Assembly (NCBI GenBank): GCA_951406725.2
Contig: OX597831.1
Coordinates: forward strand, 46,314,001-46,378,000
DNA length: 64,000 nucleotides
Source: Octopus vulgaris
Taxonomy: Eukaryota
Direction: 5' to 3'
The notes under the pieces are model-generated. The model had not been told where the DNA came from and searched no databases. It was given only the letters and a program-made list of their open reading frames with translations. Positions 1-64,000 of this stretch are shown here, piece after piece. Both the position numbers and the translations under genes were made by a program. Positions within the stretch are counted from its first letter, which is position 1. Each line of letters opens with the position of its first letter.

Positions 1-840
1 GCTTCGTATTTTCCAGTTGTGTTCTCTATTTATCATTTTAACTCCATCTCACAGGGGTAGGTGGTCTCCATTTTTCCATACATGATCAGCTATACCCGAT
101 TTATCAATATCTCCTCGTGTCACAGCTTTGCTATGTTTCTCTATCCCTACTTTGAAGGAGCGGCATGTTTCGCCCTTGTATAATCTACCACAGCTGCATG
201 GGATGGAGTACACGCAATCTTTGGTCATATTCTCTTCTGTTGAGTGTTTTACTCGAAGGAGATATTTGCGAAGTGTTGTATTACTCTTGAATACTGTCCT
301 GACGTCATATGGGCCACGTATCTTTTGTATCTTTTCGGAGAGGTCTTTCACATAGGGTAGACAGACTGTGAACAGTTTATTGGTTTCATTCTCTCTTTTC
401 ATAACTGGAGTGGATAATATGTTTTTGGGGTAGTTGTTGCTTAATAGATTGTTATTGAGCTTGATAATTTCTTCGTGGTGTATACGGACGTCCTGAATCC
501 ATACTTGGAAAGTTAGATGGTTTGAAAGACGAGCTAGTTTTTGTTGAAGTGTCCCTGTGTCTCCATTGAAATGTAATGTCGGCTCAGTTCTGCATTTTAG
601 AAATAAGGAATTATGTACATTATTTACATTATTTACTTTTGACGGGTATTTGTCCTCATCGTGTTTGTTGTTAACATAACGTTTCGGCTGGTTGGATTTT
701 AGGGCTTGTAAATCTAATATTTTCCTATCCTTCCTTAAAACCGATGAAGACTGGAGGGTATATCAGCCGAAACGTTACTTTAACAACATACAAGAAGTGG
801 AGAAATATCCGACATGTGTAAATAATGTAAATAATGTCAA
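1..840 (-). mobile_element. Penelope-like retroelement fragment (GIY-YIG endonuclease plus inverted pLTR pieces)
   Basis: ORF 49-402: LPYVKDLSEKI...VYSIPCSCGRLYKGETCR...H...IADH, the typical PLE GIY-YIG domain. Inverted repeat at ~615-689 / ~764-837. Confidence 0.88.
741..778 (+). ncRNA. Degenerate hammerhead ribozyme motif in PLE pLTR (also at ~19704, ~39951, ~61497)
   Basis: CCGATGA-A-GACTG...CAGCC-GAAACGTT. The core CUGAUGA is mutated to CCGAUGA and stems I/II are weakened, so it is probably inactive. Confidence 0.55.
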
Positions 841-1340
841 CAAAGATTTGTACAAAAACAAGAAATACATTTATCAAATATTAATTACGCATGATATTTA
901 TGAACGAATATTTGTGAATATACACTGTGAAATTGCTAAATTTTCGATATCAATCATATATTGGGAAGAGCTAGTGAATAAGCCATATAAGTATGTGCTT
1001 CTGTGTATGTGTGTGCTCATTGTTAATGGTTGAATCCGAAGAACATTAAGCAGTAAATAATAGAATTATGGTTAAAAATACCATTTGGAAGGATGAATTC
1101 TATTCTTGGGTCTCGAACCTACACGTGTTGCAAATACGATAGACGTTCTGCCATTGGACCAAAATAATCTTTCAAATTTCTCCATCCATTTTCGAAACTT
1201 TGTTCTTATAAGTGAGAACTGCATATTGGTGAGATTTCGTGTGAAATAATTCGTTTTTAATGGATAAAGTCGAAGTAGATAAAGTTATATGTAATAGCAT
1301 CTAAATATTGTCTTAAGAAACACTTTGGGGAGAAAAATCC

Positions 1341-1412
1341 GTATGTATGTATGTATGTATGTATGTATGTATGTGTATGTATGCATGTATGTATGTATGT
1401 ATGTATGTATGT
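1341..1412. repeat. (TATG)n microsatellite (also ~20325-20403, ~62099-62166; deleted in unit 3)
   Basis: Direct reading. Confidence 0.95.
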
Positions 1413-4400
1413 ATAATAACACTGTTTTCTGCAGCTGCACTAAATGGGTTTTATGCCTGTTCCTCTCTCCATCTGTACAAATCTGTAGGTATAGTTTCTG
1501 TTGTACCTATAACTACTGGGATACATTTTACCCGCACTTTTCACAGTCTCTGTAATCTAACAGCTAGGTCCTGGAACTTTGTTATTTTTCTATACCTCTC
1601 ATATTTATTTTTTCATAACTTGGGACTATAAAGTCAATTAATTGGTACTGTCTACTACTTCTAAATTAGGCTTTCTCTTACTATGTCAGTCTGAATGTTG
1701 GCTCTAGGTTGACATGCCCGTTCCATATATTCTTTCTGTGCCAGCATAATACATTCACTTACTATATGAGTAACACATTCCTCTTTTGATTTGCATAACC
1801 TACATTGGGAATGCACTTAATTTTTGTCTGTTTTAGTTTTTTATCCAATTAATCCTTGATACTTGATCTTGTTCTGCTTCTAACAAACTTTCTGTCTCTC
1901 GTTTCAGCCGTCCTTTCTGCAACCATAACCATGTCACACTACAACTATTTGCTACAATCATCTTTGGGAATCTACCATGCAAAGCCTTCTCCTGCCAGTC
2001 TTTTGTTTGTTTTTCTGGCTTTTAACTTTGTTTGTTTTTTTGTTTTCCCTATGTCTTGCTGTGATTGAAGTAGCTCTCTAAACATTCTTTACTATTATCT
2101 ACGTAGGAGTCTATATCTACTCTAGCTAACTCCACACAGTCTTCTACTGATATTATCCCTCTTCCACTTCCTTTCTAGCCAAGTATAATCTTGCTACTCC
2201 TGTGTTGGATGGAGTCCTCCATTCATATTGAATTCATTCCCAATTCTTCCGTCTAACTTTGCTAATGTAGTTTTTGTCCAATCTACAAAAACTGCTGAGT
2301 ATATAAGTAAAGATACTATCCACGTATTTAAAGCCTTCACTAGTTTCGGACAATTTAGTTTTGATTTCATAAACTTCCTTATCCTTCTGATGTACTCCTT
2401 CTCAATTTTCGTTTCCGTTTCTATAGTTAGTACTCTGTCAGATCTAATACTCCTAGATACTTATAACTCTCTACTTCTCTCGGTGATTTTAATGTCTGGC
2501 CATCTCGTAATTGGATGCATTAGCTTTTGACTGCATGTCCCCTTTTCATGACAAATATTGCATACTTATCTATGCCAAATTCCATCCTATATCTTTGCTG
2601 AACAGTCTTGCTGTCTGTATTAAGGAATCTCTCTTATTCATTCTTAACAGGGTTCCGACAGTTATTCGTACTACTACCACCTTTTCCATCGACCACAATT
2701 GCTTAACCTCTCAAGTTAACCTGTCATATCTATCGACATTTTTCTTCCTTATCGTATACCTTGTTGTCAGCTGTGCATGCTATATCCAGCATCGTTTGCT
2801 TTCTTTCTCAATTAACACTTTGTCTAGTTTCCTACTCTCTATCTCATGGTTTAATGCTCGTACCACGTTTTTGCTCTGTTAAGTCCATACTTGTTGCAAA
2901 GCGTCCAATGGCATGCATTGACTAGTAATATGCCACAGGTTTCACCACTTTGTCTACAAAGTCTGCACTTATCACTATCCAATGTGTTGTGTATTCTGTA
3001 TTTGATGTAATTCGTTCTTGATGCTTGCTCTTCGACGGCACCGATTAGGGATTCTGTTTCCGGTTTTAAATCACTTTTAGTCATCCATAGCCATCTTTTT
3101 CTCTCTGTCTTATCATCAACATCCCTATGAAATTGTCCATGCATTCTTTCTTTGTCCACCTATTTTCAGTTTCATTCACTCTCAAAGTGCTTGTACAGTG
3201 CTTTATCTTTGCAATCTTCCATCCTACACAAGCCTGACCTTCTTACGTCCAATAATAGTGGTTCTGTGGCATATTTTACATAGCATGCTGTGCTGTTTTC
3301 CTCTGCTCTAATGCTGTGTTCGCATCAAATCAGTCCTCTTTCCCCTCCTTTTCGCGGTACATACAGTCTGTCTGTGTTACGTTTTGGATGGAGTATCCCA
3401 TATCTAGTCAGCAACTTCCTTGTCATTCTGTTTAAGCTGTTTAATTAGTCTACTGTCCATGCAATTACCTCTGCTCCATATCTAAGTAGTGAAACTGCCC
3501 AGGTGTTGATAGCTTCAATCTTATTCCGTACGTTTAATTTTAACTTAAGGATCAGTCTCAGTCTGCGCAAGTACTCCACTTTAAATCTTTCTGTCATTTC
3601 TTTCTCCATCAATTTATCCATTTCCAAAATCCCCAGGTACTTATAGCCCGTATCTTCTATCTGCTTCATAACCTCCCCCGACAGTATCGCTAGCTCGTCC
3701 ATACATTTGATTTTGCCTCTCTTCAAGACTAACGCACCATACTTTTTCAGTCCGAACTCCATTTTGATGTCAGCACTGAAAGTATACACCGTATCAACGA
3801 ACGAACTGACTTGGGATTCATCTTTACCATAAAGTTTGAGATCATCCATGAATAATAAGTGGTTGACATTTTCTTGGCGGCTTTTGAATACATACACAGC
3901 CTTTGCTTTCCTCAGAATCAGTGTTAGTGGTATCATGTACAGTACAAAGATCAGTGGTGACAGGCAGTTCCCTTTGAAGATGTCTTTCCTGATTTCTATT
4001 GTCCCTAAACTTCTTCCATTTGCTGTCAACTTCGTCCCCCAATTCGCCTTACTTTTTCCAAGTAATCGCTCAACATTCGATGCAATACCAAGTAGGTCCA
4101 TACGTTCCATAACCCAAGAATGTGCGATCATATCATACGCCTTATGATAATCGATCCATGACATGGCCATATTGCTACCGTATTGCCTTTATCGATGTTT
4201 TTCAAGCACAGCACTGTCCTACCCATTGTCAATCACTCTGGTGTTATTTAGCCGGCATGTAACAAGATGTTGAGTTGTGCAGCTATTCGTGCATGACATT
4301 CATCAAATCTTTTGATCCAGTAGCCTTGAATTCCATCTGAACAGTCTTGCAGTCCGTTTGCTCATTTTTTGTTGATTTCCTTCATTTCCCTAATAGAAAT

Positions 4401-5040
4401 GACTAGTTCTGCCTGTTTTGGACAGACTACTGTTTGTTTAAGTTCTTGCAACCATTCAGCATCCTTCTTATGCTCCTTGTCTTTGCTCCAGATGTGTACT
4501 TCTCCAAAACATTTGGTTTTGAATGTTATCTGGTAGGATAGTGACATTTTTACCTTCATCGACTGGTTCAGGATCATGTTCATACCAGTAAGCAGGAGTG
4601 CTGATTTTGTGGTGTTTACATATTTTCCAATGTAAATTCTGTCCTACCCTATCCTGGCGATTTTGTATACGTTTGGTGTCAGCACAGGACATCCTGAGAC
4701 AAGATGGTCTATTGTTAAGTGAAATTTATCGAAGAATCTGCATTTAGGGTTAGAACCGTTTTGAAGAACGTTAGCTGGGAGCTTTTGGTAAGCAAGCTTT
4801 GATCTTGAGCCGCCAATATGAAACCTTCAGTCTGTGCTTTCAGTCCTGAACTTCTCAGCCACTGATGGGTTGTTCCTTGGTCTACATCAGTATTTCGACT
4901 TCGAAGTATATACTGTCCATGCAGAAGCTTCGGGATCTACTGCTCCTCAATTTGTTTCTGCCCGTTCTTTTTGCAGTCTGCTTGATGACAGTGCTTTTAG
5001 GTTCTTCATCTAATTCAGGGTTAATGCCAAGTTTCCTTGC
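1413..5040 (-). mobile_element. Cluster of decayed RLE-type non-LTR retrotransposon fragments (R4/Dong-like)
   Basis: RT ORF 3445-4170 (WIDYHKAYD, LSPLIF, HLLFMDDLKLY, YKYLG, KIEAINTWAV), MHGQF...ETES, CRLC zinc knuckle (2851-3159), WKICKHH..WYEHDP (4468-4692); many stops and frameshifts. Confidence 0.88.
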
Positions 5041-5051
5041 GAAATTGTTGT

Positions 5052-5200
5052 ACTCTTTCGCCACGACTTTCTCTCACTCTCTCTTCCTGTTTCTTGAGTA
5101 ACGATGCAATGGACTGGCGTCCCGTCCAGCTGGGAGGAACACATACGCAACAGAAAGCGGGAAACCGGGCCCATGAGCCTGGCTAGGTTTGAAAAGGGCG
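5052..5200 (+). mobile_element. SINE 3' portion (same family as 16503-16790); copies at ~23298-23445 and ~44570-44715
   Basis: GGACTGGCGTCCCGTCCAG...GGGAAACCGGGCCCATGAGCC is the reverse complement of the body of the SINE at 16503-16790 and resembles a Meta/V-type SINE central domain. Confidence 0.65.
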
Positions 5201-6626
5201 ACGTTTTTTTTCTTATATAAACGCAGAGTTAGTAAAAATACATCGAAAAATGCAGATGAAATCAAAATGATGTTAAAACTATTTGCAACTTTAGTACATT
5301 TTTACGAGAGATAATGCTATTCAACGATTATTACTCTGTATGCAAGCACTAAGGACGTTCTCTGTTTTCCTTGATTCCTAAACTATCAACGTTCTATGAA
5401 GAAGTAAAATAAAGATTCTATATATTACTGCCAGATGGTAAATAATTTCATCTTTAATTTCAATTAATGACTCTCTTCGTGATATATCGATTTAATAAGT
5501 TATAGGTTATATCGTGCTGAAGGTTTCGAAAACAAATGAAATAGTGCTATACTTAATCAACACGCACTAGCAATTGGAAATATATCGCAATAGATAAAAG
5601 GAAATTGAATATGAGAGTTCTGTGAGTATACTTTCTTGTAGTTCTTAATTTTCAACCCTGCCTCACATCGCGAACGAATAGTTATTTTCCTTGCATTGAC
5701 GGCTATTCCGAGAGGAAACGTGTATTTGAACACGAATATACTAAATCTTAAAGAATTCATATTTCATCACAAAATGATGAATGAAACAAACAGAAAATAC
5801 GAAAACAGGTGGGTGAATAGAAGACTACAGGAAACTTAGACAAAACGGGACGGTGTGATCCGTATATATATGCAAGAATAATTAGTAAGAAGTTTTCGGA
5901 ATAAATTAGAAGACAGCCGCTGCAGTCCGTCAAAAATAGAAATGTGATGTGTTGTCAAGCCCACAAGGCCTCCAGGAACCATAAAATGTTCTTTAGTACT
6001 GGCAATACAGTTTTTGTGTTTCGTATCGTTCTTGATATTTAAACTTCATATGCGATGTCTTGCCTTGAAACCTACCAATTAGTCTTTCACCAAGCAATTC
6101 CCGCATAACTATTTGCTAATCTGGACACTGAAGGTTTCAAGTGCCGGGAAAGATACATTAGCATATTATTTTAATGACACTGTTGACAATACGTAGAATA
6201 AACAAATTAAAGTAATATATGATATAGGTCAAAGTAATGGTAATTTTGTAGCTAATTTAAATGAAATTTGTTATGAGAGAGACATAAAAAGGAGACAGAG
6301 AGGGAGATAAAGCAGGGAGAGAGGGAAAGAGAGGGGGAAAGAGGGAGAGAAAGACAGAGAGAGAGGAGAGAGAGAGAGGGACAGAGATAGAGAGGGAAGG
6401 ATAGACAGGGAAAGAGAGGGGGAGAGATAAAAGTCAACAGATAAAAGTCGACAGATAAAAGTCGACAGAGAATATGGGAGATGGAGAAAAAAAAAAAAGC
6501 ATAAGAAAATTTTCTGTCACTGAAACATATATGAGCTCTTTTCGTAAATTGACAAAAATACACATAATCATAATAGTTGAATGTGATGTTGATATTCAGA
6601 TGACATTCCTAAATGTTAGGTAAGAA

Positions 6627-6800
6627 ATCCTTTCTACGACAAGTACAAGGCCTGAAATGTTGAAAGAGGGAACTAGTCGATTACGTCGACCACCAGTGTT
6701 TCACTGGTACTTAATTTATCGACCTCGAAAGGATAAAAGGCAAAGTTGAACTCAGCGGAATTTGAACTCAGATTGTGCAGACGTACGCAATGCCGCTAAG
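6627..6800 (-). mobile_element. tRNA-derived SINE (copies ~24841-25015, ~46121-46295)
   Basis: The minus strand has a B-box-like GAGTTCAAATTCC followed by CTTTGCCTTTTATCCTTTCGAGGTCGATAAATTAAGTACCAG, which resembles a Nin/Deu-type domain. Confidence 0.7.
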
Positions 6801-7499
6801 TATTTTAGTTTGTTAGAAGTCTAACTGAATAAGTTTAGAATAGTATTTTAACAGAAAAATCATTTGGACCAATATAGCGTTTTTTTAATGCGGAATCGTC
6901 TAGGCAATTCTGAAGAGACTAGTGAAGAAGTTCCAAAATTCGGATAAACCTTACAAACTATTTGTATATCTGTAAGGAAACACAGAAAAAAAGGAAAAGT
7001 GAAAGGTTGCTATCAATGCCTTATATGGACTTAGGAGTATTTAGATGGACTTGAAATCCAAGTTGTCTAATCTCACAAGGTTTTGACTGTGATAGTGACA
7101 TTTAAATACAGCAATGGCAGTTGAAAAAACGCAACACAGTAAGAGTAGCAATTGATTTATATGCAGCGAATGTTAAATCTTGTGCCTAGTCCCTCAAACT
7201 GCTAGAAACAGAAAACAATTTTCTCTCATATAACATCCTAATTCAATAAAGAAAAGGTGGAATGGTTGTGAAGAGAGTGTCGTTGATCAGAGATTTGTTG
7301 GATTAGGACTGACCTGAGGATAAACTATATCTGATTTATATAATATCCCGAGTAAATGTGATTTGATAGATGTTTGAGTGGATAAAGTAGTGAGATATAT
7401 AATTATTAATGTTCTTTGATCTATGGAGCTCAACACCACCACCACCAACAATAGCAAAACATGCTAAAATTGACGAGGAGAGAGAGAGAGATAGAGATA

Positions 7500-7533
<34 letters not shown>

Positions 7534-9114
7534 AAGAGAACAATATATTAAGTTATGTTAGAAAAGATGGTTCAGGAAATACAACTCCTGAAAAAAAAAA
7601 AGAAAAGAGAGACAGCATGATCACTGGTGAATTGTTTTTGATGATGGATTTGTTGGATCAGCTTCGATTACGGAGCTAAGCAAGAAGAAAATCATTAATA
7701 TTATAAGCGTATACATACCACCAGCAGTACTAGTAGACGTTTCGTTACTCTTCTCATGAGAGACCCAACACATTTCGCAAGTAAATATAATTTTAATACG
7801 TCACACATCCTGTTACAATTAAAAGTTAATTAATCTAACTATATAGGGACACCAATATCTCTCATGAAGAAAGCTAACAACAATGTTATCAATGTATATC
7901 AATTAACCGAATTAATTTGCATAACTCTCTCTGCGCTCGCGAGAGAGAGAGAGAGAGAGAGCGCGTGCGTATGTGTTGTGCATGTTTGTAATGGCGATCA
8001 CATTATCTGACAGTGGCCATGATGCGGAATGTCAGGTGAAGCATAACCCTACACTTGTAAGATTCACACGTTACGAATCTTAGTCTAACTGTACCAAGTA
8101 CGTCTGCTGCGAGACTAAAAGACAAGAATCTCTATTTAAAGGAATACTTGACATGGGAGGAATTTCATCCGGTATTCCTGGTCTGCTACCACAACAGCTC
8201 CTTTATAGGATCCAGTTAGCTCAAGACATCATCAGGAGGAACCACGTTCGGTTTCGGCCCATACTCATCTACCGTTTTGACGTGGCGCCTTCCCCTTTCG
8301 GAGGTGTCTTCATTTCTGGTGTTGGGTGCATGTCTTCGTTCTTCTGTTCCCTAGCCTCTTCGATGTTGCGTCAACGAATATCAGCGGGCGACTGGCTGTC
8401 TTGTCAAATTTCCCTTTAAATACCTTCTGCTAGCCTCCAGTAGGCAGCCCCAGCAAGTTTTCACGTGACACTGTCTCAACTTTAACTGACCAATGAAGGC
8501 GCGTGGTGGACTAAATATTGGGTAAATAATTCCTTAATCTATCCACAAACAAGTAACAAAAGCTTTTCAATAGACATGTGCACTTTCCTGCGGGAATGAA
8601 CAAAACAGTACATCCTGGCTGTTTGAGGGAAAAGAACGAAAGCTACAACAATAAAAGGAAGCTTTTAGAGAAATGTAATCCCAACAGCTGATGATGAGGG
8701 TTGCATTTAGCAGAAAAACGACCTATCTTAAGCCTGGAATGTAGCTAACTGCCAAATCGTAGGTGTTTACATGGTGTTCACATGAACGGAAGTACATTCT
8801 ACAAAGCTACTTAAAGCATGTATAAAATAGTTGAGACGATTTCTTTCGCCTCTAATTTTTTTCGCAGTCGATCTTCTTCACAATCATTCACACATTTAAA
8901 TACTCTTGTCCTTCCTTCTGTTAATCTTGAATTCCTACATCTCTCTTCCCATTTCACTCTACATCTTTCTCTTTCTATACTCACAAAAATGCTCTTCTTT
9001 TTCAAACTGGATGGCCCTCCCTCAAGCAAGCGAAAGGATTCTTCGTACCTCAGTCACGTGATATCGCCCCTGCGCGAGTTTTTCATTAAATATAGCATTT
9101 TAAATTTTACTTAC

Positions 9115-9240
9115 CCGACGGATTTTTCGTAGGTCTTCATGCAGGCCTTCCGCATCAGCCGTCTTTGATGTTTTTCAACTATAATACAACTGGGCATAAT
9201 TTTCTATGCAGCTTCGTTCAGGGTCTTTCAAGCAGCCAAG
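9115..9240 (-). other. Candidate exon (unit 1 copy, 126 nt)
   Basis: Flanked by ttgtttccAG acceptor and GG|GTAAGT donor on the minus strand; splice sites conserved in all three units. Confidence 0.4.
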
Positions 9241-9530
9241 CTGGAAACAAGTGTAGGTTTTTTAACCATAAAAATATACTGTATGACATTCTAAAATAAA
9301 AGGAAATAAGTTTTGACGATGTACCAGTTTCCATATTTTCTGCTGTTATAATTATTGCTAATATACACTCCAGATGATATTGCCATCCAGTGAAGCGATC
9401 ACGGAGTTTTCAAAGTGAGTGACAACACCTAGTAGTCATGGACGTTAAATACGAATCGATGCGGCTAGCCGTAAACTGGAAGATAACTGAGAGCGGCCAC
9501 GGTATCCGCTCAGAAAATATTTTCCTCTAC

Positions 9531-9568
9531 ACTCACTCACTCACTCACTCACTCACTCACTCTCTCTC

Positions 9569-9649
<81 letters not shown>
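9531..9649. repeat. (ACTC)n-(TC)n-(CA)n compound microsatellite
   Basis: Direct reading. Confidence 0.95.
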
Positions 9650-9650
<1 letters not shown>

Positions 9651-9652
<2 letters not shown>

Positions 9653-9819
9653 ATATTCTTTTCTTTTAAATTCCTTTTTCTTGTTTCAGTCAGTTGACTG
9701 CAGCCATGCTGGAGCACGCCTTTAGTCGAAGAAATCGACTCCAGGATTTATTTAGTGACTCGCAGTGGGACTGAACCCGGAATCGTGTGGCTGGGAAGCA
9801 AGCTTCTTACCATACAGCC
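9651..9819 (-). mobile_element. tRNA-derived SINE, internally deleted (same deletion in the unit 2 copy ~27813-27982)
   Basis: Minus-strand head GGCTGTATGGTAAGAAGCTTGCTTCCCAGCCACACGATTCCGGGTTCAGTCCCACTGCG has A/B-box-like motifs; a longer copy is in unit 3. Confidence 0.75.
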
Positions 9820-9978
9820 TTTTGATTAGGTTCATGCAGTTATGTAGTCTGAAAACGCTTTAATTTGTTTAAACATAATATTTAGATATTCAAAAAACAT
9901 TGTCTTTTATGGCGAATCCTGTTTGTAATTGCTAAAAAGCAATATAAAACACCTGTGAATGATCATAAAATGTTCAAT

Positions 9979-10122
9979 TCAAGGAGTTCTGATATTTTGT
10001 CATTCTCATAACTGGAAAAGTTTGCGAAATGAAGTCAGCAATTCATTACAAAACTGTCGACTGAAAAGTCCGTAACTAAGAGCAGAGCTGAGATGAAAAG
10101 AATAGGTTAATAACACTTGGAT
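9979..10122 (-). pseudogene. Relic of an older paralog of the GPCR (TM7, helix 8, C-tail)
   Basis: Translates IQVLLTYSFHLSSALS---YGLFSRQFCNELLTSFRKLFQL*E*QNIRTP* versus the intact IHKFLFYSSYLSSALNPYIYGVFNRQFRNELLSLFHNIFQLCKRQNIETH*. Confidence 0.85.
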
Positions 10123-11703
10123 ATGTCGTTTGGGGCTACGAAGACATTGTTTTGATTAATTGAGAAAAATATTTCTTGTATTTTCAGGAGCGTGGGAAAC
10201 CCACAAGGAAGCGGGTGCATCATTGCCAGTAAATACTAGGGACAAGGCCGCAGTTGCCACCCTTGTACCACTGAGGAATTTAACACCAAATCATCAACAG
10301 CGAACATTTGGACATCAAGAAAGAAACATTTCATTGCACGTGCAAGTAACTTAAATTACGAAGTGCCAAGAATGACGCCTTGACCTCTATCCCATCTATT
10401 TAACCTAGGCGAATTTAAGATGTAACTGGAAAATTGCGGATGTGGACAATTTAAATAGGAGACATATACTCATTGGAACTTAAGTCGGGTTTCTAAACTG
10501 CTTACTTATGTGCAACTTATACATAGCATATATACAAGATACCAGATATATTGCGAAATGTATTTTATGGACTAATACACGCTCACTACTTGTGAAAGCA
10601 TAATAAATTATACGATACTCAAGTACTTATATCTACAAAATGCGGTGTGTGCTACATGTTGCATTCAATAGTATACGTTTCAATATTTTTGTATTTTCAT
10701 ATTTCGGTACGCGTGAATATTCACGTATTATGCATTTAATCAATACTGAAAGCTAATTATCCCAACATAGCAAGGCTAACGCAAAGGAAATCAGGAAGAC
10801 AGAAATCACTAAATGAGATGATGCCCCAAATGTGTTTATCTACTAAATTTGAAGTCTCGTATATGTTCGTGTATGCACATGTATTCGCATCCAAAATTGA
10901 CGCGTTTACCAACATCCTAAAAGCAATGTTTGACATGACACCATTGAAGGCAGTGTTATTCCACAGATAAATTTTTTCTCTCCGTTGTTGAAAATTTTGT
11001 ATGCATTCAAAATTATTCAAAATTTATCATTTGGTTATAATATTTTTCTTGATAACCCTAAATTTTATCTTTATACAACATAACAATATTGTTTAAATTA
11101 ATCTCCTATCGTACCCCATGACAAAATTTCCTCTGTTTTATCATTATTGGTTTTATTAGCGTCTTGCCCTTTTAACTGGTAATTAACATCTTGTTTTGAG
11201 ATCTTACACTAGCCAACCTCATTATAGCCAGTTACTTTATACTACTTCAAAATAATCTTGACAAGTTTTATGACTATACCCACTATGTTCTGTCAACTCT
11301 TTCCTGCCTTTTCCTAATAGACACAATTCTCTAGTTTTAGATTTGATAAACAAGACTAATAAATTAAAACTGAACCAAAATCAGTGACACGCTATGACCC
11401 AAACAATTTTTTTTCCTGATGTCTTCTTACTCTATTAGAGTATTTAAGCAAAATTATATTAATGTGTCCGACTGATTAAAAAATTCTATTTATTTATTTA
11501 TGCAGCTGAGAGTAGCCCTGCATTTAAAATGATGTAATGATTGCATTGTTCAATTAAAAGGAGCCGCTTGAAACGGTCGTACTGCATCAGCTCTGGATAT
11601 CCTGTTGCTTTTTTTGATTTCATTCACTTATTTTGAGGTTGTACGGATAGTACCGCACTAATGTTTGGTGCTTCAGCTTAAGTACCTAATTCATCTGAAT
11701 CTC

Positions 11704-11706
<3 letters not shown>

Positions 11707-11788
<82 letters not shown>
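11707..11788. repeat. (TA)n microsatellite, mariner insertion site
   Basis: Direct reading. Confidence 0.95.
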
Positions 11789-11789
<1 letters not shown>

Positions 11790-13074
11790 GAGGGACGTTC
11801 AATAAGTAATGCCTCTGACCCACTTGCAGTTGTTTGATCTAGCTGCAATTTTGCATGTGCAATTAGTCTCTATAGAGTAAGTGGCAAATTACAGCTCTGA
11901 ATTAATTGTGGTTTCTGATTTACAGGTGTTTGAACCGAGTCAAGTGTGAAATGGAGCCTGTTGAGTGTCGAGCAGTGATCCGGTTTTTGTATTTGAAAGG
12001 ACGCACACCACGGGAGACTTTTGATGAAATGAAAGTAACTTATGGTGATGATGCCCCATCATATGACCTTGTAAAACGCTGGCATCGTGAATTCAAACAT
12101 GGTCGGAACTCTGTGGAAACAGCTCCCAGAGCTGGTCGCCCCCTTCTGCCATTGATGAGGCATCTGTCCGTCAAGTTGAGGCTGCCATTTTGGAAGATCG
12201 ACGCATAGTTATTCGCCAAATAGCCCATGAGGTCAAGATTAGTACCGGGTCTGTGGAAACTATCATTCATGACCATTTGCATATGCAAAAGGTGTCTGCC
12301 AGATGGATTCCCAGGTTGCTCACGCCTTTCCAGAAGCAAGAACGCGTCAAGTGCTCGAGGGTGAATTTGGAGATGTGCCAAGAAGATGAGTCAAAATTTT
12401 TCAAAAGACTGATTACACAGAATGAAACCTGGGTCCATCACGATGATCCAGAGACCAAATCCCAGTCAATGCAGTGGAAGCACCGTGACTCACCCCCTCC
12501 AAAGAAGGCAAGGGTGCAGCCCTCCGCTGGCAAGGTCATGCTCACAGTCTTCTGGGACCAGGACGGAGTAGTGATGACAGATTTCCTGGCAAAGGGTACC
12601 ACAATTGCAGGAGCCTATTATGCTTCACTTTTGAGGAAATTAAGAGAAGTTATCAAAATCAAGAGGCGGGGCAAGATCAGCAAAGGAATCCTCCTCCTGC
12701 AGGACAACGCTCCGGTCCACAACTCGCTACTCGCCAGATTAGTAGCACAGGCGTATGGCTATGAACTCCTCCCCATCCCCCCTACTTTCCTGACCTTGCA
12801 CCCTCTGATTTTCACCTCTTCCCAATCATGAAGTTGTTTTTGAAAGGAAAGCGTTTCCCAGATGATGCAGCCTTGATTTCTGAAGTGACGTTGAGGTTGG
12901 AGGACCAAGCTAGGTTCTTCTACAAAAACGGTCTCCAGAGCCGCATCAAACGATGGGAGAAATGCGTAACTCTGGGTGGTTCCTATGTAGAAAAAGACTA
13001 ATAACTGTGCCAAGTTTCGTTGCTCTACTCCTATGGGAAGTGGATCAGGGGCATTACTTATAGAACGCCCCTCG
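11789..13074 (+). mobile_element. Mariner (Tc1/mariner, DD34D-type) transposon, defective
   Basis: TIRs CGAGGGACGTTCAATAAGTAATGCCTCTGACCCACTT / AAGTGGATCAGGGGCATTACTTATAGAACGCCCCTCG with TA flanks, 1286 bp. Motifs WIPRLL, (D>N)ETW, QDNAPVH and out-of-frame HPPYFPDLAPSDF; frameshifted. Confidence 0.95.
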
Positions 13075-13081
13075 TATGTCC

Positions 13082-13134
<53 letters not shown>

Positions 13135-13886
13135 GTTTTTGTTTTTGTTTTTTTTATTGTATTTTTGTATTTATATTCGTGTAACATCATCTGCTTTTCC
13201 GTCCTTGTTTCGTATGCATTGGATGCTTTTTTCCGTGGAATCTAATGCTCTTAGCTTAGTGTTTCCTTGGGGCTGGCAAGATTGGCGCAATTTCAAGACT
13301 AATCAGCCGAAATTGCGAGTATGATTCGGTTCTTGACTGAAGATAAAAGGCTTCGAATGACCCGTCCGTGTTTTTTTTTGTATCGTCTATCTAGATGTTT
13401 TGTTGTCCTTTTTTGTATCACCTAGTTGTCCGGATGTTTTGCGTTCTTGTCCAATTTTGTATTTTATTTGATATATATATATAGCGGGGTACTTACACTT
13501 TGTTCTCTTATATGTAAGTACACATTTCACTAAATTTTGTACGACTTTTTCAACACTCTCTCCCCCTCTCTCTCACATTTCTTTGCCTTTCTGACTCACT
13601 CTGCACTTCGCTATGTCCCTGTCTCTCTCTTTTTTTCTCGCCACTCCTTGATTCTTCCGTCTATCTACCTCTACACACTCTCTCTCTGTCATCTCCCCCT
13701 CCTTAATTCCTTTATTTCTCTTTTTCTCTCTTTTCTCTTCTCACGTGACCGTTGGCCGACTGCTAGCCCTTTTTGAGTCTGACCTCGGTCACATTGACAT
13801 CCTTCCCTCTGCCGTAAGGCTTCATTAGTACACACACAAGCTGAATTCAATTCGTCCCCAGTCGAGAGACGCCTGTTGTAATGTCC

Positions 13887-13946
<60 letters not shown>

Positions 13947-13969
13947 TATTATTATTATTATTATTATTA

Positions 13970-14028
<59 letters not shown>

Positions 14029-14029
14029 G

Positions 14030-15560
<1,531 letters not shown>

Positions 15561-15734
15561 GAACGATATTTTTGTAGATATCAAAAATGACTTCAAAATG
15601 GCGCCGTTTTCGTCTCCGAGTCAAGAGAGGAGAGAGGAAGATGTTTTGAGGATGAAATCATCTTTGATAGCCAACGTTTTTGAAACAATTTTGCAGACTT
15701 TATTAAAAGTATTAGTAGCAGTATCAGTAGCAAT

Positions 15735-15755
15735 AACAGCAGCAGCAGCAGCAGC

Positions 15756-15802
<47 letters not shown>

Positions 15803-15840
15803 GAACAACAACAACAAAAACAACAACAACATCAACAACA
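15735..15840. repeat. (CAG)n(CAA)n microsatellite (also ~35303-35462, ~56851-57004)
   Basis: Direct reading; length differs among units. Confidence 0.9.
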
Positions 15841-16502
15841 CCGATAGGCGCAGCAAGAACAAATGATTGGCCAGACACAGAAGCTCACAAAATCACCAGC
15901 AGTATCAGCAGCAATAGAAGCACCGGCACCATCGGTAGCAACATTCTGGGCGGGACTCTGGGCTCCATTGTGGATCAATGGCTTGTTCGTTCCAGAGGAC
16001 TTTCCAACGCGGGACCCATAAATCTTTTACCTTTTACTGGATGAAGGGCATTGCCAATTCGAGATAAACTCTAGAAGCATGGAAGTGCCACGTAACCGGG
16101 CCTGGCGAAGCTGCACGTCGAGACACGAAACTATTCTGTATGCATTTGTCCAGTGCCTGAGCATTGCTGACTCTTGGGTTTAAGTTGAACACTTGTTTCA
16201 TGTAGGACGAATCCGGCTGTGAAGCAAGTCAATAGTGGGAATCGACGATCTACCTTTCTTTGACAAAAAAGGGCAGTTCATTTTTCTCTTGCCGGTCTAT
16301 ATAGCAAAAGAAGTGGTGTGGCTTGCTCCTGTGGACGGGTATTTTCCTCTCAAACCCAGATGGAATCTTTACTTCAAAGTCTGTGGTCCCGACGGGAAAG
16401 CCTGCGAGGTTTGAAAAGTATGTAGATAAACTGTATCTAATAAAATAAAAGTGGTATCGAGCCTTTTAAACTTACCAGAAGAAGGAATAATTTATATACA
16501 TG

Positions 16503-16790
16503 TTTGTTCCTTCTCGAGCCATGCCTGGCTCATAAGGGTCGGTTTCCCGGTTTCATTGGCGTATAGGTTCCCCACCTGGACGGGACGCCGGTCCGTCGCA
16601 GGTGAGCTGCAAGATTCCGGAGAAAAGGGTGAGAGAAAGTTGTGGTGAAAGAGTCAGCAGAAGCTCACCATTACCTTCTACTGGAGCCGCGTGGTGCTTA
16701 GCTGTTTCGCTCATAAACGGTCTGAGATTCGAACCGGCGATCCCTCGACCGCGAGTCCGCTGCTCTAACCACTAGGCCATGTGCCTCCAC
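16503..16790 (-). mobile_element. tRNA-derived SINE (copies ~36125-36412, ~57668-57955)
   Basis: Head GTGGAGGCACATGGCCTAGTGGTTAGAGCAGCGGACTCGCGGTCGAGGGATCGCCGGTTCGAATC has clear A and B boxes. Confidence 0.85.
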
Positions 16791-17460
16791 AATTTATATA
16801 CATGCATACTATAATTTGTCATGTCGTTAAAAAAGAGGCAGCGGCAAAGAATCTTTACTAATATTATTTTAGTGGAGAACCACTGATCGAGATAATTGCC
16901 TTTGTTCAGCGTCGGAGAGGCAGGAAAGAGCAGTTCTTGAATAAATTCCACCTTTCTCTCCATTTCTCAGAGACGACATTCCGAGAGCCATTCAACCATT
17001 TAATATTGTTGTCTTCACTTGTGATACTCCTCCCATCCTTCCTTCCTTCTTTCCTTCCTTCCTTGCTAGCTTAATTCCAACCCCTTTTTCCACATTTCTC
17101 CCTGCATCCCACTTTGCATTCTTATTCTTCAAACAATAATTTTCGGTCTTCCAACTGGATACGCAAACACATTCAAGGGAGATAACTCCACGTGCTTGAA
17201 TTATGAGTTACAAATCCTGCATAATTTATCTTTCTTGTACGTAAGATTTTCCTTTTGTTTTTATTTACTTTCCCGAGATACTCTTCGTGCGAATCTACCA
17301 CAGCAGTAAGACTTGATTCCTGTGAGTGTTTTAAAAAGATTAATCAGCCGAAATTGCGAAGATGATCCGGTTCTTGAATGAAAATTGAAGGCTTCGAATG
17401 TCCCGTCCGTGTTTTTTGTATCGTCTTTTAAATGTTTCACGTTCTTGTCTCAGTTTGTAT

Positions 17461-17510
<50 letters not shown>

Positions 17511-17629
17511 CTTAACAGTATAAACCGGTCTTGCCTGGGATTAAGTTACGATTATTAAGCTAATCAAGTGCTTTATTTCAAACCAAACTAAGTAATATAG
17601 ACGTGAAATTTGGGCGAAATTCGTTGAAG

Positions 17630-17759
17630 GTATATATATTATATATATATATATTATATATATATTATATATATTATATATATTATATATATATATTATA
17701 TATATATTATATATATTATATATATTATATATATATATATAATATAATATAAATATATA
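17630..17759. repeat. Pure AT quasi-palindromic tract (unit 1 only)
   Basis: ~130 bp of TATATATTA-type repeats. Confidence 0.85.
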
Positions 17760-18211
17760 GGGGCAACAGACACGAACACTCATACATACACGTACGTACG
17801 TACACCTATTGCATGTTTTGTGCATGCATACATGTTCATAAACAGAATCAAATTGAAGGCTGGTTATTGTGGAGGTCGTTGCAGTTCGATTATCATAGAA
17901 CTTATAAGTTTGCAAGCGATGTGAAGTAGAGCTACTGAAGAGTTTTGGGAGTAGATTACGGATAATGACTACAAAATATACAAGATACCAGATATTTTGT
18001 AAAATGTATTTCATGGACTAATACATGCTCACTACATGTGAAAGCATAATAAATTATAAGACACACAAGTACATATAACTACCAAATGCGGTGTGTGTTA
18101 CATGTTGCATTCGATAGTATGTGTTTCTATATTTTTGTCTTTTTATATGTCGGAACGTGTGATTATTCTTGAATAAAGCATTTAATCGCTATAAGCTATA
18201 AGGTGACGAAT

Positions 18212-19294
18212 TCAATGAGTTTCGATATTTTGTCTTTTACATAGCTGGAAAATGTTGTGAAATAAAGAAAGTAATTCATTACGAAACTGCCGATTGAAAA
18301 CCCCGTAGATATACGGGTTAAGAGCAGAGCTGAGATAAGAAGAATAGAATAAAAACTTGTGAATCACTAGATCTTTATCACTTGCAACGTAATCAAAATC
18401 TTCAACAAACAACCTCCAGTATATTCCAATGAAATGTGGTATGTAACTGATAATCCAGATCAAGGTGATAACGAAGAGTATTAAAGTAGCCCAAGCTGGT
18501 GGCACTGGTTGCTTTCTAAGACGCGCAAAAGCGGTAGAACTAATATCTGTAGACTGACCTTCAGGTTTGGAAATGTTAGGAGTTGTGAAGGCTTCACGAA
18601 ACTGATTTGCTTTATTTTTCTTCGCTTTGTAAATTTTCCAAATGCGCATTCCAATTAATATGTATATAATGAAAAGAATGATAAACATACAGCAGCAAAC
18701 GGTTGATCCAGTAGTGTAATAAGCAAAAAAATTTATTGTGCCATTTATATAAGGAGAATATGCACAAACTCCTCCAATATCGCCACATTGTTCCACCATT
18801 TTGTTTTGTGTGCCGGATACAAAAATTGATGGTGCAGACAAAATGAACGCGATGATTGTTAAACATGCTAAAATTGTTTTTGAATTCTTAACGGAAATAC
18901 TTTGTTTAAGAGGTCGACATATGAGAATGTATCTATCGACTGCTATAACAAACACAATGAAAGCTGAATTGGTTATTGCTGCAACTGTCACAGAACGTAT
19001 CATACGACATGCAACATCACTGTGAAACGTATAGGGAAAACGTAGAACTACAATGTCCATAGGTATACATATTATGCAAGTTAGAAAATCACACACCGAG
19101 AGTGCTACAATGAACATATGCATGGCTGCCTCATCAAATTTATAATAGTATATGTATGATACAAAGCAATTTCCAATTGCTCCAAGTGCCATTGAAATTC
19201 CGAGATACGTTATCACTGGAAAATAAACATCCACCATTTTGGTATTTAGTTCTAAAATACTAACGCAAATGTTGACACTGTTGTTTTGCTCCAT
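18212..19294 (-). CDS. Class A (rhodopsin-like) GPCR, copy 1, 360 aa, peptide-receptor-like orphan
   Basis: Seven hydrophobic segments; TM1 GN, TM2 LSVCD, C3.25, DRY, TM6 ISYIP, TM7 NPYIY, helix 8 FRNEL; N-glycosylation sequon NNS; uninterrupted ORF. Confidence 0.95.
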   Translation of the reverse strand: MEQNNSVNICVSILELNTKMVDVYFPVITYLGISMALGAIGNCFVSYIYYYKFDEAAMHMFIVALSVCDFLTCIICIPMDIVVLRFPYTFHSDVACRMIRSVTVAAITNSAFIVFVIAVDRYILICRPLKQSISVKNSKTILACLTIIAFILSAPSIFVSGTQNKMVEQCGDIGGVCAYSPYINGTINFFAYYTTGSTVCCCMFIILFIIYILIGMRIWKIYKAKKNKANQFREAFTTPNISKPEGQSTDISSTAFARLRKQPVPPAWATLILFVITLIWIISYIPHFIGIYWRLFVEDFDYVASDKDLVIHKFLFYSSYLSSALNPYIYGVFNRQFRNELLSLFHNIFQLCKRQNIETH

Positions 19295-19359
19295 TTTCTT
19301 AATATTGTTTGAAACTTTGAGGAAAGTGTTATGATTTGCGATTGTAGACCTCGTACTTC

Positions 19360-19385
19360 CTGGAAAGACAAAGAAAAGTTGTTTG
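19360..19385 (-). promoter_or_regulatory. Splice acceptor 65 nt upstream of GPCR ATG (also 38736-38761, 60262-60287)
   Basis: aacttttctttgtctttccAG|GAAG polypyrimidine tract plus CAG, identical in all three copies. Confidence 0.75.
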
Positions 19386-19454
19386 TAAACAGTTTATTCC
19401 AACAGACTTTATGAAATATTCTGCTTTACATCGAGAGTTAAGTTAACAGATTTT

Positions 19455-19805
19455 ACAGTTCTATATTTAAGAGATGTGGAATTATGTACATTATTTACAT
19501 TTGACGGATATCAGTCAAAATAGCATAAGAAAACATTAGATTTATACGCCCTAAAATTCACTCCGTAATAACCCGCGGACATATGGCGTAGTTAACACAA
19601 CGTTTGGGCTGATATACCTCATTGTGTTTGTTGTTAACATAACGTTTCGGCTGGTTGGATTTTGGGGCTTGTAAATCTACTATTTTCCTATCCTTCCTTA
19701 AACCCGATGAAGACTGGAGGGTATATCAGCCGAAACGTTACGTTAACAACATACAAGAAGAGGAGAAATATCCGACATGTGTAAATAATGTAAATAATGT
19801 CAACA
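19455..19805. mobile_element. Penelope remnant (pLTR pieces only; ~0.9 kb body deleted)
   Basis: The left pLTR piece is joined directly to the right piece at GATATA-CCTC-ATTG, compared with the full versions at 38820-40050 and 60350-61600. Confidence 0.8.
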
Positions 19806-20403
19806 AAGATTTGTACAAAAACAAGAAATACATTTATCAAATATTAATTACGCATGATATTTATGAACGAATATTTGTGAATATACACTGTGCAATTGCT
19901 AAATTTTCGATATCAATCATATATTGGGAAGAGCTAGTGAATAAGCCATATAAGTATGTGCTTCTGTGTATGTGTGTGCTCGTTGTTAATGGTTGAATCC
20001 GAAGAACATTAAGCAGTAAATAATAGAATTATGTTTAAAAATACCATTTGGAAGGATGAATTCTATTGTTGGGTCTCGAACCTACACGTGTTGCAAATAT
20101 GATAGACGTTCTGCCATTGGACCAAAATAATCTTTCAAATTTCTCCATCCATTTTCGAAACTTTGTTCTTATAAGTGAGAACTGCATATTGGTGACATCA
20201 AAAACTTTTTAGAGATTTCGTGTGAAATAATTCGTTTTTAATGGTTAAAGTCGAAGTAGATAAAGTTATATGTAATAGCATCTAAATATTGGCTTAAGAA
20301 ACACTTTGGGGAGAAAAAGCCGAATGTATGTATGTATGTATGTATGTATGTATGTATGTATGTATGTATGTATGTATGTATGTATGTATGTATGTATGTA
20401 TGT

Positions 20404-23290
20404 ATAATAACACTGTTTTCTGCAGCTGCACTAAATTCAAGTAGCTCTCTAAACATTCTTTACTACGTAGGAGTCTATATCTACTCTAGCTAACTCCACA
20501 CAGTCTTCTACTGATATTATCCCTCTTCCACTTCCTTTCTAGCCAAGTATAATCTTGCTACTCCTGTATTGGATGGAGTCCTCCATTCATATTGAATTCA
20601 TTAACAATTCTTCCGTCTAACTTTGCTAATGCAGTTTTTGTCCAATCTACAAAAACTGCTGAGTATCTAAGTAAAGATACTATCCACGTATTTAAAGCCT
20701 TCACTAGTTTCGGACAATTTAGTTTTGATTTCATAAACTTCCTTATCCTTCTGATGTACTCCTTCTCAATTTTCGTTTCCGTTTCTATAGTTAGTACTCT
20801 GTCAGATCTAATACTCCTAGATACTTATAACTCTCTACTTCTCTCGGTGATTTTAATGTCTGGGCATCTCGTAATTGGATGCATTAGCTTTTGACTGCAT
20901 GTCCCCTTTTCATGACAAATATTGCATACTTATCTATGCCAAATTCCATCCTATATCTTTGCTGAACAGTCTTGCTGTCTGTATTAAGGAATCTTTCTTT
21001 TTCATTCTTACCAGGGTTCCGACAGTTATTCGTACTACTACCACCTTTTCCATCGACCACAATTGCTTAACCTCTCAAGTTAACCTGTCATATCTATCGA
21101 CATTTTTCTTCCTTATCGTATACCTTGTTGTCAGCTGTGCATGCTATATCCAGCATCGTTTGCTTTCTTTCTCAATTAACACTTTGTCTAGTTTCCTACT
21201 CTCTATCTCATGGTTTAATGCTCGTACCACGTTTTTGCTCTGTTAAGTCCATACTTGTTGCAAAGCGTCCAATGGCATGCATTGACTAGTAATATGCCAC
21301 ATGTCTCACCATCTTGTCTACAAAGTCTGCACTTATCACTATCCAATGTGTTGTCTATTCTGTATTTGATGTAATTCGTTCTTGATGCTTGCTCTTCGAC
21401 AGCACAGATTAGGGATTCTGTTTCCGGTTATAAAATCACTTTTAGTCATCCATAGCCATCTTTTTCTCTCTCTGTCTTATCATCAACATCCCTATGAAAT
21501 TGTCCATGCATTCTTTCTTTGTCCACCTATTTTCAGTTTCATTCACTCTCAAAGTGCTTGTACAGGGCTTTATCTTTGCAATCTTCCATCCTACACAAGC
21601 CTGACCTTCTTACGTCCAATAATAGTGGTTCTGTGGCATATTTTACATAGCATGCTATGCTGTTTTCCTCTGCTCTAATGCTGTGTTCGCATCAAATCAG
21701 TCCTCTTTCCCCTCCTTTTCTCGGTACATACAGTCTGTCTGTGTCACGTTTTGGATGGAGTATCCCATATCTAGTCAGCAACTTCCTTGTCATTCTGTTT
21801 AAGCTGTTTAATTAGTCTACTGTCCATGCAATTACCTCAGCTCCATATCTAAGTAGTGAAACTGCCCAGGTGTTGATAGCTTCAATCTTATTCCGTACGT
21901 TTAATTTTAACTTAAGGATCAGTCTCAGTCTGCGCAAGTACTCCACTTTAAATCTTTCTGTCATTTCTTTCTCCATCAATTTATCCATTTCCCAAATCCC
22001 CAGGTACTTATAGCCCGTATCTTCTATCTGCTTCATAACCTCCCCCGACAGTATCGCTAGCTCGTCCATACATTTGATTTTGCCTCTCTTCAAGACTAAC
22101 GCACCATACTTTTTCAGTCCGAACTCCATTTTGATGTCAGCACTGAAAGTATACACCGTATCAACGAACGAACTGACTTGGGATTCATCTTTACCATAAA
22201 GTTTGAGATCATCCATGAATAATAAGTGGTTGACATTTTCTTGGCGGCTTTTGAATACATACACAGCCTTTGCTTTCCTCAGAATCAGTGTTAGTGGTAT
22301 CATGTACAGTACAAAGATCAGTGGTGACAGGCAGTTCCCTTTGAAGATGTCTTTCCTGATTTCTATTGTCCCTAAACTTCTTCCATTTGCTGTCAATCGA
22401 TCCATGACATGGCCAAGTTAGTTTACCTCCTCTTGCAGTCTCAAAGTACATTTTTGTCTACACGGAGTTGATCCTTGGTGCCTCTGCACTTAGGCTTGCA
22501 ACTCTTCTGCTCATGTGGCAGGATTCCATTTCCCCGCCATATGTTCGTACATTGACTCTGCGAGTATTCCAGTCAATAATTTCCACATAAGTGGCAAGCA
22601 GGATATCGGCCTGTAATTGATTTCATTCATTTCCCTAACAGAAATGACTAGTTCTGCCTGTTTTGGACAGACTACTGTTTGTTTAAGTTCTTGCAACCAT
22701 TCAGCATCCTTCTTATGTTTCTTGTCTTTGCTCCAGATGTGTACTTCTCCAAAACATTTGGTTTTGAATGTTATCTGGTAGGATAGTGACATTTTTACCT
22801 TCATCGACTGGTTCAGGATCATGTTCATACCAGTAAGCAGGAGTGATGATTTTGTGGTGTTTACATATTTTCCAATGTAAATTCTGTCCTACCCTATCCT
22901 GGCGATTTTGTATACGTTTGGTGTCAGCACAGGACATCCTGAGACAAGATGGTCTATTGTTAAGTGAAATTTATCGAAGAATCTGCATTTAGGGTTAGAA
23001 CCGTTTTGAAGAACGTTAGCTGGTAGCTTTTGGTAAGCAAGCTTTGATCTTGTGCCGCCAATATGAAACCTTCAGTCTGTGCTTTCAGTCCTGAACTTCT
23101 CAGCCACTGATGGGTTGGTCCTTGGTCAACATCAGTATTTCGACTTCGAAGTATATACTGTCCATGGAGAAGCTTCGGGATCTACTGCTCCTCAATTTGT
23201 TTCTGCCCGTTCTTTTTGCAGTCTGCTTGATGACAGTGCTTTTAGGTTCTTCATCTAATTCAGGGTTAATGCCAAGTTTCCTTGCGAATT
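20404..23290 (-). mobile_element. RLE LINE fragment cluster, unit 2
   Basis: RT ORF 21812-22405 (LLFMDDLKLY), [19 protein letters not shown] at 22511-22828; ~0.6 kb private deletion at ~20436. Confidence 0.87.
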
Positions 23291-26200
23291 TGTCGTACTC
23301 TTTCGCCACAACTTTCTCTCACTCTCTCTTCCTGTTTCTTGAGTAACGATGCGATGGACTGGCGTCCCGTCCAGCTGGGGGGAACACATACGCAACAGAA
23401 ACTGGGAAATCGGGCCCATGAGCCTGGCTAGGTTTGAAAAGAGTGACGTATTTTTTCTTATATAAACGCAGAGTTAGTAAAAATATATCGAAAAATGCAG
23501 ATGAAATCAAAATGATGTTAAAATTATTTGCAACTTTAATACATTTTTACGAGAGATAATGCTATTCAACGATTATTACTCTGTATGCAAGCACTAAGGA
23601 CGTTCTCTGTTTTCCTTGATTCCTAAACTATCAACGTTCTATGAAGAAGTAAAATAGAGATTCTATATATTACTGCCAGATGGTAAATAATTTCATCTTT
23701 AATTTCAATTAATGACTCTCTTCGTGATATATCGATTTAATAAGTTATAGGTTATATCGTGCTGAAGGTTTCGAAAACAAATGAAATAGTACTATACTTA
23801 ATCAACACGCACTAGCAATTGGAAATACATCGCAATAGATAAAAGGAAATTGAATATGAGAGTTCTGTGAGTATACTTTCTTGTAGTCCTTAATTTTCAA
23901 CCCTGCCTCACATCGCGAAAGAATAGTTATTTTCCTTGCATTGACGGCTATTCCGAGAGGAAACGTGTATTTGAACACGAATATACTAAATCTTAAAGAA
24001 TTCATATTTCATCAGAAAATGATGAATGAAACAAACAGAAAATACGAAAACAGGTGGGTGAATAGAAGACTAGAAAAAACCTAGACAAAACGGGACGGTG
24101 TGATCTGCATATATATGCAAGAATAATTAGGAAGTATTCTTCGGAATAATTTAGAAGTCCGTCAAAAATAGAAATGTAGATGTGTTGTCAAGCTCACAAG
24201 GTCTCCAGGGACCATTAAATATTCTTTAGTACTGGCAATGCAGTTTTTGTGTTTCGTATCGTTCTTGATATTTAAACTTCATATGCGATGTCTTGCCTTG
24301 AAACCTACCAACTAGTCTTTCACCAAGCAATTCCCGCATAACTATTTGCTAATCTGGTCACTGAAGGTTTCAAGAGCCGGGAACGATACATTAGCATATT
24401 ATTTTCGTGTCACTGTTGACAATACGTAGAATAAATAAATTAAAGTAATATATGATATAGGTCAAAGTAATGGTAATTTTGTAGCTAATTTTAATGAAAT
24501 TTGTTATAAGAGAGACATAAAAAGGAGACAGAGAGGGAGATAAAGCAGGGAGAGAGGGAAAGAGAGGGGGGAAAGGGGGAGAGAAAGACAGAGAGAGAGA
24601 GAGAGGGACAGAGATAGAGAGAGAAGGATAGACAGGGAGAGAGAGAGGGAGAGATAAAAGTCGACAGATAAAAGTCGACAGAGAATATGGGAGATGGAGA
24701 AAAAAAAAAAAAGCATGAGAAAATTTTCTGTCACTAAAACATATATGAGCTCTTTTCGTAAATTGACAAAACTACACATAATCATAATAGTTGAATGTGA
24801 TGTTGATATTCAGATGACATTCCTAAATGTTGAGTAAGAAATCCTTTCTACGACAAGTACAAGGCCTGAAATGTTGGGAGAGGGTACTAGTCGATTACCT
24901 CGACCACCAGTGTTTCACTGGTACTTAATTTATCGACACCGAAAGGATAAAAGGCAAAGTTGAACTCAGCGGAATTTGAACTCAGATTGTGCAGGCGTAC
25001 GCAATGCCGCTAAGCATTTTAGTTTGTTAGAAGTCTAACTGAATAAATTTAGAATAGTATTTGGACCAATATAGCGTTTTTTTAATGCGGAATCGTCTAG
25101 GCAATTCTGAAGAGACTAATGAAAAAGTTCCAATATTCGGATAAACCTTACGGACTATTTGTATATCTGTAAGCAAAGACAGAAAAAAAGGAAAAGTGAA
25201 AGGTTGCTATCAATGCCTTATATAGACTTAGGAGTATTTAGATGGACTTGAAATCCAAGTTGTCTAATTTCACAAGGTTTTGACTGTGATCGGGACATTT
25301 AAATACAGCAATGGCAGTTGAAAAGACGCAACACAGTAAGAGTAGCAATTGATTTATATGCAGCGAATGTTAAATCTTGTGCCTAGTCCCTCAAACTGCT
25401 AGAAACAGAAAACAATTTTCTCTCATATAACATCCTAACTCAATAAAGAAAAGGTGGAATGGTTGTGAAGAGAGTGTCGTTGATCAGAGATTTGTTGGAT
25501 TAGGACTGACCTGAGGATAAACTATATCTGATTTATATAATATCCCGAGTAAATGTGATTTGATAGATGTTTGAGTGGATAAAGTAGTGAGATATATAAT
25601 TATTAATGTTCTTTGATCTATGGAGCTCAACACCACCACCACCACCACCACCACCAACAATAACAAAACATGCTAAAATTGACGAGGAGTGAGAGAGAGA
25701 GAGAGATAGAAAGAGAGAGACAGAGACAGATAGAGAACAATATATTAAGTTATGTTAGAAAAGATGGTTCAGGAAATACAGCCCCTGAAAAAAAAAAGAA
25801 AAGAGAGACAACATGATCATTGGTGAATTGTTTTTGATGATGGATTTGTTGGATCAGCTTCGATTACGGAGCTAAGCAAGAAGAAAATCATTAATATTAT
25901 AAGCGTATACATACCACCAGCAGTATTAGTAGATGTTTCGTTACTCTTCTCATGCGAGACTCAACACATTTCACAAGTAAATATAATTTTAATACGTCAC
26001 ACATCCTGTTACAATTAAAAGTTAATTAATCTAACCATATAGGGACACTAATATCTCTCATCAAGGAAGCTATATCAATGTATATCAAATAGCCGAATTA
26101 ATTTGCATAACTCTCTCTGCGCTCGCGAGAGAGAGAGAGCGCGTGCGTATGTGTTGTGCATGTTTGTAATGGCGATCACATTATCTGACGGTGGCCATGA

Positions 26201-27302
26201 TGCCGAACGTCGGGTGGAGCATAGCCCTACACTTGTAAGATTCACACGTTACGAATCTTAGTCTAACTGTACCAAGTACGTCTGCTGCGAGACTAAAAGA
26301 CAAGAATCTCTATTTAAATGAAAACTTGACATGGGAGGAATTTCATCCGGTATTCCTGGTCTGCTACCACAACAGCTCCTTTATAGGATCCAGTTAGCTC
26401 AAGACATCATCAGGAGGAACCACGTTCGGTTTCGGCCCATACTCATCTACCGTTTTGACGTGGCGCCTTCCCCTTTCGGAGGTGTCTTCATTTCTGGTGT
26501 TGGGTGCATGTCTTCGTTCTTCTGTTCCCTAGCCTCTTCGATGTTGCGTCAACGAATATCAGCGGGCGACTGGCTGTCTTGTCAAATTTCCCTTTAAATA
26601 CCTTCTGCTAGCCTCCAGTAGGCAGCCCCAGCAAGTTTTCACGTGACACTGTCTCAACTTTAACTGACCAATGAAGGCGCGTGGTGGACTAAATATTGGG
26701 TAAATAATTCCTTAATCTATCCACAAACAAGTAACAAAAGCTTTTCAATAGACATATGCACTTTCCTGCGGGAATGAACAAAACAGTACATCCTGTATAA
26801 ACTTGGCTGTTTGAGGGAAAAGAACGAAAGCTACAACAATAAAAGGAAGCTTTTAGAGAAATGTAATCCCAACAGCTGATGATGAGGGTTGCATTTAGCA
26901 GAAAAACGACCTATCTTAAGCCTGGAATGTAGCTAACTGCCAAATCGTAGGTGTTTACATGGTGTTCACATGAACGGAAGTACATTCTACAAAGCTACTT
27001 AAAGCATGTATAAAATAGTTGAGACGATTTCTTTCGCCTCTAATTTTTTTCGCAGTCGATCTTCTTCACAATCATTCACACATTTAAATACTCTTGTCCT
27101 TCCTTCTGTTATTCTTGAATTCCTACATCTCTCTTCCCATTTCACTCTACATCTTTCTCTTTCTATACTCACAAAAATGCTTTTCTTTTTCAAACTGGAT
27201 GGCCCTCCCTCAAGCAAGCGAAAGGATTCTTCGTACCTCAGTCACGTGATATCGCCCCTGCGCGAGTTTTTCATTAAATATAGCATTTTAAATTTTACTT
27301 AC

Positions 27303-27427
27303 CCGACGGATTTTCGTAGGTCTTCATGCAGGCCTTCCGCATCAGCCGTCTTTGATGTTTTTCAACTATAATACAACTGGGCATAATTTTCTATGCAGCT
27401 TCGTTCAGGGTCTTTCAACCAGCCAAG
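27303..27427 (-). other. Candidate upstream exon of GPCR copy 1
   Basis: AG/GTAAGT flanks; ATG at 27384 gives 27 codons + 1 nt, matching the phase of the acceptor at 19360. Confidence 0.4.
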
Positions 27428-28140
27428 CTGGAAACAAGTGTAGGTTTTTTTAACCATAAAAATATACTGTATGACATTCTAAAATAAAAGGAAATAAGTT
27501 TTGACGATGTACCAGTTTCCATATTTTCTGCTGTTATAATTATTGCTAATATACACTCCAGATGATATTGCCATCCAGTGAAGCGAACACGGAGTTTTCA
27601 AAGTGAGTGACAACACCTAGTAGTCATGGACGTTAAATACGAATCGATGCGGCTAGCCGTAAACTAGAAGATAACTGAGAGCGGCCACGGTATCCGCTCA
27701 GAAAATATTTTCCTCTACACTCACTGACTCACTGACTCACTGACTCACTGACTCACTCACTCACTCACTCATTCTCTCTCTCTCTTTCACACACACACAC
27801 ACACACACACAGTTATATTCTTTTCTTTTAAATTCCTTTTTCTTGTTTCAGTCAGTTGACTGCAGCCATGCTGGAGCACCGCCTTTAGTCGAAGAAATCG
27901 ACTCCAGGACTTATTTAGTGACTCGCAGTGGGACTGAACCCGGAATCGTGTTGCTGGGAAGCAAGCTTCTTACCATACAGCCTTTTGATTAGGTTCATGT
28001 AGTTATGTAGTCTGAAAACGCTTTATTTGTTTAAACATAATATTTAGATATTCAAAAAACATTGTCTTTTATGGCGAATCCTGTTTGCAATTGCTTAAAA
28101 GCAATATAAAACACCTGTGAATGATCATAAAATGTTCAAT

Positions 28141-28284
28141 TCAAGGAGTTCTGATATTTTGTCATTCTCATAACTGGAAAATTTTGCGAAATGAAGTCAG
28201 CAATTCATTACAAAACTGTCGACTGAAAAGTCCGTAACTAAGAGCAGAGCTGAGATGAAAAGAATAGGTTAATAACACTTGGAT
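28141..28284 (-). pseudogene. GPCR TM7/C-tail relic, unit 2
   Basis: Copy of 9979-10122. Confidence 0.85.
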
Positions 28285-29853
28285 ATGTCGTATGAGGCTA
28301 CGAAGGCATTGTTTTGATTAATTGAGAAAGTTATTTCTTGTATTTTCAGGAGCGCGGGAAACCCACAAGGAAGCGGGTGCATCATTCCCAGTAAATACTA
28401 GGGACAAGGCCGCAGTTGCCACCCTTGTACCACTGAGGAATTTAACACCAAATCATCAACAGCGAACATTTGGACATCAAGAAAGAAACATTTCATTGCA
28501 CGTGCAAGTAACTTAAATTACAAAGTGCCAAGAATGACGCCTTGACCTCTATCCCATCTATTTAACCTAGGCAAATTCATGATGTAACTGGAAAATTGCG
28601 GATGTGGACAATTTAAATAGGAGACATATACTCATTGGATTTCTAAACTGCATACTTATGTGCAACTTATACATAGCATATATACAAGATACCAGTTATA
28701 TTGCGAAATGTATTTTATGGACTAATACACGCTCACTACTTGTGAAAGCATAATAAATTATACGATACTCAAGTACTTATATCTACAAAATGCGGTGTGT
28801 GCTACATGTTGCATTCAATAGTATACGTTTCAATATTTTTGTATTTTCATATTTCGGTACGCGTGAATATTCACGTATTATGCATTTAATCAATACTGAA
28901 AGCTAATTATCCCAACATAGCAAGGCTAACGCAAAGGAAATCAGGAAGACAGAAATCACTAAATGAGATGATGCCCCAAATGTGTTTATCTACTAATTTT
29001 GAAGTCTCGTATAAGCTCGTGTATGCACATGTATTCGCATCCAAAATTGACGCGTTTACCAACATCCTAAAAGCAATGTTTGACATGATACCATTGAAGG
29101 CAGTGTTATTCCACAGATAAATTTTTTCTCTCCGTTGTTGAAAATTTTGTATGCATTCAAAATTATTCAAAATTTATCATTTGGTTATAATATTTTTCTT
29201 GATAACCCTAAATTTTATCTTTATACAACATAACAATATTGTTTAAATTAATCTCCTATCGTACCCCATGACAAAATTTCCTCTGTTTTATCATTATTGG
29301 TTTTATTAGCGTCTTGCCCTTTTAACTGGTAATTAACATCTTGTTTTGAGATCTTACACTAGCCAACCTCATTATAGCCAGTTACTTTATACTACTTCAA
29401 AATAATCTTGACAAGTTTTATGACTATACCCACTATGTTCTGTCAACTCTTTCCTGCCTTTTCCTAATAGACACAATTCTCTAGTTTTAGATTTGATAAA
29501 CAAGACTAATAAATTAAAACTGAACCAAAATCAGTGACACGCTATGACCCAAACAATTTTTTTTTCCTGATGTCTTCTTACTCTATTAGAGTATTTAAGC
29601 AAAATTATATTAATATGTCCGACTGATTAAAAAATTCTATTTATTTATTTATGCAGCTGAGAGTAGCCCTGCATTTAAAATGATGTAATGATTGCATTGT
29701 TCAATTAAAAGGAGCCGCTTGAAACGGTCGTACTGCATCAGCTCTGGATATCCTGTTGCTTTTTTGATTTCATTCACTTATTTTGAGGTTGTACGGATAG
29801 TACCGCACTAATGTTTGGTGCTTCAGCTTAAGTACCTAATTCATCTGAATCTC

Positions 29854-29926
<73 letters not shown>

Positions 29927-29927
<1 letters not shown>

Positions 29928-31210
29928 GAGGGACGTTCAATAAGTAATGCCTCTGACCCACTTGCAGTTGTTTGATCTAGCTGCAATTTTGCATGTGCAA
30001 TTAGTCTCTATAGAGTAAGTGGCAAATTACAGCTCTGAATTAATTGTGGTTTCTGATTTACAGGTGTTTGAACCGAGTCAAGTGTGAAATGGAGCCTGTT
30101 GAGTGTCGAGCAGTGATCCGGTTTTTGTATTTGAAAGGACGCACACCACGGGAGACTTTTGATGAAATGAAAGTAACTTATGGTGATGATGCCCCATCAT
30201 ATGACCTTGTAAAACGCTGGCATCGTGAATTCAAACATGGTCGGAACTCTGTGGAAACAGCTCCCAGAGCTGGTCGCCCCCTTCTGCCATTGATGAGGCA
30301 TCTGTCCGTCAAGTTGAGGCTGCCATTTTGGAAGATCGACGCATAGTTATTCGCCAAATAGCCCATGAGGTCAAGATTAGTACCGGGTCTGTGGAAACTA
30401 TCATTCATGACCATTTGCATATGCAAAAGGTGTCTGCCAGATGGATTCCCAGGTTGCTCACGCCTTTCCAGAAGCAAGAACGCGTCAAGTGCTCGAGGGT
30501 GAATTTGGAGATGTGCCAAGAAGATGAGTCAAAATTTTTCAAAAGACTGATTACACAGAATGAAACCTGGGTCCATCACGATGATCCAGAGACCAAATCC
30601 CAGTCAATGCAGTGGAAGCACCGTGACTCACCCCTCCAAAGAAGGCAAGGGTGCAGCCCTCCGCTGGCAAGGTCATGCTCACAGTCTTCTGGGACCAGGA
30701 CGGAGTAGTGATGACAGATTTCCTGGCAAAGGGTACCACAATTGCAGGAGCCTATTATGCTTCACTTTTGAGGAAATTAAGAGAAGTTATCAAAATCAAG
30801 AGGCGGGGCAAGATCAGCAAAGGAATCCTCCTCCTGCAGGACAACGCTCCGGTCCACAACTCGCTTGTCGCCAGATTAGTAGCACAGGCGTATGGCTATG
30901 AACTCCTCCCCATCCCCCCTACTTTCCTGACCTTGCACCCTCTGATTTTCACCTCTTCCCAATATGAAGTTGTTTTTGAAAGGAAAGCGTTTCCCAGATG
31001 ATGCAGCCTTGATTTCTGAAGTGACGTTGAGGTTGGAGGACCAAGCTGGGTTCTTCTACAAAAACGGTCTCCAGAGCCGCATCAAACGATGGGAGAAATG
31101 CGTAACTCTGGGTGGTTCCTATGTAGAAAAAGACTAATAACTGTGCCAAGTTTCGTTGCTCTACTCTTATGGGAAGTGGATCAGGGGCATTACTTATAGA
31201 ACGCCCCTCG
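29927..31210 (+). mobile_element. Mariner transposon, defective (duplicated with the unit)
   Basis: Same TIRs, same site and shared inactivating lesions as 11789-13074. Confidence 0.95.
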
Positions 31211-31217
31211 TATGTCC

Positions 31218-31267
<50 letters not shown>

Positions 31268-32018
31268 GTTTTTGTTTTTGTTTTTTTTATTGTATTTTTG
31301 TATTTATATTCGTGTAACATCATCTGCTTTTCCGTCCTTGTTTCGTATGCATTGGATGCTTTTTTCCGTGGAATCTAATGCTTTTAGCTTAGTGTTTCCT
31401 TGGGGCTGGCAAGATTGCCGCAATTTCAAGACTAATCAGCCGAAATTGCGAGTATGATCCGGTTCTTGACTGAAGATAAAAGGCTTCGAATGACCCGTCC
31501 GTGTTTTTTTTGTATCGTCTATCTAGATGTTTTGTTGTCCTTTTTTGTATCACCTAGTTGTCCGGATGTTTTGCGTTCTTGTCCAATTTTGTATTTTATT
31601 TGATATATATATATAGCGGGGTACTTACACTTTGTTCTCTTATATGTAAGTACACATTTCACTAAATTTTGTACGACTTTTTCAACACTCTCTCCCCCTC
31701 TCTCTCACATTTCTTTGCCTTTCTGACTCACTCTGCACTTCGCTATGTCCCTGTCTCTCTCTTTTTTTCTCGCCACTCCTTGATTCTTCCGTCTATCTAC
31801 CTCTACACACTCTCTCTCTGTCATCTCCCCCTCCTTAATTCCTTTGTTTCTCTTTTCCTCTCTTTTCTCTTCTCACGTGACCGTTGGCCGACTGCTAGCC
31901 CTTTTTGAGTCTGACATCGGTCACATCGACATCCTTCCCTCTGCCGTAAGGCTTCATTAGTACACACACAAGCTGAATTCAATTCGTCCCCAGTCGAGAG
32001 ACGCCTGTTGTTATGTCC

Positions 32019-32084
<66 letters not shown>

Positions 32085-32101
32085 TATTATTATTATTATT
32101 A

Positions 32102-34170
<2,069 letters not shown>

Positions 34171-34638
34171 CTTTTTTTTTCATTTTTCAAATTTGCTTCC
34201 ATTTCTTGCCGAGTGTCTTCCCGACTCCTAGGGCAAAGAAACTCATAGTATACATTGGTAGGCCAGTAAACCAAACTCAATAGTTCGTTCATTTTTTAAA
34301 TTTTTTTTTAAAGTTAAATTAAAATACATGAACAGCAACAGTTCTCACATCGACAATGCTCTTCTCAATACGTGTGATGTACCAGTTAAGGCAATCTTTT
34401 GCACTTCTTGCAGGGATGGTAAGCCAGGGATCATTCTCATATAATTTTCGGTTCCCTTCTTGATCATTCCTAGTGCTCCTACGATCACTGGTATTGTAAC
34501 CGCCTTGAGGTGCCACATTTTCTCAATTTCAATGAGTAAGTCTTTATATTTTCTGAGCTTGTCAAACTCTTTCGCTGAGATATTATGATCACAGGGGATG
34601 CTCATGTCGATCAATAAGCAAACTTTATTGTTTTGGTC

Positions 34639-34686
<48 letters not shown>

Positions 34687-35317
34687 ATCATTGCTTTTGC
34701 ATAGCTTCTATCGCTAAAGATGTTTTACATTGGCAGCTGTTCACTACCTGTGAACTAAAGTAACAAATTTTATATAATTTTCGAGAAACTTTGGGAGTAT
34801 TCGAGCGATTACAAGCAGTGCTGTTTCCTGCAAGTGTTCCACCCTTATTGCAGCCCCTATTTGTTCCATGTACTTCTCGAGATTTTTACTCACTGTTCCC
34901 AGGGCTCCGACAATTACTGGTACCACTACCACCTTTTTCATCGACCATAACTGCTTTACCTGCCAAGCTTTTCTTTCTTCCTTACCGCATACCTTGTCGT
35001 CAGCTGGGCGTGCTATATCTATGATCCAGCATAGTTTGCTTTCTTTCTCAAGTAAGACTATGGCTGGCTTCCTATTTTCTATCTCATGGTCGCATTGAAT
35101 CATAAAATCCCACAGGATCTTTGCAGAACGATATTTTTGTAGATATCAAAAATGACTTCAAAATGGCGTCGTTTTCGTCTCCGAGTCAAGAAGAGAGGAG
35201 AGAGGAAGATGTTTTGAGGATGAAATCATCTTTGATAGCCAACGTTTTTGAAACAATTTTGCAGACTTTATTAAAAGTATTAGTAGCAGTATCAGTAGTA
35301 ATAACAGCAGCAGCAGC

Positions 35318-35390
<73 letters not shown>

Positions 35391-35392
35391 GC

Positions 35393-35427
<35 letters not shown>

Positions 35428-37587
35428 GAACAACAACAACAACAACAACAACATCAACAACACCGATAGGCGCAGCAAGAACAAATGATAGGCCAGACAC
35501 AGAAGCTCACAAAATCACCAGCAGTATCAGCAGCAATAGAAGCATCGGCACCATCGGTAGCAACATTCTGGGCGGGACTCTGGGCTCCAATGTGGTTCAA
35601 TGGCTTGTTCGTTCCAGAGGACTTTCCAACGCGGGACCCATAAACCTTTTACCTTTTACTGGATGAAGGGCATTGCCATTTCGAGATAAACTCTACAAGC
35701 ATGGAAGTGCCACGTAACCGGGCCTGGCGAAGCTGCACGTCGAGACACGAAACTATTCTGTATGCATTTGTCCAGTGCCTGAGCATTGCTGACTCTTGGG
35801 TTTAAGTTGAACACTTGTTCCATGTAGGACGAATCCGGCTGTGAAGCAAGTCAATAGTGGGAATCGACGATCTACCTTTCTTTGACAAAAAAGGGCAGTT
35901 CATTTTTCTCTTGCCGGTCTATATAGCAAAAGAAGTGGTGTGGCTTGCTCCTGTGGACGGGTATTTTCCTCTCAAACCCAGATGGAATCTTTACTTCAAA
36001 GTCTGTGGTCCCGACGGGAAAGCCTGCGAGGTTTGAAAAGTATGTAAATAAACTGTATTTAATAAAATAAAAGTGGTATCGAGCCTTTTAAACTTACCAG
36101 AAGAAGGAATAATTTATATACATGTTTGTTCCTTCAAGAGCCATGCCTGGCTCATAAGGGTCGGTTTCCCGGTTTCATTGGCGTATAGGTTCCCCACCTG
36201 GACGGGACGCCGGTCCGTCGCAGGTGAGCTGCAAGATGCAGGAGAAAAGGGTGAGAGAAAGTTGTGGTGAAAGAGTCAGCAGAAGCTCACCATTACCTTC
36301 TACCGGAGCCGCGTGGTGCTTAGCTGTTTCGCTCATAAACGGTCTGAGATTCGAACCGGCGATCCCTCGACCGCGAGTCCGCTGCTCTGACCACTAGGCC
36401 ATGTGCCTCCACAATTTATATACATGCATACTATAATTTGTCATGTCGTTAAAAAAGAGGCAGCGGCAAAGAATCTTTACTAATAATATTTTAGTGGAGA
36501 ACCACTGATCGAGATAATTGCCTTTGTTCAGCGTCGGAGAGGCAGGAAAGAGCAGTTCTTGAATAAATTCCACCTTTCTCTCTATTTCTCAGAGACGACA
36601 TTCCGAGAGCCATTCAACCATTTAATATTGTTGTCTTCACTTGTGATACTCCTCCCATCCTTCCTTCCTTCTTTCCTTCCTTCCTTGCTAGCTTAATTCC
36701 AACCCCTCTTTCCACATTTCTCCCTGCATCCCACTTTGCATTCTTATTCTTCAAACAATAATTTTCGGTCTTCCAACTGGATACGCAAACTCATTCAAGG
36801 GAGATAACTCCACGTGCTTGTATTATGAGTTACAAATCGTGCATAATTTATCTTTCTTGTACGTAAGATTTTCCTTTTGTTTTTATTTACTTTCCCGAGA
36901 TACTCTTCGTGCGAATCTACCACAGCAGTAAGACTTGATTCCTGTGAGTGTTTTAAACTAAAGTACATAGCATGCTCATTTGATGAGTGTAAGCTCAGAA
37001 TTATATATATATATTCGTCCTGTCGAAAAGACGCTTGTCTGTGACGTCCTGTTTTTGTTGCTATTATTATTATCATTATTGTTTTTACGTATTTTTGTAT
37101 TCTTATTCGTGCTATCACAAATATCACAATATTCGTGCGATATTGAAAGCTAATTACCCCAACATTGCAAGGCCAACTCAAGAGAAATTTGATCGAAAGA
37201 AATAATTAAATGTGATGATGCCCTAATGTGTGTATCTACTAATTTTGAAGTCTCGTGTAAGCACACACAGTTCCATCTGAAATGGACGCGATTACCAGCA
37301 TCCTAAAAGGCAGAGCTTGAAAAATCGCCTTTGAGAAGATACTATTGAAACAATGTTACTTCACAAATAAATTATATATATGTACATTCAGACACACAGT
37401 ACTCACCAAAGAGCTTTTAATTAGTTCAGTGTAGTTACATACTCTGATAGTTTTATTTATTTTAATATAACGCTTAAATGTTTAGGTAAAATTATTTTAC
37501 ATGGTGAATATTTGAAACTGGGAAGAACTTGCCGTGTTCATTTCGAGTGGTATGTTTCATTTGCGGATAAGCTATAAGGTGACGAAT

Positions 37588-38670
37588 TCAATGAGTTTCG
37601 ATATTTTGTTTTTTACATAGCTGGAAAATGTTGTGAAATAAAGCAAGTAATTCATTACGAAACTGCCGATTGAAAACTCCGTAGATATACGGGTTAAGAG
37701 CAGAGCTGAGATAAGAAGAATAGAATAAAAACTTGTGAATCACTAGATCTTTATCACTTGCAACGTAATCAAAATCTTCAACAAACAACCTCCAGTATAC
37801 TCCAATGAAATGTGGTATGTAACTGATAATCCAGATCAAGGTGATAACGAAGAGTATTAAACTAGCCCAAAGTGGTGGCACTGGTTGCTTTCTAAGACGC
37901 GCAAAAGCGGTAGAACTAATATCTGTAGACTGACCTTCAGGTTTGGAAATGTTAGGAGTTGTGAAGGCTTCACGAAACTGATTTGCTTTATTTTTCTTCG
38001 CTTTGTAAATTTTCCAAATGCGCATTCCAATTAATATGTATATAATGAAAAGAATGATAAACATACAACAGCAAACGGTTGATCCAGTAGTGTAATAAGC
38101 AAAAAAATTTATTGTGCCATTTATATCAGGAGAATATGCACAAACTCCTCCAATATCGCCACATTGTTCCACCATTTTGTGTTGTGTGCCGGATACAAAA
38201 ATTGATGGTGCAGACAAAATGAACGCGATGATTGTTAAACATGCTAAAATTGTTTTTGAATTCTTAACGGAAATACTTTGCTTAAGAGGTCGACATATGA
38301 GAATGTATCTATCGACTGCTATAACAAACACAATTAAAGCTGAATTGATTATTGCTGCAGCTATCACACCACGTATCACACGACATGCAACATCACTGTG
38401 AAACGTATAGGGAAAACGTAGAACTACAATGTCCATAGGTATACATATTATGCAAGTTAGAAAATCACACACCGAGAGTGCTACAATGAACATATGCATG
38501 GCTGTCTCATCAAATTTATAATAGTATATGTATGATACAAAGCAATTTCCAATTGCTCCAAGTGCCATTGAAATTCCGAGATACGTTATCACTGGAAAAT
38601 AAACATCCACCATTTTAGTATTTAGTTCTAAAATACTAACGCAAATGTTGACACTGTTGTTTTGCTCCAT
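37588..38670 (-). CDS. Class A GPCR, copy 2, 360 aa
   Basis: Intact ORF; 14 aa differences from copy 1; same motifs; AATAAA ~130 nt past the stop (forward TTTATT ~37452). Confidence 0.95.
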   Translation of the reverse strand: MEQNNSVNICVSILELNTKMVDVYFPVITYLGISMALGAIGNCFVSYIYYYKFDETAMHMFIVALSVCDFLTCIICIPMDIVVLRFPYTFHSDVACRVIRGVIAAAIINSALIVFVIAVDRYILICRPLKQSISVKNSKTILACLTIIAFILSAPSIFVSGTQHKMVEQCGDIGGVCAYSPDINGTINFFAYYTTGSTVCCCMFIILFIIYILIGMRIWKIYKAKKNKANQFREAFTTPNISKPEGQSTDISSTAFARLRKQPVPPLWASLILFVITLIWIISYIPHFIGVYWRLFVEDFDYVASDKDLVIHKFLFYSSYLSSALNPYIYGVFNRQFRNELLALFHNIFQLCKKQNIETH

Positions 38671-38819
38671 TTTCTTAATATTGTTTGAAACTTTGAGGAA
38701 AGTGTTATGATTTGCGATTGTAGACCTCGTACTTCCTGGAAAGACAAAGAAAAGTTGTTTGTAAACAGTTTATTCCAACAGACTTTATGAAATATTCTGC
38801 TTTACATCGAGAGTTAAGT

Positions 38820-40050
38820 TAAAAGATTTTACAGTTCTATATTTAAGAGATGTGGAATTATGTACATTATTTACATGTGACGGATATCAGTCAAGATAGC
38901 ATAAGAAAACATTAGATTTATAAGCCCTAAAATTCACTCCATAATTACCCGCGGACATATGGCGTAGTTAACACAACGTTTCGGCTGATATACCATGCAG
39001 CCTTCATCAGGTGTCTTGGGGAAATTTTGATGTTATTATTATTATTCAGGTCACTGTCCGAACTCGGAATCTTGGGGTTAGTAGCCCGCACTCTTATCCA
39101 CTACGCCATATGACTGTGGGCAATTATGGAGTGAATTTTAGGGCTTCTAAATCTAATATTTTCTTATGCTATTCATATCTGCACTCTGTCTGCTTAGGAG
39201 ATAGTTGTGTCCTAGCATATGTGCTGCTTCGTATTTTCCAGATGTGTTCTCTGTCTATCATTTTAACTTCATCCCACAGGGGTAGGTGGTCTCCATTTTT
39301 CCATACATGATCAGCTATACCCGAGTTATCAATATCTCCTCGTGTCACAGCTTTGCTATGTTTCTCTATCCCTACTTTGAAGGAGCGGCATGTATCGCCC
39401 TTGTATAATCTACCACAGCTGCATGGGATGGAGTACACGCAATCTTTGGTCATATTCTCTTCTGTTGAGTGTTTTTCTCGAAGGAGATATTTGCGAAGTG
39501 TTGTATTACTCTTGAATACTGTCCTGACGTCATATGGGCTACATATCTTTTGTATCTTTTCGGAGAGGTCTTTCACATAGGGTAGACAGACTGTGAACAG
39601 TTTATTGGTTTCATTCTCTCTTTTCATAACTGGAGTGGATAATATGTTTTTGGGGTAGTTGTTACTTAATAGATTGTTATTGAGCTTGATAATTTCTTCG
39701 TGGTGTATACGGACGTCCTGAATCCATACTTGGAAAGTTAGATGGTTTGAAAGACGAGCTAGTTTTTGTTGAAGTGTCCCTGTGTCTCCATTGAAATGTA
39801 ATGTCGGCTCAGTTCTACATTTTAGAAATAAGGAATTATGTACATTATTTACATTATTTACTTTTGACGGGTATTTGTTGTTAACATAACGTTTCGGCTG
39901 GTTGGATTTTAGGGCTTGTAAATCTAATATGTTCCTATCCTTCCTTAAAACCGATGAAGACTGGAGGGTATATCAGCCGAAACGTTACGTTAACAACATA
40001 CAAGAAGAGGAGAAATATCCGACAAATGTAAATAATGTAAATAATGTCAA
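38820..40050 (-). mobile_element. Penelope-like element (GIY-YIG, pLTR with tRNA-like head and hammerhead)
   Basis: ORF 39169-39627 GIY-YIG; ~73 bp inverted repeat 38896-38968 / 39100-39172. Confidence 0.88.
38971..39014 (-). ncRNA. Minimal type I hammerhead ribozyme
   Basis: ACAC-CUGAUGA-A-GGCUG-(10 nt)-CAGCC-GAAA-CGU-U-GUGU. Intact core, stem I ACAC/GUGU, stem II GGCUG/CAGCC and palindromic minimal stem III (ACGU), as described for PLE hammerheads. Confidence 0.8.
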
Positions 40051-40397
40051 CAAAGATTTGTACAAAAACAAGAAATACATTTATCAAATATTAATTACGC
40101 ATGATATTTATGAACAAATATTTGTGGATATACACTGTGAAATTGCTAAATTTTCGATATCAATCATATATTGGGAAGAGCTAGTAAATAAGCCATATAA
40201 GTATGTGCTTCTGTGTATGAGTGTGCTCGTTGTTAATGGTTGAATCCGAAGCACATTAAGCTGTAAATAATAGAATTATGGTTAAAAATACCATTTGGAA
40301 GGATGAATTCTATTGTTGGGTCTCGAACCTACACGTGTTGCAAATATGATAGACGTTCTGCCATTGGACCAAAATAATCTTTCAAATTTCTCCATCC

Positions 40398-43300
40398 AGT
40401 TTCTGTAATCTAATAGCTAGGTCCTGGAACTTTGTTATTTTTCTATACCTCTCATATTTATTTTTTCATAACTTGGGACTGTAAAGTCAATTAATTGGTA
40501 CTGTCTACTACTTCTAAATTAGGCTTTCTGTTACTATGTCAGTCTGAATGTTGGCTCTAGGTTGACATGCCCGTTTCATATATTCTTTCTGTGCCAGCAT
40601 AATACATTCACTTACTATATGAGTAACACATTCCTCTTTTGATTTGCATAACCTACATTGGGAATGCACTTAATTTTGTCTGTTTTAGTTTTTTATCCAA
40701 TTAATCCTTGATGCTTGATCTTATGCTGCTTCTAACAAACTTTCTGTCTCTCGTTTCAGCCGTCCTTTCTGCAACCATAACCATGTCTCACTACTACTAT
40801 TTGCTACAATCATCTTTGGGAATCTACTATGCAAAGCCTTCTCCTGCCAGTCTTTTGTTTGTTTTTCTGGCTTTTAACTTTGTTTGTTTTTTGTTTTCCC
40901 TATGTCTTGCTGTGATTGAAGTAGCTCTCTAAACATTCTTTACTATTATCTACGTAGGAGTCTATATCTACTCTAGCTAACTCCACACAGTCTTCTACTG
41001 ATATTATTCCTCTTCCACTTCCTTTCTAGCCAAGTATAATCTTGCTACTCCTGTGTTGGATGGAGTCCTCCATTCATATTGAATTCATTAACAATTCTTC
41101 TGTCAAGCTTTGCTAATGTAGTTTTTGTCCAATCTACAAAAACTGCTGAGTATCTAAGTAAAGATACTATCCACGTATTTAAAGCCTTCACTAGTTTCGG
41201 ACAATTTAGTTTTGATTTCATAAACTTCCTTATCCTTCTGATGTACTCCTTCTCAATTTTCGTTTCCGTTTCTATAATTAGTACTCTGTCAGATCTAATA
41301 CTCCTAGATACTTATAACTCCCTACTTCTCTCGGTGATTTTAATGTCTGGCCATCTCGTAATTGGATGCATTCGCTTATGACTGCATGTCCCCTTTTCAT
41401 GACAAATATTGCATACTTATCTATGCCAAATTCCATCCTATATCTTTGCTGAACAGTCTTGCTGTCTGTATTAAGGAATCTCTCTTTTTCATTCTTACCA
41501 GGGTTCCGACAGTTATTCGTACTACTGCCACCTTTTCCATCGACCACAATTGCTTAACCTCTCAAGCTAACCTGTCTTATCTATCGACATTTTTCTTCCT
41601 TATCGTATACCTTGTTGTCAGCTATGCATGCTATATCCAGCATCGTTTGCTTTCTTTCTCAATTAACACTTTGTCTAGTTTCCTACTCTCTATCTCATGG
41701 TTTAATGCTCGTACCACGTTTTTGCTCTGTTAAGTCCATACTTGTTGCAAAGCGTCCAATGGCATGCATTGACTAGTAATATGCCACAGGTTTCACCATT
41801 TTGTCTACAAAGTCTGCACTTATCACTATCCAATGTGTTGTCTATTCTGTATTTGATGTAATTCGTTCTTGATGCTTGCTCTTCGACGGCACAGATTAGG
41901 GATTCTGTTTCCGGTTTTAAATCACTTTTAGTCATCCATAGCCATCTTTTTCTCTCTCTGTCTTATCATCAACATCCCTATGAAATTGTCCATGCATTCT
42001 TTCTTTGTCCACCTATTTGCAGTTTCATTCACTCTCAAAGTGCTTGTACAGTGCTCTATCTTTGCAATCTTCCATCCTACACAAGCCTGACTTTCTTACG
42101 TCCAATAATAGTGGTTCTGTGGCTTATTATACATAGCATGCTGTGCTGTTTTCCTCTGCTCTAATGCTGTGTTCGCATCAAATCAGTCCTCTTTCCCCTC
42201 CTTTTCGCGGTACATACAGTCTGTCTGTGTTACGTTTTGGATGGAGTATCCCATATCTAGTCAGTAACTTCCTTGTCATTCTGTTTAAGCTGTTTAATTA
42301 GTCGACTGTCCATGCAATTACCTCTGCTCCATATCTAAGTAGTGAAACTGCCCAGGTGTTGATAGCTTCAATCTTATTCCGTACGTTTAATTTTAACTTA
42401 AGGATCAGTCTCAGTCTGCGCAAGTACTCCACTTTAAATCTTTCTGTCATTTCTTTCTCCATCAATTTATCCATTTCCCAAATCCCCAGGTACTTATAGC
42501 CCGTATCTTCTATCTGCTTCATAACCTTCCCCGGCAGTATCGCTAGCTCGTCACATACATTTGATTTTGCCTCTCTTCAAGACTAACGCACCATACTTTT
42601 TCAGTCCGAACTCCATTTTGATGTCAGCACTGAAAGTATACACCGTATCAACGAACGAACTGACTTGGGATTCATCTTTACCATAAAGGTTGAGGTCATC
42701 CATGAATAATAAGTGGTTGACATTTGTTGGCGGCTTTTGAATACATACACAGCCTTTGCTTTCCTCAGAATCAGTGTTAGTGGTATCATGTACAGTACAA
42801 AGATCAGTGGTGACAGGCAGTTCCCTTTGAAGATGTCTTTCCTGATTTCTATGGTCCCTAAACTTCTTCCATTTGCTGTCAACTTCGTCCCCCAATTCGC
42901 CTTACTTTTTCCAAGTAATCGCTCAACATTCGATGCAATACCAAGTAGGCCCATACCCAAGAATGTGGGATCATATCATACGCCTTACGATAATCGATCC
43001 ATGACAAGGCCAAGTTAGTTTACCTCCTCTTGCAGTCTCAAAGTACATTTTTGTCTACACGGAGTTGATCTCTGGTGCCCCTGCACTTAGGCTTGCAACT
43101 CTTCTGCTCATGTGGCAGGATTCCATTTCCCCCCAGATGTTCGTACATTGACGCTGCTAGTATTCCAGTCAATACTTTCCACATAAGTGGCAAGCAGGAT
43201 ATCGGCCTGTAATTGTCTACCGTATTGCCTTTATCGATGTTTTTCAAGCACTGCACTGTCCTACCCATTGTCAATTACTCTGGTATTATTTAGACGGCAT

Positions 43301-44560
43301 GTAACAAGATGTTGAGTTGTGCAGCTATTCGTGCATGACATTCATCAAATCTTTTGATCCAGTAGCCTTGAATTCCATCTGAACAGTCTTGCAGTCCTTT
43401 TGCCCTTTTTGTTGATTTCATTCATTTCCCTAACTGAAATGACTAGTTCTGCTTGTTTTGGACAGAGTACTGTTTGTTTAAGTTCTTGCAACCATTCAGC
43501 ATCCTTCTTATGGTCCTTGTCTTTGCTCCAGATGTCACTCCAAAACATTTGATTTTGAATGTTATCTGGCATCAAATTTTCATCTATACTCTCTCCATTT
43601 ATTTCTTTGTAGAATCTCTTCTAATCCACTCTGAATAACCTCTTCTGGTGGTAACCCTTCATTCTTTGGTCTTATCTTACCATCTTTGCTTTTTTTTTTT
43701 GCATCGGGGCACTGTTTCAGTTCTTCTTCTTCTTCTTCTTCTTCTTCTTCTTCTTCTTCTTCTTCTTCTTCTTCTTCTTCTTCTTCTTCTTCTTCTTCTT
43801 CTTCTTCTTCTTCTTCTTCTTCTTCTTCTTCTTCTTCTTCTTCTTCTTCTTCTTCTTCTTCTTCTTCTTCTTCTTCTTCTTCTTCTTCCTTTATTGTCTT
43901 TGCACAGCTTCTAACGCCACGTCCTTTGTATTTCAATGTCCAAGACTTTATATTTACTGGATTTGTCAAATTCCTTTACTTACATCTATTAGTCTACAAT
44001 GACTGGCCGATTAACCTGGAACGTTCTGTCGCTGTTGACAGAAAATCCCAGAGGATAGTGACATTTTTACCTTCATCGACTGGTTCAGGATCATGTTCAT
44101 ACCAGTAAGCAGGAGTGCTGATTTTGTAGTGATTACATATTTTCCAATGTAAATTCTGTCCTACCCTATCCTGGCGATTTTGTATACGTTTGGTGTCAGC
44201 ACAGGACATCCTGAGACAAGATGGTCTATTGTTAAGTGAAATTTATCGCAGAATCTGCATTTAGGGTTAGAACCGTTTTGAAGAACGTTAGCTGGTAGCT
44301 TTTGGTAAGCAAGCTTTGATCTTGTGCCGCCAATATGAAACCTTCAGTCTGTGCTTTCAGTCCTGAACTTCTTAGCCACTGATGGTTTGCTGCTTGGTCT
44401 ACATCAGTATTTCGACTTCGAAGTATATACTGTCCATGCAGAAGCTTCGGGCTCTACTGCTCCTCAATTTGTTTCTGCCCGTTCTTTTTGCAGTCTGCTT
44501 GATGACAGTGCTTTTAGGTTCTTCATCTAATTCAGGGTTAATGCCAAGTTTCCTTGCGAA
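40398..44560 (-). mobile_element. RLE LINE fragment cluster, unit 3 (most complete RT N-terminal part)
   Basis: GRT..K...NYRPISCL...EQK.C....RGTRDQL (43038-43274), LLFMDD (42551-42895), (GAA)n between two fragments. Confidence 0.87.
43721..43888. repeat. (TTC)n/(GAA)n microsatellite, unit 3 only
   Basis: Direct reading; the surrounding ~0.48 kb is absent in units 1 and 2. Confidence 0.95.
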
Positions 44561-47500
44561 TTTGTTGTACTCTTTCGCCACAACTTTCTCTCACTCTCTC
44601 TTCCTGTTTCTTGAGTAACGATACGATGGACTGGCGTCCCGTCCAGCTGGGGGGAACACATACGCAACAGAAACTGGGAAATCGGGCCCATGAGCCTGGC
44701 TAGGTTTGAAAAGAGTGACATATTTTTTCTTATATAAACGCATAGTTAGTAAAAATATATCGAAAAATGCAGATGAAATCAAAATGATGTTAAAATTATT
44801 TGCAACTTTTATACATTTTTACGAGAGATAATGCTATTCAACGATTATTACTCTGTATGCAAGCACTAAGGACGTTCTCTGTTTTCCTTGATTCCAAACT
44901 ATCAACGTTCTATGAAGAAGTAAAATAAAGATTCTATATATTACTGCCAGATGGTAAATAATTTCATCTTTAATTTCAATTAATGACTCTCTTCGTGATA
45001 TATCGATTTAATAAGTTATAGGTTATATCGTGCTGAAGGTTTCGAAAACAAATGAAATAGTGCTATACTTAATCAACACGCACTAGCAATTGGAAATATA
45101 TCGCAATAGATAAAAGGAAATTGAATATGAGAGTTCTGTGAGTATACTTTCTTGTAGTTCTTAATTTTCAACCCTGCCTCACATCGCGAACGAATAGTTA
45201 TTTTCCTTGCATTGACGGCTATTCCGAGAGGAAACGTGTATTTGAACACGAATATACTAAATCTTAAAGAATTCATATTTAGTCACCAAATGATGAATGA
45301 AACAAACAGAAAATACGAAAACAGGTGGGTGAATAGAAGACTACAGGAAACTTAGACAAAATGGGACGGTGTGATCTGTATATATATGCAAGAATAGTTA
45401 GGAAGTATTTTTCGGAATAATTTAGAAGACAACCGCTGAAGTCCGTCAAAAATAGAAATGTAGATGAGTTGTCAAGCTCACAAGGTCTCCAGGGACCATT
45501 AAATGTTCTTTAGTACTGGCAATACAGTTTTTGTGTTTCGTATCGTTCTTGATATTTAAACTTCATATGCGATGTCTTGCCTTGAAACCTACCAACTAGT
45601 CTTTCACCAAGCAATTCCCGCATAACTATTTGCTAATCTGGTCACTGAAGGTTTCAAGTGCCGGGAAAGATACATTAGCATATTATTTTAGTGACACTGT
45701 TGACAATACGTAGAATAAATAAATTAAAGTAATATATGATATAGGTCAAAGTAATGGTAATTTTGTAGCTAATTTAAATGAAATTTGTTATAAGAGAGAC
45801 ATAAAAAGGAGACAGAGAGGGAGATAAAGCAGGGAGAGAGGGAAAGAGAGGGGGAAAGAGGGAGAAAGACAGAGAGAGTGAGAGAGAGAGGGACAGAGAT
45901 AGAGAGAGAAGGATAGACAGGGAGAGAGAGAGAGGGAGAGATAAAATTCGACAGATAAACAGAGAGTATATGGGAGATGGAGAAAAAAAAAAGCATAAGA
46001 AAATTTTCTGTCACTGAAACATATATGAGCTCTTTTCGTAAATTGACAAAAATACACATAATCATAATAGTTGAATGTGATGTTGATATTCAGATGACAT
46101 TCCTAAATGTTGAGTAAGAAATCCTTTCTACGACAAGTACAAGGCCTGAAATGTTGGGAGAGGGGACTAGTCGATTACGTCGACCCCAAGCGTTTCACTG
46201 GTACTTAATTTATCGACCTCGAAAGGATAAAAGGCAAAGTTGAACTCAGCGGAATTTGAACTCAGATTGTGCAGACGTACGCAATGCCGCTAAGCATTTT
46301 AGTTTGTTAGAAGTCTAACTGAATAAGTTTAGAATAGTATTTTAACAGAAAAATCATTTGGACCAATATAGCGTTTTTTTAATGCGGAATCGTCTAGGCA
46401 ATTCTGAAGAGACTAGTGAAAAAGTTCCAATATTCGGATAAACCTTACGGACTATTTGTATATCTGTAAGCAAAGACAGAAAAAAAGGAAAAGTGAAAGG
46501 TTGCTATCGATGCCTTATATGGACTTAGGAGTATTTAGATGGACTTGAAATCCAAGTTGTCTAATTTCACAAGGTTTTGACTGTGATAAAGGACCTTTAA
46601 ATACAGCAATGGCAGTTGAAAAGACGCAACACAGTAAGAGTAGCAATTGATTTATATGCAGCGAATGTTAAATCTTGTGCCTAGTCCCTCAAACTGCTAG
46701 AAACAGAAAACAATTTTCTCTCATATAACATCCTAACTCAATAAAGAAAAGGTGGAATGGTTGTGAAGAGAGTGTCGTTGATCAGAGATTTGTTGGATTA
46801 GGACTGACCTGAGGATAAACTATATCTGATTTATATAATATCCCGAGTAAATGTGATTTGATAGATGTTTGAGTGGATAAAATAGTGAGATATATAATTA
46901 TTAATGTTCTTTGATCTATGGAGCTCAACACCACCGCCACCAACAATAACAAAAAATGACAAGGAGAGAGAAAGAGAGAGATGTATAGAGGGAAAAAAGT
47001 GAGAGAGAGAACAATATATTACGTTATGTTAGAAAAGATGGTTCAGGAAATACAGCCCCTGAAAAAAAAAAAGAAAAGAGAGACAACATGATCATTGGTG
47101 AATTGTTTTTGATGATGGATTTGTTGGATCAGCTTCGATTACGGAGCTAAGCAAGAAGAAAATCATTAATATTATAAGCGTATACATACCACCAGCAGTA
47201 TTAGTAGACGTTTCGTTACTCTTCTGATGCGAGACTCAACACATTTCACAAGTAAATATAATTTTAATACGTCACACATCCTGTTACAATTAAAAGTTAA
47301 TTAATCTAACCATATAGGGACACCAATATCTCTCATCAAGAAAGCTAACAACAATGTTATCAATGTATATCATTTAAGCGAATTAATTTGCATAAGTCCC
47401 TCTGCGCGCACGCGCGCGCGTGAGAGAGAGAGAGTGAGAGAGCGCGTGCGTATGTGTTGTGCATATGTGTAATGGCGATCACATTATCTGACGGTGGCCA

Positions 47501-48715
47501 TGATGCCGAACGTCGGGTGGAGCATAGCCCTACACTTGTAAGATTCACACGTTACGAATCTTAGTCTAACTGTACCAAGTACGTCTGCTGCGAGACTAAA
47601 AGACAAGAATCTCTATTAAAATGAAAAGTTGACATGGGAGGAATTTCAACCGTGTTTTCTGCCTGCTACAACAACAGCTCCTTTATAGGAACCAGTTAGC
47701 TCAAGACATCATCAGGAGGAACCACGTCCGGTATCGGCCCCTGCTCCTCTACCGATTTGACGTGGCGCCTCCCCTTTCGGAGGTGTCTTCATCTCTGGTG
47801 TTGGGTGCATGTCTTCTTTCTTCTGTTCCCTGGCCTCTTCGATGTAGCGTCAACGAGTGTCAGCGGATGACTGACTGTCTTGTCAAATTTCCCTTTAAAT
47901 ACCTGCTGCAAGACTCCAGTAGGCAGCCCCAGCAAGTTGTTACGTGACACTGTCTCAACTTTAACTGACCAATGAAGGCGCGTAGTGGACTAAATATTGG
48001 GTAAATAATTCCTTAAGCTATCCACAAACAAGTAACAAAAGCTTTTCAATAGACACATGCACTTTCCTGAAAGCTTGAACCTGGTAGTCAGGCCAGTTGT
48101 TGTTGCTGAGATGCCATAAACTGCTCACTCAATAGTCATAACAAAGTATACATCATTACGTACGAAGATGGAGGTAACTCTGCGGAAATGAACAAAACAG
48201 TACATCCTGCATAAACTTAGCTGGTTGAGGGAAAAGAACGAAAGCTACAACAATAAAAGGAAGCTTTTAGAGAAATGTAATCCCAACAGCTGATGATGAG
48301 GGTTGCATTTAGCAGAAAAAAGACCTATCTTAAGCCTGGAATGTAGCTAACTGCCAAACCGTAGGTGTTTACATGGTGTTCACATGAACGGAAGTACATT
48401 CTACAAAGCTACTTAAAGCATGTATAAAATGGTTCAGACGATTTCTTTCGCCTCCAATTTTTTTCGCAGTCGATCTTCTTCACAATCATTCACACGTTTA
48501 AATACTCTTGTCCTTCCTTCTGTTATTCTTGAATTCCTACATCTCTCTTCCCATTTCACCCTACATCTTTCTCTTTCTATACTCACAAAAATGCTTTTCT
48601 TTTTCAAACTGGATGGCCCTCCCTCAAGCAAGCGAAAGGATTCTTCGTACCTCAATCATGAGATATTGCCCCTGAGGAGCTTTTCATTAAATATAGCATT
48701 TTAAATTTTACTTAC

Positions 48716-48840
48716 CCGACAGATTTTCGTAGGTCTTCATGCAGGCCTTCCGCATCAACCGTCTTTGATGTCTTTCAGCTATAATAGAACTGGGCATAAT
48801 TTTCTATGCAGCTTCGTTCAGGGTCTTTCAACCAGCCAAG
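48716..48840 (-). other. Candidate upstream exon of GPCR copy 2
   Basis: AG/GTAAGT flanks; ATG at 48797 opens MPSSIIAERHQRRLMRKACMKTYENLS + 1 nt. Confidence 0.4.
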
Positions 48841-49186
48841 CTGGAAACAAGTGTAGGTGTTTTAACCATAAAAATATACTCTATGACATTCTAAAATAAA
48901 AGGAAATAAGTTTTGACGATGTACCAGTTTCCATATTTTCTGCTGTTATAATTATTGCTAATATACACTCCAGATGATATTGTCATCCAGTGAAGCGAAC
49001 ATGGAGTTTTCAAAGTGAATGACAACACCTAGTAGACATGTACGTTAAATACTAATCGATGCGGCTAGCCGTAAACTGGAAGATAACTGAGAGCGACCAC
49101 GGTATCCGCTCAGAAAATATATTCCTCTACACTCATTCACTCATTCACTCACTCTCTCTCTCTTTCACACACACACACATACATAC

Positions 49187-49562
49187 TTATATTCTTTACT
49201 TTTAATTTCCTTTTACTTGTTTTAGTCAGTTGACTGCAGCCATGCTGGAGCACCGCCTTTACTCGAAGAAATCGACTCCAGGACTTATTTTTTGTAAGCT
49301 TAGTATTTCTTCTATCGGATCTCTTTGCCGAACCGCTAAGTTACGGGAACGTAAACACGCCAACACCGGTTGTCAAGTGATGGTAGGAGAGACAAACACA
49401 GACACAGAAACACACACACACACATATGACTGGCTTCTTTTCAATTTCCGTCTACCAAATCCACTCACAAGGCTTGGGCCGACTCAAGGCTATAGCAGTG
49501 ACTCGCAGTGGGACTGAACCCGGAATCGTGTGGTTGGGAAGCAAGCTTCTTACCATACAGCC
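49187..49562 (-). mobile_element. tRNA-derived SINE, longer copy
   Basis: Same head and tail as 9651-9819 plus a ~0.2 kb internal segment missing in units 1 and 2. Confidence 0.8.
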
Positions 49563-49793
49563 TTTTGATTAGGTTCATGTAGTTATATAGTCTGAAAACG
49601 CTTTATTTGTTTAAATATAATATTCAGATATTCAAAAAACATTGTCTTTTATGGCGAATCCTGTTTGCAATTGCTAAAAAGCAAACAAACAAAGAAAAAC
49701 TTATTAAATTTTAAATATTTTAAACCGGCAAGAACTTGTAGTGTTCATTTTAAGTAATATAAAACACCTGTGAATGATCATAAAATGTTCAAT

Positions 49794-49937
49794 TCAAGGA
49801 GTTCTGATATTTTGTCATTCTCATAACTGGAAAATTTTGCGAAATGAAGTCAGCCATTCATTAGAAAACTGTCGACTGAAAAGTCCCTAAATAAGAGCAG
49901 AGCTGAGATGAAAAGAATAGGTTAATAACACTTGGAT
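49794..49937 (-). pseudogene. GPCR TM7/C-tail relic, unit 3
   Basis: Copy of 9979-10122. The adjacent 49720-49760 resembles the 3' flank of the intact GPCRs (37511-37555). Confidence 0.85.
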
Positions 49938-50504
49938 ATGTCGTTTGGGGCTACGAAGACAGTGTTTTGATTAATTGAGAAAAATATTTCTTGTATTTTC
50001 AGGAGCGTGGGAAGCAGGTGCATCATTGCCAGGAAATACTAGGGACAAGGCCGCAGTTGCCACCCTTGTACCACTGAGGAATTTAACACCAAATCATCAA
50101 CAGCGAACATTTGGACATCAAGAAAGAAACATTTCATTGCACGTGCAAAGCAACTTAAATTACGAAGTGCCAAGAATGACGCCTTGACCTCTATCCCATC
50201 TAATTAACCTAGGCGAATTTATGAGGTAACTGGAAAATTGCGGATGTGGACAATATAAATAGGAGACATATACTCATTGGATTTCTAAACTGCATACTTA
50301 TGTGCAACTTATACATAGCATATATACAAGATGCCAGATATATTGCGAAATGTATTTTATGGACTAATACATGCTCACTACTTGTGAAAGCATAATTAAT
50401 TATACGATACTCAAGTACTTATATCTACAAAATGCGGTGTGGTGCTACCTGTTGCATTCAATAGTATACGTTTCAATATTTTTGTATTTTCATATTTCGG
50501 TACG

Positions 50505-50537
50505 TTAGGGTTAGGGTTAGGGTTAGGGTTAGGGTTA
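50505..50537 (+). repeat. Interstitial telomeric sequence (TTAGGG)5TTA
   Basis: Five perfect hexamers; absent at the paralogous sites 10712 and 28862. Confidence 0.95.
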
Positions 50538-51526
50538 TATTCACGTATTATGCATTTAATCAATACTGAAAGCTAAGTATCCCAACATAGCAAAGAAATC
50601 AGGAAGACAGAAATCACTAAATGTGATGATGCCCCAAATGTGTTTATCTACTAATTTTGAAGTCTCGTATAAGCTCGTGTATGCACATGTATTCGCATCA
50701 AAATTGGACGCGTTTACCAACATCCTAAAAGGCAAGTTTTGACATGACACCATTGAAGGCACTGTTATTCCACAAATAAATTTCTCTCTCCGTTTTTGAA
50801 AATTTTGGTATGCATTCAAAATTATTCAAAATTTATCATTTGGTTATAATATTTTTCTTGATAACCCTAAATTTTATCTTTATACAACATAACAATATTG
50901 TTTGAAATAATCTCCTATCGTACTCCATGGTAAAATTTCCTCTGTATTATCATTATTGGTTTTATTAGCGTCTTGCCCCTTAACTCTTGCCCCCTTAACT
51001 GGTAATTAACATCTTGTTTTGAGATCTTACACTAGACAACCTCATTATAACCAGTTACTTTATACTACTTCAAAATAATGTTGACATGTTTTATGACTAT
51101 ACCCATTATGTTTGGTCAACTCTTTCCTGCCTTTTCCTAATAGACACAAATCTCTAGTTTTAGATTTGATAAACAAGACTAATAAATTAAAACTGAACCA
51201 AAATCAATGACACGCTATGACCCAAACAATTTTTTTCCTGATGTCTTCTTACTCTATTAGAGTATTTAAGCAAAATTATATTAATATGTCCGACTGATTA
51301 AAAAAAAATTCTATTTATTTATTTATGCAGCTGAGGATAGCCCTGCATTTAATTTGATGTAATGATTGCATTGTTCAATTAAAAGGAGCCGCTTGAAACG
51401 GTCGTACTGCATCAGCTCTGGATATCCTGTTGCTTTTTGGATTTCATTCACTTATTTTGAGGTTGTACGCATAATACCGCACTAATGTTTGGTGCTTCAA
51501 CATAAGTACATAATTTATCTGAATCT

Positions 51527-51638
<112 letters not shown>

Positions 51639-52388
51639 GTTTTGTTTTTGTTTTTTTAATTGTATTTTTGTATTCATATTCGTGTAACATCATCTGCTTT
51701 TCCGTCCCTGTTTCGTAGGCATTGGATGCTTTTTTCCGTGGAATCTAATGCTTTTAGCTTAGTGTTTCCTTGGGGCTGGCAGGATTGGTGCAATTTCAAG
51801 ACTAATCAGCCGAAATTGCGAGTATGATCCGGTTCTTGACTGAAGATAAAAGGCTTCGAATGACCCGTCCGTGTTTTTTTTTGTATCGTCTATCTAGATG
51901 TTTTGTTGTCCTTTTTTGTATCACCTAGTTGTCCGGATGTTTTGCGTTCTTGTCCAATTTTTGTATTTTATTTGATATATATATATAGCGGGGTACTTAC
52001 ACTTTGTTCTCTTATATGTAAGTACACATTTCACTAAATTTTGTACGACTTTTTCAACACTCTCTCCCCCTCTCTCTCACATTTCTTTGCCTTTCTGACT
52101 CACTCTGCACTTCGCTATGTCCCTGTCTCTCTCTTTTTTTCTCGCCACTCCTTGATTCTTCCGTCTATCTACCTCTACACACTCTCTCTGTCATCTCCCC
52201 CTCCTTAATTCCTTTGTTTCTCTTTTCCTCTCTTTTCTCTTCTCACGTGACCGTTGGCCGACTGCTAGCCCTTTTTGAGTCTGACATCGGTCACATCGAC
52301 ATCCTTCCCTCTGCCGTAAGGCTTCATTAGTACACACACAAGCTGAATTCAATTCGTCCCCAGTCGAGAGACGCCTGTTGTTATGTCC

Positions 52389-52475
<87 letters not shown>

Positions 52476-52501
52476 TATTATTATTATTATTATTATTGTT
52501 A

Positions 52502-55691
<3,190 letters not shown>

Positions 55692-56159
55692 ACTTTTTTT
55701 CTTTTTTCAAATTTGCTTCCATTTCTTGCCGAAAGTGTCTTCCCGACTCCTAGGGCAAAGAAACTCATAGTATACATTGGTAGGCCAGTAAACCAAACTC
55801 AAGAGTTCGTTCATTTTTTTAATTTTTTTTAAAGTTAAATTAAAATACATGAACAGCAACAGTTCTCACATCGACAATGCTCTTCTCAATACGTGTGATG
55901 TACCAGTTAAGGCAATCTTTTGCACTTCTTGCAGGGATGGTAAGCCAGGGATCATTCTCATATAATTTTCGGTTCCCTTCTTGATCATTCCTAGTGCTCC
56001 TACGATCACTGGTATTGTAACCGCCTTGAGGTGCCACATTTTCTCAATTTCAATGAGTAAGTCTTTATATTTTCTGAGCTTGTCAAACTCTTTCGCTGAG
56101 ATATTATGATCACAGGGGATGCTCATGTCGATCAATAAGCAAACTTTATTGTTTTGGTC

Positions 56160-56221
<62 letters not shown>

Positions 56222-56868
56222 CATTATTACTATAATCATTGCTTTTGCATAGCTTCTATCGCTAAAGATGTATTACATTGGCAGCTGTTCACTACCTGTG
56301 AACTAAATTAACAAATTTTATATAATTTTCGAGAAACTTTGGGAGTATTCGAGCGGTTACAAGCAGTGCTGTTTCCTGCAAGTGTTCCACCCTTATTGCA
56401 GCCCCTATTTGTTCCATGTACTTCTCGAGATTTTTACTCACTGTTCCCAGGGCTCCGACAATTACTGGTACCACTACCACCTTTTTCATCGACCATAACT
56501 GCTTTACCTCCCAAGCTTTTCTTTCTTCCTTACCGCATACCTTGTCATCAGCTGGGCGTGCTATATCTATGATCCAGCATAGTTTGCTTTCTTTCTCAAG
56601 TAAGACTATGGCTGGCTTCCTATTTTCTATCTCATGGTCGCATTGAATCATAAAATCCCACAGGATCTTTGCAGAACGATATTTTTGTAGATATCAAAAA
56701 TGACTTCAAAATGGCGTCGTTTTCGTCTCCGAGTCAAGAAGAGAGGAGAGAGGAAGATGTTTTGAGGATGAAATCATCTTTGATAGCCAACGTTTTTGAA
56801 ACAATTTTGCAGACTTTATTAAAAGTATTAGTAGCAGTATCAGTGGTAATAACAGCAGCAGCAGCAGC

Positions 56869-56911
<43 letters not shown>

Positions 56912-56913
56912 GC

Positions 56914-56944
<31 letters not shown>

Positions 56945-59111
56945 GCAACAACAACAACAACAACAACAACAAGAACAACAACAACAACAACAACATCAAC
57001 AACACCGATAGGCGCAGCAAGAACAAATGATAGGCCAGACACAGAAGCTCACAAAATCACCAGCAGTATCAGCAGCAATAGAAGCATCGGCACCATCGGT
57101 AGCAACATTCTGGGCGGGACTCTGGGCTCCAATGTGGATCAATGGCTTGTTCGTTGCAGAGGACTTTCCAACGCGGGACCCATAAACCTTTTACCTTTTA
57201 CTGGATGAAGGGCATTGCCATTTCGAGATAAACTCTACAAGCATGGAAGTGCCACGTAACCGGGCCTGGCGAAGCTGCACGTCGAGACACGAAACTATTC
57301 TGTATGCATTTGTCCAGTGCCTGAGCATTGCTGACTCTTGGGTTTAAGTTGAACACTTGTTTCATGTAGGACGAATCCGGCTGTGAAGCAAGTCAATAGT
57401 GGGAATCGACGATCTACCTTTCTTTGACAAAAAAAGGGCAGTTCATTTTTCTCTTGCCGGTCTATATAGCAAAAGAAGTGGTGTGGCTTGCTCCTGTGGA
57501 CGGGTATTTTCCTCTCAAACCCAGATGGAATCTTTACTTCAAAGTCTGTGGTCCCGACGGGAAAGCCTGCGAGGTTTGAAAAGTATGTAGATAAACTGTA
57601 TTTAATAAAATAAAAGTGGTATCGAGCCTTTTAAACTTACCAGAAGAAGGAATAATTTATATACATGTTTGTTCCTTCAAGAGCCATGCCTGGCTCATAA
57701 GGGTCGGTTTCCCGGTTTCATTGGCGTATAGGTTCCCCACCTGGACGGGACGCCGGTCCGTCGCAGGTGAGCTGCAAGATGCAGGAGAAAAGGGTGAGAG
57801 AAAGTTGTGGTGAAAGAGTCAGCAGAAGCTCACCATTACCTTCTACTGGAGCCGCGTGGTGCTTAGCTGTTTCGCTCATAAACGGTCTGAGATTCGAACC
57901 GGCGATCCCTCGACCGCGAGTCCGCTGCTCTAACCACTAGGCCATGTGCCTCCACAATTTATATACATGCATACTATAATTTGTCATGTCGTTAAAAAAG
58001 AGGCAGCGGCAAAGAATCTTTACTAATAATATTTTAGTGGAGAACCACTGATCGAGATAATTGCCTTTGTTCAGCGTCGGAGAGGCAGGAAAGAGCAGTT
58101 CTTGAATAAATTCCACCTTTCTCTCCATTTCTCAGAGACGACATTCCGAGAGCCATTCAACCATTTAATATTGTTGTCTTCAATTGTGATACTCCTCCCA
58201 TCCTTCCTTCCTTCTTTCCTTCCTTCCTTGCTAGCTTAATTCCAACCCCTCTTTCCACATTTCTCCCTGCATCCCACTTTGCATTCTTATTCTTCAAACA
58301 ATAATTTTCGGTCTTCCAACTGGATACGCAAACTCATTCAAGGGAGATAACTCCACGTGCTTGTATTATGAGTTACAAATCGTGCATAATTTATCTTTCT
58401 TGTACGTAAGATTTTCCTTTTGTTTTTATTTACTTTCCCGAGATACTCTTCGTGCGAATCTACCACAGCAGTAAGACTTGATTCCTGTGAGTGTTTTAAA
58501 CTAAAGTACATAGCATGCTCATTTGATGAGTGTAAGCTCAGAATTATATATATATATTCGTCCTGTCGAAAAGACGCTTGTCTGTGACGTCCTGTTTTTG
58601 TTGCTTTTTACGTATTTTTGTATTCTTATTCGTGCTATCACAAATATCACAATATTCGTGCGATATTGAAAGCTAATTACCCCAACATTGCAAGGCCAAC
58701 TCAAGAGAAATTTGATCGAAAGAAATAATTAAATGTGATGATGCCCTAATGTGTGTATCTACTAATTTTGAAGTCTCGTGTAAGCACATACAGTTCCATC
58801 TGAAATGGAATGCGATTACCAGCATCCTAAAAGGCAGAGCTTGAAAAATCGCCTTTGAGAAGATACTATTGAAACAATGTTACTTCACAAATAAATTATA
58901 TATATGTACATTCAGACACACAGTACTCACCAAAGAGCTTTTAATTAGTTCAGTGTAGTTACATACTCTGATAGTTTTATTTATTTTAATATAACGCTTA
59001 AATGTTTAGGTAAAATTATTTTACATGGTGAATATTTGAAACTGGGAAGAACTTGCCGTGTTCATTTCGAGTGGTATGTTTCATTTGCGGATAAGCTATA
59101 AGGTGACGAAT

Positions 59112-60196
59112 TCAATGAGTTTCGATATTATGTTTTTTTTACATTGCTGGAAAATGTTGTGAAATAAAGCAAGTAATTCATTCCGAAACTGCCGATTGAA
59201 AACCCGTAGATATACGGGTTAAGAGCAGAGCTGAGATAAGAAGAATAGAATAAAAACTTGTGAATCACTAGATCTTTATCACTTGCAACGTCATCAAAAT
59301 CTTCAACAAACAACCTCCAGTATACTCCAATGAAATGTGGTATGTAACTGATAATCCAGATCAAGGTGATAACGAAGAGTTTTAAAGTAGCCCAAGCTGG
59401 TGGCACTGGTTCCCTTCTAAGACGCGCAAAAGCGGTAGAACTAATATCTGTAGACTGACCTTCAGGTTTGGAAATGTTAGGAGTTGTGAAGGCTTCACGA
59501 AACTGATTTGCTTTATTTTTCTTCGCTTTGTAAATTTTCCAAATGCGCATTCCAATTAATATGTATATAATGAAAAGAATGATAAACATACAACAGCAAA
59601 CGGTTGATGCAGCAGTGTAATAAGGAAAAAAATTATTGTGCCATTTATATAAGGAGAAAATGCACAAATCCTCCAATATCGCCACATTGTTCCACCATTT
59701 TGTTTTGTGTGCCGGATACAAAAAATGCTGGTGCAGACAAAATGAACGCGATGATTGTTAAACATGCTAAAATTGTTTTTGAATTCTTAACGGAAATATT
59801 TTGCTTAAGGGGTCGACATATGAGAATGTATCTATCGACTGCTATAACAAACACAATGAAAGCTGAATTGATTATTGCTGCAGCTATCACACCACGTATC
59901 ACACGACATGCAACATCACTGTGAAATGTATAGGGAAAACGTAGAACTACAATGTCCATAGGTATACATATTATGCAAGTTAGAAAATCACACACCGAGA
60001 GTGCTATAATGAACATATGCATGGCTGTCTCATCAAATTTATAATAGTATATGTATGATACAAAGCAATTTCCAATTGCTCCAAGTGCCATTGAAATTCC
60101 GAGATACGTTATCACTGGAAAATAAACATCCACCATTTTAGTATTTAGTTCTTCTAAAATAATAACGCAAATGTTGACACTGTTGTTTTGCTCCAT
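59112..60196 (-). pseudogene. Class A GPCR, copy 3, frameshifted (pseudogene or sequencing error)
   Basis: Full-length homolog with 1-bp deletions near 59668, 59633 and 59203 and a +2 in a T-run near 59135; also a 3-bp insertion near the N-terminus. Confidence 0.75.
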
Positions 60197-60496
60197 TTTC
60201 TTAATATTGTTTGAAACTTTGAGGAAAGTGTTATGATTTGCGATTGTAGACCTCGTACTTCCTGGAAAGACAAAGAAAAGTTGTTTGTAAACAGTTTATT
60301 CCAACAGACTTTATGAAAAATTCTGCTTTACATCGAGAGTTAAGTTAACAGATTTTACAGTTCTATATTTAAGAGATGTGGAATTATGTACATTATTTAC
60401 ATTTGACGGATATCAGTCAAGATAGCATAAGAAAACATTAGATTTATAAGCCCTAAAATTCACTCCATAATTACCCGCGGACATATGGCGTAGTTA

Positions 60497-60540
60497 ACAC
60501 AACATTTCGGCTGATATACCCTCCAGCCTTCATCAGGTGT
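60497..60540 (-). ncRNA. Minimal type I hammerhead ribozyme (stem III variant)
   Basis: ACAC-CUGAUGA-A-GGCUGG-(8 nt)-UCAGCC-GAAA-UGU-U-GUGU. Confidence 0.7.
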
Positions 60541-60574
60541 CTCGGGGAAATTTCGATGTTATTATTATTATCCA

Positions 60575-60646
60575 GGTCACTGTCTGGAGTCGAACTCGGA
60601 ATCTTGGGGTTAGTAGCCCGCACACTTATCCACTACGCCATATGCC
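60575..60646 (-). other. tRNA-like Pol III promoter segment inside the PLE terminal repeat (6-nt deleted copy at ~39049-39113)
   Basis: GGCATATGGCGTAGTGGATAAG...GGG-CTACTAA-CCC...GAGTTCGACTCC: A box, anticodon-like hairpin and B box. Confidence 0.65.
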
Positions 60647-62166
60647 TGTGGGCAATTATTTAGTGAATTTTAGGGCTTATAAATCTAATATTTTCTTATG
60701 CTATTCATATCTGCACTCGGTCTGCTTAGGAGATTGTTGTGTCCTAGCATATGTGCTGCTTCGTATTTTCCAGATGTGTTCTCTGTCTATCATTTTAACT
60801 TCATCCCACAGGGGTAGGTGGTCTCCATTTTTCCATACATGATCAGCTATACCCGATTTATCAAAATCTCCTCGTGTCACAGCTTTGCTATGTTTCTCTA
60901 TCCCTACTTTGAAGGAGCAGCATGTTTCGCCCTTATATAATCTGCCACAGCTGCATGGGATGGAGTACACGCAATGTTTGGTCATATCTCTTCTGTTGAG
61001 TGTTTTACTCGAAGGAGATATTTGCGAAGTGTTGTATTACTCTTGAATACTGTCCTGACGTCATATGGGCCACATATCTTTTGTATCTTTTCGGAGAGGT
61101 CTTTCACATAGGGTAGACAGACTGTGAACAGTTTATTGGTTTCATTCTCTCTTTTCATAACTGGAGTGGATAATATGTTTTTGGGGTAGTTGTTGCTTAA
61201 TAGATTGTTATTGAGCTTGATAATTTCTTCGTGGTGTATACGGACGTCCTGAATCCATACTTGGAAAGTTAGATGGTTTGAAAGACGAGCTAGTTTTTGT
61301 TGAAGTGTCCCTGTGTCTCCATTGAAATGTAATGTCGGCTCAGTTCTACATTTTAGAAATAAGGAATTATGTACATTATTTACATTATTTACTTTTGACG
61401 GGTATTTGTCCTCATCGTGTTTGTTGTTAACATAACGTTTCGGCTGGTTGGATTTTGGGGCTTGTAAATCTACTATTTTCCTATCCTTCCTTAAAACCGA
61501 TGAAGACTGGAGGGTATATCAGCCGAAACGTTACGTTAACAACATACAAGAAGAGGAGAAATATCCGACATGTGTAAATAATGTAAATAATGTCAACAAA
61601 GATTTGTACAAAAACAAGAAATACATTTATCAAATATTAATTACGCATGATATTTATGAACGAATATTTGTGAATATACACTGTGAAATTGCTAAATTTT
61701 CGATATCAATCATATATTGGGAAGAGCTAGTGAATAAGCCATATAAGTATGTGCTTCTGTGTATGTGTGTGCTCGTTGTTAATGGTTGAATCCGAAGAAC
61801 ATTAAGCAGTAAATAATAGAATTATGGTTAAAAATACCATTTGGAAGGATGAATTCTATTCTTGGGTCTCGAACCTACACGTGTTAAAAATATGATAGAC
61901 GTTCTGCCATTGGACCAAAATAATCTTTCAAATTTCTCCATCCATTTTCGATACTTTGTTCTTATAAGTGAGAACTGCATATTGGTGAGATTTCGTGTGA
62001 AATAATTCGTTTTTAATGGTTAAAGCCGAAGTAGATAAAGTTATATGTAATAGCATCTAAATATTGGCTTAAGAAAGACTTTGGGGAGAAAAAGCCGAAT
62101 GTATGTATGTATGTATGCATGTATGTATGTATGTATGTATGTATGTATGTATGTATGTATGTATGT

Positions 62167-64000
62167 ATAATAACACTGTTTTCTGCAGCTGCACTAAATG
62201 GGTTTTATGCCTGTCTCCTCTCCTCATCTGTACAAATCTGTAGGTATAGTTTCTGTTGTACCTATAACTACTGGGATACATTTTTCCCGCACTTTTCACA
62301 GTCTCTGTAATCTAATAGCTAGGTCCTGGAACTTTGTTATTTTTCTATACCTCTCATATTTATTTTTTCATAACTTGGGACTGTAAAGTCAATTAATTGG
62401 TACTGTCTACTACTTCTAAATTAGGCTTTCTGTTACTATGTCAGTCTGAATGTTGGCTCTAGGTTGACATGCCCGTTCCATATATTCTTTCTGTGCCAGC
62501 ATAATACATTCACTTACTATATGAGTAACACATCCCTCTTTTGATTTGCATAACCTACATTGGGAATGCACTTAATTTTTGTCTGTTTGAGTTTTTTATC
62601 CAATTAATCCTTGATACTTGATCTTGTGCTGCTTCTAACAAACTTTCTGTCTCTCGTTTCAGCTGTCCTTTCTGCAACCATAACCATGTCTCACTACTAC
62701 TATTTGCTACAATCATCTTTGGGAATCTACCATGCAAAGCCTTCTCCTGCCAGTCTTTTGTTTGTTTTTCTGGCTTTTAACTTTGTTTGTTTTTTTGTTT
62801 TCCCTATGTCTTGCTGTGATTGAAGTAGCTCTCTAAACATTCTTTACTATTATCTACGTAGGAGTCTATATCTACTCTAGCTAACTCCACACAGTCTTCT
62901 ACTGATATTATCCCACTTCCACTTCCTTTCTAGCCAAGTATAATCTTGCTACTCCTGTGTTGGATGGAGTCCTCCATTCATATTGAATTCATTAACAATT
63001 CTTCTGTCTAACTTTGCTAATGTAGTTTTGTCCAATCTACAAAAACTGCTGAGTATCTAAGTAAAGATACTATCCACGTATTTAAAGCCTTCACTAGTTT
63101 CGGACAATTTAGTTTTGATTTCATAAACTTCCTTATCCTTCTGATGTACTCCTTCTCAATTTTCGTTTCCGTTTCTATAATTAGTACTCTGTCAGATCTA
63201 ATACTCCTAGATACTTATAACTCCCTACTTCTCTCGGTGATTTTAATGTCTGGCCATCTCGTCATTGGATCCATTAGCTTTTGACTGCCTGTCCCCTTTT
63301 CATGACAAATATTGCATTCTTATCTATGCCAAATTCCATCCTATATCTTTGCTGAACAGTCTTGCTGTCTGTATTAAGGAATCTCTCTTTTTCATTCTTA
63401 CCAGGGTTCCGACAGTTATTCGTAGTACTACCACCTTTTCCATCGACCGCAATTGCTTAACATCTCAAGTTAACCTGTCATATCTATCGACACTTTTCTT
63501 CCTTATTGTATACCTTGTTGTCAGCTGTGCATGCTATATCCAGCATCGTTTGCTTTCTTTCTCAATTAACACTTTGTCTAGTTTCCTACTCTCTATCTCA
63601 TGGTTTAATGCGCGTACCACGTTTTTGCTCTGTTAAGTCCATACTTGTTGCAAAGCATCCAATGGCATGCATTGACTAGTAATATGCCACAGGTTTCACT
63701 ACTTTGTCTACAAAGTCTGCACTTATCATTATCCAATGTGTTGTGTATTCTGTATTTGATGTAATTCGTTCTTGATGCATGCTCTTCGACAGCAGAGATT
63801 AGGGATTCTGTTTCCGGTTTTAAATCACTTTTAGTCATCCATAGCCATCTTTTCTCTCTCTGTCTTATCATCAACATCCCTATGAAATTGTCCATGCATT
63901 CTTTCTTTGTCCACCTACTTTCAGTTTCATTCACTCTCAAAGTGCTTATACAGTGCTTTATCTTTGCAATCTTCCATCCTACACAAGCCTGACCTTCTTA
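62167..64000 (-). mobile_element. RLE LINE fragment cluster, unit 4 (partial)
   Basis: MHGRF...WLWLQKGQLKRETESLLEAAQDQ (62555-62737); CRLC (63605-63940). Confidence 0.85.

Follow-up and report, generated by a model that had tools for sequence, protein, structure and literature searches.

A coding Penelope-like element of Octopus vulgaris with a tRNA-derived head and a minimal hammerhead in its terminal repeat

Described relatives and points of comparison

The terminal repeats (pLTRs) of described Penelope/Poseidon elements contain the first codons of the ORF, a hammerhead and an optional tail (PMC3846280, PMC11167929, PMC8557442), and the 5' ends of other Penelope pLTRs are likewise well defined, with palindromes and motifs of Pol II type (PMC3846280); here and below, comparisons refer to the accessible sections of the reports cited. 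In the anole element the ribozyme depends on the element's protein, and in vitro insertion can do without the ribozyme (PMC11167929). Little is known about the transcription of Penelope elements or the site at which their RNA starts. Pol III promoters derived from small RNAs have been captured by the terminal repeats of the TRIMp3 elements Helenus, Ajax and Cassandra, an arrangement proposed to have arisen by SINE insertion, and the autonomous partners of these elements have been argued to need Pol II (PMC10886601).

The octopus element described here resembles the anole element PAc (PMC11167929) and the rotifer element Pen2a (PMC3846280) in its ORF of about 840 codons with reverse transcriptase (RT) and C-terminal GIY-YIG domains, in a pLTR of about 200–270 bp that includes the first codons, in a hammerhead overlapping the ORF start, in two 3' ends that correspond to the optional tail, in inverted upstream pLTRs and in a palindrome at the pLTR 5' end. 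Unlike theirs, its pLTR begins with a tRNA-Arg-like head with A and B boxes, followed by (AAT)n, and not with TATA/Inr-like motifs; set beside them, this Penelope-like element (PLE) is also free of runs of four T (T4) in its sense strand. Like the TRIMp3 elements it has a terminal repeat with a captured promoter of small-RNA origin, but those are non-autonomous LTR elements with PBS and PPT, whereas the octopus head lies in the repeat of a coding PLE itself (PMC10886601). The schistosome repeats SM-alpha and Sj-alpha share with it a short unit in which a Pol III-type promoter precedes a type I hammerhead; they are, however, non-coding, often tandem and equipped with an active canonical hammerhead, while in the octopus a coding element supplies the unit as its pLTR, and the copies are uncut at the ribozyme site (PMC6765202). 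Metazoan non-LTR retrozymes are likewise short and pLTR-related, carry a type I hammerhead and depend on PLE protein, but they are defined by head-to-tail arrays and circular RNAs, and no such arrays were seen among the octopus copies (PMC7761336; bioRxiv 10.64898/2026.07.22.740005). The ribozyme itself is ordinary, sharing with the minimal hammerheads of metazoan PLEs the type I core, the extra nucleotide between 9 and 10.1, the G10.1–C11.1 pair, the palindromic 15.2/16.2, the absence of helix III and a 5-bp stem I (PMC4209133).

Thus the PLE architecture and the ribozyme are known, and the tRNA-type head at the pLTR start of a coding PLE is, as far as we have searched, new. Literature searches, whose scope stopped short of the repeat databases Repbase and Dfam and of subscription journals, returned no paper on a tRNA-headed pLTR, and the accessible part of an octopus repeat annotation (PMC13282606) mentions no such element.

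The window insertion and its duplicated surroundings

The window, by which we mean the whole stretch of 64,000 nt that was analysed, is an array of tandem segmental duplication units of about 20 kb, 96–98 % identical to one another, around a GPCR gene. A search of the contig (G000:C18) showed that five units retain the cassette of head and hammerhead, and at least seven units were counted by means of an embedded LINE fragment, at about 46.24–46.40 Mb. The repeat at 39 and 60 kb is therefore a single insertion multiplied together with its surroundings; the second cassette that the initial annotation had listed at 60422–60704 does exist, but as part of the next duplication unit it is not independent evidence. 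The insertion in the window is dead and rearranged, and its multiplication along with the GPCR gene came later (Table 1).

Table 1. Parts of the Penelope-like insertion in the window and its copies in other duplication units
Feature	Position	Strand	Remarks
pLTR 5' start: 7-nt leader and tRNA-derived head	39049..39122	−	head from 39115
A box, Pol III type 2 promoter element	39098..39108	−	assigned by consensus
B box	39055..39065	−	assigned by consensus; broken by 6-nt deletion in the 39-kb copy
(AAT)n/(AAC) run, 5' UTR	39032..39046	−	(AAT)4 at 39035–39046
Minimal type I hammerhead	38970..39015	−	predicted cut between 38975 and 38974
Second arm of the inverted repeat	38896..38968	+	locus-specific inverted copy of 39100–39172
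pLTR 3' end with optional tail of about 26 nt	38824..38887	−	
PLE ORF 3' part (RT thumb, GIY-YIG endonuclease) and short 3' UTR	39123..39733	−	
Partial upstream pLTR (+156 onward) into ORF start	39732..39900	−	
Upstream junction	39903..40045	+	inverted partial pLTR (hammerhead 3' part and tail), 39953–40045; short sense piece of ORF end, 39903–39953
Same PLE insertion, next duplication unit	60350..61591	−	A box 60630–60640; intact B box from 60597; hammerhead 60496–60541, C15.2→T
Same insertion, another duplication unit	19448..19798	−	ORF and head deleted
Same insertion, further unit	3..835	−	clipped by window start; cassette in locus L003

The pLTR start boundary given in the table is the one at which most genomic copies begin, and the length of the (AAT)n run varies greatly among copies. 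Of the A/B-box segment reported for the 39-kb copy, the A box stands and the B box does not, owing to its deletion, though it is intact at 60 kb; we take these segments to be A and B boxes by the consensus of such boxes. In both window cassettes the stretch separating the AAT run from the hammerhead is about 29 nt short, the start codon of the family being among the missing bases. A Penelope GIY-YIG ORF does precede the cassette, as had been claimed, but it is a remnant in which the ORF start is joined to the thumb/GIY-YIG end by an internal deletion of about 1.5 kb; the surviving ORF end is itself damaged by deletion, and no Pfam domains were found in the remnant.

The inverted repeat of 73 nt (arms 38896–38968 and 39100–39172, six mismatches), which the initial annotation saw as enclosing the cassette, is present at the locus but is not a part of the element. 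Its upstream arm is made up of the ORF end and 3' UTR together with the beginning of the head; the downstream arm is an inverted copy of these that has been placed between the hammerhead and the tail. Such an enclosing repeat is absent from all 140 other copies, and it is a local rearrangement. An inverted piece of the family lies upstream in 86 of the 140, which is the usual head-to-head Penelope junction.

Each unit also contains a rhodopsin-family GPCR with a single-exon ORF on the minus strand (18212–19393, 37588–38769 and 59128–60295) of 360 codons (7tm_1, E 1e-25, Pfam), frameshifted in the copy at 59–60 kb. At 38738–38887, the end of the PLE insertion lies about 70 nt upstream of a pyrimidine-rich site resembling a splice acceptor before the GPCR coding exon, in the same orientation, so that the predicted hammerhead would fall on the sense strand of the intron or upstream region of each GPCR copy. 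At window positions 2000–4200, 11900–12830 and 14700–15600, and their repeats, decayed fragments of non-LTR RT (RVT_1, E 2.7e-12) recur in every unit, as do long (AAT)n arrays and what we take to be the remnant of a mariner-like transposase.

Family structure, hammerhead and short copies

The cassette as a query gave 2009 candidates. Exact matches number 134 for a 32-mer from the head and 848 for a 46-mer from the hammerhead, and the reversed controls have none; since none of 78 unselected copies matched the hammerhead 46-mer exactly, the copies with a hammerhead number roughly more than 18 000, a figure to be read as a rough lower bound. Exact-match anchors favour well-preserved copies. In what follows, signed positions take the first A-box base as their reference, and locus L073, a duplicate of L072, is dropped from the counts of 69.

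The majority consensus is a unit of 2658 nt with one ORF of 835 codons encoding RT and then a GIY-YIG-type domain, whose motif is visible near the C-terminus. The order of the unit is head, (AAT)n, start codon at +99, hammerhead (inside ORF codons ~10–25), tail, the rest of the RT/GIY-YIG ORF, stop codon and next head. The 3' ends of copies cluster at +228 and at +253/254, which corresponds to an optional tail. RVT_1 of Pfam was found above the cut-off in L124 (E 2.4e-10) and below it in L121 (E 2.7e-6), neighbours in a protein atlas scored 0.96–0.97, with GIY-YIG in 47 % of the members of one cluster, and a sequence search of the PDB gave weak RT matches alone (best E 0.014). Among 30 long copies, six carry sense pieces of the pLTR ahead of the ORF. 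The element is, then, an EN+ Penelope-like element of Penelope/Poseidon type, with an RT and C-terminal GIY-YIG ORF and the pLTR features of that group, in which pLTRs stem from partial tandems and come with inverted copies upstream and an optional tail of 30–40 bp. The linker that joins RT to EN in L121 showed no Cys cluster that would form an extra Zn-finger, the absence of which is a criterion for the clade (PMC8557442). No complete head–ORF–head copy was found, the longest running from +68 (L372), and none of 12 low-scoring RT matches represented a head-less sister family, all belonging to the same family at 74–94 % identity.

The head is a trait of this family and not of one locus. Among copies found through their protein, 33 of 41 carry it about 25–30 nt past the stop codon; it is therefore no one-off insertion of a SINE, the circumstance under which the idea of a Penelope pLTR with a captured tRNA-type head would have fallen, and that idea stands. 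The family head matches a genomic tRNA-Arg(TCG) at 49 of 73 positions, the closest match among 30 genomic tRNAs (z 7.5 relative to shuffled sequences), and retains the consensus of both boxes while the cloverleaf is lost. In individual copies each box is retained in only 18 of 33, as is to be expected of decayed copies. A functional tRNA gene was ruled out, as neither ARAGORN nor Rfam recognizes a cloverleaf: ARAGORN called no tRNA in the window or in any of 29 head-bearing loci, and together with the Rfam check (window and 501 nt of L015) it echoed neither the tRNA nor the hammerhead assignment of the initial annotation. Among 70 head-anchored copies, none was seen to be a free SINE that joins this head to a different body. 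Another SINE-like repeat with a tRNA head lies beside family copies at L018:1170–1400 and L030:2231–2450; it is probably not the donor of the head, because its own head only moderately resembles that of the pLTR.

The structure of the minimal type I hammerhead on the minus strand was correctly recognized from the outset: stems I and II are each 5 bp long, the core is intact and the triplet is GUU. Stems I and II make up the lowest-energy fold given by RNAfold, and the motif has the CUGANGA/GAAA/NUH core, the extra nucleotide after A9, G10.1–C11.1 and palindromic 15.2–16.2. There is no stem covariation within the family. The comparison spans only three families: the two others differ from this one at both partners of stem II pairs 2–4, one of them also at both partners of stem I, and the single copy of the third hammerhead family is without stem I. 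A pattern designed to exclude the family gave 18 matches, these two other families among them, against 5 for its control. The sole common non-CpG variant within the family falls at the free position N7 (16 of 61 copies), which is weak evidence because it is probably a single event. By analogy with the motif of PMC4209133, the octopus hammerhead probably needs a dimer or protein. A second repeat family with a hammerhead (L329–L358, e.g. L330:1500–1700; 1422 candidates) is about 190 nt long and T-rich, has (TA)n/(CA)n flanks and a stem II of 4 bp, and lacks a tRNA head; 30 of its loci yielded no ORF related to this PLE.

A large population of short copies that lack the ORF and start at the head is present in the head-anchored set; the initial annotation had proposed that such a Penelope could yield short self-cleaving RNAs like those of SINEs or retrozymes. 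Such copies could form a separate family, made by Pol III, trimmed or circularized by the hammerhead and borrowing the Penelope protein; most head-bearing copies are of this kind, repeats combining a SINE with a hammerhead are known in schistosomes (PMC6765202), and retrozymes derive from pLTRs (bioRxiv 10.64898/2026.07.22.740005). However, ends no more than 8 nt from the predicted cut (+168) occur in just 2 of 69 copies, and 42 of 69 end at +214 or later, at least 46 nt beyond it; the templates must therefore have been mostly uncut, in agreement with the anole element, whose ribozyme needs protein and is dispensable for insertion in vitro (accessible text of PMC11167929). Short and ORF-bearing copies are, moreover, equally divergent (5.3–6.2 %) and share their alleles, with none diagnostic of either, and the head itself is part of the coding element. 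From the shared alleles and age, and the extension past the cut, we conclude that the short copies are best taken as solo pLTRs; a separate SINE or retrozyme is very improbable, and self-cleaved RNAs cannot be upheld as the template. Most copies open with a head that is related to tRNA and bears A and B boxes, a feature of SINE2, and repeat annotators would probably misfile the short ones as tRNA-SINEs; as a non-autonomous family distinct from its partner, with which it has just the 3' tail in common, SINE2 was ruled out, given that the head belongs to the coding element in 33 of 41 copies and that divergence and alleles are shared. A non-LTR retrozyme was also ruled out: the copies are scattered singly or paired head to head (an inverted piece lies upstream in 86 of 140) and do not form head-to-tail units, and all but 2 of 69 end away from the cut.

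The 5' boundary and possible transcription by RNA polymerase III

The 5' end of this element's RNA is preserved in tens of thousands of copies, and the recorded end falls on a tRNA-type promoter. Of the 69 head-anchored copies, 58 start no more than 14 nt upstream of the A box, four at −15 to −45 and seven further away; fold-backs account for part of the starts assigned to −14, and starts assigned to −9 correspond to −7 on account of two wildcard loop positions. In an independent set of 70 hammerhead-anchored copies, 23 reach the head and 20 of these stop within the next 30 nt. The rate of stops is 6.5 per 100 nt past the head, 0.68 inside it and 0.13 further upstream, an excess of about tenfold over the inside of the head (P 4e-10). 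The boundary coincides with the position at which transcription from a type 2 Pol III promoter is expected to start. Of 30 copies picked by the ORF start, three reach the head; two of these start at −15 and −9 and extend 430 and 595 nt into the unit, and the third continues into an upstream unit. RNA starting at the head therefore continues into the coding sequence.

Our preferred reading, to which we give a probability of about 0.6, is that the cassette is the pLTR of a high-copy coding element of Penelope/Poseidon type, and that its tRNA-derived head is likely to be an internal Pol III promoter; on sequence grounds the element may be a coding retroelement read by RNA polymerase III. Transcription would start about 13–14 nt upstream of the A box, likely by Pol III, and the RNA would pass uncut through the hammerhead into the ORF. 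Uncapped Pol III RNA is a poor mRNA; read-through by Pol II could supply the mRNA for the protein and Pol III the templates. The protein would nick AT-rich DNA and reverse transcription would begin internally at +228 or +254, by analogy with the anole Poseidon element, for which such nicking and an internal start have been described in vitro (PMC11167929). A start in the 5'-most repeat would yield a solo pLTR of about 240–270 nt resembling a SINE, a start in the 3' repeat would yield long, mostly 5'-truncated copies, and template switches would add inverted pieces. It is tempting to go further and suppose that this one promoter has flooded the genome with SINE-like solo pLTRs, the element acting as its own SINE, an extension that we consider rather doubtful.

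The main rival is that the head is a passive fossil of a tRNA or SINE and that the boundary arises, as in other Penelope elements, from a Pol II start or from self-priming at a palindrome. A small palindrome does lie at −14 to −3, and 23 of the 58 short copies fold back there; rotifer pLTRs, too, combine 5' palindromes with TATA/Inr motifs (PMC3846280). The remaining 35 of the 58, however, end at the palindrome without a fold-back, against 11 copies that go further, and the palindrome forms a weak hairpin. A passive fossil also sits poorly with the retention of both boxes after loss of the cloverleaf and with a boundary that matches the established type 2 Pol III start, and we regard it as unlikely. 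A different role for the head would be that of a processing signal, at which RNase P cuts read-through RNA at tRNA +1 and so forms the template's 5' end. Some copies do start at tRNA +1 (−7 from the A box), but in many the family sequence persists as far as −10 to −14, including where the junction to flanking DNA is clean, and bases retained beyond tRNA +1 argue against such cutting; given in addition the broken acceptor and T stems and the absence of any ARAGORN call in the 29 head-bearing loci, this is the least probable of the alternatives.

The composition of the element is a second point of contact with the preferred Pol III promoter. Its sense consensus has no TTTT run in 2658 nt and 31 runs of four A, where 4.6–4.7 T4 runs would be expected from shuffles (P about 0.01) and 2.9 from synonymous-codon shuffles (P 0.02–0.03), a point also against the fossil. 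The consensus of a control LINE is likewise under its null, with two T4 runs in 2228 nt, which the fossil reading would accommodate, and the direct difference between the two is not significant (P 0.21); data on the T runs of the anole element were sought in three supplement files and not found there, leaving the comparison with no outside PLE control. The second hammerhead family, which has no head, is rich in T runs. The absence of T4 is thus suggestive only as a sign of Pol III compatibility.

Three RNA-seq runs placed 6126–8746 reads on one family copy, equally on both strands, and 77–81 % of the reads run on into unrelated sequence, which together point to read-through of copies inserted in host transcripts. 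Depth rises about fourfold at the head, with fold-back joints at the same boundary, and no pile-up of RNA ends was found anywhere in the three runs, including the hammerhead cut site, such libraries rarely showing cut ends. The boundary signal in RNA repeats that in DNA and neither supports nor opposes Pol III RNA or cleavage; that read-through is all the runs give is what a passive fossil would predict. Contigs of four further runs, recorded under four organism codes, cover all 30 bins of the 3' region, head included, at depths that cannot rank its parts.

If Pol III does make the template, the element would be a Penelope counterpart of Cassandra and Helenus within a coding element and would offer a route from a pLTR to a SINE-like repeat, and the role of the hammerhead could be tested in an RNA without a cap. 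Should the mRNA come from Pol III as well, the rule of Pol II use by autonomous retroelements would be broken.

Of the 69 head-anchored copies, 19 end at or before the AAT run and, where inspected, pass into unique DNA, which suggests priming at that run. Several observations concern the same stretch. Of 59 copies at risk, 22 end in the 14-nt AAT zone. In L066:1250–1750, two back-to-back heads each end in (AAT)n, with no hammerhead and with an apparent 9-bp target-site duplication. In L101, L104, L110, L111, L113 and L118, truncated copies of the family are fused, by way of the AAT run, with (AAT)n 3' tails that belong to other retroelements.

What the first reader, a model, noticed from the sequence alone, without database searches (positions are those of the whole stretch)
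50495..50550. Copy-specific (TTAGGG)5 insertion replacing one arm of a perfect palindrome
Seen: units 1 and 2 read TACG-CGTGAATATTCACG (14-bp palindrome at 10712-10725 and 28862-28875). Unit 3 reads TACG-(TTAGGG)5-TT-ATATTCACG, so CGTGA is replaced by perfect telomeric repeats with no precursor seed. Established: short interstitial telomeric sequences can arise by telomerase or telomere capture at double-strand breaks, and TTAGGG is the molluscan telomere repeat. Inference: a recent break-healing event, with the pre-insertion state preserved in sister copies.
Basis: partly seen in the sequence, partly recalled or inferred. Interest (0 to 1): 0.7.

Follow-up and report, generated by a model that had tools for sequence, protein, structure and literature searches.

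The report
Telomere patch in one gene copy
One copy of a repeated stretch of DNA, probably from an octopus, carries 32 letters of chromosome-end repeat in place of five letters that its eight sister copies still have, likely a scar left when a DNA break was patched, probably by telomerase; this kind of scar is well described in mammals, and similar ones occur elsewhere in this genome.

Summary
Confirmed. (TTAGGG)5TT (50505-50536) replaces CGTGA in 1 of 16 paralogous copies in a tandem GPCR-gene array. Eight close sisters keep the empty site, and the filled copy is nested among them, so this is a gain. There is no seed. One public run shows a graph fork exactly at the junction at about one-copy depth (letters not shown; may be the source sample). 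The genome has a TERT gene and TTAGGG-type ends. The tract is one of an estimated ~85 (wide range) lone tracts of four or more units; most such tracts sit inside MITE-like repeats. In 8 lone tracts with a comparable empty site, 6 have in-register bases at the priming junction (25% expected), with short deletions, as in mammalian short interstitial telomeric sequences. Here the overlap is only one base per side. Telomerase versus capture of telomeric DNA is unresolved. The palindrome is young, folds weakly and is absent at 5 other sites tested, so it is probably incidental. "Recent" is only bounded (after ~2.5% divergence). Verdict: new member of a known kind; I found no filled-versus-empty study for an invertebrate. 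The scan reported the same kind in a yeast genome (e1-9952722).

The parts
50505..50536 (+). Inserted 32 nt, (TTAGGG)5TT, perfect; present in 1 of 16 paralogous copies
50504..50504 (+). G shared by the empty site and the repeat register (1 nt in register at the 3' end of the broken G-strand)
   Evidence: k5=1 against the close sisters
50537..50537 (+). A shared by the right flank and the repeat register (1 nt)
   Evidence: k3=1 against the close sisters
10712..10725 (.). Empty site in unit 1: 14-bp palindrome; 10712-10716 (CGTGA) is what unit 3 lost
28862..28875 (.). Empty site in unit 2; run X3's contig graph forks between 28861 and 28862
17976..18187 (+). Older-type paralogue of the same flank, just past the stop of an intact receptor gene; empty and without the palindrome
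18215..19393 (-). Single-exon rhodopsin-family GPCR reading frame (7tm_1) of the array
37591..38769 (-). Second intact GPCR copy (96% amino-acid identity)
49800..49937 (-). C-terminal remnant of a GPCR copy near the site; no receptor frame was found directly upstream of the site in this unit, so the site is probably in an orphaned non-coding 3' flank
50591..50592 (+). Private 12-bp deletion of the filled copy, one of several private changes that bound its age

Best explanation
The tract is a short interstitial telomeric sequence: 32 letters of TTAGGG repeat stand in place of five letters in one copy of a receptor-gene array, likely inserted in one step while a germline double-strand break was repaired, and probably written by telomerase. 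Inferred steps: (1) a break within or beside CGTGA, with 5 bp trimmed; (2) the left 3' end, ending in G, primes on the telomerase RNA template and gains about five repeats; (3) instead of becoming a telomere, the new tail is joined to the right end, possibly through the shared A, and filled in by end joining. Shown: the filled and empty states, the direction (gain), the deletion, the one-base overlaps, the TERT gene, and the same junction pattern at other lone tracts. It is most likely a neutral scar in non-coding DNA.
For: Tract in 1 of 16 copies. The filled copy is nested with bootstrap 97 among empty sisters, with L009 and older paralogues outside. No seed; reversed-hexamer controls are 0 in three genome searches. 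Run X3: a contig ends exactly at the junction, with two 31-mers, empty allele at depth 550 and another letter at depth 95, against error words at 6-8; about one copy in seven. C13 begins with a telomere-like array whose inner part is (CCCTAA)n; the outer TGGCC part matches a pattern used for nanopore telomere reads (PMC10769321). TERT exons on C27 (E 2.9e-5, over cut-off, E 3.2e-15 to solved TERT). Of 59 tracts examined (of 64), 8 had a two-sided empty comparator: 6 of 8 have at least 1 in-register base at the priming junction and 4 of 8 at least 2, against 24.6% and 6.1% expected, p about 0.004 and 0.0008. Deletions are about 0-11 bp. Mammals: 31 of 40 loci in register and 30% with a short deletion in horse (PMC7215372 section 9); 67-80% in register in primates and rodents (PMC2246262).
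Against: At this locus the overlap is one base per side, which chance gives 6% of the time. No telomerase-RNA fragment accompanies this tract, and none is shared among the 80-nt flanks of 64 tracts, so nothing points uniquely to telomerase. Overlaps at the far junction are as common (6-8 of 8, partly selected by my pattern), which fits templated capture equally. L231 has 0 in-register bases, and L041 has 0 against 6 of 7 comparators. Most comparators are 75-97% identical family members, not true ancestors, and L104 and L245 rest on one each. No contig showed the inserted letters. X3's contig 9 runs unbroken across the right junction. X1, X5, X15 and X6 cross the empty site with no fork, but contigs drop one-copy variants. 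A snail telomerase with an 8-nt template has low repeat processivity in vitro (PMC8480181 section 8), which makes five repeats in one go less easy.
Confidence: 0.58

Rival explanations
1. Same one-step insertion at a repaired break, but copied or captured from existing telomeric DNA (a telomere, a long internal array, or the TTAGGG tract inside a MITE) by microhomology-mediated end joining, without telomerase.
For: Donors are plentiful: 23 of the first 26 distinct (TTAGGG)4 loci on C1 are in repeat families, some with perfect tracts of 40-41 nt (L056, L057). Overlaps occur at both junctions. Capture is the alternative named in PMC2246262.
Against: This tract is perfect and carries none of the MITE flank or variant units seen. 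In vertebrates, telomerase-RNA fragments beside some tracts tie the class to telomerase (PMC8537989 abstract).
Confidence: 0.3
2. Assembly or basecalling artefact.
For: The assembly holds telomere-associated TGGCC/CCAGG and TTAAAA arrays typical of nanopore miscalls (PMC9414165; PMC10769321). The inserted letters were not seen in any contig.
Against: The reported errors turn telomeric repeat into other repeats, not unique DNA into TTAGGG. X3 forks at exactly this base at depth 95. Lone tracts elsewhere have biologically patterned junctions.
Confidence: 0.05
3. Microsatellite growth by slippage from a seed.
For: The genome is rich in microsatellites. One or two other loci (L248, perhaps L041) have a seed in their empty relatives.
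Against: No seed in any of 15 empty copies here. Five bases are lost, not duplicated. The reversed hexamer of equal composition never forms 3-4 unit tracts.
Confidence: 0.02
4. The tract is ancestral and was lost from the sisters, or it is the remnant of an excised TTAGGG-bearing MITE.
For: MITEs with internal TTAGGG exist (29-nt terminal inverted repeats).
Against: 15 of 15 other copies, including outgroups, are empty. No terminal-repeat or MITE flank sequence at the site. Excision footprints keep ends rather than the middle (established knowledge, recalled).
Confidence: 0.02

Closest known systems
Short interstitial telomeric sequences (s-ITS) of primates, rodents and horse (PMC2246262 passages; PMC7215372 passages and section 9; review PMC6410037 passages)
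   Same: Few perfect TTAGGG units at an internal site, one-step insertion against an empty locus, short deletion, bases in register; similar density (about 85 estimated here, 142 in horse).
   Different: Host is a mollusc; the empty state comes from paralogues in the same genome rather than orthologues; most TTAGGG tracts in this genome are transposon-borne and must be filtered out first.
TERC-ITS (PMC8537989 abstract; PMC2246262 passages)
   Same: Telomeric repeat inserted at a break.
   Different: No extra retrotranscribed fragment here, so the direct telomerase signature is missing.
Chromosome healing / neotelomere formation (PMC2246262 passage; bioRxiv 10.1101/2022.10.31.514589 seen in a search listing only)
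   Same: Telomeric repeat added to a 3' end with microhomology.
   Different: Here the distal end was rejoined; no new chromosome end.
TTAGGG-bearing MITE-like family of this genome (L030, L055)
   Same: Contains short perfect TTAGGG runs.
   Different: About 420 bp with 29-nt terminal inverted repeats and fixed flanks; none of that is at this site.

Membership tests
short ITS (break-inserted) | Short array of the host's telomeric repeat at an internal site | tested here: met
   34-nt perfect tract at C18:46.36 Mb of an 84-Mb contig
short ITS (break-inserted) | TTAGGG is the host telomere repeat | tested here: met
   Indirect. Of 40 contig ends read, 2 end in telomere-like arrays; C13 has (CCCTAA)n inside a TGGCC array. 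TTAGGG is the only experimentally determined cephalopod motif (PMC13218726). 38 of 40 ends show no such array.
short ITS (break-inserted) | Inserted in one step relative to an empty ancestral site, no seed | tested here: met
   15 of 15 other copies empty; filled copy nested
short ITS (break-inserted) | End-joining type change at the site | tested here: met
   5-bp deletion
short ITS (break-inserted) | [quoted passage not shown] | tested here: met
   1 nt here (25% by chance); 6 of 8 across lone tracts
short ITS (break-inserted) | Dependence on telomerase activity | not testable with these tools
   TERT gene present; activity at breaks untested
TERC-ITS | Fragment copied from telomerase RNA beside the repeats | tested here: not met
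   No non-repeat bases inserted; no shared unique flank among 64 tracts
TTAGGG-bearing MITE | Terminal inverted repeats and family flanks around the tract | tested here: not met
   Flanks are collinear with the empty paralogues; family described
slippage microsatellite | Pre-existing units that grow stepwise | tested here: not met
programmed breakage site with telomere addition (feature list recalled) | Conserved palindromic motif shared by sites, with a new chromosome end | tested here: not met
   Palindrome absent from 7 older paralogues and from 5 other empty sites; the DNA continues on both sides

The most novel reading that the evidence does not exclude
A palindrome that arose recently by point changes made a fragile hairpin; a structure-specific cut removed exactly its 5-bp stem arm (CGTGA pairs with TCACG around an ATAT loop), and telomerase patched the break before rejoining. 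The lone tracts of this genome would then be a readable record of telomerase acting in germline break repair in a cephalopod, from which its template register could be inferred.
Probability: 0.1. Interest if true: 0.55.

Novelty: new member of a known kind. Interest (0 to 1): 0.3.

Why it matters
The single insertion is probably a neutral scar. Its value is as a clean example: eight near-identical sister copies preserve the pre-break sequence, and seven more lone tracts with empty relatives show the junction pattern that in mammals is taken as a sign of telomerase at breaks. That extends a pattern documented by sequence comparison in vertebrates to a mollusc; searches returned no such filled-versus-empty study for an invertebrate, though the library lacks most subscription journals. 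It also warns that in this genome most TTAGGG hits are transposon-borne and that long arrays are partly miscalled.

Tried and rejected
Telomerase-RNA read-through (shared TATAC after GGGTTA at L034, L099; extra TATA at L093): rejected. The letters after GGGTTA in the 100 listed of 183 matches are diverse (by eye about 5 of 48 lone-looking tracts continue TATA, then diverge), and L093 is as well explained by a decayed CpG. Shared telomerase-RNA fragments: none in 64 tracts' flanks. A different telomere repeat (CCAGG)n: considered after and judged a nanopore miscall, because it occurs only in long arrays, several of them beside TTAGGG/TTAAAA arrays, gaps or contig ends, and is mixed with CCAGGG, and TGGCC is a listed nanopore telomere pattern; not tested on short reads. 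Palindrome as cause: folds no better than shuffles (z -0.42); 0 of 5 other empty sites tested have a perfect arm over 2 bp (L231 and L245 were found later and not tested); but a random site touches such a palindrome only 0.2-0.6% of the time, so it is not excluded. Pfam Telomerase_RBD search was blank and uninformative. Empty-site searches for L121 (single copy) and L063 (one flank only) gave nothing. No fork in X1, X5, X15, X6 is not counted as absence, because one-copy SNPs of the filled copy are also missing from all four runs. End-register bias (12 of 18 ending GGGTTA, counted by eye) is confounded by my search pattern and not used. The supplement of PMC8480181 held as text had no hit for octopus, cephalopod or sepia; picture tables could hide one.

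Full report
OBSERVATION. The window holds about three units of an 18-21 kb tandem array, each with a single-exon rhodopsin-family receptor gene (7tm_1, E 6e-27). Units 1 and 2 read TACG-CGTGA-ATATTCACG; unit 3 reads TACG-(TTAGGG)5TT-ATATTCACG. The inserted 32 nt are 50505-50536. The flanking G and A continue the repeat, giving a 34-nt perfect tract. Five of the seven bases of the palindrome's left arm are gone.

DIRECTION AND AGE. A genome search found 25 matches, all in this array. I aligned the 16 that cover the site: the tract is in 1 of 16; 8 close sisters have CGTGA; 7 older paralogues are also empty but lack the palindrome. In a tree of 12 copies the filled copy is nested, bootstrap 97, among empty ones, so this is a gain. 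The filled copy differs by about 2.5% from its nearest sisters, a figure that includes about four columns forced against the tract, and has private indels. A 32-nt tract would stay perfect over such a branch about 68% of the time, so 'recent' is bounded, not shown. In older paralogues L010-L012 the site lies about 480 bp past the stop of an intact receptor. In the filled unit no receptor frame was found directly upstream, so the site is probably orphaned non-coding flank.

IS IT REAL? Laid on the empty unit, run X3 forks exactly after the G of TACG: a contig ends there, followed by one 31-mer with the empty-site C (depth 550) and one with another letter (depth 95), while error words have depth 6-8. 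That is about one copy in seven. Limits: the letter is not shown, X3 may be the sample assembled, and its next contig crosses the right junction unbroken (I infer graph simplification). X1, X5, X15 and X6 cross without a fork; this is not evidence of absence.

HOST MACHINERY. Of 40 contig ends read, two end in long arrays. C13 has about 290 bp of ragged (CCCTAA)n inside 1.1 kb of (CTGGC)n; C10 ends in (CCAGG)n. Nanopore miscalls TTAGGG as TTAAAA and CCCTAA as CCCTGG (PMC9414165, passages), and TGGCC runs are used as a telomere-read pattern (PMC10769321, one passage). I therefore read these as miscalled TTAGGG telomeres. TTAGGG is the only experimentally determined cephalopod motif (PMC13218726, passages). 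TERT exons lie on C27.

HOW COMMON. (TTAGGG)4 has 13,740 overlapping matches and its reversed control 0. Of the first 26 distinct loci on C1 (to 98.7 Mb), 3 are lone tracts; the rest lie in repeat families, chiefly a ~420-bp element with 29-nt terminal inverted repeats. That scales to roughly 85 lone tracts of four or more units, a very rough figure from three counts; horse has 142 ITS loci. Further patterned searches gave 64 candidate tracts including this one; 59 without neighbouring repeat were examined and 8 had a two-sided empty comparator in the DNA I held (with gapped views). In-register bases at the priming junction: this site 1, L040 2, L068 3, L093 2 (read; the script scores it 0 because no bases lie between the flanks), L104 1, L245 3, L231 0, L041 0 (4 against one of seven comparators). 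That is 6 of 8 with at least one and 4 of 8 with at least two, against 24.6% and 6.1% by simulation; p about 0.004 and 0.0008. Deletions are about 0-11 bp. The comparators are family members, not true ancestors, and the far-junction overlaps are partly selected by my patterns.

MECHANISM. Shown: one-step replacement of 5 bp by perfect telomeric repeat, one shared base at each end, no seed, no transposon ends. Inferred: a germline double-strand break, extension of the left 3' end, and rejoining. I favour telomerase as the writer (about 0.58 overall), on the class-level register excess, the purity of the tract and the vertebrate precedent (PMC2246262 passages; PMC7215372 passages and section 9; PMC8537989 abstract). 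Capture of existing telomeric DNA remains a strong rival (0.3): donors abound, both junctions show overlap, no telomerase-RNA fragment was found, and a snail telomerase is poorly processive in vitro (PMC8480181 section 8).

THE PALINDROME. It is young and folds no better than shuffles. None of five other empty sites tested has one, and the window has 7 such non-simple palindromes. Yet the lost bases equal the predicted 5-bp stem arm, within one base of ambiguity, and a random site touches a 14-bp palindrome only 0.2-0.6% of the time. With on the order of a hundred lone tracts, one such case is not surprising. I give a causal role about 10%.

COMPARISON AND VERDICT. It meets every testable feature of a break-inserted short ITS (review PMC6410037, passages) and fails those of TERC-ITS, MITE, slippage microsatellite and programmed breakage site. 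Searches (listings only, beyond the papers named) returned mammalian and other vertebrate filled-versus-empty studies and none for invertebrates; most subscription journals are outside the library. The scan noted the same kind in a yeast genome (e1-9952722; not checked by me). New member of a known kind; interest 0.3.

Noticed in passing
L148 (C13:1-1500), L165 (C10 end), L176-L192, L065-L067, L079: Long (CCAGG)n/(CCTGG)n and TTAAAA arrays beside TTAGGG arrays, gaps and contig ends; most likely nanopore-miscalled telomeres. Internal ones (C6:34.95 Mb, C17:54.14 Mb beside a 100-N gap, C5:28.4 Mb) may mark misjoined chromosome ends. A real repeat change was not excluded on short reads.
   Followed up: partly
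L030:1400-1821, L055:1399-1822 and many of L026-L055: Abundant ~420-bp MITE-like family with 29-nt terminal inverted repeats and an internal TTAGGG tract; at least two further repeat families also carry TTAGGG runs (e.g. L052/L048, L042/L131, L237/L244).
   Followed up: partly
G000:C27:8315518-8315682 and L254:1815-2111 (minus strand): TERT exons: C-terminal domain and reverse-transcriptase motifs B'-C.
   Followed up: partly
L232 (C7:397905): Lone TTAGGG tract between the arms of a perfect inverted duplication of at least 34 bp, like the complex horse ITS rearrangements.
   Followed up: no
L120 (C2:146375734): 34-nt perfect TTAGGG tract in the middle of a (TA)n microsatellite.
   Followed up: no
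L222, L230, L233, L248: Tracts whose left flank is a common repeat cut short and whose right flank is unrelated, suggesting larger deletions or rearrangements joined through the tract; L248's empty relatives hold a 7-nt seed.
   Followed up: no
L058, L060, L061, L135: Longer internal TTAGGG arrays (about 200-800 bp) with variant units in unique-looking flanks.
   Followed up: no
window 11789-13083 and 29927-31219: Mariner-type transposase (PF01359) beside a (TA)n run in units 1 and 2, absent from unit 3.
   Followed up: no
window 14063-14239 and copies at 32198, 32666, 33207, 33684, 52615, 54378, 55215: A 177-bp block between (TTA)n runs is present once in unit 1, four times in unit 2 and three times in unit 3, at 99-100% identity.
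   Followed up: no
window 59131-60295: Third receptor copy is frameshifted; the array on C18:46.15-46.41 Mb mixes intact, broken and ~70%-identical older receptor copies.
   Followed up: partly
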